Below are positions 1 through 64,000 of a stretch of DNA of 64,000 bases, piece by piece. Within the stretch, counting starts at the first letter, position 1. Every line of letters begins with the position of its first letter. The stretch covers positions 96,001 to 160,000 of the IMG/VR virus record IMGVR_UViG_3300014205_000002; one strand, written 5' to 3'. The position numbers were made by a program, and so were the translations under genes. The notes below the pieces were generated by a model. That model was given only the letters and a program-made list of their open reading frames with translations, had not been told where the DNA came from and did no database searches. Source of the DNA: a virus. Lineage: Duplodnaviria > Caudoviricetes.

Positions 1-2
1 AT

Positions 3-227
3 GCGGAGCAACTCCAGACGTCCTTCTGCAAGCTCTCGCGCGACGACAACAAGACCATGGTCCTGCCGTTTAGCGGAAAATACGAGCACATGGAGAAGGT
101 CACGGATATGCTCAGGGCCTGCTACGCCCTGCGCAAGGCCGGCGTCACCGGTGCCGCCTTCTGGGAGCCGTTCGTCGCCTACCGGAAGGAGTGCGGGCTT
201 GAGGAAGTCTACCCCGCCGCCGAGTAG
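3..227 (+). CDS. 3' end of a hypothetical gene truncated by the window edge
   Basis: Open frame 3 (AEQLQTSFCKLSRDD...EEVYPAAE*) with GC3-rich codons; TAG at 225-227. Confidence 0.6.
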   Translation, partial: AEQLQTSFCKLSRDDNKTMVLPFSGKYEHMEKVTDMLRACYALRKAGVTGAAFWEPFVAYRKECGLEEVYPAAE

Positions 228-402
228 CCGCCCGTCGCTCGTCGATCGCCTGTGGAACCTGCTGCACCACGGGCGAAGCCAGCGCCATCCGGTGGTACCC
301 TGTGGAGGGTGCGGCCGGCCGATCGGTCTCGCGTCGCCCCATGTCCTCCTCGGCGAGGTTCCCTTCCACACGGGCTGTCAGCCCAAGGAGATCGTCACAT
401 GA
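199..402 (+). CDS. small Zn-finger protein (CxxC...HxxC)
   Basis: TTG at 199 with AAGGAG at 186-191; CGGCG...FHTGC; stop overlaps next ATG (ATGA). Confidence 0.55.
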   Translation: MRKSTPPPSSRPSLVDRLWNLLHHGRSQRHPVVPCGGCGRPIGLASPHVLLGEVPFHTGCQPKEIVT

Positions 403-644
403 ACCCGGAGATCCAAGAATTGCTGGCGGAAATGTCCGCCGACGACTATTGCAAGTTCAAGTTTGGCAAGCGCATCGAGAAGGCGCTCAAGGCGGCTCCC
501 GTACCCCCCTCGGATCTGGAGCCTGCGATCGCGCTACTTCGCGAGGGCATGGCGAAGCTGGAGGAGGCAACGGGTAAGAAGACCCCGCCCAAAAGCCGTG
601 GCCCCAAGGCCGCAGTCGACCAGCAACCTGCCCAGCCCAAGTAG
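399..644 (+). CDS. hypothetical protein, 81 aa
   Basis: AAGGAG RBS; ATG 399; MNPEIQELLAEM... Confidence 0.75.
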   Translation: MNPEIQELLAEMSADDYCKFKFGKRIEKALKAAPVPPSDLEPAIALLREGMAKLEEATGKKTPPKSRGPKAAVDQQPAQPK

Positions 645-649
645 TCTCG

Positions 650-850
650 TCAGCCAACTCCCCTGGCGAAGAAGACCGGGGGAGCACCTGTTGGCGAAGC
701 CGGGGGAGCGATCCTGTGGAGGTTGCCGATTCCTCAAAATGAGTCCGAATGAGGCGAACGGAAAGGCTCCCAACGCCTCCGACGAGGATCTTCCCTGCCT
801 ACGCTTCGGTCAGCGGGCAGGGTTCCGTGCGTGCCGGGCCTTCGAGGCTC
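650..850 (+). ncRNA. candidate structured intergenic RNA or leader
   Basis: Nested stems GCCAAC653/GTTGGC690, CTCCCCTGG658/CCGGGGGAG676, GATCCT710/AGGATC785, GGAGG718/CCTCC776, CCCTGCC793/GGCAGGG816. Confidence 0.35.
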
Positions 851-877
851 CAGACCGCCCAGAGAAGAGGTGAGAAC

Positions 878-1036
878 GTGATTCGCAACGTATCCCGAGA
901 GACCCTGAGCCAGGTGGCCGATGCCGCCGCCAAGATTGTGCTGGGCGTCGCGTCGCTCGTCGCCATCTACCAGGCCACGAAGGAGGGACACCATGCCCCA
1001 GGCACCGACATTGTCCCCGCCGAGGACGCAAGCTGA
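878..1036 (+). CDS. small membrane protein, 52 aa
   Basis: GAGGTG RBS; GTG 878; hydrophobic AAAKIVLGVASLVAIY. Confidence 0.6.
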   Translation: MIRNVSRETLSQVADAAAKIVLGVASLVAIYQATKEGHHAPGTDIVPAEDAS

Positions 1037-3164
1037 GTTCGCCGAGCTCGGGTTTATGCCCGCTCCGGCCGTGAAGTATTTCTACAAGGACCATGAGCAT
1101 GTCACGCCGCCGGTCCAGCACTACATGCTCCAGAGCATGCGGGTGAACGAGCTGCATACGCTCAGGGGCGTGAACAACGTGTTCTTCGTGAAGCACATGG
1201 GTGAGCTCTGGCTGTGGCCGATCCACAGCCGGGGCTTCGAGGCCTTTGACACATTCATTCACAACCAGGTCTGGGAGGGCGAGGTCTTCGCCAAGATCGA
1301 TCGCAAGGTCGCGAAGGCGATGGGCGACGCGCCAGGCGTCTCGGTGATCCAGGCCCAGGCGGATGGCGGATACATCTGTCGGCTCGACCGGTACGGCGAT
1401 CTGTTCGTTTCCGACACCTACGGCGGCTGGGACAAGCCCGGTCGCCCGCGGGGAGAGAAGCCGCAATTCCATGAGAACGGCTTCGCCTGGCGCTCAGACA
1501 TGGTCGCGGCCGCGTGCATGCTCTGTCCGGACAAGAAGCCGACCTGCATGATGCGGGGGGACGGCCGCGGCGATTACAAGTCGACGCCCAAGGACACCCG
1601 CTGGGTGCAGGACACCCAGGGGCGCTTCCACCACGCGCGCATCGAATACGACGGAACGACCAGCACAGGCCGGGTAGTCGAGATGGCGATCGCACCCGCA
1701 TGCGTGAACAAGACCTTCGTGAAGCTCAAGCCGGAGTTCAAGCTCGACGTCGCGGTTTTTGAGGTCGCAGCGCACCACGGCGAGATGGAGCCGCTCTCTC
1801 AGAGGCTCCGTGAGGCGGCCTGCGATAACTGCGCAGGCTGCTCGCACAAGAAGATGATCGGCAAGAGCCGGCTTGAGCGGAACGAGAATTGCGTGATCAG
1901 CACGAAAGAGTTGGTCGCGGACGTACTCGGCTGGGTCGACCAGACGTTCGGTCGCCGCCGACTCGTTAACCTGCTCGCGGCCATGGATTACGAGTACCGT
2001 GTGCGCGGCCAGGGCCGCAAGGCCTACCGTATCTCCGGCTGGAACTGGCGCAAGGGCCTGGTCAAGCTGCGGCACCAGGTCTGGACCGGCGGGTTCCACG
2101 ACGGTCACAAGGAGATTGAGGCGCTGCCAGCGGACATCACGGCGGTCCGGAAAGCCTACACCGATAGCGAAGAGGCGAAGCAGAGCAAGGTGTTACGCCG
2201 TTACCGTCAGCGCACGTTGGATCTGGAATGCGAAACGGATCAGTTTACGATCAGTGATGAAAACTTGGCTGCCGTGGCGCTGACGCTCAACCTGTTCAGC
2301 CACAGTGACAAGCCGACGGTGTTCGTGCCGAAAGACATGTACAAGCTCAAGGGCTTTCGCACCACAATTCACCAGAGTCGCGGTGAAAAACATCACATCG
2401 CCTGTATCTTGATGGATACCACTCGCCGGAACAACGACGAGAAACGGTTCTGGATCATGGGCTGGGAAAATACAATGGAGCAATTCGGCTCTTTTCCGCG
2501 CAGCCGCTACGACGAAGTCAAGAGAGGAGGGCTCCCGCCCTTGCCACCGACACCCAGTGAACCAGACAGCATGGCGATCATGCGAAGCCTTCCGCGCATC
2601 AGCGAGGGTTTTCAGTCGCAACTCCTCAACCGAGCGGTCGAGGATCTCGTCTTCCCGATGTTCGAGGACGACAACCTCAAGACGTACTTCAATCGCCGCT
2701 TTTTCCACGGTGGTGATCTGTGTGACCCGAACGCCGACGCGCTGTATGTGCTCTACAAACCTCGCGTCAACCAACTCCGGCAGCCCATGGACGACATCGC
2801 CCAGGTCCTCGGACACATGACCTTCTACTGCGACGTGCCGGCTGCGGGCGGCTGGTTCTCTGATGACGACGTGCGAGCCATGTTGGTTGCGCACCGGCTG
2901 CGGGTGGTGGACGCACGGGGTGTCGAGATCCCCGATGCGCTCCAGTGGATCGCTCCGATCGGACTGGAAGCCGGCAAGCCCTGGGCGACCGGTCCGTGCG
3001 AGGCTGGCGCTCATGCCTACATCCTGCCCGCAGAGCCTGGCAAGTCCATCCCTGCGCGCCTGGAGGTCGGCTACCGGATGAAGGTCACGAGCGGTGAGGA
3101 TTCCAATAAGCAGGCAGTGCAGAGCCTGCTGTTCGTTCAGCCACTCGCGCCAGGCAGGCCATGA
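993..3164 (+). CDS. large hypothetical protein, 723 aa, with Cys clusters
   Basis: AGGAGG RBS; ATG 993; CMLC and CDNCAGC motifs; no recognised family. Confidence 0.85.
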   Translation: MPQAPTLSPPRTQAEFAELGFMPAPAVKYFYKDHEHVTPPVQHYMLQSMRVNELHTLRGVNNVFFVKHMGELWLWPIHSRGFEAFDTFIHNQVWEGEVFAKIDRKVAKAMGDAPGVSVIQAQADGGYICRLDRYGDLFVSDTYGGWDKPGRPRGEKPQFHENGFAWRSDMVAAACMLCPDKKPTCMMRGDGRGDYKSTPKDTRWVQDTQGRFHHARIEYDGTTSTGRVVEMAIAPACVNKTFVKLKPEFKLDVAVFEVAAHHGEMEPLSQRLREAACDNCAGCSHKKMIGKSRLERNENCVISTKELVADVLGWVDQTFGRRRLVNLLAAMDYEYRVRGQGRKAYRISGWNWRKGLVKLRHQVWTGGFHDGHKEIEALPADITAVRKAYTDSEEAKQSKVLRRYRQRTLDLECETDQFTISDENLAAVALTLNLFSHSDKPTVFVPKDMYKLKGFRTTIHQSRGEKHHIACILMDTTRRNNDEKRFWIMGWENTMEQFGSFPRSRYDEVKRGGLPPLPPTPSEPDSMAIMRSLPRISEGFQSQLLNRAVEDLVFPMFEDDNLKTYFNRRFFHGGDLCDPNADALYVLYKPRVNQLRQPMDDIAQVLGHMTFYCDVPAAGGWFSDDDVRAMLVAHRLRVVDARGVEIPDALQWIAPIGLEAGKPWATGPCEAGAHAYILPAEPGKSIPARLEVGYRMKVTSGEDSNKQAVQSLLFVQPLAPGRP

Positions 3165-3194
3165 ACTGGTTTGACGCGCCAGCGCTCCTCCTCG

Positions 3195-3215
3195 ACCTGC
3201 CCGAACAGGTATAAT
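3195..3215 (+). promoter_or_regulatory. TATAAT -10 box with abutting inverted repeat
   Basis: TATAAT 3210-3215; ACCTG-N6-CAGGT 3195-3210; no -35 at 16-18 nt spacing. Confidence 0.5.
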
Positions 3216-3328
3216 GAGTCACCCAGCCATCCGAGAGGATGGTCGGGCCTGAAACTTACCGTAGGGCCACGAAGGGGATGCGGCTCCCCTCGACGGCCGT
3301 TCCGTCTTGATGAAAGGACACCACCACC

Positions 3329-4660
3329 ATGGCATACCGTCTCAACCTCGCCATCAAGTTCGCCTTCGCCGCCGACCGCACCGCCGAGCTGGCTCCGGCC
3401 GGCCAGGTGCGCAACTACACGACCGTCATGGGGATTGGCGAGAAGTCGCAGGGCAAGACCGCGACCGTCAAAGCCGCCGCCCAGCAGATCGCCCAGGCCC
3501 TCGGCAAGAAATTCGTCGAGAGCGCCTCACCCGGCCCCGACGAGTTCGGCTTCTGCATCGCGGACCTCTCCGGCGACACCGCAGAGTCGATCGCGGGCCT
3601 GATGGATCGCGAGGAGCGCGAGGGCCGTCGCGTCACCATCTTCGACGCGCACCACTGGTTCCCGCGCCAGGGCACGGGCATCCTCGTGTTCGACGAATGG
3701 AACCGCATCAGCCCGATGGCCGCCCCCGTACTCCAGCAGGCCGCCGACAAGCACCAGCTGGGCCCGCACACCGCGCCCAAGGGCTGGACCTTCGTGTTCA
3801 TCGGTAACCCGCCCGAGGGGGCCTCAGGTAATCAGTACCAGGTCAATGAGGGCTTTGACGACTCGTTCTTCTCGCGCTTCACGGTACTGCCGGTCAGTAT
3901 TGGCAAGGAGGACTTCGTTCGTTATGCCCTGTCACAGGGCTTCCGCAATGAGGTCGTCAACTTCGTTGCGACCGCCGACGATCTGCTGACGGCACCCGAA
4001 GAGGGTCTCAGGCTGGAGAGCAAATTCCCGATCCATCCGAGCAGCCGCGCGCTGGAGACCGTGAACAACCTGCTCGAAGGCTGCGCCTATGCAGAGCGGA
4101 TCTTCAAGCTGCGGCACCTCACCGACCCCAAGAACGAGGATATGTTCCTGCATCTGGTCGGCGGCGCGCTGGGCAAGAAAACGGCGATCGCCATGCACCA
4201 GAGCCTGACGTCCCGCGAGAAGCCGCTGGACGCCGAGGACATCATGGACAACTACTCCTCCAGGGACGCCGAGAGCCAGGAGAGCCCACAGGACAAGGTG
4301 CGCCGCTGGAGCCAGCCGACCAACATGGATCAGGCGCTGCTTGCGACCATCACGAGCGAGCGGGTCGCTCGCTACATCATCGCGATCGATCGCGCCGACC
4401 GCGAGGCCATCAAGCGGATGGAAGCCAAGCTCGGCAACCTCGACGCCTTCCTCGGTGACCTGCGCCATGAGGAGGTGACGATGTTCAATCGCACCATTCA
4501 GCAACACGGCTCGCGCGGCGTGAAGCTGCTCGACATCATTCAGAAGTACACCCAGCGCAACCTGCAAGGCATCGACGCGGGCCGTACGGGCTCGGTCGTG
4601 TCGAATGCGGAGCTGTACGACACCGACGACAGCCAGCCGCTCGCCGCGGCGACGGCCTAG
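3329..4660 (+). CDS. MoxR/AAA_5-like AAA+ ATPase
   Basis: Walker A GEKSQGKT, Walker B ILVFDEWNR, sensor FIGNP, Arg finger SRF; usual partner of DUF2201. Confidence 0.9.
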   Translation: MAYRLNLAIKFAFAADRTAELAPAGQVRNYTTVMGIGEKSQGKTATVKAAAQQIAQALGKKFVESASPGPDEFGFCIADLSGDTAESIAGLMDREEREGRRVTIFDAHHWFPRQGTGILVFDEWNRISPMAAPVLQQAADKHQLGPHTAPKGWTFVFIGNPPEGASGNQYQVNEGFDDSFFSRFTVLPVSIGKEDFVRYALSQGFRNEVVNFVATADDLLTAPEEGLRLESKFPIHPSSRALETVNNLLEGCAYAERIFKLRHLTDPKNEDMFLHLVGGALGKKTAIAMHQSLTSREKPLDAEDIMDNYSSRDAESQESPQDKVRRWSQPTNMDQALLATITSERVARYIIAIDRADREAIKRMEAKLGNLDAFLGDLRHEEVTMFNRTIQQHGSRGVKLLDIIQKYTQRNLQGIDAGRTGSVVSNAELYDTDDSQPLAAATA

Positions 4661-4663
4661 CCC

Positions 4664-5236
4664 GTGCAGACCACTGTCGACGTCGAGGCGCTGCTCGCCC
4701 GCGCGAACGAGCGTGGCGACGCGACCTCGCTGATCATCGACCTCAAGCTCGTTTCGGCGGAGAAGATACGGATCTTCGCCGCCTCACTCGCGCGCGACGC
4801 ACTCAAGGCGGTTGAGAACGTGGATCTTCGCGCCGTCCGCTGCGTGCGCGCGGCGGAGGCCTACGCCCTGGGCACACTGTCAGCCAACACCTACGAGCAC
4901 ACCCGGCAGATATACAGTCATGCGCACATCGCCTGGACGGAGGTCCAGGCGGTGGTTCAGCAGAAGCCGGTCGAGCCGCCGCACATGCTTTGGGCCCTGC
5001 GCGACGCACGAATGGCCGCGTTCATCCTGCTCAACGATGTCTTTGCGGCCGACGTCTGTCCCGACGTCTGGTATGCGGCGGGATGCGTGATTCCGCTCTA
5101 CGCGACGGCGATGGCGCGCTCTCGACTAATCCCGGAGAAAACGGCGCGCTGGGTGGCGGCCCATCACCAGGCGATCGACAAGGTCGAACACGATCTGATT
5201 GCGCTCGTTCGCAGCGAAAAGGAGTCCGGATGCTGA
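4664..5236 (+). CDS. Imm5-like alpha-helical protein
   Basis: RIFAASLARDAL...DLRAVRCVRAAEAYALG resembles the Imm5-like FAxxCAxxxL...DxRxxxAIxxAxxxAxG pattern. Confidence 0.55.
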   Translation: MQTTVDVEALLARANERGDATSLIIDLKLVSAEKIRIFAASLARDALKAVENVDLRAVRCVRAAEAYALGTLSANTYEHTRQIYSHAHIAWTEVQAVVQQKPVEPPHMLWALRDARMAAFILLNDVFAADVCPDVWYAAGCVIPLYATAMARSRLIPEKTARWVAAHHQAIDKVEHDLIALVRSEKESGC

Positions 5237-6720
5237 CTCAACTCAAGAGCCCCAAGCTGTTCAAGCGGCTTGAGACCACCATGACTTATCTCATGTACGA
5301 CAAGAGCGAGATGGGACGCCTCTACAATGGCATCCTGAGGCGCTCAAAGGTCATCATCGTGGACAGCATGCCGAGCCTGTCGCGGGCGGCTGTGTGCATG
5401 GAGGGGATCAAGCCCACCTTCATCTTCACGCCCGAGTACTTCGAGGAGCCGCTCCAGGTTCAGATCGACATCCTGTGTCATGAGATGTACCACCTAATCT
5501 TGAAGCACCCGATCCTTTATCGCGATCTGGAGGGCCCCAAGCTCGTGTTCAGGACGGGGCTACCGAGGCCGCAGCACCAGCAGATCGTGACGGTGATCAA
5601 CCTTGCCGCCGATGCGGTCGTGAACCAGCGGCTGCGGCCCGAGCAGGTCCAGGCGGGCTGGGTGCTGCCCGAGCGCTACGGCCTGGAACCGCACCGCGAC
5701 ACGACCTACTACCATGCGAAGTTCATGGAGATGTTCCCAGAGACCCCGCCCGAAAGCGGCTTCGGCGAGGGCGACGCGGACATGATGCTGATGCCGCAGG
5801 CTGGCGAGCCGGATGGCGAGCCGAGCGAGGACGCCACGGAGCTTGAGGTCGTGGTGCCGGCGGCGGAACCAGAAGGCGAGACGGAACCCATCCTGCGCGC
5901 CGAGCGCGCCATTCAGGGTTCCGCCGAGCAGGGCCCCATGCGCCAGCTTCATGAAGGCGTCCAGCAGGACTACGGCATCGCACCCGACGGCCAACTCGCG
6001 AATCCGCATCTGATGTGGAAGATCGGGCCTGAGGGCATCGGCAACGGCATCACCGACCCCGGCCTCGCCGAGGAAGCGATCCGCCAGGTGATCGCCAAGG
6101 CTGCGCTCGCGTTGACACCCCAGCAGCGCGGCACGCTGCCGGGCTGGCTCCAGCAGGAGATCGAGAGCGCGCTCAAGCCCTCGCGGGTGCCGTGGTTCTA
6201 CACGCTCAGGCGTTGCTTCGCGCGGCTCGGGGCGATGACCATGCGCAAGACCGTCGTGCGACCGAACCGCCACACCGGCGGCCGACCGGGTGTGCGGCCC
6301 GTACTCAAGCGCAAGATCATTGTCGCGATCGACGAGAGTTGCTCGGTCTCGGACTCGTGGGTCCAGCAGTTCAAGAGCGAGATCCACCACGCCTGGACGA
6401 TGGGCGTCGACGTCTGGGTGATCACGCACAACAGCGTCGTGACGAGCATGTATCGCTACAACGGCAAGAATCTGGCCTGGGGCCGCAAGGGTGGCGGCAC
6501 CGATCACACGGAAGTGATCGATCGCGCCAATGCGGAGAAGGCCGACTTGCTCGTGTGCATGACCGACGGCTACACCGGCGTCGCCGAGGGCACCCGCCCG
6601 AAGCACGGCATGAAGGTCGCCTGGGTCACGACGCCAGACGGCGTGAACCCGGTGGATCAGGACTACTGCGACTTCGGGTTCCATGTGCCCATCTACGAGC
6701 TGGAGGAGGAGGCCGCTTGA
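5230..6720 (+). CDS. DUF2201 metallopeptidase-VWA protein
   Basis: HEMYH zincin motif, NLAADAVVN, acidic linker, MIDAS AIDESCSVS, GGGTD, MTDG. Confidence 0.92.
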   Translation: MLTQLKSPKLFKRLETTMTYLMYDKSEMGRLYNGILRRSKVIIVDSMPSLSRAAVCMEGIKPTFIFTPEYFEEPLQVQIDILCHEMYHLILKHPILYRDLEGPKLVFRTGLPRPQHQQIVTVINLAADAVVNQRLRPEQVQAGWVLPERYGLEPHRDTTYYHAKFMEMFPETPPESGFGEGDADMMLMPQAGEPDGEPSEDATELEVVVPAAEPEGETEPILRAERAIQGSAEQGPMRQLHEGVQQDYGIAPDGQLANPHLMWKIGPEGIGNGITDPGLAEEAIRQVIAKAALALTPQQRGTLPGWLQQEIESALKPSRVPWFYTLRRCFARLGAMTMRKTVVRPNRHTGGRPGVRPVLKRKIIVAIDESCSVSDSWVQQFKSEIHHAWTMGVDVWVITHNSVVTSMYRYNGKNLAWGRKGGGTDHTEVIDRANAEKADLLVCMTDGYTGVAEGTRPKHGMKVAWVTTPDGVNPVDQDYCDFGFHVPIYELEEEAA

Positions 6721-8183
6721 GCTTCAATACCCGCACCGAGAGCGCTGCGGCCGCAGCGCTGCTCGATCAGGTCCACGGATTGAGTCCCGACGATCAGGCC
6801 AACTTCATCGCGCAGCTGCTCGCAGACTACCTTGAGGTCGACGGACTCGGCCGCACCATCGCCGCCCTGGACGAACTCGTGGCCGTCCTGCCGGCCGGGC
6901 CCGGTATCGACGCGCTCATGAAGCTCCAGCTCCGGTGGGAGGAGACCGAGGGCGACAAGAACAGCTACGGCTTTGCGACCTGGGGTTACGCGGTGAGTAA
7001 CCCAGGCCTGTCGGACGACTTCATAAACCTGATCGTCGAGCGTCGCCCCAGCGTGCTTGTGCCGGGGAGCACCTATGCGCGCACCATTGCGGCTAAACTC
7101 ACGCCCGCGCAGTTCCTGCGGGTGGTCGAGACGGAAGGGGCCAGCGAGGGCGTGGCGAAGGCCATCCTCGATCGTTTCAAGGACGTGGTGACGCCTCAGG
7201 CCGTCTGGACCTTCGCCCAGAAGTGGGCCGAGAACCCCAAGCACAGCGCGCCCGTCAGCTTCCACGCCAATGCCATGAACGACGCGATCGACAACGTCCT
7301 GCGCATGGCGATCGCGGATCGGCAGACGCCGCCGGCGATCGTTGGGGCGCTCTATGCTGCATGGGTACTGGTTCGACCGGAACTCGCCTTGCACCCGAAC
7401 CTGCCCCAGAAAGACTTCGACGCGGCCGTCGAGGTACTGGTGACGCACCCATGGGGCGAGTGGCCGAAAGAGTGGGCGGGCGTCGCCTGCGAGCTCGTGC
7501 GCTCGCCCCGGCTGCCCGCCTCCGTAGTGAACTACCTGCTCGACGAGCCGCGGAGTTGGCGTTACCTCGGCTCCAACCCGGCGTTGCCGGCGAACATCCG
7601 CACGATCATCATCGAGCAGGGTAGCCCAGCCGACTACCTCGGCCTGATCGAAAACCGCGCGATCGACCCCGCCGAGTTCAAGGCCTGGTTTGAGCGGGCC
7701 GTGGATCTGGGGACCGGGGTCGAACTCAACGACTCCAACCTCCTGAACCACCCATGCATGACCGGCGCGCAGCTCGCGGTGTTCGCCCATTACATCCGCA
7801 TCTGGTCGCCCGCCAAGTTCAGCGCCCATCTACGCAGCTCCGCCGCATGCGATAAATCGCTGGCGGCGGCCATTCGCGGGGCTCGGAGTTGCAATATAAC
7901 CAGCATCGTGAGCACGCTCACGAAGTTTCTCGCCAAACCCCATGGCCGTGAGCGGGCGGGTGTCCAGACTCTGGAGGCGTGTCTCGGCTGCGTAAAGTCC
8001 GCTGGCAGCAACGACAACGGCCTGCGCGCCGCGGTGGCCCGGCATCCGGCGGTGGACGCAGGGATCCTCAAGCGGCTCGCCAAGATCCAGAATCGCGACG
8101 TGCGTGCAGCCGTGGGGGCTGCGCGTGTGCGACTCAACCAAAAGGAGCCCGCGAATGACTCAGCAGAAGCTGCCTCTGCCTGA
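6717..8183 (+). CDS. LRV/HEAT-like helical-repeat protein, paralog 1
   Basis: TTG overlapping upstream TGA, GGAGG RBS; repeats LALHPNLP, LVRSPRLP, LGSNPALP, LLNHPCMT, VARHPAVD. Confidence 0.8.
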   Translation: MSFNTRTESAAAAALLDQVHGLSPDDQANFIAQLLADYLEVDGLGRTIAALDELVAVLPAGPGIDALMKLQLRWEETEGDKNSYGFATWGYAVSNPGLSDDFINLIVERRPSVLVPGSTYARTIAAKLTPAQFLRVVETEGASEGVAKAILDRFKDVVTPQAVWTFAQKWAENPKHSAPVSFHANAMNDAIDNVLRMAIADRQTPPAIVGALYAAWVLVRPELALHPNLPQKDFDAAVEVLVTHPWGEWPKEWAGVACELVRSPRLPASVVNYLLDEPRSWRYLGSNPALPANIRTIIIEQGSPADYLGLIENRAIDPAEFKAWFERAVDLGTGVELNDSNLLNHPCMTGAQLAVFAHYIRIWSPAKFSAHLRSSAACDKSLAAAIRGARSCNITSIVSTLTKFLAKPHGRERAGVQTLEACLGCVKSAGSNDNGLRAAVARHPAVDAGILKRLAKIQNRDVRAAVGAARVRLNQKEPANDSAEAASA

Positions 8184-9609
8184 CACCGTGGAGACGGTGC
8201 GGGCCCAGGCCGAGAAGCTTTCCAGCGCCGACCAGGCGGATTTGCTCGCGCAGATGCTGGGCGGCTTCTTGCGCCACGACATCGACCGCGTGCTGGTGCC
8301 GGCGGCCGACAAGGCGGCGACGCGCAATGGCCTCAGGCTCCTGCGCGCGCTGGTCGATCGCCAGGCCCGGCCGGCCGGTCCCGGCGGCCCATTGAAGCCG
8401 CCCGAGGCCATGCGGCATGTGGTACTGGACATCGCCCAGAACCCGATGGCGGACGAGGAGCTGGTGACCTGGGCTATTCGGTACGGCGTCAGCGAGCTGC
8501 TCAAGATCACCGACAAGGATCGCAATAAGGCCTACCGGCCAGACGAGGTGCGCGAGCCCTGGTTCACCGACGAACGGGTGGCGCTGATCATCGAGACCCA
8601 TATGCCGATCGGCGCGCTGATGGACTGGATGGGGCACTACATGCTGGATCTCCCGGTGCCTTTGCGCGAGGCCTATCTCGCCAAGCTCGTGGTGGCCGAG
8701 CGCGAACTGGGATTGCCCGGGCGGCTGCGGGACAGCCGCCGCGAGCAGATCGTGCATCTGGCCTTCAAGACCTATGAACTCTCGGTGGCGTCGGTGCTGG
8801 CGCTGTGGGAGGTTTACCCGATGCACCGCGACATCCTGTTGTTTCACCGGGGCATGCCCGAGGAGGTGGCGCTCGCGAAGATGGGTGAGTTCTGTGAGGA
8901 CGCGCCCATCAAGGGCAAGCCCCACGAGACCGTCACCAACGACCGCCGGCTGTTTGAGGCGATGTTCACCTGGCCGAAGCTGCCGACGAAGTTCATGTAC
9001 TTCTTTATGGATGATCCCGAACTCCGGCCGCTGATCGCCGACAACCCCAAGCTACCGGCCGACCTCGCGTGCATGCTCGCAGGTTTCCGCGAGTGGCCGG
9101 TGGTCGAGAAACTACTCAGGCATCAGACCCTGCCTCAGCAAACCTGGCAGGAGGTCTTTGAGGAGGCCTTCCGTATCAACATGACGGAAGCCATCAAGTG
9201 CGGTCGCGCAAACCCCCTGGCGAGCCCTGAGCAGCTCTCAGAGATGTGGCTGAGTGACATCGGCGACGCGGCGCGGACGTTGGAGTACCTCGCCCACCCA
9301 GCCTGCTCGTCCAAGCTCTACTGGCAGATCGTGGCTTCCAGTCGTCGCAAGGACTGGTGGGGCCGGGTGCTGGCGGTGTTACTAGAGGACGAAAGCATGT
9401 CCGAGGCGAAGCTGGTCAAGCTCTGCGGATTCAAGCAGGGCGACGACAAGTGGATCGACAAGTTCCCCGCCTCGGCCTGCACCAAGCTCGCCCAGCACCC
9501 CCATGCGCCGCTTTGGGCGCTGGAGATAGTATCGGAGTATGCGGGCCCGCAGGATGCCCGGGCCGCCGATGACAACATTGAGAAGCGGAAAGCGAGAATG
9601 ACAGCATGA
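8155..9609 (+). CDS. LRV/HEAT-like helical-repeat protein, paralog 2
   Basis: AAGGAG RBS; IAQNPMAD, IADNPKLP, LAHPACS, LAQHPHAP. Confidence 0.82.
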   Translation: MTQQKLPLPDTVETVRAQAEKLSSADQADLLAQMLGGFLRHDIDRVLVPAADKAATRNGLRLLRALVDRQARPAGPGGPLKPPEAMRHVVLDIAQNPMADEELVTWAIRYGVSELLKITDKDRNKAYRPDEVREPWFTDERVALIIETHMPIGALMDWMGHYMLDLPVPLREAYLAKLVVAERELGLPGRLRDSRREQIVHLAFKTYELSVASVLALWEVYPMHRDILLFHRGMPEEVALAKMGEFCEDAPIKGKPHETVTNDRRLFEAMFTWPKLPTKFMYFFMDDPELRPLIADNPKLPADLACMLAGFREWPVVEKLLRHQTLPQQTWQEVFEEAFRINMTEAIKCGRANPLASPEQLSEMWLSDIGDAARTLEYLAHPACSSKLYWQIVASSRRKDWWGRVLAVLLEDESMSEAKLVKLCGFKQGDDKWIDKFPASACTKLAQHPHAPLWALEIVSEYAGPQDARAADDNIEKRKARMTA

Positions 9610-11126
9610 CGACCTTCAACGACGTCTACGACGGCTACACCCATCTGCCCGAGCGATCGCGCCTGGAATTCCTGCGGCAGGCCATGATCATGGGCTCGGA
9701 GATCACGAACGGCGATCTGATCGAGATGATCAAGCCGCTCGCCTGCGCCGAGAACCACTGGTGCGATCTGTTTGAGCTGTGCGTGCAGCTGATCCAGTTG
9801 GAGTTCGGCTATAGCAATGAGGCCTTGGGTCTGGAACTCAACGGTTTCGCGCGCAACGTCAACCTGCCCGAGCATGTGGCGGATCTGATGGTTACGGCCG
9901 GCTGTCCGGACTTCTGGGACGGATCGCTGAGTCACCTCTCGCCCATGTGGACCCTGAGCCGAATCGACACGATGATCCGGAGCCAATTCCCTGGCTCGGT
10001 CGTCTGCCATTGGGTGGTGATGAACCGCCATGCGATCAGCCAGGAGCAGTTTGAGTGCTTCTTTGCGCGGGCGCTGGAAACCCACGCCGACATGGCTGAC
10101 ATGGTCCCCCGCTTTCCTTGGGCGGCCGAGGAGGCGCATCTGGTCCAAGGCGGCCTTTGGCGCAAGAGTGACACCGGCATGGACGCCCTGTTCAGCATGG
10201 TCGCACAGGATCACCATCCAGTCTCGCCGGCGACGCTCCGGCGCTTCTACAGCCTCGGCTGGCAGCGTTATGGTGCGATGCTAGTGGCGCACCCTGGCCT
10301 GCCTGAGGAGGTCTTCGACTACGAGCACAGCGTCTGCGTAAACGGCACGCCCGAATGGGCCAGGCTGCACGACAGCGAGGGCCGGCTCCGAAAGCTGGTC
10401 GCCAACCCAAGCTGCCCGCCGCGCTACCTCTACTACAGCCTAGAGAGCCGGCGCTTGTGGCAGGCGATGGCCCTGAACCCCCGGCTGCCGGAGGATATCC
10501 GCAGCCTGATGTTGGCCGACGGCGACGAAGGCGTGCAGGAGGGCATGCTCCATAACGAGAGCCTGCCTGCGGAGGCGTGGAACGCAATCGCGAGCAACCT
10601 CAGCCTGGCGTATGCCGAGACCTTCTTGGTCAACCTCGCGAACCGTCAATTCAATGACTGCCTGCTGCGAGACAAGCGTTGGTCTAAAGCCTCGCTGATG
10701 CTGGCTTTCGTTGCCGTTCTCAACTTGGAGAAGTCGGGACATCGCTCACTTGTGAGCAGCAGCCAGAACTGGGTCGCGCGTTTCGCCCAGGCGGGCCAGC
10801 CGCTGGGCGACGTGGTCGTGGAGATGGTTGAGGCAATCGCCTTGGAGCGTTGGGCTTCCAATGCCTACCGCGACATCCTGCGCTGGTCGCCAAACACGTC
10901 TCCGGCGACGCTCTGGGCCATGCTTGAAAACAGCACCGAGGCGGACACGGGGCTCGCGAGCGATCTCGTCACCCACCCAGCGGCCAACATCAAGCTACTC
11001 AAGGCGATCGCGGAGAAGTGGCTGGGCCATGACCTCTACATCGTCCAGCACGCCACCAAGCGCATCAACGAACTTTACAAGGAGGCTACAGTCCATGGCA
11101 CTCTCACCCCTGGAACTGATCCATGA
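9606..11126 (+). CDS. LRV/HEAT-like helical-repeat protein, paralog 3
   Basis: ATGA overlap; LVAHPGLP, LVANPSCP, MALNPRLP, LVTHPAAN. Confidence 0.82.
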   Translation: MTTFNDVYDGYTHLPERSRLEFLRQAMIMGSEITNGDLIEMIKPLACAENHWCDLFELCVQLIQLEFGYSNEALGLELNGFARNVNLPEHVADLMVTAGCPDFWDGSLSHLSPMWTLSRIDTMIRSQFPGSVVCHWVVMNRHAISQEQFECFFARALETHADMADMVPRFPWAAEEAHLVQGGLWRKSDTGMDALFSMVAQDHHPVSPATLRRFYSLGWQRYGAMLVAHPGLPEEVFDYEHSVCVNGTPEWARLHDSEGRLRKLVANPSCPPRYLYYSLESRRLWQAMALNPRLPEDIRSLMLADGDEGVQEGMLHNESLPAEAWNAIASNLSLAYAETFLVNLANRQFNDCLLRDKRWSKASLMLAFVAVLNLEKSGHRSLVSSSQNWVARFAQAGQPLGDVVVEMVEAIALERWASNAYRDILRWSPNTSPATLWAMLENSTEADTGLASDLVTHPAANIKLLKAIAEKWLGHDLYIVQHATKRINELYKEATVHGTLTPGTDP

Positions 11127-12573
11127 GCAGATCGACGAGCTGTCGGACACCGATCGCGGGGAGTTGGCCGCCCAGCTGACCTGGCGCTTCCTCAAGGGCG
11201 AGGACAGCTCCCAGGACGGCTTCCTCGGCGATCTCGCGAACCGCATCGGCCAGGACATGATCGACGCACCGCACAAGCTCGCCTTCGTGACGGAATTGCT
11301 CAACCTGTCTGGCTCCTACAACGGGTACCACTCGGGTGCTTCGGACATGGCCAAGCGGATCCTGCAACGCGACAACGTGCCAACTCACACCGTCGACGTC
11401 ATGATCACGGGCCATCTCGACGCGGTGCTGCTGGAGCCTATTTCCTCGCAATACAAGTACCAGCTGACCCAGCCACAGGTCGACAGGATCGCGGGCCAGT
11501 ACAGCGCCTCGGATCGAGCGATCGACTTCGTGAAGCGCGAGGCTGCGCGCATCACGCCGGCGCGCTACGACGAGTTCCTCGCACGGGCGATGAAGGAGCA
11601 CCTCTTCTTCGACGATGAAGACGGGCGCTACCGGCCACGCAAGATCGACGACATCATGGGGCCCGTCGTTCACGGCAAGCAGCCGGGGAACGCGGAGTTG
11701 ATTGCCCAGGCTGTCGGACGCTCGGACCAGGTGGCCCGCAGCCTCGCCAAACATGGGCTACTTCCGCTCGCGTTCATCGAGGAGAACATGGCGCGCTTCG
11801 CGGAGTTGGAAGGTCCGCTGCAAACCTGGGACAGCGAGTTGCGCGAAGGCCTGCTCGCCAACCCGAGCACACCAGAGAAGTACCTCTACTTCTACGCAGA
11901 GGACGAGGAGCGCCGATCCTGGTTTAGCCTGGCCGAAAACCCCAAGCTGCCCATGGATCTCGCGAACCTGCTGGTGAGCCAGGGCAACGATGGCGTGGCG
12001 TTGGCGTTGGCGACGAACAAGTCGCTCGACGCGAAGCTCTGGAACGAGGCCGTTTGCCACCTCGCACGCTCGGAGCGCATGCGCGACGGAAAGTCCTCGG
12101 ACTACATCCGCGACCCCCGGGCGACGGTGGACACGCTGGTTTACCTGTGCGAGCGGATGGCGGCGTGGCGCGAAGCCAACCAGGGCGGCTACCAGCATGT
12201 GGCCTGGTTTCCGGCCTTCATGCGCACGGGGATGCCGGGTGGCGTGGTGGCACGCTTCATCACCATCGTCGCCGCTTACAAGTGGGGCAAGGACGCCATG
12301 CTCGCCGCGCTGGAGGCAGCCGCCGGCGAGCGCTTCGAGATCACCGCGGCAGCCCTGCGGATGATGAGTACGCACGCCAAGGGCGGCAGCAAGGCGGCCA
12401 TGACCATGCGGCTGCTGCTCGCCGGGCAAGCAACCACTCCAGACGATATACTGGTCACGCTGGCCGGCTCGAACGACGAGGCGATCGCCGGCGCGGCCAA
12501 GTCCCAGATGATGCGCCGCGGAGCCAGCGACGTCATCAGCGCCTATTACCAGAAGGAGTCCAAGAAAAAATGA
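11095..12573 (+). CDS. LRV/HEAT-like helical-repeat protein, paralog 4
   Basis: AGGAGG RBS; LLANPSTP, LAENPKLP, LATNKSLD. Confidence 0.82.
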   Translation: MALSPLELIHEQIDELSDTDRGELAAQLTWRFLKGEDSSQDGFLGDLANRIGQDMIDAPHKLAFVTELLNLSGSYNGYHSGASDMAKRILQRDNVPTHTVDVMITGHLDAVLLEPISSQYKYQLTQPQVDRIAGQYSASDRAIDFVKREAARITPARYDEFLARAMKEHLFFDDEDGRYRPRKIDDIMGPVVHGKQPGNAELIAQAVGRSDQVARSLAKHGLLPLAFIEENMARFAELEGPLQTWDSELREGLLANPSTPEKYLYFYAEDEERRSWFSLAENPKLPMDLANLLVSQGNDGVALALATNKSLDAKLWNEAVCHLARSERMRDGKSSDYIRDPRATVDTLVYLCERMAAWREANQGGYQHVAWFPAFMRTGMPGGVVARFITIVAAYKWGKDAMLAALEAAAGERFEITAAALRMMSTHAKGGSKAAMTMRLLLAGQATTPDDILVTLAGSNDEAIAGAAKSQMMRRGASDVISAYYQKESKKK

Positions 12574-13343
12574 CCGTACGCAGCTACAACAAGCAGGCAA
12601 TGATCGCCGAACTCCGCGCCCACGCGCTGACCTCAGTGACGCCCGCCCGCCTCGGCCATGAGGGCGCTCGAACGCCGGGTGCGAAGGGCGTCTTGCTGAT
12701 GCTCAACCACCTGGAGAAGAACACGGACTTCTTCGACGCGCCCGCCAGCTCCCGCCGGCACTACCACAAGTCCGAGGTCGGCGGGCTCGCCCAGCACTCG
12801 TGGAACGTGATCAAGCTGATGCAGCGCTTCATCGTCGCCACCTTCAACGACACGGCGCAGGCCGAGCTGTACTGGTCGGCCACGCCGACGGCGGCAGCTC
12901 TCGACACCAAGGCGCTCTTGGAAAGTTGTTTCGTAATTGGCTTGTGCCATGACCTCAATAAGACCACGGTCTGGGGTCATCGGCAGTACGTCGACAACAT
13001 GCTCGTCAAGGGCCGCTCTGAGGCCGAGCCGTGGAAGAAGAACGCCCAGCGCGTGAAGCTCGGCTCGACCGACCAGGTGCTGCTCGCGTCGGAGTTCATC
13101 GACCTCAAGGCCGACGAGGTGCAGGGCATCCGCTACATCGAGGGCATGTACGATCGCAGCTTCATGGCCGACCTCGGTGCCAATTTCGAGTTCCTCACGC
13201 TGGCCGCTCACCACGCGGACATCATGGCCTCGCACGTCGTCGAGTCCAACGTGCCGTGGGATCGCGATCACCGCACCTGGGGCGCTCAGTTCGGGGCCTA
13301 CGCCAGTGTGCCCCAGACGGCCGAGGAGGCTGCCATCCTCTGA
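12570..13343 (+). CDS. HD-domain phosphohydrolase (YhaM-like phage family)
   Basis: FFDAPASSRRHYH...GGLAQHS, LCHDLNK, HHAD. Confidence 0.88.
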   Translation: MTVRSYNKQAMIAELRAHALTSVTPARLGHEGARTPGAKGVLLMLNHLEKNTDFFDAPASSRRHYHKSEVGGLAQHSWNVIKLMQRFIVATFNDTAQAELYWSATPTAAALDTKALLESCFVIGLCHDLNKTTVWGHRQYVDNMLVKGRSEAEPWKKNAQRVKLGSTDQVLLASEFIDLKADEVQGIRYIEGMYDRSFMADLGANFEFLTLAAHHADIMASHVVESNVPWDRDHRTWGAQFGAYASVPQTAEEAAIL

Positions 13344-13354
13344 AAGGAGGACCC

Positions 13355-14149
13355 GTGTCCACATTGAACGAATCGAAGGCCGCGCTGGTGAAGCGCGGCC
13401 TTCCTGCTGAGGCCGTCGCGATCCTGGCGGCCCAGCTCCCAGCGGGCGATCTCTCGTACAAACCGAAGAAGGTCATCAAGTCCACGACGGGCCAGGGCTT
13501 CGTGGCGCTCGCGATCGCCTACGTCGATCGCGACGCGGTCTGCAAGCGCCTGCACGAGAGCGGTCTCGCCTGGAGCTACAAGCCCACCCTGATCGAGCGC
13601 ACCAACGTCTACGCGTGCATCCTGGGTACAATCCTCGTGACGCTGGAAAGCGGCGTCGTGGTCGAGTTCTCCGACTACGGCGAGGCCGAGAACGGCCGCG
13701 GGTATGCGGATCGCGAACTCGTCAAGGAGGCGAACACCGATGCGATCAAGCGCGCCGGTCGTATGCTGCTGATCGGGGCGGAGATGTCCAAGGTCAAGAA
13801 GGTCTGGAAGCCCTGTCTCGTCGAGAACGAGCGGGATACCAAGCTGAAATTCCAGGCCTGGGTGGAGGAGGTCGATCCCGAGCCTCCGGCCATACCGCCG
13901 GTGACCAAGCCGATCACGCCGGCCGTGGTCGCCGTGATCAATACGAAGCCGCCACCTCCGCATGTGGAGCGCATCGAGAAGCTGATCGAGAAGCATGCGA
14001 TCAAGCGGTCGGAGCTGATCCTCTACATCCAGAACACGTTCAAGGTCAACGACTTCGCCCTGCTGACGGAGGCCAACGCCCAGGTCGTGGTCGACACCAT
14101 CGTGCGCAAGTACGAGAGCCCCAAGGAGGTCCCGATTGGACGCAGTTAG
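13355..14149 (+). CDS. Rad52/Rad22 (Sak)-family ssDNA annealing protein
   Basis: AYVDRDAVCKRL...W; KEANTDAIKRAGRMLLIG; AAGGAGG RBS with GTG start. Confidence 0.85.
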   Translation: MSTLNESKAALVKRGLPAEAVAILAAQLPAGDLSYKPKKVIKSTTGQGFVALAIAYVDRDAVCKRLHESGLAWSYKPTLIERTNVYACILGTILVTLESGVVVEFSDYGEAENGRGYADRELVKEANTDAIKRAGRMLLIGAEMSKVKKVWKPCLVENERDTKLKFQAWVEEVDPEPPAIPPVTKPITPAVVAVINTKPPPPHVERIEKLIEKHAIKRSELILYIQNTFKVNDFALLTEANAQVVVDTIVRKYESPKEVPIGRS

Positions 14150-14567
14150 CTACACCCCGCAAGACAACGGCCTCACGCCCGGCGGCACCCCGCCGCGCGA
14201 GGAAGCGCGCACCTTCACCGCGGGCTTCACGCCCCCGTGGATCATCTACGGGGCGATGCCCGAGACCTACCAGATGAAGATCGTCGGCGAGGAACTGGAC
14301 GCCATCTTCGAGGCCGGCGACTTCATCGGCGACTACGGCCTACTCAAGGGCCGCTACAACTGGGGCGACGCCAACGGTGTCCACGTCAAGCGCGAGGACA
14401 TGATGGTGCTGCTGCTCGCGTTGCAGCTCTATGAGCAGTTCGGCTGGAACGCGCAGTACAGCGCCCCGAGCGACCAGGAAGAAGAGGATCGCGGAGCGGT
14501 GCTCAGGGAGGCCGCCAGCAGCCTGCGCTCGGCCATCCTGGAGACCCTCGGCATTGACGAGGTCTGA
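14136..14567 (+). CDS. hypothetical protein
   Basis: AAGGAGG RBS with TTG start; coding-like bias. Confidence 0.75.
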   Translation: MDAVSYTPQDNGLTPGGTPPREEARTFTAGFTPPWIIYGAMPETYQMKIVGEELDAIFEAGDFIGDYGLLKGRYNWGDANGVHVKREDMMVLLLALQLYEQFGWNAQYSAPSDQEEEDRGAVLREAASSLRSAILETLGIDEV

Positions 14568-14568
14568 G

Positions 14569-15051
14569 ATGGGCGAGGTCGACCTCACGTGGGCCTTTGA
14601 CCTCGTCGCGCCGATCTATTGCACGGATTGGTCGAATGGCGTTCGCAACATAGCGGAGGCCCGGCTCGCGCTCACCCGGCTCAAGCTCGCGGATCGGCTG
14701 CGGCTGTCCCTGCTGCTGCCGCATCTCGGCATCGCGCCGGGTGACTTCACCCAGCTGCTGGTAGATCTGACGGACGGCCTGGAGTTGCCCGGAACCAAGG
14801 CCCTGCGCTACGTGGCCCACACCGTCTACGACGTCGCCTTCGTGGAACTCGTGAGTCTCTGGGGCGAGGACTTCCTGGTGCTCGACGAAAGCAAGTGCGG
14901 ATTCATCCGCAAGGACGACCCTGACCGTGGTCGAGTCTTCTCAACCGATCTCGCCACGGGCTGGACGGCGTTCATGAGCGCACGGAATCTACACCGCCGG
15001 ATCGACCTAATTGCGCGCGACCTTGTGCCTCATGGGGCTGGCCCACTGTGA
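14569..15051 (+). CDS. hypothetical protein, tandem family A copy 1
   Basis: Aligns by eye with the next ORF (DLVAPI/DLIGPI; ARLALTRLKLADRLRL/ARVALVKLALADRQRL). Confidence 0.8.
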   Translation: MGEVDLTWAFDLVAPIYCTDWSNGVRNIAEARLALTRLKLADRLRLSLLLPHLGIAPGDFTQLLVDLTDGLELPGTKALRYVAHTVYDVAFVELVSLWGEDFLVLDESKCGFIRKDDPDRGRVFSTDLATGWTAFMSARNLHRRIDLIARDLVPHGAGPL

Positions 15052-15530
15052 CGCCGGTGGTGACGCCCGAGGCCCTGGAGTTGCTTGATCTGATCGGCCC
15101 GATCGACAACTACGCGAATGTGAGCCTGCGCTTTGAGAGGCCGGCCCGCGTGGCGTTGGTGAAACTCGCGCTCGCCGACAGGCAGCGCCTGCTCGCGGGG
15201 ACAGCCATCTCGGGCAGCGTGCATGTCGGATCCATGCTGCTGGAACTCGTGACGGACGGCGCGTCGCTCGACGACGCGGTGTGGGGTGCCGCGATCAGCG
15301 ACATCTACCAGGCTGTCTTCCCGAATCTCGTTTTGGGGATGGCGAAAGGCAAGCTCATGATCCACCCCCAGGCTCGCCACATATTTCTCACCGGCGAACC
15401 GGACGCCGTGCTGTTTCAAGCCCGCAGTGACCCATGGCCCAGCTTCTCCAGCGCGGAGGAGCTGGCTCGCGAGATCGATAGCGTTCTCGCCGTAGGCCAT
15501 GACCACCCCTCGATCTGGAGGACCTCATGA
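15048..15530 (+). CDS. hypothetical protein, tandem family A copy 2
   Basis: GTGA overlap; paralog of 14569-15051. Confidence 0.8.
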   Translation: MTPVVTPEALELLDLIGPIDNYANVSLRFERPARVALVKLALADRQRLLAGTAISGSVHVGSMLLELVTDGASLDDAVWGAAISDIYQAVFPNLVLGMAKGKLMIHPQARHIFLTGEPDAVLFQARSDPWPSFSSAEELAREIDSVLAVGHDHPSIWRTS

Positions 15531-16381
15531 TGATGACCGAAACAAAACTGGCGTTCAAGCCTTTCCCCGCCGGCGTCACGACCTTCTGGCTGGAGGACGT
15601 GGCGGCCATCCGGATCAGAGTTCGGGATCAGCGCACCTACACCTACAAGGGGCGCTACGGCAACCTGGAGACGGACACGCCCTGGCGGCCCGAGGCCGCG
15701 CGCTCGTTCTTCGCGCATCTGGCCCACATCAAGGGCAAGCTCGTGAAGTGCAAGCGTGACACGACGACCAGCATCACGATCGTGCTCAAGGACGGCAGGG
15801 AGTTGCCGAACCTGGAGTTCTGGGAGCACGAACTCCAGGCATTCTGGCAGGGACAGCCTCAGCCGCCAGGCTTCGGTAGCAAGGCCGCCTGCTACAACGG
15901 CTGGCAGGTCGACTACGTGCTCATGAGCGAGGAGCGGGGCCAGATGGCGCGCCTGCGGGTGACGATGCCGCGGGAGATCCTCCAGGCGGCGATCGCCCAG
16001 GTCCCCAAGATCGCCCACTCCACGACCAGCGGCACCTACCGGCTTGCCGAGCGGCATGTGAAGTACTGGAAGCCCTCGGTGCGCGTGGAGATGCCGCCCG
16101 AGGCGCTCGCCATCTACAAGGCGAACTGGAACGTCGCCAAGGCTGGCGAGACGAACCTGCGCGAGCAGATGTGCCGGCTCGTGAATATCGCCCGCAACGG
16201 CTCGCGCAACCAACGTCAGCCTGGTCGTCTACGGCTCTACGCGGAGAGCCCGCGGAGCTTCGGCTGGTCAGCCCAGACCGGCACCGGCAAGCCGAGCATG
16301 CATGGCGGCCTGATCTTCCATGGCGATCGCGGACCTAACGACGAGCGCCTGGAGACCGGCTACTACTCGATCCACACCTGA
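15527..16381 (+). CDS. protein with C-terminal DUF4120-like domain
   Basis: SF.W...GGLIFHG...YSIHT C-terminal motif. Confidence 0.65.
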   Translation: MMMTETKLAFKPFPAGVTTFWLEDVAAIRIRVRDQRTYTYKGRYGNLETDTPWRPEAARSFFAHLAHIKGKLVKCKRDTTTSITIVLKDGRELPNLEFWEHELQAFWQGQPQPPGFGSKAACYNGWQVDYVLMSEERGQMARLRVTMPREILQAAIAQVPKIAHSTTSGTYRLAERHVKYWKPSVRVEMPPEALAIYKANWNVAKAGETNLREQMCRLVNIARNGSRNQRQPGRLRLYAESPRSFGWSAQTGTGKPSMHGGLIFHGDRGPNDERLETGYYSIHT

Positions 16382-16388
16382 GGTGACC

Positions 16389-17150
16389 ATGGGAAAGTTT
16401 TTTGAAGCGGCCGTGAGCGCGTATGCGGCCACGGTGGCTCACGAGAAAGCCAAGGAGGCAGCAGAAGCCGCCTCTTTGAACCTGCTCGACAAGGTTTACC
16501 ACGAGCAGAAGCCGCGCTTCGACGAGGCGACCCGGCTGATCGAAGGCCTGGTGTCCGAGCTATCGACACAGGCTTTCATAAAATACGAGCCGCTCCACGA
16601 GACGCCGCGCGTCCCGTTGCCACCGGGAACGCCGCTATTCAACCCCCAGGCCGCCGTGAGAAACCGAAGGGAGGATCTGGCACGCCACTGGATGCTGGTG
16701 GGTGCGTCCAAAAGCGACGAGGATCGCATCTACGATCTGCGCGCCAACGCGGTGATCAGCCTGATGTGCGCGACCAACGAGCCGTCCACCGCCGAGGACG
16801 TCCCCTGGGGAGGTAGCTTCTCCCATAGCCTGTCTCTGACGACCTACTGCTTTCTCGTGCCCAGCAAAGAGAAGACAGGGTATAATTTCCCCTTGGTTGC
16901 TACAGTCGACCCGCTGACGGCCGATCTGAGTGAGATCGCCGAAGCCATGGCGGCGGGCGCGGCCATGGTTAACGCGTTCATCAGACGCTTTGAGTGGCAT
17001 CTAAATACGACCACCAGCGTCGACAGTCAGACCCTCTTCAATATGACCGCCACCGATGATGTAACGCCTCTCTATCTGGACTTCGCCGCCCAAGACTTCC
17101 GGTCGTTCCAGGTGCCGCACGCGCAGGCTGGACCGACCAACCAGACCTAG
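16389..17150 (+). CDS. hypothetical protein, tandem family B copy 1
   Basis: GAGGTG RBS; motifs shared with the next two ORFs. Confidence 0.8.
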   Translation: MGKFFEAAVSAYAATVAHEKAKEAAEAASLNLLDKVYHEQKPRFDEATRLIEGLVSELSTQAFIKYEPLHETPRVPLPPGTPLFNPQAAVRNRREDLARHWMLVGASKSDEDRIYDLRANAVISLMCATNEPSTAEDVPWGGSFSHSLSLTTYCFLVPSKEKTGYNFPLVATVDPLTADLSEIAEAMAAGAAMVNAFIRRFEWHLNTTTSVDSQTLFNMTATDDVTPLYLDFAAQDFRSFQVPHAQAGPTNQT

Positions 17151-17164
17151 CAGGAGAACCCGAC

Positions 17165-17905
17165 GTGAGCACGAACTATTACGACCAGCTGGCCGCGGAC
17201 AAGGCGGCGTCCGATGCGGCGATCGCGCTGGCCGCATCGAATCAAACCGCAAACGATGCGGCCTTCACGGCTGCGATCACCCGTGAGGGTCCGCTCTATA
17301 TCGCGCGACGCCTGCTCGTTAGTGCGGTGGTAGCGGACCTCCGCGACAACGCCGGCCTGGATGTGCAGTTCGGCGGGGAGCTGCCGGATCTGCTCGCGAG
17401 CACATGGGCTTTCTTGCCTCTGGCTGGTATGCACAGGGTCAATCAGCCCCATGTCGTCCGTCACGTCGACAGGGCGGAGGCCAAGGCCATAGGCGGAGGT
17501 CGGACCTTCTGGTCCATAGCCACAGCGGTTCTCGCGGTCGTTATCGACGACATCCCGGACCCCGCGCATGCGACGCTCTGGGTGGATACGGCCCGACTCT
17601 GTCTCGATGTGCGACTGGAGGTCGCGGGACATGACCCCCGCAAGAGCGAGGCCAACGAGGCATTCAGCCCAATCATGCTGCCCTTCATTCGGATGAAGCT
17701 GGAGTCGAACGTCAGCGACGCCCAGCTTCGCGAGGCGCTCGCAGCCGCCGTCAGTCTGGGGCGCATCTGGATGCAGACCGTCGTCGACGGGATCGATGAA
17801 GCCAAGCCGTTGGATGGTGAGCATCCGGCGGTACGCTTCGCGCGGGACGCATTGGCCGTGGCTTATGTCCCCTACTGCGACGCGAATCCCGGACTCCTTC
17901 TTTGA
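17165..17905 (+). CDS. hypothetical protein, tandem family B copy 2
   Basis: AGGAG RBS, GTG; AVLAVVIDD...WVDTAR; REALAAA. Confidence 0.8.
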   Translation: MSTNYYDQLAADKAASDAAIALAASNQTANDAAFTAAITREGPLYIARRLLVSAVVADLRDNAGLDVQFGGELPDLLASTWAFLPLAGMHRVNQPHVVRHVDRAEAKAIGGGRTFWSIATAVLAVVIDDIPDPAHATLWVDTARLCLDVRLEVAGHDPRKSEANEAFSPIMLPFIRMKLESNVSDAQLREALAAAVSLGRIWMQTVVDGIDEAKPLDGEHPAVRFARDALAVAYVPYCDANPGLLL

Positions 17906-18747
17906 ATCCAATGTCGAGCGAGACGCTCGCCCGGATCAAGCGATCGCGCAGACCAGGCGAACTGGTCGAGCACTACGCTTTGAGGTCGAGCTACAACGTA
18001 CCCACCCACCAGCAACAAGGAGGCATCTTCGTGTTCATCGACCGGTTTCGCGAAGCCCGCGTGCAGCGCGACGACATCGCCAAGATTCGCGGGGAGGTCG
18101 GCCTAGAGAATGCAGGCCGGGTCATCACAGCCCTGGAGCGCGTGCGGCCGGCCTACGAGGAAGCCGCCAAGATGCTCACGGCGGTGACCGGTGAGCTGCG
18201 GATCGACACCACGCTCGACTTCGCGGCCCGCAATGACGACAAGTACGTCGAGGAGAACGTCTTCGGGCTCAAGATTCTCGACAAGCGGATCAAGTCCTGG
18301 GAAATGTACACCGAGGAACACATGCTCTGGCCCAAGGGCTTCAAGGCGCATGTTTATGCGGCGGCGATCCTGGTGGTGGTCAGCGACCAGCTGATCACCC
18401 CGCTCGACACCGAGCCGTGGAAGGACGACGCGCGCGTGGTGCTCGGCATCTACGGCGGCTTCGGCACGGATCTCCCGCTCAACGAGCCCGGCTTCAAGTT
18501 TCGCGTCGTCGAGCCGTGCGATCCCATGACGCTGCGGCCGTCGCTGATCGCCGAGGCGCTCGCGGGCGCGATGGCGGTGACCGAAGACGCGCTCGCCGCC
18601 ACCGTGAATTACGCCAGATGGGGCGATGGCCCCACGCCCACCTTCGCCGACGACGGCGGCACCCACCCCATCATCTCGGCCGCCCGCCAGGCGTCGGCCG
18701 AGACGTTCAAAGCCGTCACCCATTACCTCCAGAACCCAACCCCCTAG
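17902..18747 (+). CDS. hypothetical protein, tandem family B copy 3
   Basis: AILVVVSD...WKDDAR; DPMTLRPSLIAEALAGA. Confidence 0.8.
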   Translation: MNPMSSETLARIKRSRRPGELVEHYALRSSYNVPTHQQQGGIFVFIDRFREARVQRDDIAKIRGEVGLENAGRVITALERVRPAYEEAAKMLTAVTGELRIDTTLDFAARNDDKYVEENVFGLKILDKRIKSWEMYTEEHMLWPKGFKAHVYAAAILVVVSDQLITPLDTEPWKDDARVVLGIYGGFGTDLPLNEPGFKFRVVEPCDPMTLRPSLIAEALAGAMAVTEDALAATVNYARWGDGPTPTFADDGGTHPIISAARQASAETFKAVTHYLQNPTP

Positions 18748-18757
18748 CGAGGCCCCC

Positions 18758-19186
18758 ATGCACTCTTACTTTCAGAACTTCCCGTTCAGCCTCCTGGCGC
18801 TGTTTAGTCAGTTGACACCGCCTGCTGAGTCCCCGTTCGTTGAGCCCGTCACAGAGGAGCCTGACCCTGGTACGTCGAACGGCGTGAGTCTGGGGTTGTT
18901 GGTCGACCCCGAGATCTTCAAGGCCAAGCAGGCCATGGTGTTAATGGCAGAGCTCGACACAATTTCAGCTGAGATGAACAAGGCGATGGAACCCTTTCAA
19001 CGTCGCCTGATGGTCGCGAGCATGCAGCGGCAGACCGCCAGTATCGAGCTTGCGGCGATGCTGCATGAGCGACTGGGTATCCCGATGGCGATGCCCGCGT
19101 TTATCAGTCCCGATCAGGAGGTGGTACTGATCAGGGCCGGAGCGGAGGCGGCGGGACTCAAAGGCAAGCCCTATGACCTCTGCTGA
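18758..19186 (+). CDS. hypothetical protein
   Basis: GAGG RBS; ATG 18758. Confidence 0.65.
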   Translation: MHSYFQNFPFSLLALFSQLTPPAESPFVEPVTEEPDPGTSNGVSLGLLVDPEIFKAKQAMVLMAELDTISAEMNKAMEPFQRRLMVASMQRQTASIELAAMLHERLGIPMAMPAFISPDQEVVLIRAGAEAAGLKGKPYDLC

Positions 19187-19688
19187 TTCCCAGCCCTCAC
19201 CCTGGGAGGTGGTCGGGGTCACTGAGTACCACTTTACGACCCAGGGTCGATCCCTGCGCGAGCTGATGAATAACTTGCGCGACGGCACGATCGACGCGAG
19301 CCCGCCCTACCAGCGCGGGCTGGTCTGGGACGAACCCCGCCAGGTGGCCCTGATCGACTCACTCTGGCGCGGGCTCGGCATGCCCGGCCTGTACTTCCGG
19401 CAGTTCAAGAACTCCAGCCCGAGCGGGGCCCACTGGGAGGTGCTCGACGGCCAGCAGCGCCTGCATGCGATCCGGTGCTACGTTGACGGCGGGTTCGCGT
19501 TCAACGGCAAGCTGTTCACCGATCTGCCGGTGTACGTCCAGCGGGTCTTCCTGTTCATGGCTGCGACGGTTAGCATCGCCAAGGATCTCACCGACGAGGA
19601 CGCGCTCGTCATCTACGACCGGATCAACTTCTGCGGGGTGCCGCACACGGCGGCCGAGCGCAAACCGATTGAAAGGAGCACACCGTAA
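19173..19688 (+). CDS. solo DUF262 (ParB/Srx-like, GmrS/SspE N-terminal) protein, copy 1
   Basis: PPYQRGLVW, LIDSL, EVLDGQQRL, IYDRIN. Confidence 0.9.
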   Translation: MTSADSQPSPWEVVGVTEYHFTTQGRSLRELMNNLRDGTIDASPPYQRGLVWDEPRQVALIDSLWRGLGMPGLYFRQFKNSSPSGAHWEVLDGQQRLHAIRCYVDGGFAFNGKLFTDLPVYVQRVFLFMAATVSIAKDLTDEDALVIYDRINFCGVPHTAAERKPIERSTP

Positions 19689-20005
19689 TGGGACACAACC
19701 ACATCCAGCGCGCTGACCTCAAGGACTTCACGGCGAAGATGGAAGGCCAGATGCGCCTTAACCACCACAAGGAAGTCGACAAGGACACGAAACTCCTCGA
19801 CCCCTTTCTCTACGCCAAGGACAACCCCCTGGATCTGATCGCCCAGGCCCAGAAGCATCTGGATCGACTCAAGGCCAGCGTGATCGGAAGGTCCGAGCCC
19901 GACGAGGTCTTCCGGAACGCCGCCGACGGCGCGAACTTCCTGATGATGGCCTCAAACGGCTACTACCTGCGGGCGGTAGATCCGGACCTCGTGAGCAAGC
20001 CGTAG
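19688..20005 (+). CDS. small protein, possible MazG-like nucleotide pyrophosphohydrolase fold
   Basis: EVFRNAADGANFLMM resembles the phage E-x-A-D-x-A-N-F-x-M-M motif. Confidence 0.45.
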   Translation: MGHNHIQRADLKDFTAKMEGQMRLNHHKEVDKDTKLLDPFLYAKDNPLDLIAQAQKHLDRLKASVIGRSEPDEVFRNAADGANFLMMASNGYYLRAVDPDLVSKP

Positions 20006-20007
20006 CC

Positions 20008-20616
20008 ATGCGCGATCGCGACATCCGCCCGGCCCTGCTGGAAGCTCTGCGATCCGCGTGCCAGGGTGCACTCGTCATCGAGGAGTTGGACATCCTGCGG
20101 GTCAACCGGGTGGATGTCGCGGTGATCGACGACCAGCTCCACGGCTACGAGATCAAGGCCGACAATGACACGCTCGGCCGTCTAAAAGATCAGGTCGAGG
20201 CCTATGGGCTCGTCTTTCAGCGTATGACGCTGGTGTCGGGCCCGAAGCACCTCGTGAAGGCGGCGAAGCTGATTCCTGACTGGTGGGGGGTGATCAGGGC
20301 CGAGTCGGACGGGCACGCCATGCGGCTGAATTGCCTGAGGCCAGGTGAACCCAATCCCGCTGTCGACGGCACCTACCTCGCGGGCCTGCTGTGGCGTAAA
20401 GAGCTCACCGAGGGGCTGGTGGCCCGTGGGGTCACGCGCGGGCTCTCCAATGTGAACCTCAAGCTCGCGGCCATGCTCGCCCAGCGCTGTGAGCCCACGG
20501 AGCTGGTGACCTACGTCGCGGGTAGGCTGCGGGCCCGCGGAGACTGGCGGACCAACGGTGTCGGCCGCATGCAGAGTAAGAAAAAGGAGCCGATTCGTGG
20601 CCCTTGGTCCAGTTGA
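20008..20616 (+). CDS. sce7726-family PD-(D/E)XK-like protein
   Basis: RDRDIRPAL, RVDVAVI..LHGYEIK..DTLGRL..Q..Y, PDWWG, LLWRKE. Confidence 0.85.
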   Translation: MRDRDIRPALLEALRSACQGALVIEELDILRVNRVDVAVIDDQLHGYEIKADNDTLGRLKDQVEAYGLVFQRMTLVSGPKHLVKAAKLIPDWWGVIRAESDGHAMRLNCLRPGEPNPAVDGTYLAGLLWRKELTEGLVARGVTRGLSNVNLKLAAMLAQRCEPTELVTYVAGRLRARGDWRTNGVGRMQSKKKEPIRGPWSS

Positions 20617-21331
20617 ACGCTACATGCCGCCAGACAGCCTGGAACTGCGTGAACGGAAATGCCGCTATGTCTGGGCCGTCGAGGAGGCGCGCCGCGCCAA
20701 TGTGAGATTGGAGGCCAGCCCTCAGCGACAGCTTCTCCAAGGCCTGTTGGCCGACGACGCCTGGGAGGCGATCGGACTCTCCGGAGGCGATGTGTTCAAG
20801 CTCTGCTACACCATCCGCCCCGATCCCAAGAGCCGGCCCCAGGAGTTCGACCTGACGGTGCGCTACCCGCCCAATACCATGTTCAGTATCCACTGGGAGA
20901 CCGACGGCGGCGACTTGGATGCGTTATCCCATTTCAGCGGCCATGCCGCTTGGCCCACGCCTGACGAGGCTGCCTTCGCGAGGGGTCTGGCGGAGAAGAC
21001 TTATGGAGCTGGTCGCATTGTTCGCGGGACGCTCGGCGGCCGTTCGGCCTGGGTGACCAGCGGCTTCTTTGGTTACATCGAGGCCGTCTACGATCCGCCC
21101 TCGTTCGGGGCATGCAGCCGGTCTTTTTCGCGGCATTTCAAGGACGTCCACCCGCTCGACGTGAGATTCTGGCAGCGCTATCTGCGCTCGCGCGCACTCG
21201 ACACCCAGATCGGAATAGGGCTGCTTCCCAGCGGAGCCAGTAAAGGGATGGAGGGCTATGTCCCGCTTCCGGACCCACTTAACCCAGGTCGCCCGAGCGG
21301 GCGCTTCGATCCGCCCTTTCTCATGCATTGA
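20597..21331 (+). CDS. hypothetical protein
   Basis: AAGGAG RBS, GTG 20597. Confidence 0.7.
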   Translation: MALGPVERYMPPDSLELRERKCRYVWAVEEARRANVRLEASPQRQLLQGLLADDAWEAIGLSGGDVFKLCYTIRPDPKSRPQEFDLTVRYPPNTMFSIHWETDGGDLDALSHFSGHAAWPTPDEAAFARGLAEKTYGAGRIVRGTLGGRSAWVTSGFFGYIEAVYDPPSFGACSRSFSRHFKDVHPLDVRFWQRYLRSRALDTQIGIGLLPSGASKGMEGYVPLPDPLNPGRPSGRFDPPFLMH

Positions 21332-21339
21332 GGCCCGCC

Positions 21340-21516
21340 ATGAGTGGCGCGGCTATCGTTGAAAACAGGGGGCTTCGGATGGAGAGCACTGACCCAGACG
21401 CCTTCGTGCAACTCGTGACCGACGTCTTCGTCGGTCAGGTGCGACCTGCCTACGTCGAGGCCACCAACGCACCACACCGCCCGCAGGTCAAGCCAGATGC
21501 GGGTAGGAAGGTATAA
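21340..21516 (+). CDS. small hypothetical protein
   Basis: GAGG RBS; fills the operon gap. Confidence 0.5.
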   Translation: MSGAAIVENRGLRMESTDPDAFVQLVTDVFVGQVRPAYVEATNAPHRPQVKPDAGRKV

Positions 21517-21550
21517 CGGAATCTGAGAGGAAACCAGAAGGGATCCCACT

Positions 21551-22006
21551 ATGAGCGAACCCATGAGCCGGGCCGAGAAGGCCCAGCACGACCTCAAGAC
21601 CGCGGAGATGGTCTTGGAAAACCTACGCGTGCAGCTGCGCGCGGCGATCGCCACCGGCGAGTTCTACTACATCCTGGAGACCCAGACCCACAACGGCAAG
21701 TTTCCCTGGCAGCGCATCTTCAACTTCGCCGTGATCGTCGAGGGCAAGTTGGAGTGGGTGGTGCCGGATCCGACGCCGCACCCGAGCCGGGGCGTCGAAG
21801 CGCCTGAGGGTTGGCGGCATCTGCCCGACGATTATGACAAGGCCTACAAGCAGCTCAACTACAGCAAGGGTCCCGGCTTCCGCATGGATGGCGGCTCACT
21901 GACGGAAGTCTGGTACTGGGTCGTCGAGATGGCGAAGTTGCCGCCCGACGAGGAGAAGCTCGCGAAGAAGCTCAAGGACGTGCGCATGCGCCGGATGGGC
22001 GGATGA
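21551..22006 (+). CDS. hypothetical protein
   Basis: Strong codon bias; ATGA coupling to the next gene. Confidence 0.8.
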   Translation: MSEPMSRAEKAQHDLKTAEMVLENLRVQLRAAIATGEFYYILETQTHNGKFPWQRIFNFAVIVEGKLEWVVPDPTPHPSRGVEAPEGWRHLPDDYDKAYKQLNYSKGPGFRMDGGSLTEVWYWVVEMAKLPPDEEKLAKKLKDVRMRRMGG

Positions 22007-22494
22007 AGACGATCGGCTACTTCATCGGCGGCGAGGAGCACTGCAAGGACTGCGCCGAGGATGGCACTGAGATAGCTTGCTCTGTCTGCGAAAAGCCGGG
22101 AACACTTGGTATGGGCTGGCACAGCGAAGAAGCCTGCCGTCGGCGCTGCGAAAAGAACGGTCTACCCTGGCCGGGTCACCCAGGTTACTTCGAGGACGAG
22201 GAGACCGTGCGCATCGGCTCGCTCAGCGAGCATGAGCGCGACCTCGTTTGCACCATCTGCTGCGAGGTCTTTTACGAGTGTCCGATTTTCAAGATGCGGG
22301 TCACGCGGGTAACCGACGGCGACGATGACGAAACCGAGACCATCTACGGAACGCCGGACGCGCGACGCATTCCCAGCGAGATGGAGAGCCTTTACAAAGA
22401 AGCGATGCAGGCAGACAGGACCAAGCGCGACCCGGTGGTCTTCGACGAGGATGAAGGCGTCCGGATTCGGATCGAGGTGAACTTTGAGCGATGA
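22003..22494 (+). CDS. Cys-rich Zn-binding hypothetical protein
   Basis: CKDC, CSVC, CTIC motifs. Confidence 0.75.
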   Translation: MKTIGYFIGGEEHCKDCAEDGTEIACSVCEKPGTLGMGWHSEEACRRRCEKNGLPWPGHPGYFEDEETVRIGSLSEHERDLVCTICCEVFYECPIFKMRVTRVTDGDDDETETIYGTPDARRIPSEMESLYKEAMQADRTKRDPVVFDEDEGVRIRIEVNFER

Positions 22495-23191
22495 AGTGAA
22501 ACAAGTCACGGTGATGATTCAGGGGACACGTACGGACGTCTCCAACTGGGGCTCGCTGGAGTCCGGCTGCTACGCCGTGGTACGAGGAGCCGAGACCATC
22601 TACCGTGGTGTCGTGCTGCGGACGGCCCTGAGTGAAGCGCGCAGGCTCGCTGATCAGTTGAAGACCATGGTCCAGATTCTGCCGGGCCGCTTCGAGGCTC
22701 CACCCCATGCCGAGCTGAGCATCGCGACCCCAGGAAACAAGGCGTTGCTCCTGCACCCGAGCAGCGACCAGATGGATCGGCTGATCAACGGAACGACGCT
22801 GCCGTTCGAGCCCTTGCGGGTGGTCCTGAACTCGGCCAAGGGGGTGCTTTGGAATCATCCTATCGGCACTGTGACCGACGAACACTCGATTGGCTACTGC
22901 GCACAGCTGCCTGATCCGGAGAACGCCGGTTTCGGCAAAGTGCTCGTGTCGGGCGCGGACGGCAAGCTCTATGAGCTCAGGCTCCAGTACCGACTGGAGG
23001 CGACGACGCTCGCCGAGCAGAGTCTTGACGGCCGGGTCTGCGGGGTCTGTGGCGAGATGTTCATCTATGAGAGCGTTGGCGCGCTCACGGCCGGCAGCGA
23101 GGCTCGGAGCGCTCACCTGGTCGGACACGCCGACGGCGTCGCCAACCTCGGGCCGGACGAGCACGCGGAATTCATGACGGTGATCCCGTGA
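22484..23191 (+). CDS. hypothetical protein with C-terminal CxxC
   Basis: GAGGTG RBS with TTG; CGVC. Confidence 0.75.
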   Translation: MSDEVKQVTVMIQGTRTDVSNWGSLESGCYAVVRGAETIYRGVVLRTALSEARRLADQLKTMVQILPGRFEAPPHAELSIATPGNKALLLHPSSDQMDRLINGTTLPFEPLRVVLNSAKGVLWNHPIGTVTDEHSIGYCAQLPDPENAGFGKVLVSGADGKLYELRLQYRLEATTLAEQSLDGRVCGVCGEMFIYESVGALTAGSEARSAHLVGHADGVANLGPDEHAEFMTVIP

Positions 23192-23682
23192 TGAATCCGA
23201 ACTCGGTCTTCCGCAAGCGCATCTGCTCGGGGGCTTTCAATAGCCATCTGTGGGCGGTCTGCGATCTGGTCAAGATGGGCGAGCTGGACTTGAGTCCGCC
23301 CTACCAGCGCGGGCTGGTCTGGACCATCCAGCAAAAACAGGATCTGATCGACACGCTCACGCAGGGGCTGAACATGCCGGCGCTGTACGTTCGCGAGCGC
23401 GACGCGCTGCACCCAGGGCCGTGGATGGAAATGGTCGACGGCAAGCAGCGCCTCTCGACGATCATTGCGTTCATGGCCGACGAATTCAGCTTCCGCGATC
23501 GGCTGTTTAGCGAGTGGTCTGAGACGGATCGCGCGGTGTTCCGCCATCTATTCATCAGCGTCGTCCAGCTGATCGACGCCACCGACGAGGACATCGCCCT
23601 CGTCTACAACCGCATCAACTTCAACGGCACCCCCCATCTGCCACAGGAGGACAAGAGCCTTGACGAAAACCACCAAGCGTAA
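23188..23682 (+). CDS. solo DUF262 protein, copy 2
   Basis: PPYQRGLVW, LIDTL, MVDGKQRL, VYNRINFNGTPH. Confidence 0.9.
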   Translation: MMNPNSVFRKRICSGAFNSHLWAVCDLVKMGELDLSPPYQRGLVWTIQQKQDLIDTLTQGLNMPALYVRERDALHPGPWMEMVDGKQRLSTIIAFMADEFSFRDRLFSEWSETDRAVFRHLFISVVQLIDATDEDIALVYNRINFNGTPHLPQEDKSLDENHQA

Positions 23683-24202
23683 CGGCCAGGAGCCAGCACT
23701 CGACGCGGGCGAGCTCGTTCTCAGCTCCCACCAGGCCGGCCAGCTGGCCTTTGCTCGCGACCAGCTGTTCGCGTACCTCGCACGCGGCGGAGACATCCCC
23801 ACGGACATCCAGCAGGCCATTCACATTATCGGCGGCGTGCTCGGCCGGCCACCTGAACCCGCGCTCCTGTGCGTCACGAACGAGCGCGGCATCGCGTTCA
23901 ACGTGCGCATCATTCAGCGTGGCGACAAGTTCGGGCTCAACAACAAGCTCACCTATGACGAGGACGAGCCCCAGATTGAGTTCTACGATACTCGCTACCC
24001 CCACACCGAGTACGGACAGTTCGTATCCCGTTACTACGTAAAGACGCTCCTGGGTGAGGACATATGGGGCCAGGTGGCCGAGGGTCACGGACTCTGTCTC
24101 CATGGCGGCGTCGAGGATTGGGCGATCAGCGCGGATAATCTGACGGCTACCCGTTCCTGGGTGCGCCGGCGGCTCGGGCGAGAAGTCGCCCCCGCTACGT
24201 GA
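23660..24202 (+). CDS. hypothetical phage protein
   Basis: AGGAGG RBS with TTG; IEFYDTRY..GQFVSRYYVKTL..GLCLHGGV..W. Confidence 0.8.
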   Translation: MTKTTKRNGQEPALDAGELVLSSHQAGQLAFARDQLFAYLARGGDIPTDIQQAIHIIGGVLGRPPEPALLCVTNERGIAFNVRIIQRGDKFGLNNKLTYDEDEPQIEFYDTRYPHTEYGQFVSRYYVKTLLGEDIWGQVAEGHGLCLHGGVEDWAISADNLTATRSWVRRRLGREVAPAT

Positions 24203-24915
24203 CCTATGAGAGCGTGTGGCACGGGCTCGTCGAGCCCGAGACGGAGTTGCCGACCTGTCAGTGGTGTGGGGCCGAGCATCCCGCGCTCTGCGACATCTGC
24301 TTGGTCTGCGACTCTGGAAACACCGTGTGCATGCTCAGCCAGGAGGACTGCGAGGCCTACTTCGTCCCGCGGATGGCCTATGAGGATCCTGAGGCCTACC
24401 TCAAGCTCATTTGGAATGACGTCGTCGCCGCCGTCGAGGCCGCCCAACCGGAAGAAAAGCTCCGGCTGGGCCTGCGCATGATCACGCAGAAGGATGCCTT
24501 CGACTTCGTCACCCTGATCCACCGCCACCATGAGAAGCCTCAGGGCTGGAAGTTTGGCATCGGCGTCGAGGATCAGCACGGCCAGCTCCGCGGGGTCGTC
24601 GTCGTTGGCCGACCGGTGGCGTGCGGCAATCAAGACGGCAAGACCCTGGAGGTCACGCGGCTGTGTACCGACGGCGCGCGCAATGCCTGCTCAAAACTGT
24701 ATGCTGCGGCCTGGCAGGCGGCCAGGGCGATGGGCTGCAAGCGCATGCTCACCTACATCCTCGACAGCGAGGACGGCACGACGCTCAAGGCCTCGGGCTG
24801 GAAGAGGATGCACACCACAGCTGGCGGCAGCTGGGATCGGCGCGGGCGTCCGCGCAAAGACAAGCACCCCACAGGGCCGAAGACGCTCTGGCAAGTGGAG
24901 GTTTCCCCATGTTGA
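24199..24915 (+). CDS. XF1762-family (Mom-like GNAT) protein with N-terminal Cys-rich extension
   Basis: HRHH.KPQGWKF, VGRPVA, LEVTRLCTDGARNACSKLY, TYILDSE.GTTLKASGW. Confidence 0.88.
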   Translation: MTYESVWHGLVEPETELPTCQWCGAEHPALCDICLVCDSGNTVCMLSQEDCEAYFVPRMAYEDPEAYLKLIWNDVVAAVEAAQPEEKLRLGLRMITQKDAFDFVTLIHRHHEKPQGWKFGIGVEDQHGQLRGVVVVGRPVACGNQDGKTLEVTRLCTDGARNACSKLYAAAWQAARAMGCKRMLTYILDSEDGTTLKASGWKRMHTTAGGSWDRRGRPRKDKHPTGPKTLWQVEVSPC

Positions 24916-25490
24916 AGAAGATCCGCATCCACAAGCACGACCAGTTCGTCTGGCTGCTCGAAACGCTCACAGCGACATTTCAGTGCTCGATCGACGCGAA
25001 GATCGTCCATGAGAACGGCACGCGTGCGATCCCGGTATTGTCCTTCGGGATGGGGGGAGCCTCTGAGATCGACTACGACCTCAAGGCCGTGTCGAGTCAT
25101 GGGCAGGAGGCCATGGCTGGCACTGAGACGCCGCTGCTCAAAGCGGCGATCGCGGCCATCAATGCGTTATCGAAAGACAAGGAGGTGCCGAACTTCGGCT
25201 CGCCCGCCTATAGCGACGAGGGCTATCTGGCCTTCGGCTGGGACGCTGGCTACCAGCGCGACATATCCGAGCGGCTGCAACGCTGCGAGAACGACTGGCA
25301 GGCGATCGACGATGCGGTTACGCGCTTCGGCTCGTCGCTCAAGGAGGTGCTACGCGTTGACGCTCGGGAGAATCGCGTTGTCTCGGAAGTCTGGAGTCGC
25401 GGCGATCGCGACGACGCCGCAGTGATCGCGGATCTGAGCGAGTTGCTCGACCGTGACGACATCCTCGCGATCACCCCTGCCGTCACGTGA
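24909..25490 (+). CDS. hypothetical protein
   Basis: GGAGG RBS; ATG 24909. Confidence 0.75.
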   Translation: MLKKIRIHKHDQFVWLLETLTATFQCSIDAKIVHENGTRAIPVLSFGMGGASEIDYDLKAVSSHGQEAMAGTETPLLKAAIAAINALSKDKEVPNFGSPAYSDEGYLAFGWDAGYQRDISERLQRCENDWQAIDDAVTRFGSSLKEVLRVDARENRVVSEVWSRGDRDDAAVIADLSELLDRDDILAITPAVT

Positions 25491-25503
25491 CGCCGCGGTG
25501 AGC

Positions 25504-25683
25504 ATGTACACGGTTCGGGTCCGGGGACACTGGGTACGGACGGCCCAGGCGCACGGGCTCCACGCTTACCACTCGGACGTCACCAACGTCACCGCCATCG
25601 AGATCCCCGCAAGCGACAGCGGCGAGGCGTGCCGCAAGGCGCGCGCGCTCGGCTCGCTCCAGGTGATCGACGCCTTCCCTTGA
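25504..25683 (+). CDS. small hypothetical protein
   Basis: Fills the operon gap; codon bias. Confidence 0.55.
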   Translation: MYTVRVRGHWVRTAQAHGLHAYHSDVTNVTAIEIPASDSGEACRKARALGSLQVIDAFP

Positions 25684-25693
25684 AAGGGCCCCC

Positions 25694-26464
25694 ATGCCGA
25701 CTTTCGACATTGAAGAACTACAAGCCGTCGCAAACCTCGCCGCGATGACAGCCGAGCGACTCACGGGCTGGCACTTCATCGGACAGGTCGTGCCAGAGCG
25801 ACGTGAGATCTGGGTCAACACCGGTACCGACACCAGTCCCGAGAAACTGCCATACAACTTCATCCTCAGGCCGATCACAGGCGATCTGATGACCGCCTGG
25901 CGGATCGAGGTCGTCGTAGGCGGCAAGAACGGCATCGCCAGGCTCGCCGAGGTGATGCGGGCGATGCGCGGCGTCGACGACCGGTACAAGATCGTAAAGA
26001 CGGGCCGCGGCTCCTACGCCGAGACCCACGCGTCGATCGGCCCAAACACCCTGATGTCCGCTGCGAATCGACTGATCGAGTACATCGAGCGAGTGGTCGC
26101 CTGGCACATGACCAAGACACACAACGCCGACGGCGGCGGCAACCTGCTCACGCCCGAGCAGATGGCGCGCCAGCGTCAATTGGAGAGTGATCTCATGCAG
26201 CGGTGGCAGATCGCCGAAGTCAGCGGCATGCGTATGATCGACCTCTGCGATCACGAGTTCACTGTCCGTATGCGGGTTGTGCCCGTCTCGGACGATATCA
26301 CCCCGCCGTCACGTGACGTCGTGCGCGGCATTCTCCAGGGCTGCCTGGAGCTCGCCCTGGAGGGCGGCACGCATGAGGAAACCTACGCCCTGGAGTTGGT
26401 CGAGGGCCGGGTGGGGCTCCAGTGGGAGCCGCTGGTCGGCGCGCGCCCCGAGCAAGACGACTAA
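25694..26464 (+). CDS. hypothetical protein
   Basis: AAAGG RBS; codon bias. Confidence 0.75.
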   Translation: MPTFDIEELQAVANLAAMTAERLTGWHFIGQVVPERREIWVNTGTDTSPEKLPYNFILRPITGDLMTAWRIEVVVGGKNGIARLAEVMRAMRGVDDRYKIVKTGRGSYAETHASIGPNTLMSAANRLIEYIERVVAWHMTKTHNADGGGNLLTPEQMARQRQLESDLMQRWQIAEVSGMRMIDLCDHEFTVRMRVVPVSDDITPPSRDVVRGILQGCLELALEGGTHEETYALELVEGRVGLQWEPLVGARPEQDD

Positions 26465-26487
26465 CCCCATTCAGAAGGAGAGACCCG

Positions 26488-27087
26488 ATGTCACAACCCC
26501 CCGAAGACCCGGCGACCGCGTTCCAGGCACACCTCACCTCGCTCCAGGCGCTGCTCGTGGATTATCCGCCGGAGGGCCGCTGGCGCGAGCACATCCGCTT
26601 CCTGCTCGCGGCGGTCGCTGTCCAGCAGGATGTGGGCGCGTCGGCGGCGGAGCTGGCGGACGCGCGCCAGATGATCGCGGAGTCCTGGCGCTGGATCACG
26701 AGCCTACTCAACGACGGCAAGGCCGAGCCCACCGACTTCGGCGCGCAGCCCCAGGACATGGAGGCTTACTTCCGTGCCTGCGGGGCGGTCGAGAGCCTGT
26801 TCGGGCTCATGAACAACGCCCTGGTGCGCGAACGGGCAAAGAACGCCCCGCCTCCGGAGACGCCCCTGGGGGCGCACGGCACGATGCTGATCGCCTACGT
26901 CAAGCGGGTCATGAACGACGAGGCGGCGATCGTGGCGGAGGGCGATCGCTTCAAGGTCGACGCAATCCGTGAGCAGTTCGGCAAGCTCGTCGACGCGTTC
27001 GACAAGGACATTCAAAAGTACCGCATGGACTTCTTCATCGCCGAGGAGGCCCAGCGTGAAGCAAAGAAAGGAAAGACCGGTGCCTGA
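26488..27087 (+). CDS. helical hypothetical protein
   Basis: AAGGAG RBS; ATG 26488. Confidence 0.8.
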   Translation: MSQPPEDPATAFQAHLTSLQALLVDYPPEGRWREHIRFLLAAVAVQQDVGASAAELADARQMIAESWRWITSLLNDGKAEPTDFGAQPQDMEAYFRACGAVESLFGLMNNALVRERAKNAPPPETPLGAHGTMLIAYVKRVMNDEAAIVAEGDRFKVDAIREQFGKLVDAFDKDIQKYRMDFFIAEEAQREAKKGKTGA

Positions 27088-27694
27088 GGCGCACGTCTAC
27101 AAAGGCGATCGGGCGCTCGCCGTCGCGCGGGAACTCGGGCGCGATGTGCGCGTTCGCGACACTGCGGCCGAGTCTGGCTGGCGCGAGGTCACGCCCGACG
27201 CGTACGCCTATCTCGCGGGGCCTGACGACACCGCGCGCCAGAGCGTGAGCCGCGCGATCGAGCCGGGCCTGGAGGTCCCCTTCGACGTCTTCGTGGGCTG
27301 GGAGATGGCGCACCAGATCCGCGAGGCCGCCGCGGATCCGGAGACCGCCATCATCCAGGGCCGCAGCTTCGGGCCCGGCTGGCTCGGTGAGGTCGAGCTG
27401 GATCAGTACAAGTACATGTTCAAGGCCGAATGCGTCGTGCTTGAATCGCCGGCGCACGCGGCGGATCCAATCGCCGACGCGACCTATGCGATCAGGGCCT
27501 CATTCTGGGCTGGTACAGAGGGCGCATTCGACTCCGACTGGCGCGTAGCCTGCAATCTGGTCGAGGCGATCGCCATCGTGGTCGAGGAGGCCGCGAAGGA
27601 ATTCGACCGACAGGAAGACTGCGACGACTTCCTGGAAGGCGAGATACCGGAAGACGACGACCCCGCAGGTCCTTGGGGTGAGGAACGTCCATGA
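27080..27694 (+). CDS. hypothetical protein with acidic C-terminus
   Basis: AAAGGA RBS, GTG 27080. Confidence 0.75.
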   Translation: MPEAHVYKGDRALAVARELGRDVRVRDTAAESGWREVTPDAYAYLAGPDDTARQSVSRAIEPGLEVPFDVFVGWEMAHQIREAAADPETAIIQGRSFGPGWLGEVELDQYKYMFKAECVVLESPAHAADPIADATYAIRASFWAGTEGAFDSDWRVACNLVEAIAIVVEEAAKEFDRQEDCDDFLEGEIPEDDDPAGPWGEERP

Positions 27695-28002
27695 TAACCG
27701 TCGAATTCAGAAGCAATGATCACCTCAAAGTGGTTGAGCAGCACAGCCCGACCTCGCGCACGGTCTGGCAATTCTACCTCGCCTACAACAAGCTCTGGCT
27801 CGACGAGTTCCAGCCGCAGCAGCGCACGAGCGTGCGCGCCAAGTGGCTGGTTCACGGCAATCACTACGACCGACTTCGCCATTCGTACCTATCGGAGGCC
27901 AGCGTCGTGATCCCAGAGGCCATCAAGGCCGCGGCGATCAAGGCGGTCGTCGACGAGCTCGCCGTCTGCAAGTGGAACGCCGACAAGGAGTTTCACCGGT
28001 GA
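27691..28002 (+). CDS. hypothetical protein
   Basis: GAGG RBS; start overlaps the upstream stop. Confidence 0.75.
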   Translation: MITVEFRSNDHLKVVEQHSPTSRTVWQFYLAYNKLWLDEFQPQQRTSVRAKWLVHGNHYDRLRHSYLSEASVVIPEAIKAAAIKAVVDELAVCKWNADKEFHR

Positions 28003-28166
28003 GCAACCTGCTGGCTACTGGGGCGATCGCGCTCGGGTATATCATCCTGGCGTTCGTGAGCAACGGCCTTGTGCGCGCGTGGGAGTGGGACCGCATGTGG
28101 TCCCGGCGACTAGGGGATCCCGACCCCCAGAAGCCGCCCTGGTGGTGCTTCCTTCTCGGGAGCTAG
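27999..28166 (+). CDS. small membrane protein
   Basis: AAGGAG RBS, GTGA overlap; hydrophobic LLATGAIALGYIILAFV. Confidence 0.65.
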   Translation: MSNLLATGAIALGYIILAFVSNGLVRAWEWDRMWSRRLGDPDPQKPPWWCFLLGS

Positions 28167-28175
28167 GAGGTCTCT

Positions 28176-28700
28176 ATGCGGATCATCATGGCCATGTGGC
28201 TCTGCCTGCTGCTCGCGCTGCCGGCTGAGGCATTCACGCTCGACACTCACCGCTACCCAGGCTTCTCCGTGGGATTCCCTGAGACCTGGATCACCCCGTT
28301 CCCATTCAAGAACGGGCCGATGTACGGCCTGGAGTCCAAGAGCCCCGACGGTCAGATGTGGGTCGAGGTGTTCCAGGTGGGCGATCGCCCGATGCCGGTG
28401 GACACCATCCTCGACGAGTTCACCGAAAGCTTCAAGACGAACCCGCAATTCTACCCGCACTGCCGACCGCGCCACTTCACGGTAGCCGGCCGCAAGGCAG
28501 CCGTGCGCGTCTATTCATGCCAACGCCGCCCGAACTACAACTGGCGCAAATACCTGTTCGGCGTGGTCGAGACCAATCGCGGCGGCATCATGGTGATGGG
28601 CAGCGTCGCCGACAGCGTGGTGCCCAGTGAAAGCGCCTACGACGAGGATCGCCTGGAGCGGTTCCTCGCGATCGTGCGCAGCGTCAAGCCGGTGCGTTAG
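28176..28700 (+). CDS. secreted protein, possibly PsbP/DcrB-like fold
   Basis: AGGAGG RBS; signal peptide MRIIMAMWLCLLLALPAEA; FSVGFPETW...FLAIVRSVK pattern. Confidence 0.7.
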   Translation: MRIIMAMWLCLLLALPAEAFTLDTHRYPGFSVGFPETWITPFPFKNGPMYGLESKSPDGQMWVEVFQVGDRPMPVDTILDEFTESFKTNPQFYPHCRPRHFTVAGRKAAVRVYSCQRRPNYNWRKYLFGVVETNRGGIMVMGSVADSVVPSESAYDEDRLERFLAIVRSVKPVR

Positions 28701-28724
28701 CCCCGGCCACTTAAGGGAGGGCCC

Positions 28725-29483
28725 ATGGCCGACTGGCTCATAACGATCCCCCAGCAGATCACCTGGGAAGCCTACCAGCGGGAGCTCGACGTCGTCAAGA
28801 AAGAGCACTGCGTCACCTTCCTGAACTACAAGGTGCCCTTCATCCCCCGCGAGTTTCGCCGCGGCGATCGCTGCTTCGTGGTCTGGCGCGGCCAGGTGCG
28901 CGGCTGGATGATCTGCTGGGACAGCTTCAAGGCCGACAAGCCCTGGGCCTGCGAGACCAGCGGAACCTGGTGGGGGGCAGGAAGCTACATCCAGCGCTAC
29001 GGCGAGTTCTACGCTCTGAAAGACGGCGAGGCGATCAAGGGCTTCCAGGGCATCCGCCGTTACCGGCTGCCGCGTGAGCGGGCGGCCTATGCGGCAGCCA
29101 GTCGAGCGATGGACGCCGGGAAAGGTATCGGCCGCTGGCAGGAGTGCCTGACGCCCGAGGAGATCGAGTTTTTGCGGGTGACGCCTGGCTTCCGCGTCAT
29201 GTGGTCTCGATCTTACCATACCCACCTCGGCATCGACTTTGACTTCCACGAGGGGAGCTGGCAGCGGAAACCCGGCCAGCTCCTCTGCGGGGCACAGGTC
29301 AAACAGCCGTTTTTCGAGCGAGATCCTGGCATGTGGTCGGTGTGCTGCGATAACTGCGTAGAGACGGCGCTCGCCCTGGATCTACCAGGCAAACACCCCG
29401 ACGCCCTGAGCGGGATCGGGTTCTACCTGTCGACCAAGCTCGCGCGTCGCATGCGGGCGCAGAAGGAGGGAGCATGTCCGTGA
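28725..29483 (+). CDS. hypothetical protein, N-terminal PUA/EVE/ASCH-like domain
   Basis: GGGAGG RBS; GDRCFVVWRGQVRG and KGFQGIR pattern; fold call tentative. Confidence 0.55.
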   Translation: MADWLITIPQQITWEAYQRELDVVKKEHCVTFLNYKVPFIPREFRRGDRCFVVWRGQVRGWMICWDSFKADKPWACETSGTWWGAGSYIQRYGEFYALKDGEAIKGFQGIRRYRLPRERAAYAAASRAMDAGKGIGRWQECLTPEEIEFLRVTPGFRVMWSRSYHTHLGIDFDFHEGSWQRKPGQLLCGAQVKQPFFERDPGMWSVCCDNCVETALALDLPGKHPDALSGIGFYLSTKLARRMRAQKEGACP

Positions 29484-30346
29484 CGGCACCACCCAGGCCC
29501 AAACGCACCACCAAAGACCTCAAGACCCGCTCGTGCGTACGAAGCTGGCAAGGCGCGCACGAGCTATACGAGGAAGAAGAGGGGAAATTCTTCCACACCA
29601 AGGAGTACATTTTCGGCGATCTGCCCGCCGCATCCCGGACCAAGGCCACCGAGGAATTCAACCAGCACCATGAGACCTGGGATGACCATGACACCGAGTA
29701 CCTGGTCGACTGGTTCAAGGAGCGTGCGGCCGAAGCTGGCTACGATGACGCAGACCTCGGCTACAGCGTCGGGTTCTGCCAGGGCGACCACGTCAACTTC
29801 CGCGGCTGCTCGGCCGACCACAAGAAGCTCGCCGCACGCCTGCTGCCCTTCCAAGCCCAGCATGCCGAGGCGCTCGTCAGCTGGCACGGCGAGGATCTCT
29901 GGGAGATGATCGAGCTGGAGTTCGATTATTCGTCGCGCGGCGGAGATCCCCGCGTCAGCGGCAGCGGCATCCAGGAGCGGGTACTCGTGGGCGCGCGTCT
30001 CAGCTACCTGACCGACGGTCACGACGCCGTAGAGACCAAGGCCCTGATCATCCCCGCGCCAGACGAGCTGGAGGAGGGGCTCCTGGAGGGCGACGAGATC
30101 GATCGCTACGAGACCGACATGGGTCGTCTCGTACGCTACGCCGGCGTTCAGGTCGGCGATTACTGCGGGGCCTTTGCTGAGGATCTGGCCGATGCGATCG
30201 AGGCGGACATGCGGGATCTGGCCCATGACTTCTACCGCGAATTCAGCGACGCGATCCTGGAAGCGGGATCCGAGCGGGCGATCGCGGAGCGGCTCGCAGA
30301 CGACGACTTCCTCACGTTCCGGCGCGACGGCACGCTGATCAGGTAG
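29474..30346 (+). CDS. acidic hypothetical protein
   Basis: AAGGAGG RBS; YSVGFCQGDHVNF. Confidence 0.8.
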   Translation: MSVTAPPRPKRTTKDLKTRSCVRSWQGAHELYEEEEGKFFHTKEYIFGDLPAASRTKATEEFNQHHETWDDHDTEYLVDWFKERAAEAGYDDADLGYSVGFCQGDHVNFRGCSADHKKLAARLLPFQAQHAEALVSWHGEDLWEMIELEFDYSSRGGDPRVSGSGIQERVLVGARLSYLTDGHDAVETKALIIPAPDELEEGLLEGDEIDRYETDMGRLVRYAGVQVGDYCGAFAEDLADAIEADMRDLAHDFYREFSDAILEAGSERAIAERLADDDFLTFRRDGTLIR

Positions 30347-30397
30347 CTTGATGCCCTGGGGCGGGGCGGTGTATGGTCATGGACGGAGGCTCCGCTT

Positions 30398-30976
30398 ATG
30401 CACCCCCTTCCCCACCTGGCCTTTTACGGGCCTCCGGGGGCCGGCAAGTCCGCCATCGCGAATGCGCTGGTGAGCGAGTTCGGCTACCGGCGTTTCTCTC
30501 TGCGCGGTATGACGATGGAACTCTCGCGACTCATGGTCGACCGCAAGCTCGATCGCGGCCGCGACTTTGAGATGATCCGCCGGCTGCGCCAGGCGATGTG
30601 CGACCCCTACTTCGGGGGTAGCCCGACATTCTGGATCGAGCGCCTCGACGATCGAATCGCCGAGGCCGACTGGATGCGCCCCGTGGTGATCGATGATGTC
30701 GAGACCGTCGCCGAGGCCGAGTGGCTCAAACACCATGAGGGCGTACTGGTCGTACGGGTCGACACCGACATCGAAGAGTGCATGCGGCGGGTGCGGGGCT
30801 GGGCGAACGGCATCATGCAAGCCAGTTGGTTTGCCGTCGAGGACTATGCGGCGATCGCCCCCGACGACCAGATACCTGGGGTCGGCGACATCCACACGAA
30901 CATCCGCGGGCTGATCGCCAACAATCGACAAACGGCCGGATTCCAGGAGCTGGTTTTGGAGGAACGGATCGCATGA
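30398..30976 (+). CDS. deoxynucleoside monophosphate kinase-like P-loop protein
   Basis: GPPGAGKS; FW...VVIDDV...EAEWLK...VVRV. Confidence 0.75.
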   Translation: MHPLPHLAFYGPPGAGKSAIANALVSEFGYRRFSLRGMTMELSRLMVDRKLDRGRDFEMIRRLRQAMCDPYFGGSPTFWIERLDDRIAEADWMRPVVIDDVETVAEAEWLKHHEGVLVVRVDTDIEECMRRVRGWANGIMQASWFAVEDYAAIAPDDQIPGVGDIHTNIRGLIANNRQTAGFQELVLEERIA

Positions 30977-31485
30977 TTAAACGAACGAGCGGCATGATCG
31001 ATCCGCGCTTCGTCAAGAAGGCGCTGGCCGACATCCATTATGAGGCTGTACTCGGCCCCGTCGAGAAGACACTGCTCTCGCCGGCCCTCTCACAGGGCCG
31101 CTACCACCTTCACCAGCACCAGGCCGTCGACGACTGGGCTTTCTACTCGGGGCACCTGAACTTCGGCGCGGAGATGCCGATCCTCGCAACCGCAGGCCCC
31201 GTCCAGCCTGCGGACAAGAGTCAGGATCCCCTGATCATTCTCGATATCTTCATGAGCGAGGTCGTCTGCAAGGGCACAGGCCCGCGGGACGGGGTGGTCA
31301 TCGAGCTGCCCGACGCAACCAGAACGCGCTACGAGATGCTCCGGCAGCCCCTGGAGGACGGCCGCCATCTCTGGTGGATCCAGCGGGTCGAGACCGAACA
31401 GGAACTCGAACGCAGGAAATTCTTTCAGTATGTGTTCAGGCACACAGATCCCAGCGGCGATCCACCCATCGCCGGGTTAATTTAA
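30973..31485 (+). CDS. hypothetical protein
   Basis: GGAGG RBS; ATGA overlap. Confidence 0.75.
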   Translation: MIKRTSGMIDPRFVKKALADIHYEAVLGPVEKTLLSPALSQGRYHLHQHQAVDDWAFYSGHLNFGAEMPILATAGPVQPADKSQDPLIILDIFMSEVVCKGTGPRDGVVIELPDATRTRYEMLRQPLEDGRHLWWIQRVETEQELERRKFFQYVFRHTDPSGDPPIAGLI

Positions 31486-31490
31486 ATTTA

Positions 31491-31730
31491 ACATGATGGT
31501 TGGCGGCCAGGATCCAATAGGCCTGGAGGGCCATGTCCGAACACATGTTCGCCATGCCAACCGTTGTCAGTCTTCGCAGCCATGGGTTATTGTGGATCAG
31601 GCTTATTGGTCCTACCAACGCCTCCAGATCGGAAGATCCGCAGGTAGAGCCGATCCACAAACCCGGCACCCCGGCAGGGTCCGGGTCTTGGCCGCATCGG
31701 TAGGGCCCAGAAGGAGATCTCGGATGCACG
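31491..31730 (+). ncRNA. candidate pseudoknotted structured RNA
   Basis: Stems 31493-504/31556-567 (3 G-U), 31590-598/31652-660, GATC-GGAA-GATC tetraloop, loop-loop pairing CCAATA31514/TATTGG31604. Confidence 0.55.
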
Positions 31731-31748
31731 ACTAGCACCCAAAACGAC

Positions 31749-31783
31749 CAAAAAGAAAGAGATCGGCTGGCCGGCCGATCTCC
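31749..31783 (-). terminator. Rho-independent terminator on the - strand
   Basis: GAGATCGGC-N6-GCCGATCTC hairpin followed on the - strand by TTTCTTTTT. Confidence 0.8.
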
Positions 31784-31821
31784 CTCAAGTCTGTCTCGCG
31801 CCCACGCTCGACCTCACAAGG
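31749..31821 (-). ncRNA. predicted ~70-nt counter-transcribed small RNA upstream of the initiator
   Basis: Bounded by a - strand sigma70-like promoter and a - strand terminator; no ORF. Confidence 0.6.
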
Positions 31822-31826
31822 ACCCG

Positions 31827-31855
31827 ATCGTATCACGCGAGGCAGGCTCCGTCAA
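31827..31855 (-). promoter_or_regulatory. sigma70-like promoter TTGACG-N17-TACGAT with extended -10 TG
   Basis: + strand CGTCAA 31850-855, ATCGTA 31827-832, 17-nt spacer. Confidence 0.7.
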
Positions 31856-32040
31856 CGTGCAAATGCGCATGTTAGGAAGGACGCTCTCGTGACGATCGTG
31901 CCATCTGTGGGGGCCCCGAGGGGCGGCCCCTCTGTCTGGTCGGAGCAATCCGGCTGCCGCGAGGATCGCGCATGATCCGCCCGAGCAGCTCCGGATCACC
32001 CAGCGGCGAGATCGTCGAGTACAAGCCAAGGGAAACCAGG

Positions 32041-33033
32041 ATGGCGTGGCGGTTCAAGGCGGTCAAAAGAGACGTCTTTGAGGCGCTCTGCGATCCGCGA
32101 TTCAACCTGTCTAACCAGGAGTACCTGATCGTCCTCAACGTCTACCGATCCCAGCGGGAGGTCACGTTGGAGAACGGACGGACGGATCTGGGCGCGGGCG
32201 TCTCCGCCTACGCCATCGCCAAGCTCGTCAAGCGCGACTACAGCAACGTGAAGCTGGCGATCATCAGCCTGGTGGAGCGCGGCATCCTCATGCGCGACGG
32301 CGACACACTTCGCGTCAACGCGGAGTGCGATCAATGGCGCGCCGGCGAGACGGGTTCGAAAAAGCGTTCAGGCGGAAAACCAAAGCCCCCCATGGGGGTT
32401 TCTGGTACCCCTATGGGGGTTTCCGAGACCCCCCTTAAACAGGGGTTCACTGAACCCCCAGGGGGTTTGAGGAACCCCCAAAACAGGGGTGCGACAAACC
32501 CCTATGTGGGGGTTTCCCACACCCCTGTCGGCGACGGGAATCCAGCGCCAGACGAGGAACACAGCCCCCCTATAGATCATGAGATTAGAACCATGAGATC
32601 CATAAATAAAGAGAATACTGATCTCTCTGAGGAGGTTTCGGGCGAGGGTTGTCCGCCGGATACGCGAGAGGCGGCAGTCAATGACGCCGTGGCGGCCTTC
32701 GCCGCCGGCGGCTACCAGATCGCGGGCGTGGCGACGTTGGCCTTCCGGGGTCAGGTCGAGAAGCTGCTCGCCAAGAATGTGACTGACTACGGCGACCCTG
32801 AGTACCTGCGCCGCTTCGTTATCCCGGCGATCGAGGGGATCCCTGGCAACTACCGCGCGGCGTACCCGGACTGGATCGACCAGCTCCACTTTTGCCTGTC
32901 CAAGAGCCGCGGAGCCGGATTCTACGTCGACATCTGGACCAAGAAGAAGCCAGGAATGTCTGCGGTTAGCGAGTTCGACGGTTTTGAGGGCTCTCGGGTC
33001 GTCGACCTGGCAGCTCTGATGGATGCCGACTGA
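32041..33033 (+). CDS. phage replication initiator (lambda O-like wHTH)
   Basis: N-terminal wHTH (LSNQEYLIVL...VSAYAIAKLVKRDYSNVKLAIISLVERGIL), internal iterons, followed by a DnaC-like gene. Confidence 0.8.
   Translation: MAWRFKAVKRDVFEALCDPRFNLSNQEYLIVLNVYRSQREVTLENGRTDLGAGVSAYAIAKLVKRDYSNVKLAIISLVERGILMRDGDTLRVNAECDQWRAGETGSKKRSGGKPKPPMGVSGTPMGVSETPLKQGFTEPPGGLRNPQNRGATNPYVGVSHTPVGDGNPAPDEEHSPPIDHEIRTMRSINKENTDLSEEVSGEGCPPDTREAAVNDAVAAFAAGGYQIAGVATLAFRGQVEKLLAKNVTDYGDPEYLRRFVIPAIEGIPGNYRAAYPDWIDQLHFCLSKSRGAGFYVDIWTKKKPGMSAVSEFDGFEGSRVVDLAALMDAD
32395..32525. repeat. six iterons GGGGT-N7-ACCCC (putative origin)
   Basis: Units start at 32395, 32416, 32442, 32462, 32486, 32509; AT-rich tract follows at about 32571-32625. 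Confidence 0.85.
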
Positions 33034-33914
33034 TGGACGAAGCCGATCTTCCCCGAACAGCCCGTTCAATGGGGCATTCAAGCGATCTTTTGAAGCTCGG
33101 GAAGCTAATCCCGGCGCTCCAGTCCAGAGGAGAGATCCCCGGCCAGGATCCGCGAGCCTGGCGCTACCACGCCTTCAAGGCATTGATGGACGCCTGTAAG
33201 GCCGGTTGCGAGTCTTGTGGGCCCAGGCTCGACGGATGGCTCGTGCTGGAGAGCCGGGATCGGATGCCCTGTGAGCGCAAGTCTATCCAGTGCCCCGTTG
33301 GTCGTCGGGACTACGTGCGAAACTGCCACAAGTTCCTGGAGACGCTGGGCTTCGGCGGGGATCAGGCGATGGCGTGCTTCCTGCGCGAGAACGCCGACGC
33401 CGACGGCTACGTGCTGGGGGATCCGCTCACGCACTTCGGCTTCGTGCTCGACGAGTGCTCGGGGCCAGCCAAGACCTACGCCTTTGAGGACTTCACGAAG
33501 AAGCGCAACCTGATCCTGGCTGGCTCGACGGGTCCTGGTAAGACCTACTCGGCGCTCGCGGTGATGGCCCACTTGAAGGTTGAGCTGGGTATTGAGAACC
33601 AGATGTTCGTGAAGGCCGAGCAGCTGCTCGACGATTACATGACCGACAAAATGCGCGAGACGTTCGGGCAGGCGATGCGCACACGCTTCTTGGTGCTCGA
33701 CGATCTCGGCACGGAGTTGCCGAGCCCGCGAAACGAAAAGAACCTGTACTCGCTGATCGACGCGAGGTTGAGCGCGAACCTGCCGACGCTCGCCACGCTC
33801 AACATGTCCGCCGTTGACTTCGTGAAGCGCTACACGGACAAGCGGCTCCAGGATCGCTTCAAGCTCTACAAGTTCGTTGAGACGTCCCTGAAAAGCAAGA
33901 GGCGGGCACGGTGA
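33033..33914 (+). CDS. DnaC/IstB-like helicase-loader ATPase
   Basis: LAGSTGPGKT, LVLDDLGTE, LIDAR...PTLATLN, RLQDR; N-terminal Cys. Confidence 0.88.
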   Translation: MDEADLPRTARSMGHSSDLLKLGKLIPALQSRGEIPGQDPRAWRYHAFKALMDACKAGCESCGPRLDGWLVLESRDRMPCERKSIQCPVGRRDYVRNCHKFLETLGFGGDQAMACFLRENADADGYVLGDPLTHFGFVLDECSGPAKTYAFEDFTKKRNLILAGSTGPGKTYSALAVMAHLKVELGIENQMFVKAEQLLDDYMTDKMRETFGQAMRTRFLVLDDLGTELPSPRNEKNLYSLIDARLSANLPTLATLNMSAVDFVKRYTDKRLQDRFKLYKFVETSLKSKRRAR

Positions 33915-34627
33915 CGCTTGCTCTGACGGTTGCGTTGTCTGTCGCGATCGTCTATGGGATGATGCTGCGGTTGCTCGCAGTGTCCGACGGTCTGAGCCGG
34001 ACGACACCGAGACCCATATCGCGAGTCAGCGCGGATCCAAGAGGCACCCCAGTGGGATTGCATATCACGGCGATCGTCGGCCCGATGTTCAGCGCGAAGA
34101 CGACCACGCTGGCGCGCATCATCAGCGCCTGTGGCGACCCGTCGAGGGCGGTATTCAAGCACCGGAAGGATGGTCGGACCAGTGGGTCGCTGAGCAGCCA
34201 TGACGCGACCCTCAGTGATACCATCCAGGCGACACCGATCCGCAGCCTGCATGAGGTGGCGGAGTACGTCGACGCCCAGCGCACGCAGTGGGTCTACATC
34301 GACGAAATTCAATGGTTCGAGCGGGACGACGCGGCCTCGGCGATCGCGCGCATGGCCTGCTATGCCAGACCTCGCAACCTGGTGGTCGCGGGGCTCGATC
34401 TCGACTTCCGCGGCGAGGAGTTTCCGACCACCCGCCTGTTCATGCAGCGCGCGAACGATCGCATCTGCCTGCTGGCGGTGTGCGCATGCTGCGGGGCTCC
34501 CGCGCCCATGAGCTACCTGCGCGCGGTGGTCACGGGCACAGAGGGCCCCGTGGGGGGAGCCGACCAGTACGAGCCGCGCTGCGTGGAGTGCCATGCCGCC
34601 GGAGTCACCCAGAAGGAAAATTCATGA
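33911..34627 (+). CDS. tdk: thymidine kinase (alternative start GTG 34052)
   Basis: GPMFSAKTT, IDEIQWF, VAGLDLDFRGEEF, CxxC...VGGADQYEPRCVECH. Confidence 0.93.
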   Translation: MTLALTVALSVAIVYGMMLRLLAVSDGLSRTTPRPISRVSADPRGTPVGLHITAIVGPMFSAKTTTLARIISACGDPSRAVFKHRKDGRTSGSLSSHDATLSDTIQATPIRSLHEVAEYVDAQRTQWVYIDEIQWFERDDAASAIARMACYARPRNLVVAGLDLDFRGEEFPTTRLFMQRANDRICLLAVCACCGAPAPMSYLRAVVTGTEGPVGGADQYEPRCVECHAAGVTQKENS

Positions 34628-35169
34628 TCACGATCGACCAAGACGCCGTACGCCGGGCGGTGAGGCAGCTGCTCGGTACGCCCGAGGAGCCGGGTCCGAC
34701 CTCGGCGGCGGAGCTGGTGGAAGCCACCGGCGGCACCATTGCCGACATCGAGGCGGGTCTACTAGGCGCACCTTTCCGGGCGGAGTTAGTGGGTGGCCTG
34801 ATCGGCGCGCTCGGCAGCTCGCCGACAGCGTTCGTGCGGGCGGCCGACGGCTACGCGATCCTGCCAGACGCGACCATCGATCGGTTCGGCGAGTCCCAGG
34901 CACAGCTGAGCGAGGCGCGCGCGGCGAACGCGCAGCTGATGTCCGAAGTGGGTAAGCACGTCTTGGAGGCCGAGGCGCAAGCACGCGAGATCGCCGCCCT
35001 CCAGACGCAGCTCAAGCTAGAGCAGGCCCAGCGCGCGGCCTACGAGAGCCAAAACCGCCTCCTGGAAGGCTTCATCAAGGAGGATCAGAAGCTCAAGGCG
35101 GAATGGCTGGAACGCAGCGAGGCGCGTGCGCGGGCCCCCTGGTACCAGCGCATCTGGTGGGCACTCTGA
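34624..35169 (+). CDS. HTH-like plus coiled-coil protein with amphipathic Trp-rich tail
   Basis: AAGGA RBS; coiled coil; C-terminal RAPWYQRIWWAL. Confidence 0.75.
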   Translation: MITIDQDAVRRAVRQLLGTPEEPGPTSAAELVEATGGTIADIEAGLLGAPFRAELVGGLIGALGSSPTAFVRAADGYAILPDATIDRFGESQAQLSEARAANAQLMSEVGKHVLEAEAQAREIAALQTQLKLEQAQRAAYESQNRLLEGFIKEDQKLKAEWLERSEARARAPWYQRIWWAL

Positions 35170-35306
35170 TGCGGGACTGCCAGACCTGCCCGAGGCGGGC
35201 GTGTTGCGATCTTCTGGTGTGCCTGATCGACACACGGATGCCGCCCCCGCGCTATGAGCCGACCGTATTGGTCGGACCAACAGGCACTACTCCCGTTTCG
35301 GCGTAA
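35169..35306 (+). CDS. small Cys-rich peptide
   Basis: TGATG overlap; CQTCPRRACC. Confidence 0.45.
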   Translation: MRDCQTCPRRACCDLLVCLIDTRMPPPRYEPTVLVGPTGTTPVSA

Positions 35307-35325
35307 GCCTCACGGCGACTCACAC

Positions 35326-35354
35326 AGGGGGCCCATGTGGCCCCCTTTTCGTTT
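35326..35354 (+). terminator. Rho-independent terminator
   Basis: AGGGGGCC-catgt-GGCCCCCT followed by TTTCGTTT. Confidence 0.75.
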
Positions 35355-35381
35355 GACCCCCAGGCGCAGGGCTGGTACAAC
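35353..35381 (+). promoter_or_regulatory. sigma70-like promoter TTGACC-N17-TACAAC with extended -10 TG
   Basis: TTGACC 35353-358, TG 35373-374, TACAAC 35376-381. Confidence 0.6.
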
Positions 35382-35387
35382 CGAAGC

Positions 35388-35655
35388 GTGGGGTTCCAAG
35401 ACTAAAGGAGCCCCGTGGGGCTCCTTCGATCCGGTGGCGCTCTGAACCCTGGTACCTGGGTGGAGCACCCCCCAAAAGGAGGCTCCTCCTAGAATTCCAG
35501 TCTCACATGGAGGCTGGTGGAGCCGGCCCTTGGCTCGCAGCGAGGACGATTCCCTGGACATTCCCAACCGCTTGACCGGAGTCCTGCGGTCGTTCCTGTC
35601 GCCGGGTGACCGGGCTCGGGAGCGAGGTTGCCTTGCGGCAAGGTCAGTATAGCAG
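35388..35655 (+). ncRNA. candidate structured leader or ncRNA
   Basis: Chain of hairpins (AAGGAGCCC/GGGCTCCTT, GGGTTC/GAACCC, CCAGTCTC/GAGGCTGG, GAGCC/GGCTC, CCTTG/CAAGG); no convincing ORF. Confidence 0.4.
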
Positions 35656-35667
35656 AGGAGGATTACG

Positions 35668-36432
35668 ATGTCGTCAGCCACGACAAGCCAGGATCCCCAG
35701 CCGGAGCTGGGGACGAAGATCTGTACGAAGTGCAACACGCCGAAGTCGGTCGACTCGTTCAACTTCCGCAACAAAAAGAAGCGACTGCGCCAGAGTTGGT
35801 GCCGGATCTGTCAGCACAGCTCCAAGGGGTTGGTTCCGATCCATCCCAGCGATCACCAGATCCAGGACCAGTTTGCGCGGTTCGGCGATATCCAGATGCC
35901 GTCACCCAGCGATCTGATCGCCACACTAGCGGCCAATGCCGCCGAACAGGTAGCCGGCCCAGGGCCGCGTGTAGCGCCGCAGCCGGCAGTCGTTCATGCC
36001 GCTCCGCCGGCGGCCGTCATCACAGCGCCTGAGCCGTCCGAATCAAGCGAACCGCCGGTAATGGAGCGCGAGAGCGCGCTGCTGATGCTCGCGGACAAGC
36101 TCGTTGCGGCAACGGAGCGCGCCGCCCGGGCGGAGGCCCAGCTGGATGCCGCATTCAAACAGGTCGAGGTCTACCGCGCTCAGCTGGCGAGTGCCCAAAG
36201 AGCGGCAGAACTTGAGGCTCGCATCGTGAAGCTCGGTGAAGACGTGGGAACCTGGCAGCAGCTGGCCGAGGGTCATGATCTCGACATGCAGAAGCTGCGC
36301 GACGAGAATGTCCGACTCCAGAAAGAACTCACCGAGGCGAAGAAGCCCCCAACCCAGGTGGCGATCGTGCGTACGTACAGCGACGAGGAAAAGAGGCGGC
36401 TCGGCCCTCTCGGCGTCCCGGTCGGGAGTTGA
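35668..36432 (+). CDS. Zn-ribbon plus coiled-coil protein
   Basis: GAGGAGG RBS; KICTKC..K...F...SWCRIC; long heptad region. Confidence 0.8.
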   Translation: MSSATTSQDPQPELGTKICTKCNTPKSVDSFNFRNKKKRLRQSWCRICQHSSKGLVPIHPSDHQIQDQFARFGDIQMPSPSDLIATLAANAAEQVAGPGPRVAPQPAVVHAAPPAAVITAPEPSESSEPPVMERESALLMLADKLVAATERAARAEAQLDAAFKQVEVYRAQLASAQRAAELEARIVKLGEDVGTWQQLAEGHDLDMQKLRDENVRLQKELTEAKKPPTQVAIVRTYSDEEKRRLGPLGVPVGS

Positions 36433-36508
36433 CGCGCCGAACCCGACCGGGTCTGTCCTCACGGCCATTGTCCCCAAAAACGACGCTCTGGCGGAGTTCT
36501 TCATCCAC

Positions 36509-36898
36509 ATGGAGAAGGCCAAGACGGAGAACAAGCATGCGCGCACCTACACCAAGCTGATCCGGGCTGAGGTGGTCGGAAAGCTCGACCATAGCGCGCT
36601 CGATCCGAAGGCCGTGGCGCACTGGCGGCGCGCGTTCGACCTGGTGGTTGAGCATGTCCGCGACAGCACCTACGTGCGCCGCATGTTCTGGAAGCTCGTG
36701 TCGATCATGGAGAGTCCAGACACGATGGGCCAGCCCTATGGGGCCGGCAGCTACGGTTTTGACACGGGCACCCGCAAGGTGGTCGTCGGCAAGATGCGCG
36801 TGATCTTCCTGTACCGCGCAGGCGATCTCGACTTCAAGCACATCGACTTCCACGACGAGGCATACGAGCAGGCCGACAAGGCCAGAGGGGCAAAGTGA
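36509..36898 (+). CDS. RelE/ParE-like protein (start uncertain)
   Basis: P..G......GTRKVVVGKMRVIF...IDFHDEAY resembles the RelE C-terminal sheet. Confidence 0.55.
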   Translation: MEKAKTENKHARTYTKLIRAEVVGKLDHSALDPKAVAHWRRAFDLVVEHVRDSTYVRRMFWKLVSIMESPDTMGQPYGAGSYGFDTGTRKVVVGKMRVIFLYRAGDLDFKHIDFHDEAYEQADKARGAK

Positions 36899-36993
36899 TC
36901 GGCCTCATGGGCGGCGCGGCGCTCGTCAGCCTCGCCGTGTATGCCCTCGTGATGATGCTTCCATCCCCAGAGGAGAAACCAGATGACCGATAA
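36895..36993 (+). CDS. 32-aa single-TM peptide
   Basis: GTGA overlap; MIGLMGGAALVSLAVYALVMMLPSPEEKPDDR. Confidence 0.55.
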   Translation: MIGLMGGAALVSLAVYALVMMLPSPEEKPDDR

Positions 36994-37603
36994 GACAAAG
37001 CCAGACGACGCGTTGATCCTCAGCTTCGACGTCACGACCGTGTTCAGTATGGAGATGCCGATCGCGAACCCCGAGGGTCTGGAGAAAGAGGCGGTGCGCA
37101 AGCTCGCCGAGGATCATGTGCGGGGGCTCTTGCAGGGCCTCGGTGCCTACGTCCAGAGCATGCAGCGCCGCAGTGAGGACAAACCCACCGAGCAGCTGGT
37201 TATTACCTTGACCGGCACGCGCCTCCAGCACGCGCGCCAGCTCTGGTTCTCGTTCGACGAGCCCGAGACACCCGAGGATTACTATATCGGCTGGTCCTAC
37301 GATCGGCGTTGGAACGGCTGGGGCTCGCCCCTCTTTGAGAAGGCCGAGGCCGACCGCATGATGCTGCGCTTCAACGCGGAACTCCAGCGGAAGGACGCCA
37401 CTTACGACCCCGTCACCGAGACCTACTTCTTCCCCAGCTTCAACGACACCGAGTACCCCGAGGAGCCGCCGCACCCCGGCTACCCGAAGGAAACCCTCGC
37501 GCTGCCGGACGGCTCGACCCGGGAGGTCTACGCCATCGGCTCGGGGGAATGGTGCTGGAACGTCGACTATAAAGACCCGACCAAGGGGCCGGTGACACCG
37601 TGA
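36983..37603 (+). CDS. hypothetical phage protein
   Basis: GAGGAG RBS; RWNGW..P.F...YAIGSGEWCW. Confidence 0.8.
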   Translation: MTDKTKPDDALILSFDVTTVFSMEMPIANPEGLEKEAVRKLAEDHVRGLLQGLGAYVQSMQRRSEDKPTEQLVITLTGTRLQHARQLWFSFDEPETPEDYYIGWSYDRRWNGWGSPLFEKAEADRMMLRFNAELQRKDATYDPVTETYFFPSFNDTEYPEEPPHPGYPKETLALPDGSTREVYAIGSGEWCWNVDYKDPTKGPVTP

Positions 37604-37794
37604 TCGAGCGCGTAACCTTCGTGGTCTGCGACGCCCCCAACTGCCAGGAGCGGCTGGAGACCAGCGAGCAGGCGGGGGCTGCGCGGGCCGAGGCTCACAA
37701 GGAGGGCTGGACGCGCCGCCGTGGCATAGTCGGCCAGGCGATGTACGATTACTGTCCGCGCTGTGGGTTGGCGAACCCGACTGAGACAAAGTGA
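37600..37794 (+). CDS. small Zn-finger protein
   Basis: VCDAPNC...GW...DYCPRC. Confidence 0.75.
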   Translation: MIERVTFVVCDAPNCQERLETSEQAGAARAEAHKEGWTRRRGIVGQAMYDYCPRCGLANPTETK

Positions 37795-38093
37795 GCAAGC
37801 ACATGAACTACGAGATCGATCGCCTCAAGAAGAAGGCTCGCGCGGGCGAGACGCTCACGGCCCTAGAGGGGCTGTGGCTGGTCGAGAAGGTCAACCAGCT
37901 GCGCCATGCGCTGGCGCTGAACCAAGGCAGCTTGAAGAACGAGCACCCGCTCGTCGCCAAGATGGCGATCGAGGAGGCGTTGAAGGCGCAGCTTGAGGCC
38001 AGCGTAGCGGTGGGCGCGACCATTTACCCGCGCGGCAGTCAGAACTGGGCCGAGTGGGGACTGAACCCGCCGCTTCATGTGGAATCGACGTGA
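37791..38093 (+). CDS. hypothetical protein
   Basis: Overlap coupling; codon bias. Confidence 0.7.
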   Translation: MSKHMNYEIDRLKKKARAGETLTALEGLWLVEKVNQLRHALALNQGSLKNEHPLVAKMAIEEALKAQLEASVAVGATIYPRGSQNWAEWGLNPPLHVEST

Positions 38094-38392
38094 ACGCGCA
38101 CCAACGTCGCCTGGCGCGCCGCACCGCTTTGCGCTGGCACAGAGAGGCGGAGCGCTGCTATCAGGCTATGCGCAAGATGCGGGCCACCTTCTCCGCGAGG
38201 GCCCTAATGGCTGGTCAGCTGAGTCTGTCGCAGGCCGAGGTGGATCGCCTCCGGGACGTGTTTGAGGGCGGGCCGGTGAGGAGCGTCGACTTCGGTACGG
38301 ACGCCGGCTTCTGTGAGCTCGGGGTGCGGGCCCAGCCGGGCGGCGGCTATGTGGTCGTCTCGGAGAAGCGCACCCCGCCGGAGGGCCCATGA
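38090..38392 (+). CDS. hypothetical protein
   Basis: GTGA overlap. Confidence 0.6.
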   Translation: MNAHQRRLARRTALRWHREAERCYQAMRKMRATFSARALMAGQLSLSQAEVDRLRDVFEGGPVRSVDFGTDAGFCELGVRAQPGGGYVVVSEKRTPPEGP

Positions 38393-38625
38393 CCGAAGCC
38401 ACGAAGCCGCCGGCGGGCTATTACTTCCTGATCGCCTCGGGCAGTCGAACGGCGCACCTCGGTCCCCGCACCCATGACGACAGCCTGTGGGTGCCGATCT
38501 GCGAGGCGGATCTGCCCAGCAGGGCGGCCCGACGCGGCGAGGACTGGTGTACGCTGGACGAGATCTGGAGTCGCCCGCCATGCCAGCGCTGCGCGAAGAT
38601 TGCAGCCAAGAAGGAGAGCCCATGA
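38389..38625 (+). CDS. small Zn-binding protein
   Basis: H...C...CQRC; GGAGG RBS. Confidence 0.7.
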   Translation: MTEATKPPAGYYFLIASGSRTAHLGPRTHDDSLWVPICEADLPSRAARRGEDWCTLDEIWSRPPCQRCAKIAAKKESP

Positions 38626-39770
38626 CCAAGAGTTGGCTCACCGATCCCTTACCACCGCAGCAGGAGCGCATGCGGCTCTTTTACGCGGGGGCCAAGCCCT
38701 GCTACGCCAACCACCTCGCAGGCCACGACACGCTCGTGAGCTACTTTGAGGAACAGCAGCTCCGCATCGTCGACGACATGATCGCCGGCGCGGCCAACCC
38801 GCCCGGCGCGGTGATCATCGACTGCGGGGCTTACTCCGCCTGGAAGCAGGCCTACAAGCCCGAGGTCAAGCCGATCGATCTGGATGCCTACATCCCCTAC
38901 TGCCTGCGGGCGGTAGAGGGCCTCGGGCGCGGGCTCGTGGCGGTAGTGGCGCTCGACGTGATCCCCGGCCGCTGGGTCGACAAGGGCACGTTCATCCCCC
39001 CATCGCCCGAGGAGGCGCACCGGGCGGTATGGGACACCATCCACAACACCATGGCGATGGTACGGGCGGGTGTACCCAAGCACAAGCTGATGCCGGTCTT
39101 CCACTTCGGCGATCCGCCCTGGGTGCTGGAGTTCTATGAGCGGGTCGGATTTGAACTGATCGGCCTGTCTGGCGCGAGTATCCAGGGCAAGCCGGAGATG
39201 GAGGAGTGGGTTGACGAGATGTTGGCGTGCTATCCCGAACAGCGCTTTCACTTGCTGGGGGTGACCGCGAAGTGGGCCTTCACCAAGCACGCCTGGAGCC
39301 TCGACTCGACGAGCTGGTTCAACTTCCAGCGCTTCGGTTTCAAGAAGAACCGGCACCTGCTCTACGGCCTGCGCGACAAGTTCTTCGCCCGCTGGCCGCG
39401 TACGAAGGAGATCCTCGACGACATCAGCGACGAGGGCCGCGACCTCAACGCCGGCCTCTGCCGGGAGATTGGCAAGGACTCGCTCGCGGACAGGCTGGGG
39501 GCGAGCAACCAGGATCGCTTTCACGAGGCTTTCCAGGTAGGCTGGCCAGAGCTGTCACGGGCGCTCGGCAGTTACGTCGACTTCGGCATGTTCGAGGGCG
39601 ACGACGAGGCCGATATGAAGGCCGCCTGGCAGCTCGCTCAGAACTACCTCGCGGACAAGTATCACAACGGCGAATGGGTTGAGCCCAGGTGGCTGGTGAT
39701 GCTGGACATCATTGAGATCGAAGATGTCCCCGCTTATCTCCAGCGATGGAACATGGAGGATGCCGCATGA
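38622..39770 (+). CDS. TGT/DpdA-like transglycosylase barrel (phage queuine tRNA-ribosyltransferase-like)
   Basis: IIDCGAYSAW, ALDVIPG, PVFHFGD, FHLLGV, SLDSTSW. Confidence 0.8.
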   Translation: MTKSWLTDPLPPQQERMRLFYAGAKPCYANHLAGHDTLVSYFEEQQLRIVDDMIAGAANPPGAVIIDCGAYSAWKQAYKPEVKPIDLDAYIPYCLRAVEGLGRGLVAVVALDVIPGRWVDKGTFIPPSPEEAHRAVWDTIHNTMAMVRAGVPKHKLMPVFHFGDPPWVLEFYERVGFELIGLSGASIQGKPEMEEWVDEMLACYPEQRFHLLGVTAKWAFTKHAWSLDSTSWFNFQRFGFKKNRHLLYGLRDKFFARWPRTKEILDDISDEGRDLNAGLCREIGKDSLADRLGASNQDRFHEAFQVGWPELSRALGSYVDFGMFEGDDEADMKAAWQLAQNYLADKYHNGEWVEPRWLVMLDIIEIEDVPAYLQRWNMEDAA

Positions 39771-40195
39771 CGCGCGGAATTGACCGACTGACAGCGATCG
39801 AGAATCGCCTCGCCAAGATCACGAGGTGGCCCTGGCGCACCCAGATCTTCTCCTGGCTCAACGCCCGGGTGCTCTGTTACTTCGATCGGAACAACTCCGG
39901 CGACCCCGTGGCCTGGCTCGATAACGACAAGGGCTACAAGCAGGTTGGCGGCTTCATCCGCTTCGGGGCCAACTGCTCAAATGCCGCGAACGATGCGACC
40001 TTCGTCGCGCATGCGCCCGCCGACATCTCGGACCTCTTGAAGGTTGCGAAGGCCGCCCGCGGCCTCATGGCGACGGTGGGCGAGTTCCCCGAGGACCCCA
40101 GCATCTGGGGCGAGGCGCTGGAGGCGCTCGATGTCACGCTCGAACGTCTGGATCCACCCCCGCCCAAGGAGAGCGTCTACCATGCTGATACCTGA
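39767..40195 (+). CDS. Ead/Ea22-like phage protein
   Basis: L..I..RLAKIT..PW...DATFVAHAPADI..LL. Confidence 0.65.
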   Translation: MTRGIDRLTAIENRLAKITRWPWRTQIFSWLNARVLCYFDRNNSGDPVAWLDNDKGYKQVGGFIRFGANCSNAANDATFVAHAPADISDLLKVAKAARGLMATVGEFPEDPSIWGEALEALDVTLERLDPPPPKESVYHADT

Positions 40196-40997
40196 TGCCA
40201 TTCCCGGCCTCATTGCGCGCGGGGCTCTGTTCGTGGTCAACCACAGCGGCGGAAAGGACAGTCAGGCCATGTTCGCCCTGCTTAAGCAGGTCGTACCGAA
40301 GGACCAGCTCCTTGTGCTCCATGCGATCCTGCCGGGTGTCGAGTGGGATGGCGTGATCGAGCACATTGAGGCGACGATCGGGGACGCGCCTTTGATCTTC
40401 GCCCAGTCGATCAAGACCTTCTGGCAGATGGTCGAGCACCGCCAGATGTTCCCCAGTCCCTCGAACCGCCAATGCACGAGCGACCTCAAGCGGGGCCCGA
40501 TCGAAAAGCAGATCCGGCATTACCTCTGGGAGAACCCGCGCTACGGCGGGCTGATCGTCAACTGCATGGGCATGCGCGCCGAGGAGAGTCCTGGGCGCAA
40601 GAAGCTCGTGCCGTTCGCCTTCGATCCCGGTAATTCCATGGCCGCGAGCGCCAAGGGCACCCGGCCTTCGCGCGAGTGGTACGAGTGGTTGCCGATCCAC
40701 GCGCTCTCGACCTGGGAGGTCTGGTGCGCGATCGCCGAGGCTGGACAGAAGCCACACTGGGCGTACTCGAAGGGGATGACCCGCCTCAGCTGCCAATTCT
40801 GTATCATGGCCTCCGACGGCGATCTCAAGACCGCCGCGACCCTGGCCCCCGACATGTACCAGCGGTACGCTCACGCCGAGCGCCGCATGGGCTTCACCCT
40901 GCGGATGTCGCGGGAGACGCTCGTCCAGGTGACGGGCATCCCCATCGACGAGTCCTATGTGCCTCCAAAGGAGCCTGACTATGTGCCTTCCCGGTAG
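40182..40997 (+). CDS. PAPS-reductase/DndC-like PP-loop protein
   Basis: HSGGKDS, RQCTSDLK, GMRAEES..R, PI..L...VW, HWAY..G..RLSCQFC. Confidence 0.9.
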   Translation: MLIPDAIPGLIARGALFVVNHSGGKDSQAMFALLKQVVPKDQLLVLHAILPGVEWDGVIEHIEATIGDAPLIFAQSIKTFWQMVEHRQMFPSPSNRQCTSDLKRGPIEKQIRHYLWENPRYGGLIVNCMGMRAEESPGRKKLVPFAFDPGNSMAASAKGTRPSREWYEWLPIHALSTWEVWCAIAEAGQKPHWAYSKGMTRLSCQFCIMASDGDLKTAATLAPDMYQRYAHAERRMGFTLRMSRETLVQVTGIPIDESYVPPKEPDYVPSR

Positions 40998-41364
40998 CGT
41001 CCTCGGTGTTGAGGGCGACGTCTTCAAGAGCTTTGCGGTCAACGAGGCGATCGACGTCACGTTCATCGAGGCGGCCATCACCCTGCCCGAAGGGTGCCTC
41101 CAGAACAACATGATCGTCGCTGGCGAAGACGGCCAGCTCTACCACATCTCGGTCGGCATCCGCATTGAGGAGATCGATCCCGCGCAGGCTCCGGACCTCG
41201 TCGTGGGCATCCAGCTCGATGCTTGCAAGGCCTGCCAGGAGATGGTGGTGCGGGCGGATGGCGCGGGCGTTGAGCGCTTGCGCGAGCACCTCCTGGAGCA
41301 CGACAAGCGGGCGGCGGCGTTCACCGAGCGCCATGTGCTCGCTCAATTCGAGGAGCGGGCATGA
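40981..41364 (+). CDS. hypothetical protein
   Basis: AAGGAG RBS; ATG 40981. Confidence 0.75.
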   Translation: MCLPGSVLGVEGDVFKSFAVNEAIDVTFIEAAITLPEGCLQNNMIVAGEDGQLYHISVGIRIEEIDPAQAPDLVVGIQLDACKACQEMVVRADGAGVERLREHLLEHDKRAAAFTERHVLAQFEERA

Positions 41365-41771
41365 AGACCACACCCCCACGCAGCGCCATGATCGATCTGT
41401 TTTACGGGACCTTCGGGCTGCACCTTTCCGCGTGCTCGCCCTCTTTCAACCTCAAGCCCGTCAAGGCGGAGACGGTGAACGGCATGGAGGGCACGGAGAA
41501 CGAGGCGATCCGCGCCTACGCCATCCCCGCGACCACCGGGTTCCCCTTTGAGGTGCATCTGTCGTTCTACAAGGGCGGCGGCGTCGACGTCTATGTCGGG
41601 GTCGGCGACGAGCTCACCGACCCTGCGCTTGAGGCGCGGGCCCAGGAGGCGCTGCAAGGGGTTCATGACTCCCGAGATGGCGTCGCGTTCATCTGCGACA
41701 TCAATGAGCCCACACAGGCCTTCGAGCGCAGCGTGCTGCCCCTGTGGCAGGTCTGGGCAGGGCCGGCCTGA
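41361..41771 (+). CDS. hypothetical protein
   Basis: GAGGAG RBS; ATGA overlap. Confidence 0.75.
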   Translation: MKTTPPRSAMIDLFYGTFGLHLSACSPSFNLKPVKAETVNGMEGTENEAIRAYAIPATTGFPFEVHLSFYKGGGVDVYVGVGDELTDPALEARAQEALQGVHDSRDGVAFICDINEPTQAFERSVLPLWQVWAGPA

Positions 41772-42766
41772 TGTCACGCTTCATTCTCGCGGTGCGGGTG
41801 GCCGTCGAGATCCCCGAGGATCCCCGGCCGACCAGTGAGGGCATCCGCACCGACCAGGCCGAGGCCAACCGGATCCTTCTGGGCATGACGAGTTGGGCCA
41901 GTTCCGGCGAGATTCTGGGCGCGGTGGCGATCGACACCGAGTCTGGGCTCCATGATCGCGAGACCGAGGATCTCCGAGATGACCATGACCGCTTCATCAT
42001 CAAGGACCTCCAGGAGCGCCTGGACAAGCGCGAGAAGGATCTCGGCCGGATTATCGGCCAGCGCGACGACCTCAAGGAGGCGCTGGCGGAGGCGACGCTC
42101 GCGAAGATGCGCGCCATCTGGAGCCAGCAACACACCCGCGACTGGTGGTCGACGCGCATGCATGCATTGCGGGACCTCGCGAAGGCGACGGGCATCTGGG
42201 ACAAGGTGGCCTGTATCATCGCGAACGGCCAGCCGACCATCCAGGCAGACACGCCGAACTACACGCGCGATCTGGTCGGATTGAAGTACCGGCTGGAGCT
42301 TGCGGAGAAGGAGCGCGACCAGGCGATCGCCGAGCTGCTGAAATGTCGCGAGAGCGTCATCCCCGCGCTGGAAGGCTTCCACGGCCACCGCAGCCGGCCC
42401 GTCGAGGATCTGCCCTGGTGGGAGGACGCTGGCAAGGCGATCAAGTTCCTGCGGATCTGCCATGAGACCCTCATGAACACGAGCAGCCGGCCGCCTCGCA
42501 GCATCGCTATCGACCTCTACGCCATCGAGAAGCGGCTCAAGAAGATGCCTTCGCGCAGCTGGGTCTCTGCGGAGGTACCGCCGCGCCAAGGCAAACATCG
42601 GGTCGGCTTCGCGGTGAAGTCGCCAGACGGGCAGCCCATTGCGAACGTGCTGTCGACCACGAACCTCTCGGACGAGATCAAGGAGGCGATCGCCGAGTTC
42701 ATTGCCCACACCCCCACGGACACCCGCGCCATGATCGACGAGATCAGGCGCTTGTCCCGCAACTGA
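41771..42766 (+). CDS. coiled-coil protein with C-terminal Ead/Ea22-like motif
   Basis: TGATG overlap; AEFIAHTPTD...IDEIRRL. Confidence 0.75.
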   Translation: MSRFILAVRVAVEIPEDPRPTSEGIRTDQAEANRILLGMTSWASSGEILGAVAIDTESGLHDRETEDLRDDHDRFIIKDLQERLDKREKDLGRIIGQRDDLKEALAEATLAKMRAIWSQQHTRDWWSTRMHALRDLAKATGIWDKVACIIANGQPTIQADTPNYTRDLVGLKYRLELAEKERDQAIAELLKCRESVIPALEGFHGHRSRPVEDLPWWEDAGKAIKFLRICHETLMNTSSRPPRSIAIDLYAIEKRLKKMPSRSWVSAEVPPRQGKHRVGFAVKSPDGQPIANVLSTTNLSDEIKEAIAEFIAHTPTDTRAMIDEIRRLSRN

Positions 42767-42828
42767 AAAGGATGTTCCGATGCAACACACGGGTGACACA
42801 TTTCTCTCAGCTAGTGAGAAGTCGTCCA

Positions 42829-43296
42829 ATGGAAACTGAGCCTCGCAACGCCATCGTTCTGGTCGCCTGCGCCGCGGAGAAGCAGACCCAGCGCGCGCGG
42901 GCGAAGGAGCTCTACACCTCGGACTTGTTCAAGAAGTCGCGCGCCTACGCCGAGTACCTGGTCGAGAGCGGCCAGGCAAAAGCCTGGTACATCCTCTCGG
43001 CCAAGCACGGCTTCCTTGACCCCGACAAGGAGATCGATCCCTACGACGAGTGCCTCGACAGCCGCACCGCCGAGGGGCGGCGCGCCTGGTCGGCGGGCGT
43101 CTGGTTCGACATGGCGAAGCGCTTGAAGCCGCAGCCGGCCGCGCTTATCTTCCTCGCCGGCGAGAACTACCGCAAGACGCTGGCCGTGGTCGCGGAGAAG
43201 GTCTATATGGCGGTAGAGGTGCCGATGAAGGGCCTGGGGATTGGCGAGCAAAAGGCCTGGCTCAAGGCCGCCCTGATCAAGGCCCCGAGCGCATGA
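42829..43296 (+). CDS. DUF6884-family protein
   Basis: LVAC..EK...AKELYTS.LF, WYILSAKHGFL.P...I.PYD, LAGENY, GLGIGEQ.AWL. Confidence 0.85.
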   Translation: METEPRNAIVLVACAAEKQTQRARAKELYTSDLFKKSRAYAEYLVESGQAKAWYILSAKHGFLDPDKEIDPYDECLDSRTAEGRRAWSAGVWFDMAKRLKPQPAALIFLAGENYRKTLAVVAEKVYMAVEVPMKGLGIGEQKAWLKAALIKAPSA

Positions 43297-44006
43297 AGAC
43301 CATCACCGTTATAGACATCGACAAGATCCGCAAAGAGATCCCAGGCCAGATTCCATTTGATTATCGGATCTCCTTTTACGACGCGGACGGGGAACTGATT
43401 GGGGTGATCGAACCCTGGGTGCGTAAACATGGTGAGCGCTCTAGTCGGACATCTGATGCCAACCATCGTCTAATGGACGAGTGGGCTGCCAGTCATCCTT
43501 GTGTCGCATCGGCCGTTCTTAAAGATAATGGTTTCAGCTTCAAGGACGGCACATCAATCTGGGTTGGCCTTGTGGATAAGCCTTATGAGTCAGTGAATAC
43601 AGAAAAACCAAAACCAGATTACAAGTCATGGCTTTTGATGCTCAAGCCAAGGGACAATGTTGTCGTTCGTTACAAGGGCCTACTTGAATATAGACACTAT
43701 GTCGGGAACGTCAAGCACATCACGCCAAAAGGTTTCATTGTATTGACAAATGGCGCGCGCTTTGATGCCAGCGGTATCCAGTTCGGCTTATCCAAGTCAG
43801 ACCATATACCGCCAGAACTCCTTCAACCAGACAAGAAGCTACTGGACAGAGGATACCGTGAATCCGCCCTCGACTGGATCTACGGAGCGCCGGAATGGAA
43901 GAACCCAGAAGCGTTTGATACCCATACGCTGAAACAATTTGAGTATTTATTGCGCCATTTTAGAGCGCGACAGGAAGTCGAGGCGGCCGCCGATGTCAAA
44001 GGCTAA
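43293..44006 (+). CDS. hypothetical protein, AT-richer than its flanks
   Basis: ATGA overlap; many A/T-ending codons. Confidence 0.75.
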   Translation: MKTITVIDIDKIRKEIPGQIPFDYRISFYDADGELIGVIEPWVRKHGERSSRTSDANHRLMDEWAASHPCVASAVLKDNGFSFKDGTSIWVGLVDKPYESVNTEKPKPDYKSWLLMLKPRDNVVVRYKGLLEYRHYVGNVKHITPKGFIVLTNGARFDASGIQFGLSKSDHIPPELLQPDKKLLDRGYRESALDWIYGAPEWKNPEAFDTHTLKQFEYLLRHFRARQEVEAAADVKG

Positions 44007-44478
44007 GCTCAAGGTCTGCCCGGTCTGCGGCCACCACGTGGAGCCCCAGGAGATGGTGGTCGAGCCGACGCGCCAGGTCGCCTGCACGTACTGCCACGAG
44101 AATGTGCTCAACCAGAACATGGAGGTCCTATCGGCGGACACGGTGGCGATCGCGCGGGCGATCCGGGCCTTCCGTCGGCCGGACGTACCCAAGGACACCG
44201 TGTGGCAGGAAGTGGTCGAGGGCTGGGAACCCTTGGGTCACGCGATCCTTGACCACTGGTACGCGAGGCCGCGGGGCCTCAAGGCGGGTGTCCGACACAA
44301 CTCGCTGGGATGGGAGTTGTCTTCGGCGCTCGCCGACACCTACGAGACGTTCGGCTACCCGTTCTCGCCGCGGATCTGCATGAGTCTCGCGCTGCTGTTC
44401 GAGGCGCAGATCGAGCTATTCTTGGAGGATTGCCCCTTGGAGAAGATCGATGAATCTTCCGTTTCACCGCCTCGGTAG
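43993..44478 (+). CDS. Zn-finger hypothetical protein
   Basis: CPVC...CTYC. Confidence 0.75.
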   Translation: MSKAKLKVCPVCGHHVEPQEMVVEPTRQVACTYCHENVLNQNMEVLSADTVAIARAIRAFRRPDVPKDTVWQEVVEGWEPLGHAILDHWYARPRGLKAGVRHNSLGWELSSALADTYETFGYPFSPRICMSLALLFEAQIELFLEDCPLEKIDESSVSPPR

Positions 44479-44839
44479 CATCGGTCAGGACGGTGCCTTT
44501 GGGCTCTACGCCGCTCCGCGGAGGCGGCGCGATCCCCTGTACCGCAAGCTGATGGAACTCATGCGCGAGCTGAGCCTGGCGACCCCTGAGGAGGAGGCCC
44601 GGGCCAGCGACCATGTACAATGGTTGAAGCTGGAACGCAGTGATCGCATCCTGACCTTCCGGTATCTCAAGTGCTACGAGCGGTACTTCGTGATGGATGA
44701 TGGCGCGCTGCTGCTGGACAGCAGCATGTTCGGCACCTTCCCCCGTCACGTCCGTTCGATCGTGGATCAGACGATTATTGCGTACGCGTCGCGTTTCAAA
44801 CGCGCCCGCGGTGGACCCGAAGGAGATAGGCCGCCATGA
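44450..44839 (+). CDS. hypothetical protein
   Basis: GGAG RBS; overlap coupling. Confidence 0.65.
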   Translation: MNLPFHRLGSIGQDGAFGLYAAPRRRRDPLYRKLMELMRELSLATPEEEARASDHVQWLKLERSDRILTFRYLKCYERYFVMDDGALLLDSSMFGTFPRHVRSIVDQTIIAYASRFKRARGGPEGDRPP

Positions 44840-45051
44840 CACCCGAATGGCTTACGAGCGAGGTGGATAAACTGGAGTCGACGATGCGGTGCCGGCATGT
44901 CGAACCCATGGAACTGCCCTTGCGCCCGATGTATCTGTGTATCTTGGAGAACGCGCTCAAGCGCGGCTACAGCCTGATCGAGTTTCACGCGGTGATGGCG
45001 GCGTTCCATCAGCGCCAGCTCCAACGCTTGGAGGAGGCTAAAACCCGATGA
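44836..45051 (+). CDS. hypothetical protein
   Basis: AAGGAG RBS; ATGA overlaps at both ends. Confidence 0.7.
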   Translation: MTPEWLTSEVDKLESTMRCRHVEPMELPLRPMYLCILENALKRGYSLIEFHAVMAAFHQRQLQRLEEAKTR

Positions 45052-45737
45052 ACGAGACTATATTCGACCCCGCCTGGTACCCGGGCCGGACGCTCTACAA
45101 GGGCGGCGAGTTCGCGGTGACGGACGTCGGCTGGGGGCTTGGCGTGGAGATGACGGCGTCGCCGTTGATTGCCCGGGCCTGCTCAGAGGCCAATGACAGG
45201 CGGTATACGGCGCAGTCTCCGCGGGTGGCCCCGTGGGCGCGCATCCTCGGTGCCACCGGCAGCGACGAGCGCAGCGACTACCAGTCGATGCCGCTCGCCG
45301 AGTGGCAGAAACTGCTGGCGCTCGCGCGCGAGTACGGGCTGACCAATCTCGGCGATTATATGAGCTACGGCCAGGCCCATGAGGACGAACCCTGGCCATG
45401 GGAGACCGTGATCGATCACCGCGGATGCGAAAGCAGCCTGCCGCTGGAGTTCCTCGTTCACGCAATCCGCACCCTCGGCTACGACGGCTTCCTGACCGCA
45501 GTGCCGACATATCTGTTCACGCAGCATCCCGGCTATGGCGACAACCCCCGACTCTGGGAGCCGCAACTCGTGCAGGCGTTCGCGCCCTACGACCTCTTTC
45601 CGGTGCTGGTGGTCTTAAACGACCAGGCCTATATGGAGGTGGACGAGCCGATGCCAGCGGTGGACATCGCGAACCCATTCGGCCTGTTGCACCCGCCGTC
45701 ACCGCCGGACTCGCTGGCTCCCGCCCTCGCGACGTGA
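45048..45737 (+). CDS. hypothetical protein
   Basis: GGAGGAGG RBS. Confidence 0.8.
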   Translation: MNETIFDPAWYPGRTLYKGGEFAVTDVGWGLGVEMTASPLIARACSEANDRRYTAQSPRVAPWARILGATGSDERSDYQSMPLAEWQKLLALAREYGLTNLGDYMSYGQAHEDEPWPWETVIDHRGCESSLPLEFLVHAIRTLGYDGFLTAVPTYLFTQHPGYGDNPRLWEPQLVQAFAPYDLFPVLVVLNDQAYMEVDEPMPAVDIANPFGLLHPPSPPDSLAPALAT

Positions 45738-45937
45738 CGCGCAAGACGAAGCCGCCGTGCGGCAAGAAGGGCTGCTCGGCCTCCAGCGGGGTGTGCGGCC
45801 GACTGACCTTCGGCCGCGGCAAGCTCGACCGCCACGGCTACTGGTCGCACCCCTGCCACGCCTGCGCCCGCGCCTACGAGCGTCTGTCGCCCGGCGAGCA
45901 GGCCTGGCCGCTCCCCCCATCCCCACGCGCCCTGTAG
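45734..45937 (+). CDS. small Cys-rich protein
   Basis: GTGA overlap; PCG..GCS.S.G.C..LTFG.G.LD..GYW..PC..CAR. Confidence 0.65.
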   Translation: MTRKTKPPCGKKGCSASSGVCGRLTFGRGKLDRHGYWSHPCHACARAYERLSPGEQAWPLPPSPRAL

Positions 45938-45955
45938 GGCCAGCAGGAGGACTCC

Positions 45956-46189
45956 ATGGACATCCCCGATCCCTCACCGTACGACGGATTCCCCCGCCCG
46001 ATCCGCAACCCCGAAGCCCTGCACCGCCAGATCGTCTGGCCGATCAAGCCCTCGCCGTGCTCCACGGCTTACTGGAACGACGAGGACTGGCTCAAGTATG
46101 TGCGCAGCTTCCGACCCAAGGACTACGCCGGCGGCGAGACCGACCAGGAGGCCTGGGCGGCCCACCTCAAATCCAAGGAGACGCCATGA
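45956..46189 (+). CDS. hypothetical protein
   Basis: AGGAGG RBS; ATGA coupling to sbcD. Confidence 0.75.
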   Translation: MDIPDPSPYDGFPRPIRNPEALHRQIVWPIKPSPCSTAYWNDEDWLKYVRSFRPKDYAGGETDQEAWAAHLKSKETP

Positions 46190-47433
46190 TCCGCGTCCTT
46201 CACACCGCAGACTGGCACCTCGGGGTTACCGGCTACGGCCAGATGAACCCCGTGTCCGGCCAGCACCAACGGCTGGAAGACTACTTGGCTACTATCGACC
46301 AGATGGTCGCCTACGCCCTGGCGAACCTGATCGACGTGTTCCTGGTCTCTGGCGACATCTACCACACCAAGACGCCGGACAGCACGCAGCAGCGCGAGTT
46401 CGCCAAGCGCGTGCATGTGCTCGTGCAGGCGGGCATCCTGGTCGTGCTGCTGGTCGGCAACCACGACGCGATCGGACGCGAAAACGCCGCGAACCCGCTC
46501 GATCTCTACACAGCGCTCGACATCCCTGGCGTTTACGTCCTGCGTGAGCCCGCGGTGACCACGATCGAGACCCGCAGCGGGCCGGTTCAAGTGGCTTCAT
46601 TGCCGCACATGTCTCGGTCGATCATCGAGGCGCGCCGCACGGAGATGGCGGAGGACATGAACGCGAGCGAACATGAGATGGAGGCCATCCTCGGCGGCAT
46701 CGTCACGGAGCTGGCGGGTCGGATCGACCCGACGATTCCCTCCGTGCTCGCCGCTCACTGGGCGATCGACGTGGCCCTGGCGGGAAGCGAGGGGCAGATG
46801 ATGCTCGGCCGCGGGCTCACCCTGTCGCTCGCGGCGCTCCAGCAGCCGGAATTCGACTATGTGGCGATGGGGCATATCCACAAGCCCCAGAGTTGGCTCG
46901 GAGAGGGCCCGCTGGTGGCTTACCCAGGCTCGCCCGACCGCGTGGACTTCGGTGAGGAAGACGACGAGAAGGGCTTCCTCGTGGTCGAGCTGGAAGCCGG
47001 CAGCGCCACGTCGGTGCGAGTGCCGCTCCAGGTGCGCCCCTTCGTGACGATCCGCCCGAACCTGACGGACGCCGAGTACCCGACCGATGCGCTGGTGGCA
47101 GCGATCGGCCAGGTCGAGGTGGCCGGCGCGGTCGTGCGGCTGGCCTACACGCTCAAGTCGGATCGGGTCAAGCAGATCGACGAGGCGCGCGTGCGGGAGG
47201 CGCTCGCGTCGGCCTTCTATGTCGCCTGGCGGCCGAACATCTTGCCCGCCGAGGCACGCATGCGAAACCCCAGCCTCGCGGCCAGCTGCGCCGGCGATCC
47301 GCTGACGTCACTCGGATCCTATATCGACGCCATGCCTGAACTGGCCGATCGACGCGAGGTGCTGCTTGCAGCTGGCGCGGCGCTGTGCGCCAGTCTTTCG
47401 GGCGACCCCATTGGAGAGGTAGCCCGCGCATGA
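46186..47433 (+). CDS. sbcD: SbcD/Mre11 nuclease
   Basis: HTADWHLG, SGDIY, GNHD, AMGHIH, YPGSP.R.DFGE. Confidence 0.95.
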   Translation: MIRVLHTADWHLGVTGYGQMNPVSGQHQRLEDYLATIDQMVAYALANLIDVFLVSGDIYHTKTPDSTQQREFAKRVHVLVQAGILVVLLVGNHDAIGRENAANPLDLYTALDIPGVYVLREPAVTTIETRSGPVQVASLPHMSRSIIEARRTEMAEDMNASEHEMEAILGGIVTELAGRIDPTIPSVLAAHWAIDVALAGSEGQMMLGRGLTLSLAALQQPEFDYVAMGHIHKPQSWLGEGPLVAYPGSPDRVDFGEEDDEKGFLVVELEAGSATSVRVPLQVRPFVTIRPNLTDAEYPTDALVAAIGQVEVAGAVVRLAYTLKSDRVKQIDEARVREALASAFYVAWRPNILPAEARMRNPSLAASCAGDPLTSLGSYIDAMPELADRREVLLAAGAALCASLSGDPIGEVARA

Positions 47434-50051
47434 TCCCGAACCGTATTCGCCTGCGCAACTTCATGTCGCACGAGAACATGGATCTCGACCTCACGGCGAT
47501 CCACGCCGCCGTGCTCACCGGCTCAAACGGGGCCGGCAAGTCGGCGATCCTTGAAAGCATCATCTGGGCCCTCTGGGGCAAGTGCCGCTCGGACAATGAC
47601 GAGGTGATCCGGATCGGCCAGGCCGAGTGTCAGGTCGAGCTGACTTTCGAGTGCGAGGGCGCGCTCTACCGTGTCACCCGCCGGCGCAGCACCAAGAAGG
47701 GGGTCGCGACCCAGTTGGAACTCTGCTACATCCCCGACTCCGTGGACACCGACAAGAACATCCCCATGACCGGAGCCGGGGTCAAGGAGACGCAGCTGCG
47801 CATCAACGATCTGCTCAAGATCGACTATGAGACGTTCACCGCCTCGGTCTTCTTGGGCCAGGGCAAGAGCGACACCTTCACGGTGGCGAAGCCCACCGAA
47901 CGGAAAGCCTTGCTAGGCGAGATTCTGGGGCTCTCGCAATACGATATCCTGGCCCAGGGAGCGCGCGATCGCGGGCGCATCGCGAGCGTGGCCGTGGACA
48001 GCCTGGAGGGCACGATCGCACGCCTGCGGGCGCGGGCGATGGAGGCCGGCGATCTCGATGGAGCGCTGGTGGCGTCCAAACTCGCGAGCGACCAGGCGGC
48101 GGCGGCACGGCAGGCGCTCGACGAATTACTGGCGAAGCTCCAGGCTGAGGCGTTGCTCACCGCGGCGGCCGCGGCCGAGGCTTTGCGCCATGAGCAAGCG
48201 CGGCTCGCGGCGGTGGCGATCCTTGCGCGCATCGACGGCGAGATTCTGGGTCTGCGCGGTCAGGCCGTCATTCCTGCCACGCGTGCGGACGTTGAGCAGG
48301 CCCACACGGTATGGCAGCAGCTGACGGCGGCCGAGGCCACGGCGCGCACCCGCGCGGACGCCTGGCAGGCCTTGCAGCAGCGCATCGGCCAGGAGGAGGC
48401 GCAGGGCCGGGATGGCCTGCACCGGATCGACCTCGCGATCGCCGGACGCGAGGAGAATGGGCGGGCCGCCCGGCGGGACTTGGAGCGCCGGCTGGAGGAG
48501 GCGCGGACCACCGCCGCCGGTCACGCCGCCCTCGTGACCGAGCATGCGAAGGTTCAGGCCGAGCTCGCGGCGGTCGAGGCGTTGCTGCCGCAGCTGGAGG
48601 CTGTGCAGCTGAACGGCATCGAGCTTCGCGCGGCGTACGACCTCCTCAAGGCCGATGGCGTGAGGATCGTGGAGCGCTGCGAGGCGACGGCGGCGAAGAT
48701 CACGCGGATGGACGCCGAACTCGGTCATGACGGCTGTGAGGCGACCTGTCCGCTGTGCGCGAGCTCACTGAGCGGCGAGCGGCTCGCGAACCTGCGCACC
48801 CAGCTAATCCAAGAGATGCAGACCGACGCCGAAAAGCGCTGTGAGGTCGCGGAGGCACTGGCACAGGCGGAGCCGAAGCTGGAGGCGTCCCGCGCGGCCT
48901 ATGTGGATTTGCGGGATCGCATCAAGGGCCAGGCCGATATCCAGCGCCGCGAGGTCGCACTGGCCGGCCAGGTGAGCCAGGCGGCCGATGCCGTGAGCCT
49001 GGTCGTCTGGCTGGAGTCGGCGGCCTCGGTCCAGGAGGTGCCGGATACCGAGTTGGTCGCGCTGCAATCTGAGCGTGCGGCCCTGGTGGCCGCGAACCTC
49101 GCTGTCAGCCAGGCATCGCTCGCCGAGCAGCAGGCGGTCGGACATGATGCCGCGGGCTACGCGGTGTTGCGCGGGCAGCTCGCGGAGGTTGCCGAGGCTC
49201 CGGCGCGCTGGGCCGAACTCCAGCAGGCGTTGTTGGCGGTCGAGCAGGCGCAGAGCGCTATTGCCCGCCTGGAGGGCGAGCGAGAGGGGCATGTGCGCTC
49301 GGCTAGCGAGGCCGCCATCGCGGCGAACGAGGCCCGTATCCGGGCGACCAGGCACGGGGACTGCGAGCGCGAACTGGCGGCCACCCAGTCGGAGGTGATC
49401 GCCCAGCGCAACGTGGAGCGTCTGGCTCAGCAAGAGGTCGCGCGCATCGAGGCGGCGATCACCCGGGCCCAGGAGGACGCTGCGGAGCTGGTGATTCGCG
49501 AGGTGGAATGGAACCGCGCCACCGAGGATGTGCGCACGTTCAAGACGCTCGACAAGGCCTTCGGCAAGGGCGGCATCCAGGCTCATGCGATCGAGGCCGC
49601 CATTCCCGAGATCGAAGAAGAGGCCAACAGGATCCTCGGGGGCATCTGCGAAAACCAGATGCGCATCACCCTCGTGACCCAACGCGACACCAAGGCGGGA
49701 ACGGTGGTGGAGACGCTCGACGTGCGGATCGAGGACGATGCTGGCGCGCGTCCCTACGAATCCTACTCGGGAGGCGAGGCTTTCCGTATCAACTTCGCCA
49801 TCCGGCTTGCGCTCTCGCGCCTGTTGGCGCGGCGTGCGGGGGCCAGGCTGGAGACGCTGGTGATCGACGAGGGCTTCGGTTCCCAAGACGATCAGGGGCG
49901 GGCGCGGTTGGTCGAAGCGATCAACGCCGTGTCTGGTGAATTCCGGCGTATCCTGGTCGTGACCCACATCCGCGAGTTGCGCGAGCTGTTCAACACGCAG
50001 ATCGACGTCACAAAGGTGCGTGGCGTCTCCCATGTGCGCGTGGCGGGTTAG
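47430..50051 (+). CDS. sbcC: SbcC/Rad50 SMC-like ATPase
   Basis: GSNGAGKS, Zn hook CPLC, SYSGGE, IDEGFG, VVTH. Confidence 0.95.
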   Translation: MIPNRIRLRNFMSHENMDLDLTAIHAAVLTGSNGAGKSAILESIIWALWGKCRSDNDEVIRIGQAECQVELTFECEGALYRVTRRRSTKKGVATQLELCYIPDSVDTDKNIPMTGAGVKETQLRINDLLKIDYETFTASVFLGQGKSDTFTVAKPTERKALLGEILGLSQYDILAQGARDRGRIASVAVDSLEGTIARLRARAMEAGDLDGALVASKLASDQAAAARQALDELLAKLQAEALLTAAAAAEALRHEQARLAAVAILARIDGEILGLRGQAVIPATRADVEQAHTVWQQLTAAEATARTRADAWQALQQRIGQEEAQGRDGLHRIDLAIAGREENGRAARRDLERRLEEARTTAAGHAALVTEHAKVQAELAAVEALLPQLEAVQLNGIELRAAYDLLKADGVRIVERCEATAAKITRMDAELGHDGCEATCPLCASSLSGERLANLRTQLIQEMQTDAEKRCEVAEALAQAEPKLEASRAAYVDLRDRIKGQADIQRREVALAGQVSQAADAVSLVVWLESAASVQEVPDTELVALQSERAALVAANLAVSQASLAEQQAVGHDAAGYAVLRGQLAEVAEAPARWAELQQALLAVEQAQSAIARLEGEREGHVRSASEAAIAANEARIRATRHGDCERELAATQSEVIAQRNVERLAQQEVARIEAAITRAQEDAAELVIREVEWNRATEDVRTFKTLDKAFGKGGIQAHAIEAAIPEIEEEANRILGGICENQMRITLVTQRDTKAGTVVETLDVRIEDDAGARPYESYSGGEAFRINFAIRLALSRLLARRAGARLETLVIDEGFGSQDDQGRARLVEAINAVSGEFRRILVVTHIRELRELFNTQIDVTKVRGVSHVRVAG

Positions 50052-50377
50052 ACGTCAGGGAGGTCGCCCCGCTCGGCGTAAGCGGCGCGCACCTCCTTGA
50101 CGTAGCGGCGGCACGGATAGAAGTGCGGAACCGCCCGGGGCGGGAGGAGTTCCTCCTCCTTGGTCTTCGGGCGGACGAACCGCTGGGCCTTGTGGATCGT
50201 GACTCCGAAAATGCCAAAATTCCGAAACGTGACGGAAAGCCCGTCCCGCATGGCCTTGGCGAGCACGTCCAAGAAGGCGTCCAGGACAGTCTCTACGTCC
50301 TCCTGAGAGATCTGGGCGCGGTGAGAAACAGCCTGTATCAGGCGTCTTCGTGATAACGAGGGGCCATGCTTGTTCAT
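50048..50377 (-). CDS. HU/IHF-family DNA-binding protein
   Basis: LIQAVS...VLDAFLDVL...SVTFRNFGIF...RPKT.E...P.R.VP.F. Confidence 0.9.
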   Translation of the reverse strand: MNKHGPSLSRRRLIQAVSHRAQISQEDVETVLDAFLDVLAKAMRDGLSVTFRNFGIFGVTIHKAQRFVRPKTKEEELLPPRAVPHFYPCRRYVKEVRAAYAERGDLPDV

Positions 50378-50383
50378 GGAACC

Positions 50384-50412
50384 ATTATCCGCGCGGGTCG
50401 GACCAAGGTCAA
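50384..50412 (-). promoter_or_regulatory. promoter TTGACC-N17-GATAAT; start site falls on the HU ATG (leaderless)
   Basis: + strand GGTCAA 50407-412, ATTATC 50384-389; 6 nt to ATG at 50377. Confidence 0.65.
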
Positions 50413-50458
50413 GAACCGCTCGAAGTGAGACGGTGACTCGACCCTGCGGACTGACTGA

Positions 50459-50501
50459 ACTCTGATTACATGTTGCATTTGTAATCAGAGTGCGGTAATG
50501 T
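50459..50501 (+). promoter_or_regulatory. 12-bp inverted-repeat operator overlapping a TTGCAT-N17-TAATGT promoter
   Basis: ACTCTGATTACA 50459-470 / TGTAATCAGAGT 50480-491; -35 50473-478, -10 50496-501. Confidence 0.65.
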
Positions 50502-50546
50502 GCAAGAGTACATATAACGACGTGGTCGGCAAAAAAGGAGTGAACC

Positions 50547-50903
50547 ATGAGTCAAGCGGCAGCGCCCAAGATCGTCTGCATCTACGACTGCCAGGTGGTG
50601 AAGAACGGTCGGTCCTTGTCGGTGACGCTCCGGAACCATGTCTCAAAGGCCATGGGGCTAAAGCCTGGTGACCCCGTGCGAATCGCGGTCCGCGATGACG
50701 GGGTGCATGTGCTGGTCTTCATGGAGACAGAGATGACCAGCAACGGCGGCTCGACGACCATGCCGCGGCCGATTCATCTGGCGATGGAGGATCCGACCAA
50801 GCCGCTCCTGGTCATTCCCGAAGGCCGGCGCGTGCGGGCGAAGACGTCCTTCATTCGTAGCCTGAACGCGCGCGATCAGCGCCAGTTCAAGTTCGCCCAG
50901 TAG
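50547..50903 (+). CDS. AbrB/MazE/SpoVT-type DNA-binding protein
   Basis: AAGGAG RBS; VVKNGRSLSVTL...SKAMGLKPGDPVRI. Confidence 0.8.
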   Translation: MSQAAAPKIVCIYDCQVVKNGRSLSVTLRNHVSKAMGLKPGDPVRIAVRDDGVHVLVFMETEMTSNGGSTTMPRPIHLAMEDPTKPLLVIPEGRRVRAKTSFIRSLNARDQRQFKFAQ

Positions 50904-50904
50904 G

Positions 50905-51681
50905 TCAGATGATCTCGGGACCGCCGTCGCCCTCGCGCGGCTTGTCCGCGATCAGGCTCTGGGGGGTCTGAACCTGGAGCCTGAGGGCGAACTCTTCCAT
51001 CCACTTGTCCTTGTCCTTGTCGAGCTCATACTTGAAGCTCTGCTCGGAGAACTTGTTGACCATGCCGCCGCAGGCGATCGCCTTGTCGAACAGTTCGTTG
51101 AAGTGGGCGCGCTGCTGGGCGGGCTGATCCTCATTGATGATCGCCTCAAGCTGCGGCTTGATGTAGAGCTTCATCATGTTGTGGAAGAGGTGCAGGGCCT
51201 CGCCGACCGCGGTCTTGGCGTCGACCTTCGTGTCCGACTGCTGGTTTGAGAGGAACAGCAGCTGGCCCGTGTCGAACGCCATCGCGTTGCGCATGAGCAT
51301 GGCGGCTTGAGGCCGGATGTTCTGGAGCTTGTCGAGGTAGAGCGCGCGCTCGACTTCCGTGGGGAAGACCGAGACGTCGAAGAAGCAGTCCGCGTAAACC
51401 TGGACGTCGTCGATGCTGTCCTTGAGGATCTTGGCGGTGTCGGCCACGGAGCGTGTGGCGAACAGGATCACCTCGTACATCGTCCGGGTGGACTCCGAGC
51501 GGTAGATCTCCAGGGCGCGGTTGTAGGCGCGCACCTTGAGCTTGCCCTCAACGACCTGGCGCAGGGTCTGGGCGATCTTGTCGGCCTTGCTCATGACGAG
51601 CAGGCCGTCGCGCTGGGGTTCCTCTCCTGTGGCGAGCGCGACGCAGTTCCAGCGATGCCTGGGCGAGTGCATGTGGCTCAT
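50905..51681 (-). CDS. hypothetical protein with HTH-like segment
   Basis: SPRHRW; SVADTAKILKDSIDDVQVYADCFFDV. Confidence 0.75.
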   Translation of the reverse strand: MSHMHSPRHRWNCVALATGEEPQRDGLLVMSKADKIAQTLRQVVEGKLKVRAYNRALEIYRSESTRTMYEVILFATRSVADTAKILKDSIDDVQVYADCFFDVSVFPTEVERALYLDKLQNIRPQAAMLMRNAMAFDTGQLLFLSNQQSDTKVDAKTAVGEALHLFHNMMKLYIKPQLEAIINEDQPAQQRAHFNELFDKAIACGGMVNKFSEQSFKYELDKDKDKWMEEFALRLQVQTPQSLIADKPREGDGGPEII

Positions 51682-51684
51682 GCG

Positions 51685-52380
51685 CTACCCTTTCGGCTTC
51701 GGCTTGCTGATCCCTTTGCTCGCGGGCTTCCCCTTGGCCTTGGCGGCCGGGGGTTTGGTCGCTTCCTTTTTTTTAGCTGGCGGCGGAGCTGGCTCTGGCT
51801 GAGGCTTTGGTCTGGGGCCGACGGATACGCCCTTGACGCCGTTGCGATCGCGCTTGACTGCGGTGATGTTGTCGGCGTCGCCGGCGATGTTCAGCATGAA
51901 ATCGGGGACGCCGTCGAGATCGACGCCGTGGGCGTTCACCTTACCAGCTCCCTTGCGTTTGCCGGGGACGTCGTTCTTGCTGGCTGGTTTCTTCGCGCCC
52001 TTGCGCGCAGGCTCGGGCACTCTGATCTCGACATCTTCGGGGCCGAGGGAGCCCTCGGGGTTGGACTTGAGCTTGACCTTGACGCCGTTGAAGTCGCGAT
52101 CGCGCAAGGGCCCCACGATCGACGAGCCCGCGATGATTGGGCAACCCTCGGTGCGCTCGTACAGGACGAAGACGTAGAAGCTATCGGGAACGACGACGTC
52201 GTCTTCTTCCTCGCGAAAGGCGTGCTTGATGCTGCCCTTCGCCATCTGTTCCTTCTGTACCAGGATCCGCAGGGTATGACCATCTTCGGCGAGGATCTCA
52301 TTGAGGATTCGCTCGCCTTTGGGGGTCATGATGTCGAGGAGTTGGCACTCCTTGCGGAGCCTGGCGCGCAGCAGGAACAT
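51685..52380 (-). CDS. hypothetical protein with Lys/Pro/Ala-rich basic tail
   Basis: Codon bias; histone-H1-like C-terminus. Confidence 0.75.
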   Translation of the reverse strand: MFLLRARLRKECQLLDIMTPKGERILNEILAEDGHTLRILVQKEQMAKGSIKHAFREEEDDVVVPDSFYVFVLYERTEGCPIIAGSSIVGPLRDRDFNGVKVKLKSNPEGSLGPEDVEIRVPEPARKGAKKPASKNDVPGKRKGAGKVNAHGVDLDGVPDFMLNIAGDADNITAVKRDRNGVKGVSVGPRPKPQPEPAPPPAKKKEATKPPAAKAKGKPASKGISKPKPKG

Positions 52381-52383
52381 CGC

Positions 52384-54573
52384 CTATACGGCGGCGGCGT
52401 TCCGTCCGACCATCTGCGCGTTCACGAGATTCGCGCGGAACTTGTCGGACTCGTCGAGGATGCGCTTGCCCTCGTTCTCGGTGATGAAAGGAATCTTGCC
52501 CAGGCGCACCAGTAGCAGGATGCGGCCGGCGAGATCCTGGACGTCCTCCAGCTGGTTGCCCAGCGTGGAGTACATGGCCGCCATCTCGTCGGGTCCAAGC
52601 AGGCCCATCGCCATGGAGGTGAGCTCGTCGGCAACCTCGGCAAAGAAGGGGATGTCGGGACCGATGCCTGCGCCGAAGTCAGCCCCAGGGGCTGCGGCAC
52701 CGGGAACCCCTGGCGCACCCGGTGCGCCGTTGGAGGCGTTCGGCATCCCCGGTGCGGCCCCGCGCTGACCGGGAGGTCCAGAGGGGGCCTGGCCGGCGGG
52801 TGCCTCCTGGACGGCGCGGTTGGCATCCGGCCCGCCTGGTCCGGACTCCTTGGGCGGCTCACTGGTCTTGCGGTTGGGTCCGCTCTTGTCGGGGCTGAGA
52901 TCCTTCTCCTCGCCTTCGGAGGCGGGGCGCTGGGCCGCAGACTTGACCACGCCGTAGAGCAGCAGCGCGAGGGCGAGCGGCTCACTGGCGAGCGAGGCCT
53001 CCTTGCGCAGAGGCTCCTCGGTGAGGATGGCCTTGAACGGCCGTGCCACATGGATGTCGACCTGGCGCAGGTGTTCGAGTGCGTGCTCGGGGCTGAACCC
53101 GTAGCGATTCATGAGCTGAGCGAGCAGGGGCCCGCGAGCCATGCCCTCGGAGACGGCGCGGCCAGCTTCCTGGATCGAGTACAGACCGCCGCCGCGGAGG
53201 ACACGCACCTCGGTCTTCTTTGGCTGGGCTTCGATATTGGGGCCTGGATACTGGCCGCGCATCGGGTTAAGATCGATCCGCTTCGGCTGGAGCCTGTAGA
53301 TCATGTAGCCCGTCTTCGGGAAGGCAATCTCGCTCTGGGACAGGCGGTAGGGGCGCTTGTTGTCGCCGAACCGCAGCGTCTCCGTAGCCTGGTAGCCGAG
53401 CGCGGGCGCGACCACCAGCGTGAAGCATCCGCCAGGCAGCTCGGTGAAGCCCCGGATCGTGAAGGGCACAGAGGCCTCGCCGGTCTGCTCACAGAGAATG
53501 AAGGCGACCTCGCCGGGCTTGAAGCTGGAGGGCTGGTAGAACTGATGCAACTCCTCGGAAGAGGTGCTGGGGCTCGGCGTGGCGTAGATCCACTGATCGA
53601 AGGCGTGACCGTCCTCCATTGCCGCAAGCATGTAGGAGCAAGGGCGGCCGTCCAAATAGGTCGTACGGAAGGCGCGCAGGCGGCCTTCGAGAGCGTCGCT
53701 GTGGACTGCGTACCAGCCGGGCTCATTGACGGACTGCGCGCAGGGCTCGTCCTTGGGGCGCGGATACATCTGCTCGTAGTCGCCGGCGATGCCGAAGGCG
53801 CTCTTGTCGCGGAAGTCGAGGATGATGGGCAACCCCTTCATGAGCGCGACCACATGGGCTGCGGGATCGTGACCACAGGAGGCCAGAAACTCGGCGGCGG
53901 CCTTGATTGAGATCCAATCACTGGTCTGGCCGTCGGCGGTGATGGTGGCGGTGTCTCGGTGCGAGGGATCGACAACCACTGCCGTCGCGAAGGGCTTGAG
54001 CGAGGCGGCCTTGCAGCGATCCATCAGCGCGACCATGTCGTCGAGGTGGCGCTCGACGAGGAACTCGTCGAGGCCCTCGCAGGCGGCCTTACCGAGAAGG
54101 GTCTCGACGGCCAGGCGTGCGCCATCGCCCAGGCGCTCGGTCGCGAGCTTGACCGGCTGGGTCATGTTCATGACGTCGGGGCGTCCGCGCCGGCGGCCCG
54201 CACCGAACATGCCCGAGTAGGGCGGCATCAGGCTCATGGCGAGGTCACCCTGGGCTCCGGGTGGCAACTTCTCGACGGGCTTGCCCAGACCGACGCCGCC
54301 TACGGCCATCGTCGCATTGACCTCGGTAAGGCGGCAGAAGCGGCTCTCGCCGTCCTCCATGCGCATCAGGAGGTCGATGGGCTTGAGGTCGAACGAGCGC
54401 ACCACGAAGGGTACGAAGGCACCGGTGAGCGCGACGACGCCGAACGCGTTACCCTCCTCGTCGTTCTCCAGGATGCGCACGAACTGCACATACGGCTCCA
54501 GGGCAGGGAACTGCTGGTTCAGCTGCTGAGCAATGACGACGCCCCATTGGGCGGGATCGAGGGGCAGACGCAT
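52384..54573 (-). CDS. 729-aa hypothetical protein, probable virion/head protein
   Basis: GGAGGA RBS 7 nt before ATG 54573; repeated KxA motifs; Pro/Gly/Ala low-complexity linker. Confidence 0.8.
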   Translation of the reverse strand: MRLPLDPAQWGVVIAQQLNQQFPALEPYVQFVRILENDEEGNAFGVVALTGAFVPFVVRSFDLKPIDLLMRMEDGESRFCRLTEVNATMAVGGVGLGKPVEKLPPGAQGDLAMSLMPPYSGMFGAGRRRGRPDVMNMTQPVKLATERLGDGARLAVETLLGKAACEGLDEFLVERHLDDMVALMDRCKAASLKPFATAVVVDPSHRDTATITADGQTSDWISIKAAAEFLASCGHDPAAHVVALMKGLPIILDFRDKSAFGIAGDYEQMYPRPKDEPCAQSVNEPGWYAVHSDALEGRLRAFRTTYLDGRPCSYMLAAMEDGHAFDQWIYATPSPSTSSEELHQFYQPSSFKPGEVAFILCEQTGEASVPFTIRGFTELPGGCFTLVVAPALGYQATETLRFGDNKRPYRLSQSEIAFPKTGYMIYRLQPKRIDLNPMRGQYPGPNIEAQPKKTEVRVLRGGGLYSIQEAGRAVSEGMARGPLLAQLMNRYGFSPEHALEHLRQVDIHVARPFKAILTEEPLRKEASLASEPLALALLLYGVVKSAAQRPASEGEEKDLSPDKSGPNRKTSEPPKESGPGGPDANRAVQEAPAGQAPSGPPGQRGAAPGMPNASNGAPGAPGVPGAAAPGADFGAGIGPDIPFFAEVADELTSMAMGLLGPDEMAAMYSTLGNQLEDVQDLAGRILLLVRLGKIPFITENEGKRILDESDKFRANLVNAQMVGRNAAAV

Positions 54574-54616
54574 CCGAGGGTCCTCCAGGCTATAGTTTAG
54601 CACGGCTTCTGAGGCT

Positions 54617-54662
54617 ATTATAGGGGGAGCGGCCGGATGGTCGGTCCACCGTGCCGTATAAT
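54617..54662. promoter_or_regulatory. back-to-back divergent TATAAT boxes
   Basis: ATTATA 54617-622 (TATAAT on -) and TATAAT 54657-662 (+) between divergent genes. Confidence 0.6.
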
Positions 54663-54692
54663 ATGGGTAGGGCCAACGGTCCATGAGGTGAT

Positions 54693-56294
54693 ATGCGCGA
54701 CGGACGAGCTTACCTGGCGTTCATCAGCGACTTCTGGACGAGCATCTGGACCGACGCCAAGGTGCTGTCGGCGGTGATCGGCGCGCAGCACGAGATCCTT
54801 TACCGCCTGTACCTCCAGGCGGTGCGAGCGGCGGTGCCGGACTTCATCGACCAACTCCCCTTGTACCGCGAGGACTTCTGGCATCTGATCCTTGTCGCCG
54901 AGTCGAGCCGGGTGACAGCGGGGCAGCCGACCTTCTTACTCCAGAGCGACTACCACCGCATTCCCTTCCTCTACGATCGCATGTTCGACCCGCTCGTGAG
55001 CATGCGCGAGGCCACTGACTACACGCTTGCGACCGACAACGGCGAGACGACCGTGACCTTCGCGATCGATCCGTTCGCGCCAGGTGTTCCGCGCTTCCCC
55101 GTGCGCGATCTCGGCGACGACCGGCAGATCGTCATGTTCGCGCCCAAGGTCTACGTCGATCGCGACGATCTCTTCGAGGCTTTCGGTCACTTCACCCGCA
55201 TCGTCCAGCCGACGAGCGAGCAGTACCGCCAGCTGGTGAAGGGCGTATTGTTCATCTACGCCCATGGCCCCGTGCTCCAGCCGCTGAACGCCGGGCTGAA
55301 CCTGGCGGCCGGCTACCCGGTCAGCCGGGATCACGACAAGGTCACGAGCATCAGCGTCGATGCGGGCTCCTACGTGATCGGCACGGCCAAGGGCCACGTC
55401 TACCGAGTGCCGGACGTGGCGACCCTTTCGGTGGCGATTGGCACGATCCTCAGGCCCATGTCGACGTTCATCCTCGACATCCGCGTCTTCGACCACATCT
55501 CCGATCCCGAGTGGTGGTCGGGCGGACCAGGGAATGTCGACCCGGCCAAACGAGTGGTGAACTTTCTGCCCGTCGACCTGGTGCCGGAACTCTCCGAGCC
55601 CCTGCGCGACGATGCGGCCGTGATCGACTACATGATGGACACCTACCTCAAGTTCAACCTGCTCGGGCTCTCGGTAAACACGCTGGCGCTCACGACCTTC
55701 AACGCGATCGAGGACTTCTTTCGTGTGCTCTACGAGGTGAAGCCGCACTACACCTCGCCCTACACCAACGCCTTCTTCAAGGTCTCCGAGAGTTGGGCGC
55801 TGCCCCAGGAGGCGATCGAGATCGTGGCGGCGATCGATCTAACCACGGGCCTGGCGCTCGACGACGTCGGACCCGGTGGGGCCGAGTACTGGACCTTTCC
55901 TGCTGACCTCAAGCTGAACGCCCGGCTCAGACTCGGGCCGAGGCACCGCGACATGCTCAGCCTGGAGCACACCGCCCATGACAACCCCCAGCTTGAGGCG
56001 GGCTTCGACCTGTCGCCGCGCAATGCGATCATGGGTGGCCCCGTCACGCTGAACAGCCTGCGTGTATTGGGAAACTACCCCGACGGCGGTGTGCGCGAGC
56101 GCATCACGATCGGCGTCGAGTTCGACACCGACGACACGGTCACGCTCGGCGACGATCGCGTGCAGCTCGTCATGCAGGTCGAGAACCGGCTGGGCGACGA
56201 GAGCTTTTACCTGGGCGACTCCGATTACTTCCTTGGCGAGAATTACGGGCTCGGCGTCGATCCCGTCGTCTTCGGCGACGCACTGCTGCCATGA
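54693..56294 (+). CDS. probable virion structural protein (baseplate-wedge-like)
   Basis: GAGGTG RBS; SEQYRQLVKGVLFIY..GP...LNL..G and VKP.Y motifs reminiscent of wedge proteins; function inferred. Confidence 0.55.
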   Translation: MRDGRAYLAFISDFWTSIWTDAKVLSAVIGAQHEILYRLYLQAVRAAVPDFIDQLPLYREDFWHLILVAESSRVTAGQPTFLLQSDYHRIPFLYDRMFDPLVSMREATDYTLATDNGETTVTFAIDPFAPGVPRFPVRDLGDDRQIVMFAPKVYVDRDDLFEAFGHFTRIVQPTSEQYRQLVKGVLFIYAHGPVLQPLNAGLNLAAGYPVSRDHDKVTSISVDAGSYVIGTAKGHVYRVPDVATLSVAIGTILRPMSTFILDIRVFDHISDPEWWSGGPGNVDPAKRVVNFLPVDLVPELSEPLRDDAAVIDYMMDTYLKFNLLGLSVNTLALTTFNAIEDFFRVLYEVKPHYTSPYTNAFFKVSESWALPQEAIEIVAAIDLTTGLALDDVGPGGAEYWTFPADLKLNARLRLGPRHRDMLSLEHTAHDNPQLEAGFDLSPRNAIMGGPVTLNSLRVLGNYPDGGVRERITIGVEFDTDDTVTLGDDRVQLVMQVENRLGDESFYLGDSDYFLGENYGLGVDPVVFGDALLP

Positions 56295-57025
56295 GTGCGC
56301 GCCCGTTGCCACGGCTGGAAGCCTCGCTTGGTGTTTTCCTTGCCGACTGCGGGGCCACGCTCGCCACGGACAAGGTCGCCGAGAACCGCTTCCATGCGGT
56401 CACGACCTCGCAGCTGCATGCGGTCAGCGCCCAGTCCGTCGAGACCCAGGAGCGCAATGCGAAGCAGATTGCAGAGATGGTGGGCATGATGCTGGCTCCG
56501 CCCGAGGCCCTGGATACAGCGTCGGGCCCCTACGTCGGGACTTTCAATTACAACAACATCGACCCCAAGGACTTCACGGTCTTCGACGGCCGCAAGACCG
56601 TCCGTTTCAAGGGCAAGTACACCGTCGGCGGGGCGGAGATGCATGTCGGCCGGGCGATCGCGAGTCGCGTAAAGGCCCTGATCGAGTACGCCTGGACCCA
56701 GAATATCAACCTCAAGATCAACGAGGCCGAGCGCACCTACGACACCCAGTTGCTCTACTGGAAGCGTTACCAGAACACGCTGGCGGCACGCGCGGGCAGG
56801 ACTCGCCCGTACCCCGGTCTCGGCGATGGCCCGATTGCCGCCCGTCCAGAGACAGGCAATCACCGCAAGGGCCTGGCCGTCGACTTTAACCTGCTCGGCA
56901 ATGGCTCAAACTGGCAGAAGACCTACCAGTGGCTGCATAAGAACGCGCCCCGCTTCGGCCTCTACAACACCTTTGAGCAGCGCGGCTTGTTCGACGCGCC
57001 TCACTGGTCTGCGAACGGATCCTAG
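56291..57025 (+). CDS. M15-family Zn peptidoglycan peptidase with shared N-terminal domain
   Basis: RT...Q, GNHRKGLAVD, WL.KNA.RFG, DAPHW. Confidence 0.88.
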   Translation: MSARPLPRLEASLGVFLADCGATLATDKVAENRFHAVTTSQLHAVSAQSVETQERNAKQIAEMVGMMLAPPEALDTASGPYVGTFNYNNIDPKDFTVFDGRKTVRFKGKYTVGGAEMHVGRAIASRVKALIEYAWTQNINLKINEAERTYDTQLLYWKRYQNTLAARAGRTRPYPGLGDGPIAARPETGNHRKGLAVDFNLLGNGSNWQKTYQWLHKNAPRFGLYNTFEQRGLFDAPHWSANGS

Positions 57026-57027
57026 CG

Positions 57028-57771
57028 ATGCCCGTTCCGCCGCACCCTGGCCTGGACTTGTTCCTCAAAGACTGCGGCGCATCACTGCCCGTCGACAAGG
57101 TGGCGGAGAATCGCCTGCATGCGGCGAGCACCCATATGCTGCGCGACGTCGGCGATGCGACGCGGGCGATTCAGGAGCGCAACGCCAGCCAGATCGCGGA
57201 GATGCTCGGATTGTTCATCTCGCCGGAGTTCGGAGCGGTCGGAGCTGGCCCCGAGTCGGTCACCGCCGTGAGCTTGGCCGAGTTCAAGCGCCGGATCGGC
57301 GGACACCCGCGGGCCTTCGTGCTGTTCCTGCTGCCGGCCGCCAGGCACATGGAGAAGCAGTTCGACATCCCCGCCATCGTGGCGCTGGGCCAGGCGGCCT
57401 GGGAGACGGGCTGGGGGGCACCCGCCGGCGTCAAGACCTACAACCTCTGGAACCTGCGCGCGGACGCGGCCTGGGTGAAGGAGGGTCGGCGCTACTACGA
57501 CACCGGCACCAACGGCAAGTTCCGCGACTACTCGAACTTCGTCGAGGCGATCATGGACTACGCCCGCAACATGACCCGCGGCGTCAACAACCCGACCGAG
57601 AAGGGTTACTACGTCAAGGCCGTGAACGCCTACCGCCGGCACCGCTCGCCCGAGCAGTTCGTCCGCGATATCTCTGAGATCTACGCGCCCGTCTCCGACG
57701 GCAACAACAACTACGCCGGCGGCGTGCTCGGACGGATGAAAGAGATCAGGGAGATCGTGCCAGGCCTATGA
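57028..57771 (+). CDS. GH73 glucosaminidase/FlgJ-like hydrolase with shared N-terminal domain
   Basis: LGQAAWETGWG, YNLWNL, KFRDY.NF.E.I.DY, IYA. Confidence 0.88.
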   Translation: MPVPPHPGLDLFLKDCGASLPVDKVAENRLHAASTHMLRDVGDATRAIQERNASQIAEMLGLFISPEFGAVGAGPESVTAVSLAEFKRRIGGHPRAFVLFLLPAARHMEKQFDIPAIVALGQAAWETGWGAPAGVKTYNLWNLRADAAWVKEGRRYYDTGTNGKFRDYSNFVEAIMDYARNMTRGVNNPTEKGYYVKAVNAYRRHRSPEQFVRDISEIYAPVSDGNNNYAGGVLGRMKEIREIVPGL

Positions 57772-58214
57772 GAATCGTCATCCATGGCAAGCCGCCGTCC
57801 GTGAACAGCCTCTACCGGCGCGATCCCCGCGATGGTCACCTCTACATCAACAAGCGCGGCCGCAACTACAAGAAGGTCGTCTCGGACATGTTCAAGGAAC
57901 TCGCGGTCAAGCTCCCCGTACATCTGCGCGGCATCCCCTTGAAGATCACCTACGTGTTCTACTTCCGCCAACTCTGGGATGGCAAGAGCCCGGTTCAGCG
58001 CGACGCCGACGGGCCGGTGAAGTGCGTACAGGACGCGGTCACCGAGGCGCTCAAGGTCAATGACGCCTGGATCTTCCGCGGCATCTTCGAGAAGCGCCGC
58101 GGGGACGAGCGGGCGGTGATATTCATCGAGCCCTATGTGGACGAGGGCGACGAGTTCTACATGGAGTCCTCGCCGAACGCCTCCTCCTCCTCTTCGTCTT
58201 CGGACGGAGCCTGA
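57768..58214 (+). CDS. rusA: RusA Holliday junction resolvase
   Basis: PPSVNSLY, RDADGPVK...D....NDAWI. Confidence 0.85.
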   Translation: MRIVIHGKPPSVNSLYRRDPRDGHLYINKRGRNYKKVVSDMFKELAVKLPVHLRGIPLKITYVFYFRQLWDGKSPVQRDADGPVKCVQDAVTEALKVNDAWIFRGIFEKRRGDERAVIFIEPYVDEGDEFYMESSPNASSSSSSSDGA

Positions 58215-58432
58215 CGCTTACGGCCTGGCCGGTTGGCCGTGATCTCATGGTAGAACGAGCTGTCGAGTCCGCAGACGATGCAGAACCGGAGCGGAAACTT
58301 CGGCACCCAGACGCCATCAGGCCCCTGGGTGCAGTCGCGAGCGTCGGCGGAACACAGGGTCTTGCAGCGCTCGCAGCGGTATTCGTAGACGAATTTAAGT
58401 CCCGGGGTTTGCCGGATCCTGCGGTTGCGCAT
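58157..58432 (-). CDS. small Zn-ribbon protein
   Basis: YEYRCERC...FCIVCG; GAAGGAG-like RBS. Confidence 0.7.
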   Translation of the reverse strand: MRNRRIRQTPGLKFVYEYRCERCKTLCSADARDCTQGPDGVWVPKFPLRFCIVCGLDSSFYHEITANRPGRKRQAPSEDEEEEEAFGEDSM

Positions 58433-58829
58433 CGCCCTCTTCTCGCCTCACGAAGTCCTTGCCGTTGAGCGCGAACCCGTCGATCCGCTGAACCTGCCGT
58501 AGAGCCGACGATGCGGCCGGCTTCGGTGCGGGTGCCGCGACGGGCGGCCGAGCCAGGCCCATCTGCTGCGCCACCTCCACCATGATCGCGAGACGCTCGG
58601 CGGTCTTCACGTCGGCGAGCGCGCAGGCCTCGTTGAGCTCGTCATGGCTGCGCATCATGAACTCGCCAGAGGTCAGATCGACCTGGATGTAGTAGAGGCT
58701 GTTGACCATCACCATACGCTGGCCGGGCAGCACATAGGTGTCGTAGCGCATGCCCGGCGTGAAGTGGTTGGGGCGGTGGTCGGCTACCTCAGACCCCACT
58801 GGTTCATCAATGGTTTCGGGTGACTGCAT
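58395..58829 (-). CDS. hypothetical protein
   Basis: TGATG overlap; MQSPETIDE... Confidence 0.7.
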   Translation of the reverse strand: MQSPETIDEPVGSEVADHRPNHFTPGMRYDTYVLPGQRMVMVNSLYYIQVDLTSGEFMMRSHDELNEACALADVKTAERLAIMVEVAQQMGLARPPVAAPAPKPAASSALRQVQRIDGFALNGKDFVRREEGDAQPQDPANPGT

Positions 58830-59392
58830 CAGGGGGCCTCGGGTGCTTCTAGCGCCCCAGGGACACTCTCTAGGTAGGGCGCGGTCACGGCGGCGATCTC
58901 CGCCAACAGGGAATGGCACGACTCGATCTGGGAGTGAGTGCGCGTGACCAGGCCTTCGTATTCGGCGATCGCCGCGTCCGTGCGACCGCGTAGTTCCCGC
59001 AGGGCAGCGCGCAACTCGCCGACCTGGGTGGCGTAGAGGACGATGCGTTCGATTTTGACGACCAGCAGTTCACTTTCACTGCTGTCGTCGCGGGCGTCCA
59101 GCAGCGCGGCTTCGGCCTCCATCATATTGCGCTCCAGTACCCGATGTTCCTCACAGAGTTTCCGGGCGCGCACGAGCGCATGGTGCTGGTGTGCGCTCAG
59201 TTCGTCCAGCACTTGCGTCTGGCTGGCTCCAGTGGTAGCGATCCGCATGACCTGCATGAGAAGCTTCGACATCATTCTTCTGACGCTAGCAGCCTCGGCG
59301 GGCTTCGGCAGAATGAAGACCATACCGTGCTCTTGGTGCTCGGAAATGGCGTTATCTGCTCGTTGGAAGGACGCGGGATCGGTGAGGGACAT
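58829..59392 (-). CDS. coiled-coil hypothetical protein
   Basis: AAGGAGG RBS. Confidence 0.75.
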   Translation of the reverse strand: MSLTDPASFQRADNAISEHQEHGMVFILPKPAEAASVRRMMSKLLMQVMRIATTGASQTQVLDELSAHQHHALVRARKLCEEHRVLERNMMEAEAALLDARDDSSESELLVVKIERIVLYATQVGELRAALRELRGRTDAAIAEYEGLVTRTHSQIESCHSLLAEIAAVTAPYLESVPGALEAPEAP

Positions 59393-59542
59393 CTACCTGA
59401 CCTCCTTTAAAGTGTCGCTGGGGTGAGGCCAACCTTTCACGCGCATTACGCGCTGCGGGGAGTAGGTTCCGTCCGTGAAACGCGTCGGCGACACGATGGC
59501 GTGTGGGCCGTACAGGCGAGCAGGATGAATGAATGGGGCCAT
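59393..59542 (-). CDS. 49-aa peptide missing from the ORF track
   Basis: AAGGAG RBS; fills the gap exactly from the thyX stop to the next ATG; MAPFIHPARLYGPHAIV...KEVR. Confidence 0.6.
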   Translation of the reverse strand: MAPFIHPARLYGPHAIVSPTRFTDGTYSPQRVMRVKGWPHPSDTLKEVR

Positions 59543-61033
59543 CTATTTGATCTCCTTGATGCGCTTCATAGCATCGGCATCGTCGATCGGACACACGCGC
59601 ATCCGCTCGACGAGACGGGGCCACCGCTCGCCCACGGCCTGGGCCATAAGCGTGGCGGCGATGCGGTAGTTCAGATGCCCGCCGGGCTTCGTCCGCAACT
59701 CCACGAGGCTGTAGAGCTCACGGAGGTTGCAGGCGAGGATGGCGCGCTTGTTGTAGCACATGGGCACGCAGTACTGCGCCACGAGCCGGCCGCACTGGGC
59801 CTCGATGTTCTCATAGAGCGCCTGGACCCCGAGCATGGCGTTCGCCCAGCGCTCGGTCAGATCGTAGCGGCCAGCGGCTTCCGGTAGATGGAAGCCGAGG
59901 TAGGGGTCGAGCGGCTGCTCGACGTGTAGGCACATGCGGTGACGCTGGAGGTCTCGCCAGGTACCGAAGTCCAGCGTGAGGTCGAAGGTGTGGGGGTAGA
60001 GTTCCAGCGCACGCGGTGCGCCGTCGCGCTCGCCACGGCTCTCAAAGATGGCGTTCCAGATCGCCGAGAATTGCGTCTCATTCAGGCGGGCAATTGCGAA
60101 CAGGAGGCGATTGTGGTCGACATTGACGTAGGGGTAGAGCGCCTGAGCGACGATGCGCTGCTCCGGCGGCCAGGCCCCGAGCAGCTCGACAGCAGGGCTG
60201 TCGGCGTGCTGGACCTGGCGTTCAAACGCGATCACGGAGGCGGCGATCGCAGCCATGGTCTCGCGGTAGGCCACCGGGTAGGTCTTGGGTGCGACGTACT
60301 TCACTAGCGTCGGCAGCTGTGACTGAAAAGTGGTCTTGAGACCCAAGCCGAGCGCGCGGGCCTCAGCAAGGTCGTGGCTGAGCAGCTTACTCACGCTGTG
60401 CTCGACGGTGCGCGCGTTGGCGACGTAGCCGACCATCGTCGTCGCCGAGGCCGGCAAGATGCCGCGAGCGACATCGAGGGCCTTGGCGCGCAGGTTCGCC
60501 GCATAGAGTGCCTCGCTCATGTCGGGCGATCGCGTAGCTTCGCCAGCGAAGGCCGCCATCAGGTCGTCCAGGGTCTCCTGGTAGAGCGCAAACAGGCCCA
60601 TGCAGTGGTCAATGTAGGCCTCGCGCAGGCCATGGAGCGTGTCGTCCAGTTCGTCTGGCACGATGAAGCTCGTGGGCCCCCAGGGCTGGTAGCGGGTCGA
60701 GGCCTCAACGTAGGAGCCGAGCCGGCCGTCTTCAAGCGCCTTGGCACAGAGCATGGAAATGTTCTCGACGCAGGCGTGACCGGTCGCCAGCTCCGCGACC
60801 GAGGCGTGCCCGTACCCCAGCACGTACTTGTCGTGGAAGGTCGAGGCCTTCTCCTTGGTTAGCAGGCCCGCGTTCTGGCGGAAGGGCAGCGGCGATCGCG
60901 AGGTCTTGGCGAGCGCGACCGCGACCTCCTCGGGTGTGAGCAGGGTGTCGCGCCCAGGAACCTCATGGAAGAGGTGATAGGCTTCCTGGGGCTTACGGGC
61001 GACCCGGTAGGCTTCATAGAGGGTCTTGGACAA
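59543..61033 (-). CDS. thyX: FAD-dependent thymidylate synthase, two-domain long form
   Basis: GYGHASVAE, EASTRY, LDVARGILP, RDLQRHR, ELRT..GGH..YR. Confidence 0.92.
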   Translation of the reverse strand: MSKTLYEAYRVARKPQEAYHLFHEVPGRDTLLTPEEVAVALAKTSRSPLPFRQNAGLLTKEKASTFHDKYVLGYGHASVAELATGHACVENISMLCAKALEDGRLGSYVEASTRYQPWGPTSFIVPDELDDTLHGLREAYIDHCMGLFALYQETLDDLMAAFAGEATRSPDMSEALYAANLRAKALDVARGILPASATTMVGYVANARTVEHSVSKLLSHDLAEARALGLGLKTTFQSQLPTLVKYVAPKTYPVAYRETMAAIAASVIAFERQVQHADSPAVELLGAWPPEQRIVAQALYPYVNVDHNRLLFAIARLNETQFSAIWNAIFESRGERDGAPRALELYPHTFDLTLDFGTWRDLQRHRMCLHVEQPLDPYLGFHLPEAAGRYDLTERWANAMLGVQALYENIEAQCGRLVAQYCVPMCYNKRAILACNLRELYSLVELRTKPGGHLNYRIAATLMAQAVGERWPRLVERMRVCPIDDADAMKRIKEIK

Positions 61034-61763
61034 CCTGTTTCTCCTTGGGGGCCTTGGGCGGCCGGGGGGACTTTGGTGGCTGTTTCATCGCCGAGTAGCG
61101 GGTCACGACCGGCACCGGCGGCCGGTAGACGACGAGCACGTTGGGGAAGGGGGCCGAGTCCGGCGCACCGCCGAAGAACAGTCGGCCCTTGATTAGGCGG
61201 ACCTCGTCGGCCTTGCCGTCGACCCAATCGTGAAACCAGCAGGAATCGGTGCGGGCGGGCACGAGGCAAACTACCGTGCAGCCTTGCAGGCTCTCCTCGT
61301 AGGCCTTGCGCATCCAGTCGGCGATGCCGGGCACATAGAACTCGTTGTGGTGGTCGCTCTCGCCGAAGGCGGCCTCGTAGGCGGCCATGAGGCCAGGTAC
61401 TTGCGCCAGTAGCTCATAGGCCTTCTTGACGCCCGGCAGGTTGGTGATGCGCATGGCGAGCCGACCCAGGCACTTCTTCTTCTTGCAGTTCTTCACGCAG
61501 GGCTGCTCGGCGTCCCCATACGGCGGATTCATATAAAAGACCTTCGCGGGGCGTCCGCACAGCAGCTTGATCTTGTGCCAGATCTTCATCAAGCCGTTGG
61601 TTTCGCGGGTGAAGTAGACGGGGCATTTGTGGTTCAGGTCGTCGGCGCAGACGTCGACCTCGAAGCCGAACTCCTCATGGAGCGCGCCATAGAACGCGTC
61701 GGGCGTCGACCAGTTATCGGTGCTGGACGAGAACATCGCCGCCTTGTCGGTGGCGTGCGCCAT
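61014..61763 (-). CDS. phage Dam-type DNA N6-adenine methyltransferase
   Basis: W.TP, DVCA, NPPYG, LVPARTD..WF, RLIKGRL.F, SAPFP. Confidence 0.92.
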   Translation of the reverse strand: MAHATDKAAMFSSSTDNWSTPDAFYGALHEEFGFEVDVCADDLNHKCPVYFTRETNGLMKIWHKIKLLCGRPAKVFYMNPPYGDAEQPCVKNCKKKKCLGRLAMRITNLPGVKKAYELLAQVPGLMAAYEAAFGESDHHNEFYVPGIADWMRKAYEESLQGCTVVCLVPARTDSCWFHDWVDGKADEVRLIKGRLFFGGAPDSAPFPNVLVVYRPPVPVVTRYSAMKQPPKSPRPPKAPKEKQVVQDPL

Positions 61764-62350
61764 CAGGCCCAGTCCTTCCCGTCGGCGGTGAGGTAGTTGC
61801 GGCGCGCCAGCTCCGTGATCACCTCGTGGGCGCGCGAGACGGGGTCATCGGCCTCAATGAAGATCGTCTGTTCATAGAGTCCGAAATGGTCGATCGCTTC
61901 ACACAGATGGTGATGGACCTCCTGAACGCCATGGAGGTGCCGGATACCGTTGTCCTCGGTGCCCTTGGAGTTGGGCGGCACCACGACGATCAGATCGTAC
62001 TTCTCGGCCTCGCGACGGGCGATCTTCGCGTAGTCCTCGTTCACCGAGGGGGCCTGGTACATGGCGTAGGCGAGGAAGTCGAGCACGCCGCGATCGGCGA
62101 TGAAGCGCTGGAGGTTCTGCTCGGCCTGAATCTGGGTGAACAGGGCATACCACTGAAAAGCCCCCATCTGCTCGGGCGGCACGGCGCTGGGCTTTTCATA
62201 GCCCATGGCCCGTGCGGCGGCACCCGGCCTCGACCAGGTGAGCAGATTGAGGTCGCCGTTGGCGGGCAGCCGGGCGTGCAGTTCTCGCGCGAGCGTGGTC
62301 TTGCCCCCGCCGGAGGAACCCGCGCATACGACGGATCGGAGTTTAGCCAA
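61763..62350 (-). CDS. AAA_28/NadR-like P-loop nucleotide kinase
   Basis: AGGAGG RBS with TTG; GSSGGGKTT, IADRGVLD..AY, YD, DNG.R. Confidence 0.82.
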   Translation of the reverse strand: MAKLRSVVCAGSSGGGKTTLARELHARLPANGDLNLLTWSRPGAAARAMGYEKPSAVPPEQMGAFQWYALFTQIQAEQNLQRFIADRGVLDFLAYAMYQAPSVNEDYAKIARREAEKYDLIVVVPPNSKGTEDNGIRHLHGVQEVHHHLCEAIDHFGLYEQTIFIEADDPVSRAHEVITELARRNYLTADGKDWA

Positions 62351-62870
62351 GGGGGGCCTCCTGTCTGGGGTGACTCGCGCCAGCGAGCAGAGCGGCGATG
62401 ATGGGCTCGGTCGCGAGCAGGCGTTCACGCAGGCCCGCGGGTGCGCGCCGGCGGATGCCGCGGTAGCGAACACAGGGGCCTTCGGGCCAGAGCGCGACGC
62501 CGCTCAGGCCGGCGTGCTGGATCGTGGCCTCTGACTCCTCGACTAGTTCGTGGAACCAGGTGCCGAGCCGGGCAACCTCTTCAATATAGAAGGCGTCACA
62601 GCCCGTCGGATGCGCGATAAAGACCTGTTGGTCGGACCGGAAGATGCAGTGCTGTTTCTCGACCATCTGGCGGGCCAGGTTGATCACGCGCTGGCGTGTC
62701 TCGTGCTCCAGGGGCGGCATACGCGAGCGCGACGAGACCTCAACTGCGGCGAACCCCTCTTCGAGCAGGTAGGCGCGGGTGGCCGAAGCCGCCGACGCGA
62801 GGGTGTGGTCGCTCTCGTTGAAGAAGCGCGAGAACTCGCCCATGTTCGTCTTGACGGCGACCTCAATCAC
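62343..62870 (-). CDS. hypothetical protein
   Basis: GTG start 62870; overlap coupling. Confidence 0.7.
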   Translation of the reverse strand: MIEVAVKTNMGEFSRFFNESDHTLASAASATRAYLLEEGFAAVEVSSRSRMPPLEHETRQRVINLARQMVEKQHCIFRSDQQVFIAHPTGCDAFYIEEVARLGTWFHELVEESEATIQHAGLSGVALWPEGPCVRYRGIRRRAPAGLRERLLATEPIIAALLAGASHPRQEAPLG

Positions 62871-63439
62871 CTCACGGCCTCGGGCGGCACGCCGAGCACG
62901 AAGTCCTGGCCCTCGACCAGGCCTGCCTGGGCGAGCTGGTCGCGGACGCTCACGCCGACGGGATCGATCCTGATCACCTCGCCGGCGGGGTCGTTACTGA
63001 CGCCGAAGGGCAGCACCAGCAGCAAGGGGCTGTCGGCGGGGAAGGTTTGCTCGATGTGGCTTGCGAGTCCCTCGACGAGAATGCGCACGCATGCGAGCTT
63101 GCCCGCGGTGTTGCGGACCATGTCCTGGGTGCGCACGTAGTTGTCGGCCTTCTCATAGGTCTCGAACACGAGGATCGCGAAGGCGTCCTTGTAGATGTCG
63201 GAGACATGGGAGAAGTCGAAGCCGAGCGGCATGCGAGACTCGGCGTCGAGCAGGATCCAGCCCTTGCCGAGTTCCTCGCGACTCATGCAACAGGCCTTGA
63301 ACTTCTTGCCGCTGCCGCAGCGGCAGGGCTTACGCAAGCCGAGGTCGACGGTCTTGCCTGACCACTCGGCGGCGATCGACGGCCGCTTTGCGTCGAGGAA
63401 CCAGGTGTTTTCGGGAGGTGCGGGGGGCGCGATCGTCAC
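62867..63439 (-). CDS. SEC-C motif protein
   Basis: GGAG RBS with GTG 63439; PCRCGSGKKFKACC. Confidence 0.8.
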   Translation of the reverse strand: MTIAPPAPPENTWFLDAKRPSIAAEWSGKTVDLGLRKPCRCGSGKKFKACCMSREELGKGWILLDAESRMPLGFDFSHVSDIYKDAFAILVFETYEKADNYVRTQDMVRNTAGKLACVRILVEGLASHIEQTFPADSPLLLVLPFGVSNDPAGEVIRIDPVGVSVRDQLAQAGLVEGQDFVLGVPPEAVR

Positions 63440-63449
63440 GGGGGATCTC

Positions 63450-63824
63450 CTATAAGGCCTGGGAGCTGGCGAACATATCCAGCTGACCCTTGATGTGCTT
63501 GGTGCGTCGAACACGGGGCTTGCGCGTGACCGTGCCGCGTTTGATGAAGCGTGAGCAGCGAACCCTGGCGACGGTTTCAGTGGTGCCGAAGAGGGTGCTC
63601 TGCTCGCTGCTTTCGACCGATAGCTCTTTGGGTGGCGCGGGCTTGCATGAGCCGAGGGAGGAAAGGATCTTGCAGCGCCGGGTCCGGCTGCCGCCCCGCT
63701 GCGTGTCGGCGTAGGTGTAGGTGCGGTCGAAGTGACAGGCCTGACAGGGTCCACACTTCTCCATCTGGGTGACGAGCTGGTTGATCGAGCAGTTCAGGGC
63801 CTTGGCGATCGCCGCGTGCGTCAT
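63450..63824 (-). CDS. small Cys-rich basic protein
   Basis: N-terminal HTH-like THAAIAKALNCS; CGPCQAC. Confidence 0.65.
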   Translation of the reverse strand: MTHAAIAKALNCSINQLVTQMEKCGPCQACHFDRTYTYADTQRGGSRTRRCKILSSLGSCKPAPPKELSVESSEQSTLFGTTETVARVRCSRFIKRGTVTRKPRVRRTKHIKGQLDMFASSQAL

Positions 63825-64000
63825 GTGCGATCGTTCCGCAGCGAGACCGTCGGTCGGGCCAGGCCGGGCGGCAGGGTCGGGAAGTCATTGAAGACGGCGG
63901 CGGAGATCTCGCGCGTGCCCGTCGAGATGTCGCCCGTCAGCCCCTTGGCCCGGTTGAACTCCTTGATCTTCTCGACCAGCTTGAGGTGATCCGACGTGAC
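63821..64000 (-). CDS. 3' end of a gene truncated by the window edge
   Basis: Open frame ...DHLKLVEKIKEFNRAKG...RNDRT*; ATGA overlap with the next gene. Confidence 0.6.
   Translation of the reverse strand, partial: VTSDHLKLVEKIKEFNRAKGLTGDISTGTREISAAVFNDFPTLPPGLARPTVSLRNDRT

Follow-up and report, generated by a model that had tools for sequence, protein, structure and literature searches.

Among the gene pairs of large and N4-like phages, archaeal viruses and plasmids that still lack an explanation, those of an AAA+ ATPase with a VWA protein are some of the most common, and for the DUF2201-type pair we know of no target. Dedicated targets are matured by CbbQO (Rubisco), NorQD (NOR) and p618/p892 of ATV (a tail protein). 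The closest described pair, a MoxR AAA+ ATPase with a vWA co-chaperone carrying an N-terminal metallopeptidase, was reported for group 2.2 jumbo phages and proposed to act in virion assembly (Iyer, Anantharaman, Krishnan, Burroughs and Aravind, 2021; PMC7824862). Furthermore, vWA-MoxR ternary conflict systems of the VMAP, iSTAND, FtsH and beta-propeller types often come with TPR or HEAT repeats (Kaur, Burroughs, Iyer and Aravind, 2020; PMC7159879). Known MoxR-VWA pairs serve one dedicated client, often encoded by a neighbouring gene (PMC7911831; see also PMC9976466).

Here, a stretch of 64,000 nucleotides (the window) from the 208-kb genome of an uncultured phage was analyzed, in which a packed co-directional block on the plus strand (3329-12573) encodes an AAA+ ATPase, a 190-aa protein, a DUF2201 protein and four LRV-type paralogs. 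The features of the block and its flanks, with reference to the related phage contig L001, are as follows:

3211..3216, plus strand: TATAAT, a -10-like box read directly, ahead of the block
3222..3298, plus strand: 5' leader with two hairpins (about 3222-3247 and about 3264-3298), both stems kept between the window and L001
3329..4660, plus strand: divergent MoxR/AAA_5-like AAA+ ATPase, 443 aa (motifs, phrog_1297, Atlas structure neighbours)
4664..5236, plus strand: helical protein, 190 aa, an accessory insert outside the conserved module
5230..6720, plus strand: zincin-like metallopeptidase and VWA protein (DUF2201_N and DUF2201), 496 aa (Pfam, phrog_1314, motifs)
6717..8183, plus strand: LRV-type alpha-solenoid paralog D, 488 aa, TTG start in a TTGA overlap, L001 orthologue 41% identical
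8155..9609, plus strand: LRV-type alpha-solenoid paralog E, 484 aa, L001 orthologue 42% identical
9606..11126, plus strand: LRV-type alpha-solenoid paralog F, 506 aa, AF2 model, L001 orthologue 44% identical
11095..12573, plus strand: LRV-type alpha-solenoid paralog G, 492 aa, L001 orthologue 42% identical
12570..13343, plus strand: HD-type phosphohydrolase (phrog_5889, phrog_28876), ATGA overlap with paralog G

As in the group 2.2 pair, an AAA+ ATPase gene is followed by a zincin-VWA gene in a jumbo phage. By contrast, linked helical-repeat paralogs were not reported for that pair, for which virion assembly is proposed, whereas the pair of the window is set among replication/recombination genes beside four LRV paralogs. 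The initial annotation knew of no described system with this architecture; this does not hold for the pair, already present in PMC7824862, but no paper was found on a link of LRV proteins to the AAA/DUF2201 pair. With the ternary systems the block shares a MoxR and vWA core, a candidate third component and repeats, but in its zincin-VWA protein the peptidase lies on the N-terminal side of the vWA domain, there is no C-terminally fused effector, the repeats have genes of their own and the whole is carried by a phage. Searches of the block with Pfam, NCBIfam and PADLOC, libraries from which VMAP-C is possibly missing, detected no VMAP, iSTAND, FtsH or propeller domain. The dedicated pairs CbbQ/CbbO, NorQ/NorD, RavA/ViaA and ATV p618/p892 likewise consist of an AAA+ ring and an adaptor of the VWA/MIDAS kind that work on a dedicated partner; unlike in the window, no zincin domain is present in their VWA proteins, and what they act on is known, namely enzymes or a tail protein.

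The AAA+ ATPase was found where the initial annotation had placed it, with intact Walker A (GEKSQGKT; criterion GxxxxGK[ST]) and Walker B (ILVFDEWNR; criterion hhhhDE) motifs that are invariant in three relatives, and it matched phrog_1297 at 2e-22. No Pfam AAA_5 or AAA_3 match above cut-off was obtained, only AAA_22 and AAA_16 at E 0.1-0.7, and a profile search against PDB sequences gave no match to solved MoxR structures. The MoxR/AAA_5-like assignment comes from the Atlas model (pLDDT 0.71), whose neighbours, at TM 0.62-0.68 by query, fall in clusters with an AAA_5 share of 63-99%, MoxR being the name of two; a single-sequence model reached a pLDDT of just 36. In the 496-aa protein, both Pfam domains pass their cut-offs (DUF2201_N, PF13203, 37.4 bits vs 23.2; DUF2201, PF09967, 40.2 bits vs 26.4), phrog_1314 was matched at 4e-31, and the zinc site (HExxH as HEMYH) as well as the MIDAS residues (DxSxS, T and D as DESCS, GGTDH and TDG) are intact and conserved in three relatives, L001 and L002 among them, with a variable acidic linker between the two domains. 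Both PHROGs also pair in Moorella phage MTATph1 (CDS0181/0180) and the N4-like Erwinia phage MIF8 (gp7/gp4), with identities of just 22-31% to the window proteins.

The two genes adjoin in L001, which lacks the 190-aa gene and has 55 nt between them, whereas in the window the 190-aa gene lies in between; the latter is thus an accessory insert rather than a part of the conserved module. The 190-aa protein matched no family in Pfam, PHROG or NCBIfam-type searches. Its earlier label as Imm5-like was not confirmed: neither PF14423 (Imm5) nor PF21805 (Imm5_like) matched even at E<=10, and in the Atlas structure comparison every match stayed below TM 0.5 by query, the Imm5_like Atlas feature scores of 0.87-0.88 (ranks 13-15, with 0.88 at rank 13) being a lead only.

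Paralogs D to G share 16-25% identity among themselves (matches at 1e-5 to 1e-17), and no fifth copy was detected in the whole 208-kb genome. Their description as LRV/HEAT-like was borne out, the LRV assignment resting on a profile search because the LRV_2 scores of all four (17.8-19.9 bits vs a cut-off of 27) are too low and none of the four passes the Pfam LRV or LRV_2 (PF01816/PF25591) cut-off: a profile of eight paralogs gave matches down to E 2e-40, and all eight long bacterial matches that were scanned carry Pfam LRV (E 4e-31 down to 1e-113). The AF2 model of paralog F (pLDDT 82.6) is all-helical with 32 helices; its nearest Atlas clusters are 87-100% LRV (TM 0.40-0.47), and against the PDB it matched HEAT, ARM and TOG folds of a generic kind (Z up to 9.2). 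L001 has 1:1 orthologues of all four in the same order at 41-44% identity, and in the tree, in which D and its L001 orthologue were supported at 100/100 and G is sister to F (89/83), the copies of a single phage do not cluster together; hence the four paralogs are ancient, each one having been retained. Moreover, they diverge faster than their neighbours, since identities between the window and L001 reach 74% for the AAA+ protein (52% to contig ZSB2pvws), 67% for the DUF2201 protein and 60% for HD.

Within the phage lineage the parts are ordered AAA, DUF2201, LRV array. The window, L001 and L003 have the array directly after DUF2201, and in L002 a 123-aa HTH gene stands in between; more distant relatives have 2-5 copies between DUF2201 and HD, and the HD gene follows the array in L001, L002, L005 and L006. 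The linkage expected from the initial annotation was accordingly found in the window and L001-L003 but not throughout, so that its refuting condition of arrays unlinked from AAA/DUF2201 in relatives applies in part: in ZSB2pvws DUF2201 and five paralogs lie about 4.3 kb apart, with other genes in the interval, and in L004 the array is preceded by small genes over more than 4 kb. Synteny with relatives reaches well beyond the block, through HD, a Rad52-like gene and further genes, and overlapping genes are the rule, so adjacency in this lineage alone proves little.

Outside the lineage, Crocosphaera watsonii WH 8501 has an AAA gene, three LRV genes (Pfam LRV E 7e-44, 9e-47 and 1e-33) and a DUF2201_N/DUF2201 gene in succession. 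Tandem LRV genes stand directly beside DUF2201 on the same strand in four related Crocosphaera/Microcystaceae loci, so that with WH 8501 all five fit; the AAA gene is visible also in two of them (L027 and L028), and two (L026 and L029) are short contigs. Belonging to one lineage, these loci count as one observation. The three parts, adjacent on one strand and with at least two LRV paralogs, thus occur in the window (3329-12573) and in cyanobacterial locus L030 (5329-11230), with tight packing and intact HExxH and MIDAS motifs in the cyanobacterial module, but in the latter the LRV genes lie between AAA and DUF2201, encode shorter proteins (362-409 aa) with canonical LRV repeats, and belong to a host chromosome among housekeeping-type genes. 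No paper on this cyanobacterial module was found. The phage paralogs are only remotely related to the LRV proteins of the cyanobacteria (HMM E about 1e-12), and P0048, among the best short bacterial matches of the phage-paralog profile, sits in an AAA-LRV array. On plasmid pSYSA the LRV gene is 4.2 kb off on the opposite strand.

Phage MTATph1, which has only about 7 proteins in common with the window phage, has, on one strand and inside 12 kb, genes for an AAA_5 ATPase and a DUF2201 protein with HExxH and MIDAS motifs together with two or more Pfam-LRV genes, the LRV genes being scattered instead of forming an array; it was alone among 50,697 phage records in giving an LRV tblastn match. On two Cytophagales plasmids DUF2201 and AAA_5 are followed by classical LRR proteins of 927-937 aa, likewise a repeat partner. 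The pair occurs with no LRV gene nearby in MIF8 (12 kb examined), IMG/VR contig L015 and three plasmids, and LRV is therefore not its obligate partner. Since adjacency is preserved despite a changed gene order, a working link between the pair and the LRV genes seems likely, the helical-repeat paralogs being probable companions of the AAA+/zincin-VWA pair; with all three parts recurring in cyanobacterial chromosomes, they probably make up one protein-remodelling machine.

Following this, we tentatively propose that the block encodes a three-part protein-remodelling machine. The MoxR/AAA_5-like ring would be the source of ATP-driven force, the DUF2201 protein would act as VWA co-chaperone whose MIDAS site grips a partner that the intact zincin domain could cut, and the four solenoids would be platforms for binding proteins, holding or selecting those on which the pair works. 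The domains, intact motifs, paralog age and recurring neighbourhood are observations, while physical contact between these components, the adaptor role and its targets are what we infer. The genes lie behind a single promoter-like site, and the overlap of start with stop codons suggests that the proteins are made in roughly equal quantity.

The same neighbourhoods in cyanobacteria and MTATph1 would equally suit LRV paralogs that are clients, folded, assembled or trimmed by the pair into a larger helical scaffold or cage, as would the single, often adjacent client of known MoxR-VWA pairs (PMC7911831) and the translational coupling and fixed gene order expected of subunits of one assembly. We regard this as unlikely, as a copy number of 2 to 5 among relatives fits poorly with a fixed hetero-assembly, nothing in the paralogs points to a cleavage site or to a cofactor-needing enzyme, and solenoids are binders more often than cargo. 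Similarly improbable is that pair and array do not work together in the phage, the array lying beside the pair by inherited order and the paralogs alone binding host proteins in takeover or anti-defence. The extended synteny, the detached arrays of ZSB2pvws and L004, the faster divergence of the paralogs and the occurrence of bacterial LRV repeats on a Trypsin-NACHT protein are all in line with it, but it leaves both the cyanobacterial order of AAA, LRV array and DUF2201 and the co-occurrence in the unrelated Moorella phage unexplained.

Within the three-part machine, the solenoids could be the specificity subunits of a phage unfoldase-protease, each delivering its own host protein, such as one of the defence proteins, for destruction, with the chromosomal cyanobacterial copies as the cellular version of this programmable machine; such an adaptor role with host targets, as put forward in the initial annotation, is a speculative extension to which we give a low probability. 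The parallel would be with eukaryotic viruses, whose repeat-protein adaptors redirect host degradation machinery. A virion-assembly chaperone, with the pair processing structural proteins and the solenoids as assembly scaffolds, is very unlikely despite the proposal for group 2.2 jumbo phages (PMC7824862) and the MoxR-like ATPase that was found in purified Staphylococcus jumbo phage particles and flagged as uncertain by its authors (PMC10638138), as the pair has replication, recombination or accessory genes around it and not head or tail genes (window, Moorella, N4-like phage, halovirus) and in cyanobacterial chromosomes there is no virion for it to build.

As a partner that is met again in different lineages, the repeat proteins offer a first handle on the target of the pair because they are usable as bait, and the presence of the same parts in culturable cyanobacteria and on the model-strain plasmid pSYSA makes the proposed machine testable by genetics without the uncultured phage.

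Regarding the layout of the block, a 3-nt gap is followed by overlaps of 7, 4, 29, 4 and 32 nt. The genes, overlaps and TATAAT box of the single coupled operon described by the initial annotation are in place, but 12573 is not its end: the HD gene starts at 12570 inside the ATGA overlap, so the coupled block runs on and further holds a Rad52-like gene. The 17 predicted pairs of the leader hairpins show zero compensatory changes between the window and L001, which makes their support weak. A consensus scan found no full sigma-70 promoter, TATAAT being only -10-like; in L001, TACAAT stands at the aligned position.

The source is a single contig (C1) of 208,264 bp with 64% G+C, of which the window represents bases 96001-160000, and the genes considered here are arranged in the window as follows:

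921-3164, + strand, orphan gene, 747 aa
3329-4660, + strand, AAA+ ATPase, 443 aa
4664-5236, + strand, small helical protein, 190 aa
5230-6720, + strand, DUF2201 protein, 496 aa
6717-8183, + strand, paralog D, 488 aa, TTG start
8155-9609, + strand, paralog E, 484 aa
9606-11126, + strand, paralog F, 506 aa
11095-12573, + strand, paralog G, 492 aa
12570-13343, + strand, HD hydrolase, 257 aa

GC3 was 0.80-0.88 across all nine genes, as expected of real genes in C1. The initial annotation described a coupled operon ending at 12573; the packing of overlapping genes was confirmed, the junctions from the AAA+ gene to the HD gene being a 3-nt gap followed by overlaps of 7, 4, 29, 4, 32 and 4 nt, but since the last of these overlaps joins paralog G to the HD gene, the coupled block extends beyond that end coordinate. 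The 164-nt gap upstream of the AAA+ gene contains TATAAT at 3211-3216 and two hairpins, and the closest relative contig, L001, shows TACAAT and the same hairpin stems at the aligned positions; a consensus scan upstream of the AAA+ gene detected no full sigma-70 promoter. Both the sequence and the two stems of this 5' leader (window 3217-3330) are kept in L001, and the hairpins may serve as an RNA regulatory element or mark a processing site; the stems displayed no compensatory changes between window and L001, a comparison of two sequences that cannot show covariation. C1 contains 15 copies of TATAAT on its + strand and 10 on its - strand. Five of the + strand copies (C1 15997, 47352, 48631, 51547 and 199386, outside or beside the window) share the context CC-TATAAT-ACC and could be a phage promoter class. 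The 747-aa orphan just upstream of the AAA+ gene (15 Cys, pI 8.8, 44% identity in L001) had no match in Pfam, PHROGs, NCBIfam or PADLOC; in L001 a 248-aa orphan lies between its counterpart and the AAA+ gene.

The AAA+ and HExxH/MIDAS-VWA genes had been recognized correctly at the outset. The 443-aa protein possesses Walker A (GEKSQGKT) and Walker B (ILVFDEWNR) motifs and matches phrog_1297 (ATPase; 2e-22); it had no Pfam match and, in sequence searches, no relative among PDB sequences. Its model in the Atlas, a resource of protein structure and feature clusters, lies nearest to phage and bacterial clusters with 63-99% AAA_5 members (TM 0.62-0.68 by query), two of the nearest bearing the name MoxR, and a single-sequence AF2 model, for which no alignment was supplied, was unusable (pLDDT 36). 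The 496-aa protein matched DUF2201_N and DUF2201 above the Pfam cut-offs as well as phrog_1314, and its HExxH and MIDAS residues, which flank a variable acidic linker, are kept in relatives. NCBIfam and PADLOC searches of the block yielded nothing useful. The label Imm5-like, previously assigned to the 190-aa gene, is rejected here: the protein had no family match in Pfam (even at E<=10), PHROGs, NCBIfam or PADLOC, and Imm5_like appeared only as an Atlas feature match at rank 13 with a score of 0.88. The gene is an accessory insert outside the module; L001 is devoid of it, with the AAA+ and DUF2201 genes 55 nt apart. In the more distant contig ZSB2pvws (Logan SRR22388175, locus 9327-10814) its place between AAA and DUF2201 is occupied by a 495-aa gene with no family assigned.

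The presence of four helical-repeat paralogs of about 490 aa, as initially annotated, is supported by their mutual matches (1e-5 to 1e-17, at pairwise identities of 16-25%), by the model of paralog F and by profile matches to LRV proteins; no fifth copy was found in the whole C1 genome. Modelled from an eight-sequence alignment, paralog F forms an all-helical solenoid (pLDDT 82.6), which retrieved generic HEAT, ARM and TOG folds from the PDB, and fold searches gave no functional hint, all matches being generic solenoids. The nearest Atlas clusters of paralog F are LRV families, part of them viral, and the LRV_2 Pfam matches of the paralogs were below cut-off. When a profile built from eight paralogs was run against 1.8 billion proteins, it returned 1275 matches. 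About a dozen full-length phage relatives (460-550 aa) headed the list, below which long bacterial repeat proteins predominated; the eight of these that were scanned are all bona fide LRV proteins (Pfam LRV E 4e-31 to 1e-113), one with a Trypsin-NACHT-LRV and one with a WGR-LRV architecture. A role of the paralogs as DNA mimics was rejected on account of their pI of 5.3-6.2 and modest net charge. An N-terminal head-loading tag that occurs elsewhere in C1 was not seen, by eye, at the N-termini of the paralogs.

Within the phage lineage, the 43-kb contig L001 retains the gene order of the window, with identities of 74% for AAA, 67% for DUF2201, 41-44% for the orthologues of paralogs D-G and 60% for HD, followed by a Rad52-like gene. 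A tree built from 21 members of the family joins each window copy to a single L001 copy (support 100/100) and never clusters copies from one phage together, thus the duplications are old and each copy has been retained. The more distant contigs carry 2-5 paralog copies each: L003 has DUF2201 followed by two paralogs, L002 has DUF2201, a 123-aa HTH gene and two paralogs, L005 and L006 have paralog(s), a gene of roughly 150 aa and HD, the shorter contig L014 has paralog(s), a gene of roughly 150 aa and then genes that correspond in size to HD and the Rad52-like gene, and in ZSB2pvws the five paralogs are set apart from DUF2201 by about 4.3 kb of intervening genes. The HD phosphohydrolase gene followed by a Rad52/ERF-type annealing gene 3' of the array (window 12570-14149, L001 11604-13157, as well as L002, L005 and L006) is a stable landmark of the lineage; in ZSB2pvws an ERF gene is found a few genes past the array. 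Lineage synteny stretches far past the block and gene overlaps are the norm, therefore adjacency within the lineage is weak evidence of joint function. Megablast and tblastn searches of the block and paralog E against 50,697 phage records detected no relatives, scans of IMG/VR and JGI metagenomes with DUF2201, paralog and AAA patterns found nothing besides a distant IMG/VR locus (L015), and word-index protein searches recovered only window, L001 and ZSB2pvws proteins and one Myxococcota fragment.

Outside the lineage, tblastn with an LRV protein against the 50,697 phage records matched a single phage, Moorella phage MTATph1, which likewise provides the best phage match to the window DUF2201 protein and has only about seven proteins in common with the C1 phage. 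Its AAA_5 ATPase gene adjoins the DUF2201 gene; the pair shares a single strand and a 12-kb stretch, set among replication genes, with two genes matching Pfam LRV (1e-11 and 4e-10) and three others that match the profile more weakly. Elsewhere in MTATph1 (OR602862.1 112731-115309) the gene of another protein annotated as 'ATPase', CDS0115, overlaps the 493-aa hypothetical CDS0114, and the two may be a second AAA/partner pair. On the Synechocystis plasmid pSYSA a MoxR/VWA-like pair and a 638-aa LRV gene lie 4.2 kb apart on opposite strands, and with the pSYSA DUF2201 as probe, tandem LRV genes were found to adjoin DUF2201 directly in five of the five genome loci found (Crocosphaera, Microcystaceae). 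The locus of C. watsonii WH 8501 is organized as follows:

5329-6354, AAA gene
6391-9894, three LRV genes (Pfam LRV 7e-44, 9e-47 and 1e-33)
10001-11230, DUF2201_N/DUF2201 gene with HELLH and DSSGS motifs

Its flanking genes are ordinary-looking and not defence-related. Moreover, P0048, among the best short bacterial matches of the phage-paralog profile, is part of another AAA-LRV array. Adjacency that survives gene-order change in unrelated replicons is a classical sign of a working link, and because the adjacency of LRV genes and the pair persists in this manner, the LRV proteins probably work together with the pair. The pair clearly works without them too: no LRV gene was found near it in Erwinia phage MIF8, L015 or three other plasmids, so that the LRV proteins represent an optional third component. 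For three of four LRV genes sampled at random on plasmids, neither an AAA nor a DUF2201 gene lay within 5 kb; two further LRV genes were on contigs of insufficient length for this comparison. In L015 (IMGVR_UViG_3300031578_009193, 13111-16269) two genes lie between AAA and DUF2201, and a reverse-transcriptase gene (RVT_1, 2e-16) just downstream points to a possible diversity-generating retroelement next to the pair.

With regard to the mechanism, we tentatively propose that the AAA+ ring would power the machine, the VWA/MIDAS domain would be its docking part, the intact zincin domain would do the cutting and the solenoids would retain or select the proteins worked on; as a whole, this scheme comes a little short of an even chance. 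A complex prediction for the DUF2201 protein and paralog D, run without controls, scored 0.01, a value that weighs neither way on their binding. It is unlikely that the LRV solenoids are themselves the clients of the pair. About equally improbable is that the phage solenoids are mere neighbours of the pair, acting alone on host proteins, which the extended lineage synteny would accommodate and the recurrence on unrelated replicons disfavours. The initial proposal, in which interchangeable adaptors would target host defence proteins, appears more doubtful still and found no support in the present tests. The housekeeping-type gene surroundings of the cyanobacterial copies temper a reading in terms of conflict. 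Finally, a system that builds virions is very unlikely. This role was proposed for the MoxR-vWA chaperone pair with N-terminal metallopeptidase of jumbo phages (PMC7824862). AAA/vWA pairs of archaeal viruses are reported among replication or accessory genes (PMC7911831).

The jumbo-phage pair is the same as the AAA+/DUF2201 pair of the window, which is thus already known; for the LRV link, the earlier remark that no described system of this architecture was known is matched by our literature search, which found no paper tying LRV proteins to MoxR/vWA pairs. What sets the phage form apart is its four solenoids, which are ancient, highly diverged, about 490 aa long and positioned after the VWA gene. 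Furthermore, the pair has a repeat partner of another kind in classical LRR proteins of 927-937 aa on two Cytophagales plasmids, from Fulvitalea (L016 6788-12217) and Chondrinema (L017 6371-13044), where DUF2201, AAA_5 ATPase and LRR protein genes, in this order, form a conserved operon, that of Chondrinema encoding an additional BRCT-LRR protein.

Follow-up and report, generated by a model that had tools for sequence, protein, structure and literature searches.

A predicted OOP-like antisense RNA upstream of the lambda-O-type replication initiator of a 208-kb phage

The non-coding DNA ahead of the replication initiator gene of a large phage raises the question of whether it holds a gene for a small antisense RNA and, if so, whether that RNA would belong with the counter-transcribed RNAs (ctRNAs) that set the copy number of plasmids or with the OOP RNA of phage lambda. 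The window, i.e., the whole stretch of DNA that was analysed (64,000 nt), represents bases 96001-160000 of a 208,264-bp IMG/VR virus record with 64% G+C and a 123-bp direct terminal repeat, which is rated complete. Phage DNA was found in one sequencing run only, the landfill metagenome DNA run X1, which is probably the source and which yielded one 75-kb contig identical to the phage with zero variants. Between window positions of about 20000 and 50000, nearly all genes are on the + strand, and the rightward block around the gap includes the replication and nucleotide-metabolism genes. The gap itself is 486 nt long (31486-31971) and is located between a 170-codon gene on the left and the initiator ORF on the right. 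Coding periodicity in third-position G+C is clear on both flanks and absent within the gap. The two small ORFs there, one of 80 aa (+ strand) and one of 100 aa (- strand), were rejected as genes on account of a junk-like translation and the absent coding periodicity. The flanking genes and the initiator module comprise the following features (window positions, as elsewhere unless stated).

30973-31485, + strand: upstream gene with no assigned function (no family match)
31455-31474, + strand: weak terminator-like hairpin at the end of the upstream gene (dG -9.7, poor T-run)
31972-33033, + strand: lambda-O-like replication initiator, 353 aa (profile matches)
32395-32525, no strand assigned: six perfect GGGGT-N7-ACCCC iterons inside the initiator ORF (pattern search)
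33033-33914, + strand: DnaC/IstB-like helicase loader, its start overlapping the initiator stop (profile matches)

The nucleotide composition of the gap is conspicuous. The tetranucleotide GATC is 3-fold over-represented in the whole genome (9.6 per kb), and its density peaks genome-wide in the pre-initiator gap, with 13 copies per 500 nt versus a mean of 4.8. The sequence GCGATCGC, known as the HIP1 palindrome of cyanobacteria, is present in the genome in 120 copies versus about 7 expected. The excess of GATC and GCGATCGC may hint at the nature of the host or at a methylation system.

Regarding the genes to the right of the gap, the initial annotation had proposed an initiator/loader pair of the lambda-O/DnaC type, and the profile searches bear this out. 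Matches of the initiator to the N-terminal domain of phage O proteins were both below the cut-off (TIGR01610, E 0.002; phrog_277, E 0.002); comparison of the initiator family profile with an O-like initiator profile using hhalign gave a probability of 96.8% and an E-value of 3e-10. The start codon at 31972 is supported by the residues before the second Met, which are conserved in a 54%-identical relative. The initiator family is rare, with seven members among 1.8 billion representatives. The closest relative (P0002, 54% identity) is encoded on a 43-kb Logan contig with a DnaC-like neighbour (P0010), and a 36%-identical cluster includes a member (P0017) on a 198-kb JGI contig. Searches of viral, metagenome and genome contig collections returned zero relatives of the initiator, the loader or SbcC, and searches of GenBank phages and of PLSDB for relatives were empty or trivial.

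Past the iterons, at about 32570-32620, lies an AT-rich tract, and the two together form the probable origin, to judge by their sequence. Cumulative GC skew of the genome has no turning point at the iteron origin. An O-like initiator, internal iterons and a DnaC-like loader mark the module, by its sequence, as a lambda-type replicon, i.e., an initiator with an internal origin, followed by a loader. At the protein level the iterons encode GV..TP repeats, and these are conserved in the relatives of the initiator. A search of IMG/VR for two adjacent GGGGT-N7-ACCCC units yielded nine loci, and six of the seven iteron-bearing ORFs tested were O-like or other rep initiators, one of them followed by a DnaC-like gene. 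The same iteron arms were seen within initiator ORFs at six loci (L005, L006, L008, L009, L010 and L011), which belong to unrelated phages with 32-69% G+C. The pattern suggests that GGGGT-N7-ACCCC represents one widespread type of initiator-iteron recognition, with iterons that encode GV..TP.

Within the gap, the following features were found on the - strand, opposite to the direction of the block.

31827-31855, - strand: sigma-70-like promoter TTGACG-N17-TACGAT with a TGn extended -10, the analogue of pO (9/12 matches)
31746-31786, - strand: intrinsic terminator, the analogue of tO, with a 13-bp stem (31786-31755) and a U-run (31754-31746) (motif scan, RNAfold)
31746-31820, - strand: predicted antisense RNA of about 67-75 nt (promoter/terminator geometry)

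The scan thus recovered both the promoter and the hairpin with U-tract that had been noticed initially; the description of the promoter as near-consensus was overstated, since its -10 hexamer TACGAT has only 4/6 consensus matches. The terminator hairpin begins 40 nt past the promoter, and its stem contains 7 G-C pairs, has a loop of 6 and is followed by UUUUUGG. A T-run flanks only one side of the hairpin; the element thus has a polarity, and it is only on the - strand that it can be read as a terminator. No credible - strand gene emerged from a crude gene call for the rest of the rightward block, over the roughly 18 kb from which leftward transcription could reach the terminator, and the promoter and terminator therefore make up a self-contained unit. 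From this unit an RNA of about 70 nt is predicted that would run antisense to the DNA ahead of the initiator gene, in line with the initial annotation. Judging from the -10, its 5' end would lie near 31820, and its 3' end would lie within the U-run (about 31750), some 265 nt from the upstream stop at 31485 and with no gene overlap. The predicted RNA is located 150-220 nt upstream of the initiator RBS, and its promoter 145 nt from the initiator AUG. When the predicted 77-nt RNA was folded with RNAfold, the terminator hairpin was present in both the MFE and the centroid structures; the RNA as a whole was not more stable than shuffles (z = -1.48).

The promoter belongs to the form TTGAC[CG]-N14-TGn-TAC[AG]A[TC], which occurs at two non-coding sites genome-wide, namely at the antisense promoter and at one other site, on the + strand at 35353, after a strong terminator and before the next operon. 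The latter site is located where a real promoter would be expected, and the two sites (n=2) lend weak support to use of the form as a promoter. Enrichment of TTGAC and of 7-mers in intergenic DNA revealed no phage-wide promoter motif. A palindrome, ATGCGCAT (31863-31870), immediately precedes the -35 of the - strand promoter and is possibly a regulator site.

The rarity of such a unit was assessed in the genome and in shuffled DNA. A genome-wide scan of both strands found 118 hairpin-plus-T-run sites, among which 31786-31746 ranks second (dG -20.7 kcal/mol). Only two other sites are of comparable form, at genome position 81358 (+) and window position 35327 (+), and both are situated where co-directional genes end, as a real terminator should be. 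As a control for chance, the gap 31486-31971 was subjected to 3000 dinucleotide shuffles: a terminator with a stem of at least 10 bp was present in 0.6% of them, a promoter match in 12%, and a promoter followed in order by a terminator in 2/3000 (0.07%). The real genome has two ordered promoter-terminator pairs only, both on the - strand and both within non-coding gaps of the rightward replication and nucleotide-metabolism block, facing against it, whereas the number of pairs expected by chance is about 0.04 over the 26 kb of non-coding DNA and about 0.3 over the whole genome including coding DNA. The promoter/terminator unit on the - strand exceeds chance.

The second ordered pair is located at 35398-35674 on the - strand, in the gap 35170-35667, and as a candidate unit (35674 to about 35398) it faces the next operon. 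Its promoter (ACGACA-17-TATACT with TG, 35674-35646) lies on the start of the gene 35668-36432, and its terminator is the hairpin GGAGCCCCACGGGGCUCC plus UUUAGUCUU at 35425-35406. The predicted antisense RNA of about 240 nt would almost exactly cover the leader from a + strand promoter at 35353-35381, and it folds with z = -3.49.

An antisense RNA in the gap could act on the initiator transcript if the two overlap. Regarding the + strand and the leader of the initiator, the following features were recorded.

31564-31593, + strand: candidate rightward promoter TTGTCA-18-TATTGT for the initiator leader (the sole + strand match of at least 8/12 in 31400-32000)
31590-31598 and 31652-31660, no strand assigned: perfect 9-nt inverted repeat TTGTGGATC / GATCCACAA around the -10 of the + strand promoter
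31607-31617, no strand assigned: one-mismatch copy TGGTCCTACCA of the dispersed palindrome TGGTCNGACCA, just past the + strand promoter
31909-31931, + strand: leader hairpin GGGGCC...GGCCCC followed by UCUGUCUGG, a poor U-run (RNA folding)
31937-31947, no strand assigned: one-mismatch copy TGGTCGGAGCA of the palindrome TGGTCNGACCA, 25 nt upstream of the initiator AUG
31953-31989, + strand: leader hairpin GCUGC...GCAGC enclosing GGAUC/GAUCC (centroid fold)

Because the gap's sole sigma-70-like + strand promoter (31564-31593) precedes the unit, a leader that starts there would likely overlap the antisense RNA, in keeping with the pairing first envisaged between the two transcripts. The inverted repeat TTGTGGATC/GATCCACAA is DnaA-box-like (TGATCCACA, 1 mismatch), and the gap contains two one-mismatch copies of TGGTCNGACCA versus about 0.02 expected; the inverted repeat and the palindrome copies suggest, by their sequence and position, a regulated promoter region. 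The folding of the + strand at 31905-32000 that had been reported initially was confirmed in so far as both hairpins are present, but the stretch folds no better than shuffles (z = +0.85). The hairpin at 31953-31989 pairs the SD GAGGA (31961-31965) and the start-codon AUG region. The hairpin at 31909-31931 was considered as an attenuator and rejected, its U-run being too poor for a terminator call. The whole gap of about 490 nt, taken as a + strand RNA, folds unusually well (z = -3.17). At 31710-31735, a strong SD (AAGGAG) is followed 7 nt later by an AUG that opens a three-codon mini-ORF, AUG CAC GAC UAG. The SD-like sequence GAAGGAGAUC (31710-31719) can pair with GAUCUCCCUC (31777-31786), which is the 3' arm of the terminator hairpin on the + strand, and this pairing is a possible alternative structure of the predicted leader.

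In lambda, the pO-oop-tO unit is located directly upstream of gene O (Olszewski et al. 2014, PMC3985674; Hayes et al. 2018, PMC5869508). Activity of pO lowers transcription from pR and affects replication and plasmid copy number, and a mutation of pO changes the copy number of lambda-derived plasmids (PMC3985674). OOP RNA terminates at tO and overlaps the end of cII by 52 bases; RNase III-dependent cleavage of the cII-O mRNA is described in literature cited in that source (PMC5869508). The older idea that oop serves as a replication primer was abandoned in lambda (PMC3985674). As a positive control, the same motif scan was applied to positions 38300-40400 of the lambda genome (J02459), where it reported pO as TTGAGT-17-CATAAT (9/12, with TG) and tO with a 12-bp stem, about 77 nt apart, i.e., an authentic unit with scores almost equal to those of the candidate and with the same spacing. 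The initial annotation had regarded ctRNA-type control of a lambda-O/DnaC-type module as an unusual combination; an antisense unit immediately ahead of an O-type initiator is instead the canonical arrangement in lambda (PMC3985674, PMC5869508).

The likeness extends over most of the arrangement. Lambda and, by prediction, this phage have a leftward sigma-70 promoter with an extended -10, a 17-nt spacer and 9/12 matches, a terminator stem of 12-13 bp and an RNA of 70-77 nt, and in both the unit opposes a rightward early operon directly upstream of an O-type initiator with an iteron origin, with a loader gene that overlaps the initiator's stop. The iterons lie 423-553 nt into the initiator ORF here versus 348-432 nt in lambda O, and about 540 bp separate the - strand promoter from the origin on its right, much as in lambda. 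The two units differ in that there is no sequence homology beyond the promoter and terminator motifs (a gapped pairwise alignment gave about 46% identity) and in that 145 nt separate the promoter from the initiator start downstream of it, whereas the promoter of lambda lies on the start. Unlike OOP, the predicted RNA covers untranslated leader only, with no cII-like gene; unlike lambda P, the loader is DnaC/IstB-like; and the six iterons are of another sequence, in a carrier that is a 208-kb phage. In a crude scan of seven distant phage loci that share this iteron type, no antisense promoter-terminator unit was seen to recur. At L009 an antisense promoter lies on the initiator start codon, and at L004 a strong antisense hairpin lies 400 nt upstream.

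On balance, the gap probably contains an OOP-like cis-antisense RNA gene that would damp rightward transcription and expression of the O-type replication module; the case is made by the quality of the motifs, by how rarely they arise in shuffled DNA and by how closely the layout follows that of lambda. The host-type (sigma-70) promoter at 31855-31827 would fire leftward, and the strong terminator would end the RNA at about 70 nt. Rightward transcription, whether it starts at the candidate promoter 31564-31593 or reads through from the upstream genes of the same direction, would have to cross the antisense unit before it reaches the initiator, the intragenic origin and the loader. Damping could take two routes that are known from lambda, namely interference between convergent promoters, and pairing of the antisense RNA with the leader at 31746-31820, which would thereby become open to attack by a double-strand RNase. 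In this way the unit would determine when, and how strongly, the initiator and loader are expressed and the origin is transcribed. We infer that the RNA is made and that it overlaps the leader, and each step of this scheme is to be read in the same conditional sense.

The main competitor, which we consider unlikely though deserving of real weight, is that no small RNA is made, the promoter match being due to chance and the hairpin with T-run serving another role, be it as an insulator against stray leftward transcription from the origin region, as an element for the folding or processing of the rightward leader RNA, or as a GATC-rich protein-binding palindrome. The frequency of promoter matches of such quality in the gap shuffles (12%) makes a fortuitous match conceivable. 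A role on the other strand agrees with the fold of the whole gap as + strand RNA, in which the hairpin forms too, and with the alternative pairing of the arm GAUCUCCCUC with the SD-like GAAGGAGAUC; a protein-binding palindrome would suit the part of the genome with the highest density of GATC. The polarity of the element, with its one-sided T-run, fits none of this well and points to a terminator on the - strand alone; a terminator implies transcription, and the promoter 40 nt upstream is the closest place from which this could plausibly come; the ordered pair is as rare in shuffles as stated above. Improbable is an action of the RNA in trans on phage or host messages, or as a primer of leftward DNA synthesis near the origin. 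A lambda-like distance of about 540 bp between the promoter and the origin on its right speaks for the primer, the notion given up for lambda itself (PMC3985674). Regarding action in trans, a duplex search of the 5' part of the RNA against all 216 translation-initiation regions of the phage found nothing beyond what shuffled RNAs gave, the best duplex (-45.2 kcal/mol) falling on a doubtful ORF and the shuffled minimum being -45.1.

The initial annotation had favoured a plasmid-style ctRNA that would set the copy number of a phage persisting as a plasmid prophage, and had pointed to partition genes and an integrase elsewhere in the genome as informative. This reading we regard as improbable. 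The unit does have the form of a ctRNA gene, i.e., like plasmid ctRNAs (those compared were repABC ctRNA RF00489, pT181, pMV158, pIP501, R1 CopA and ColE1 RNAI) the RNA predicted here would be short and constitutively made, would end in a hairpin and would be able to pair with the leader of the initiator mRNA, and the effect of a pO mutation on the copy number of lambda plasmids agrees with such a function (PMC3985674). Unlike the plasmid ctRNAs, it has no covariance-model match: Rfam, plasmid ctRNA families included, gave nothing at the gathering score in the window and nothing relevant at E-values up to 10 in 31650-31950. Its target lies far from the RBS (150-220 nt) and is followed by no convincing attenuator. 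A blastn comparison of 30000-35000 with the PLSDB plasmids found no similarity. Unlike ctRNA plasmids, the phage has no partition genes that could be found: the search of the complete genome gave no match to ParA (PF13614, PF01656), ParB (PF02195) or tubulin (PF00091), nor to ParM/StbA (PF06406), a search which matched no control genome either. The genome encodes one HTH_3 protein and one tyrosine recombinase.

G000:C1:171437-171874; locus L002 1459-2412, - strand: Xer-like tyrosine recombinase (profile match)

The recombinase has 317 aa, with a Phage_integrase domain and an N-terminal SAM-like domain, and its nearest models are XerC/XerD. It could serve phage integration or multimer resolution and does not decide the lifestyle; in the latter capacity it could resolve dimers of a plasmid prophage, as Cre does for P1. 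Taken together, the indications of a plasmid lifestyle are weak, and the antisense unit is by itself no sign of a phage-plasmid.

A broader scheme takes in both ordered pairs: antisense RNAs driven by the host RNA polymerase would brake the lambda-type replicon of a jumbo phage, either timing the hand-over from host to phage transcription or holding the copy number in a plasmid-like carrier state. We consider this scheme, too, improbable.

The OOP-like RNA that we prefer would, even if real, be by itself no demonstration of a plasmid lifestyle. If the RNA is real, the arrangement of two facing promoters and an antisense RNA at an O-type origin would not be confined to small temperate lambdoid phages, and the lambda scheme would extend to a 208-kb phage of a high-GC host. 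Promoter-down mutants would then provide a handle on the timing of replication of the phage, and the lambda scheme would appear as an old and portable part of this type of replicon.
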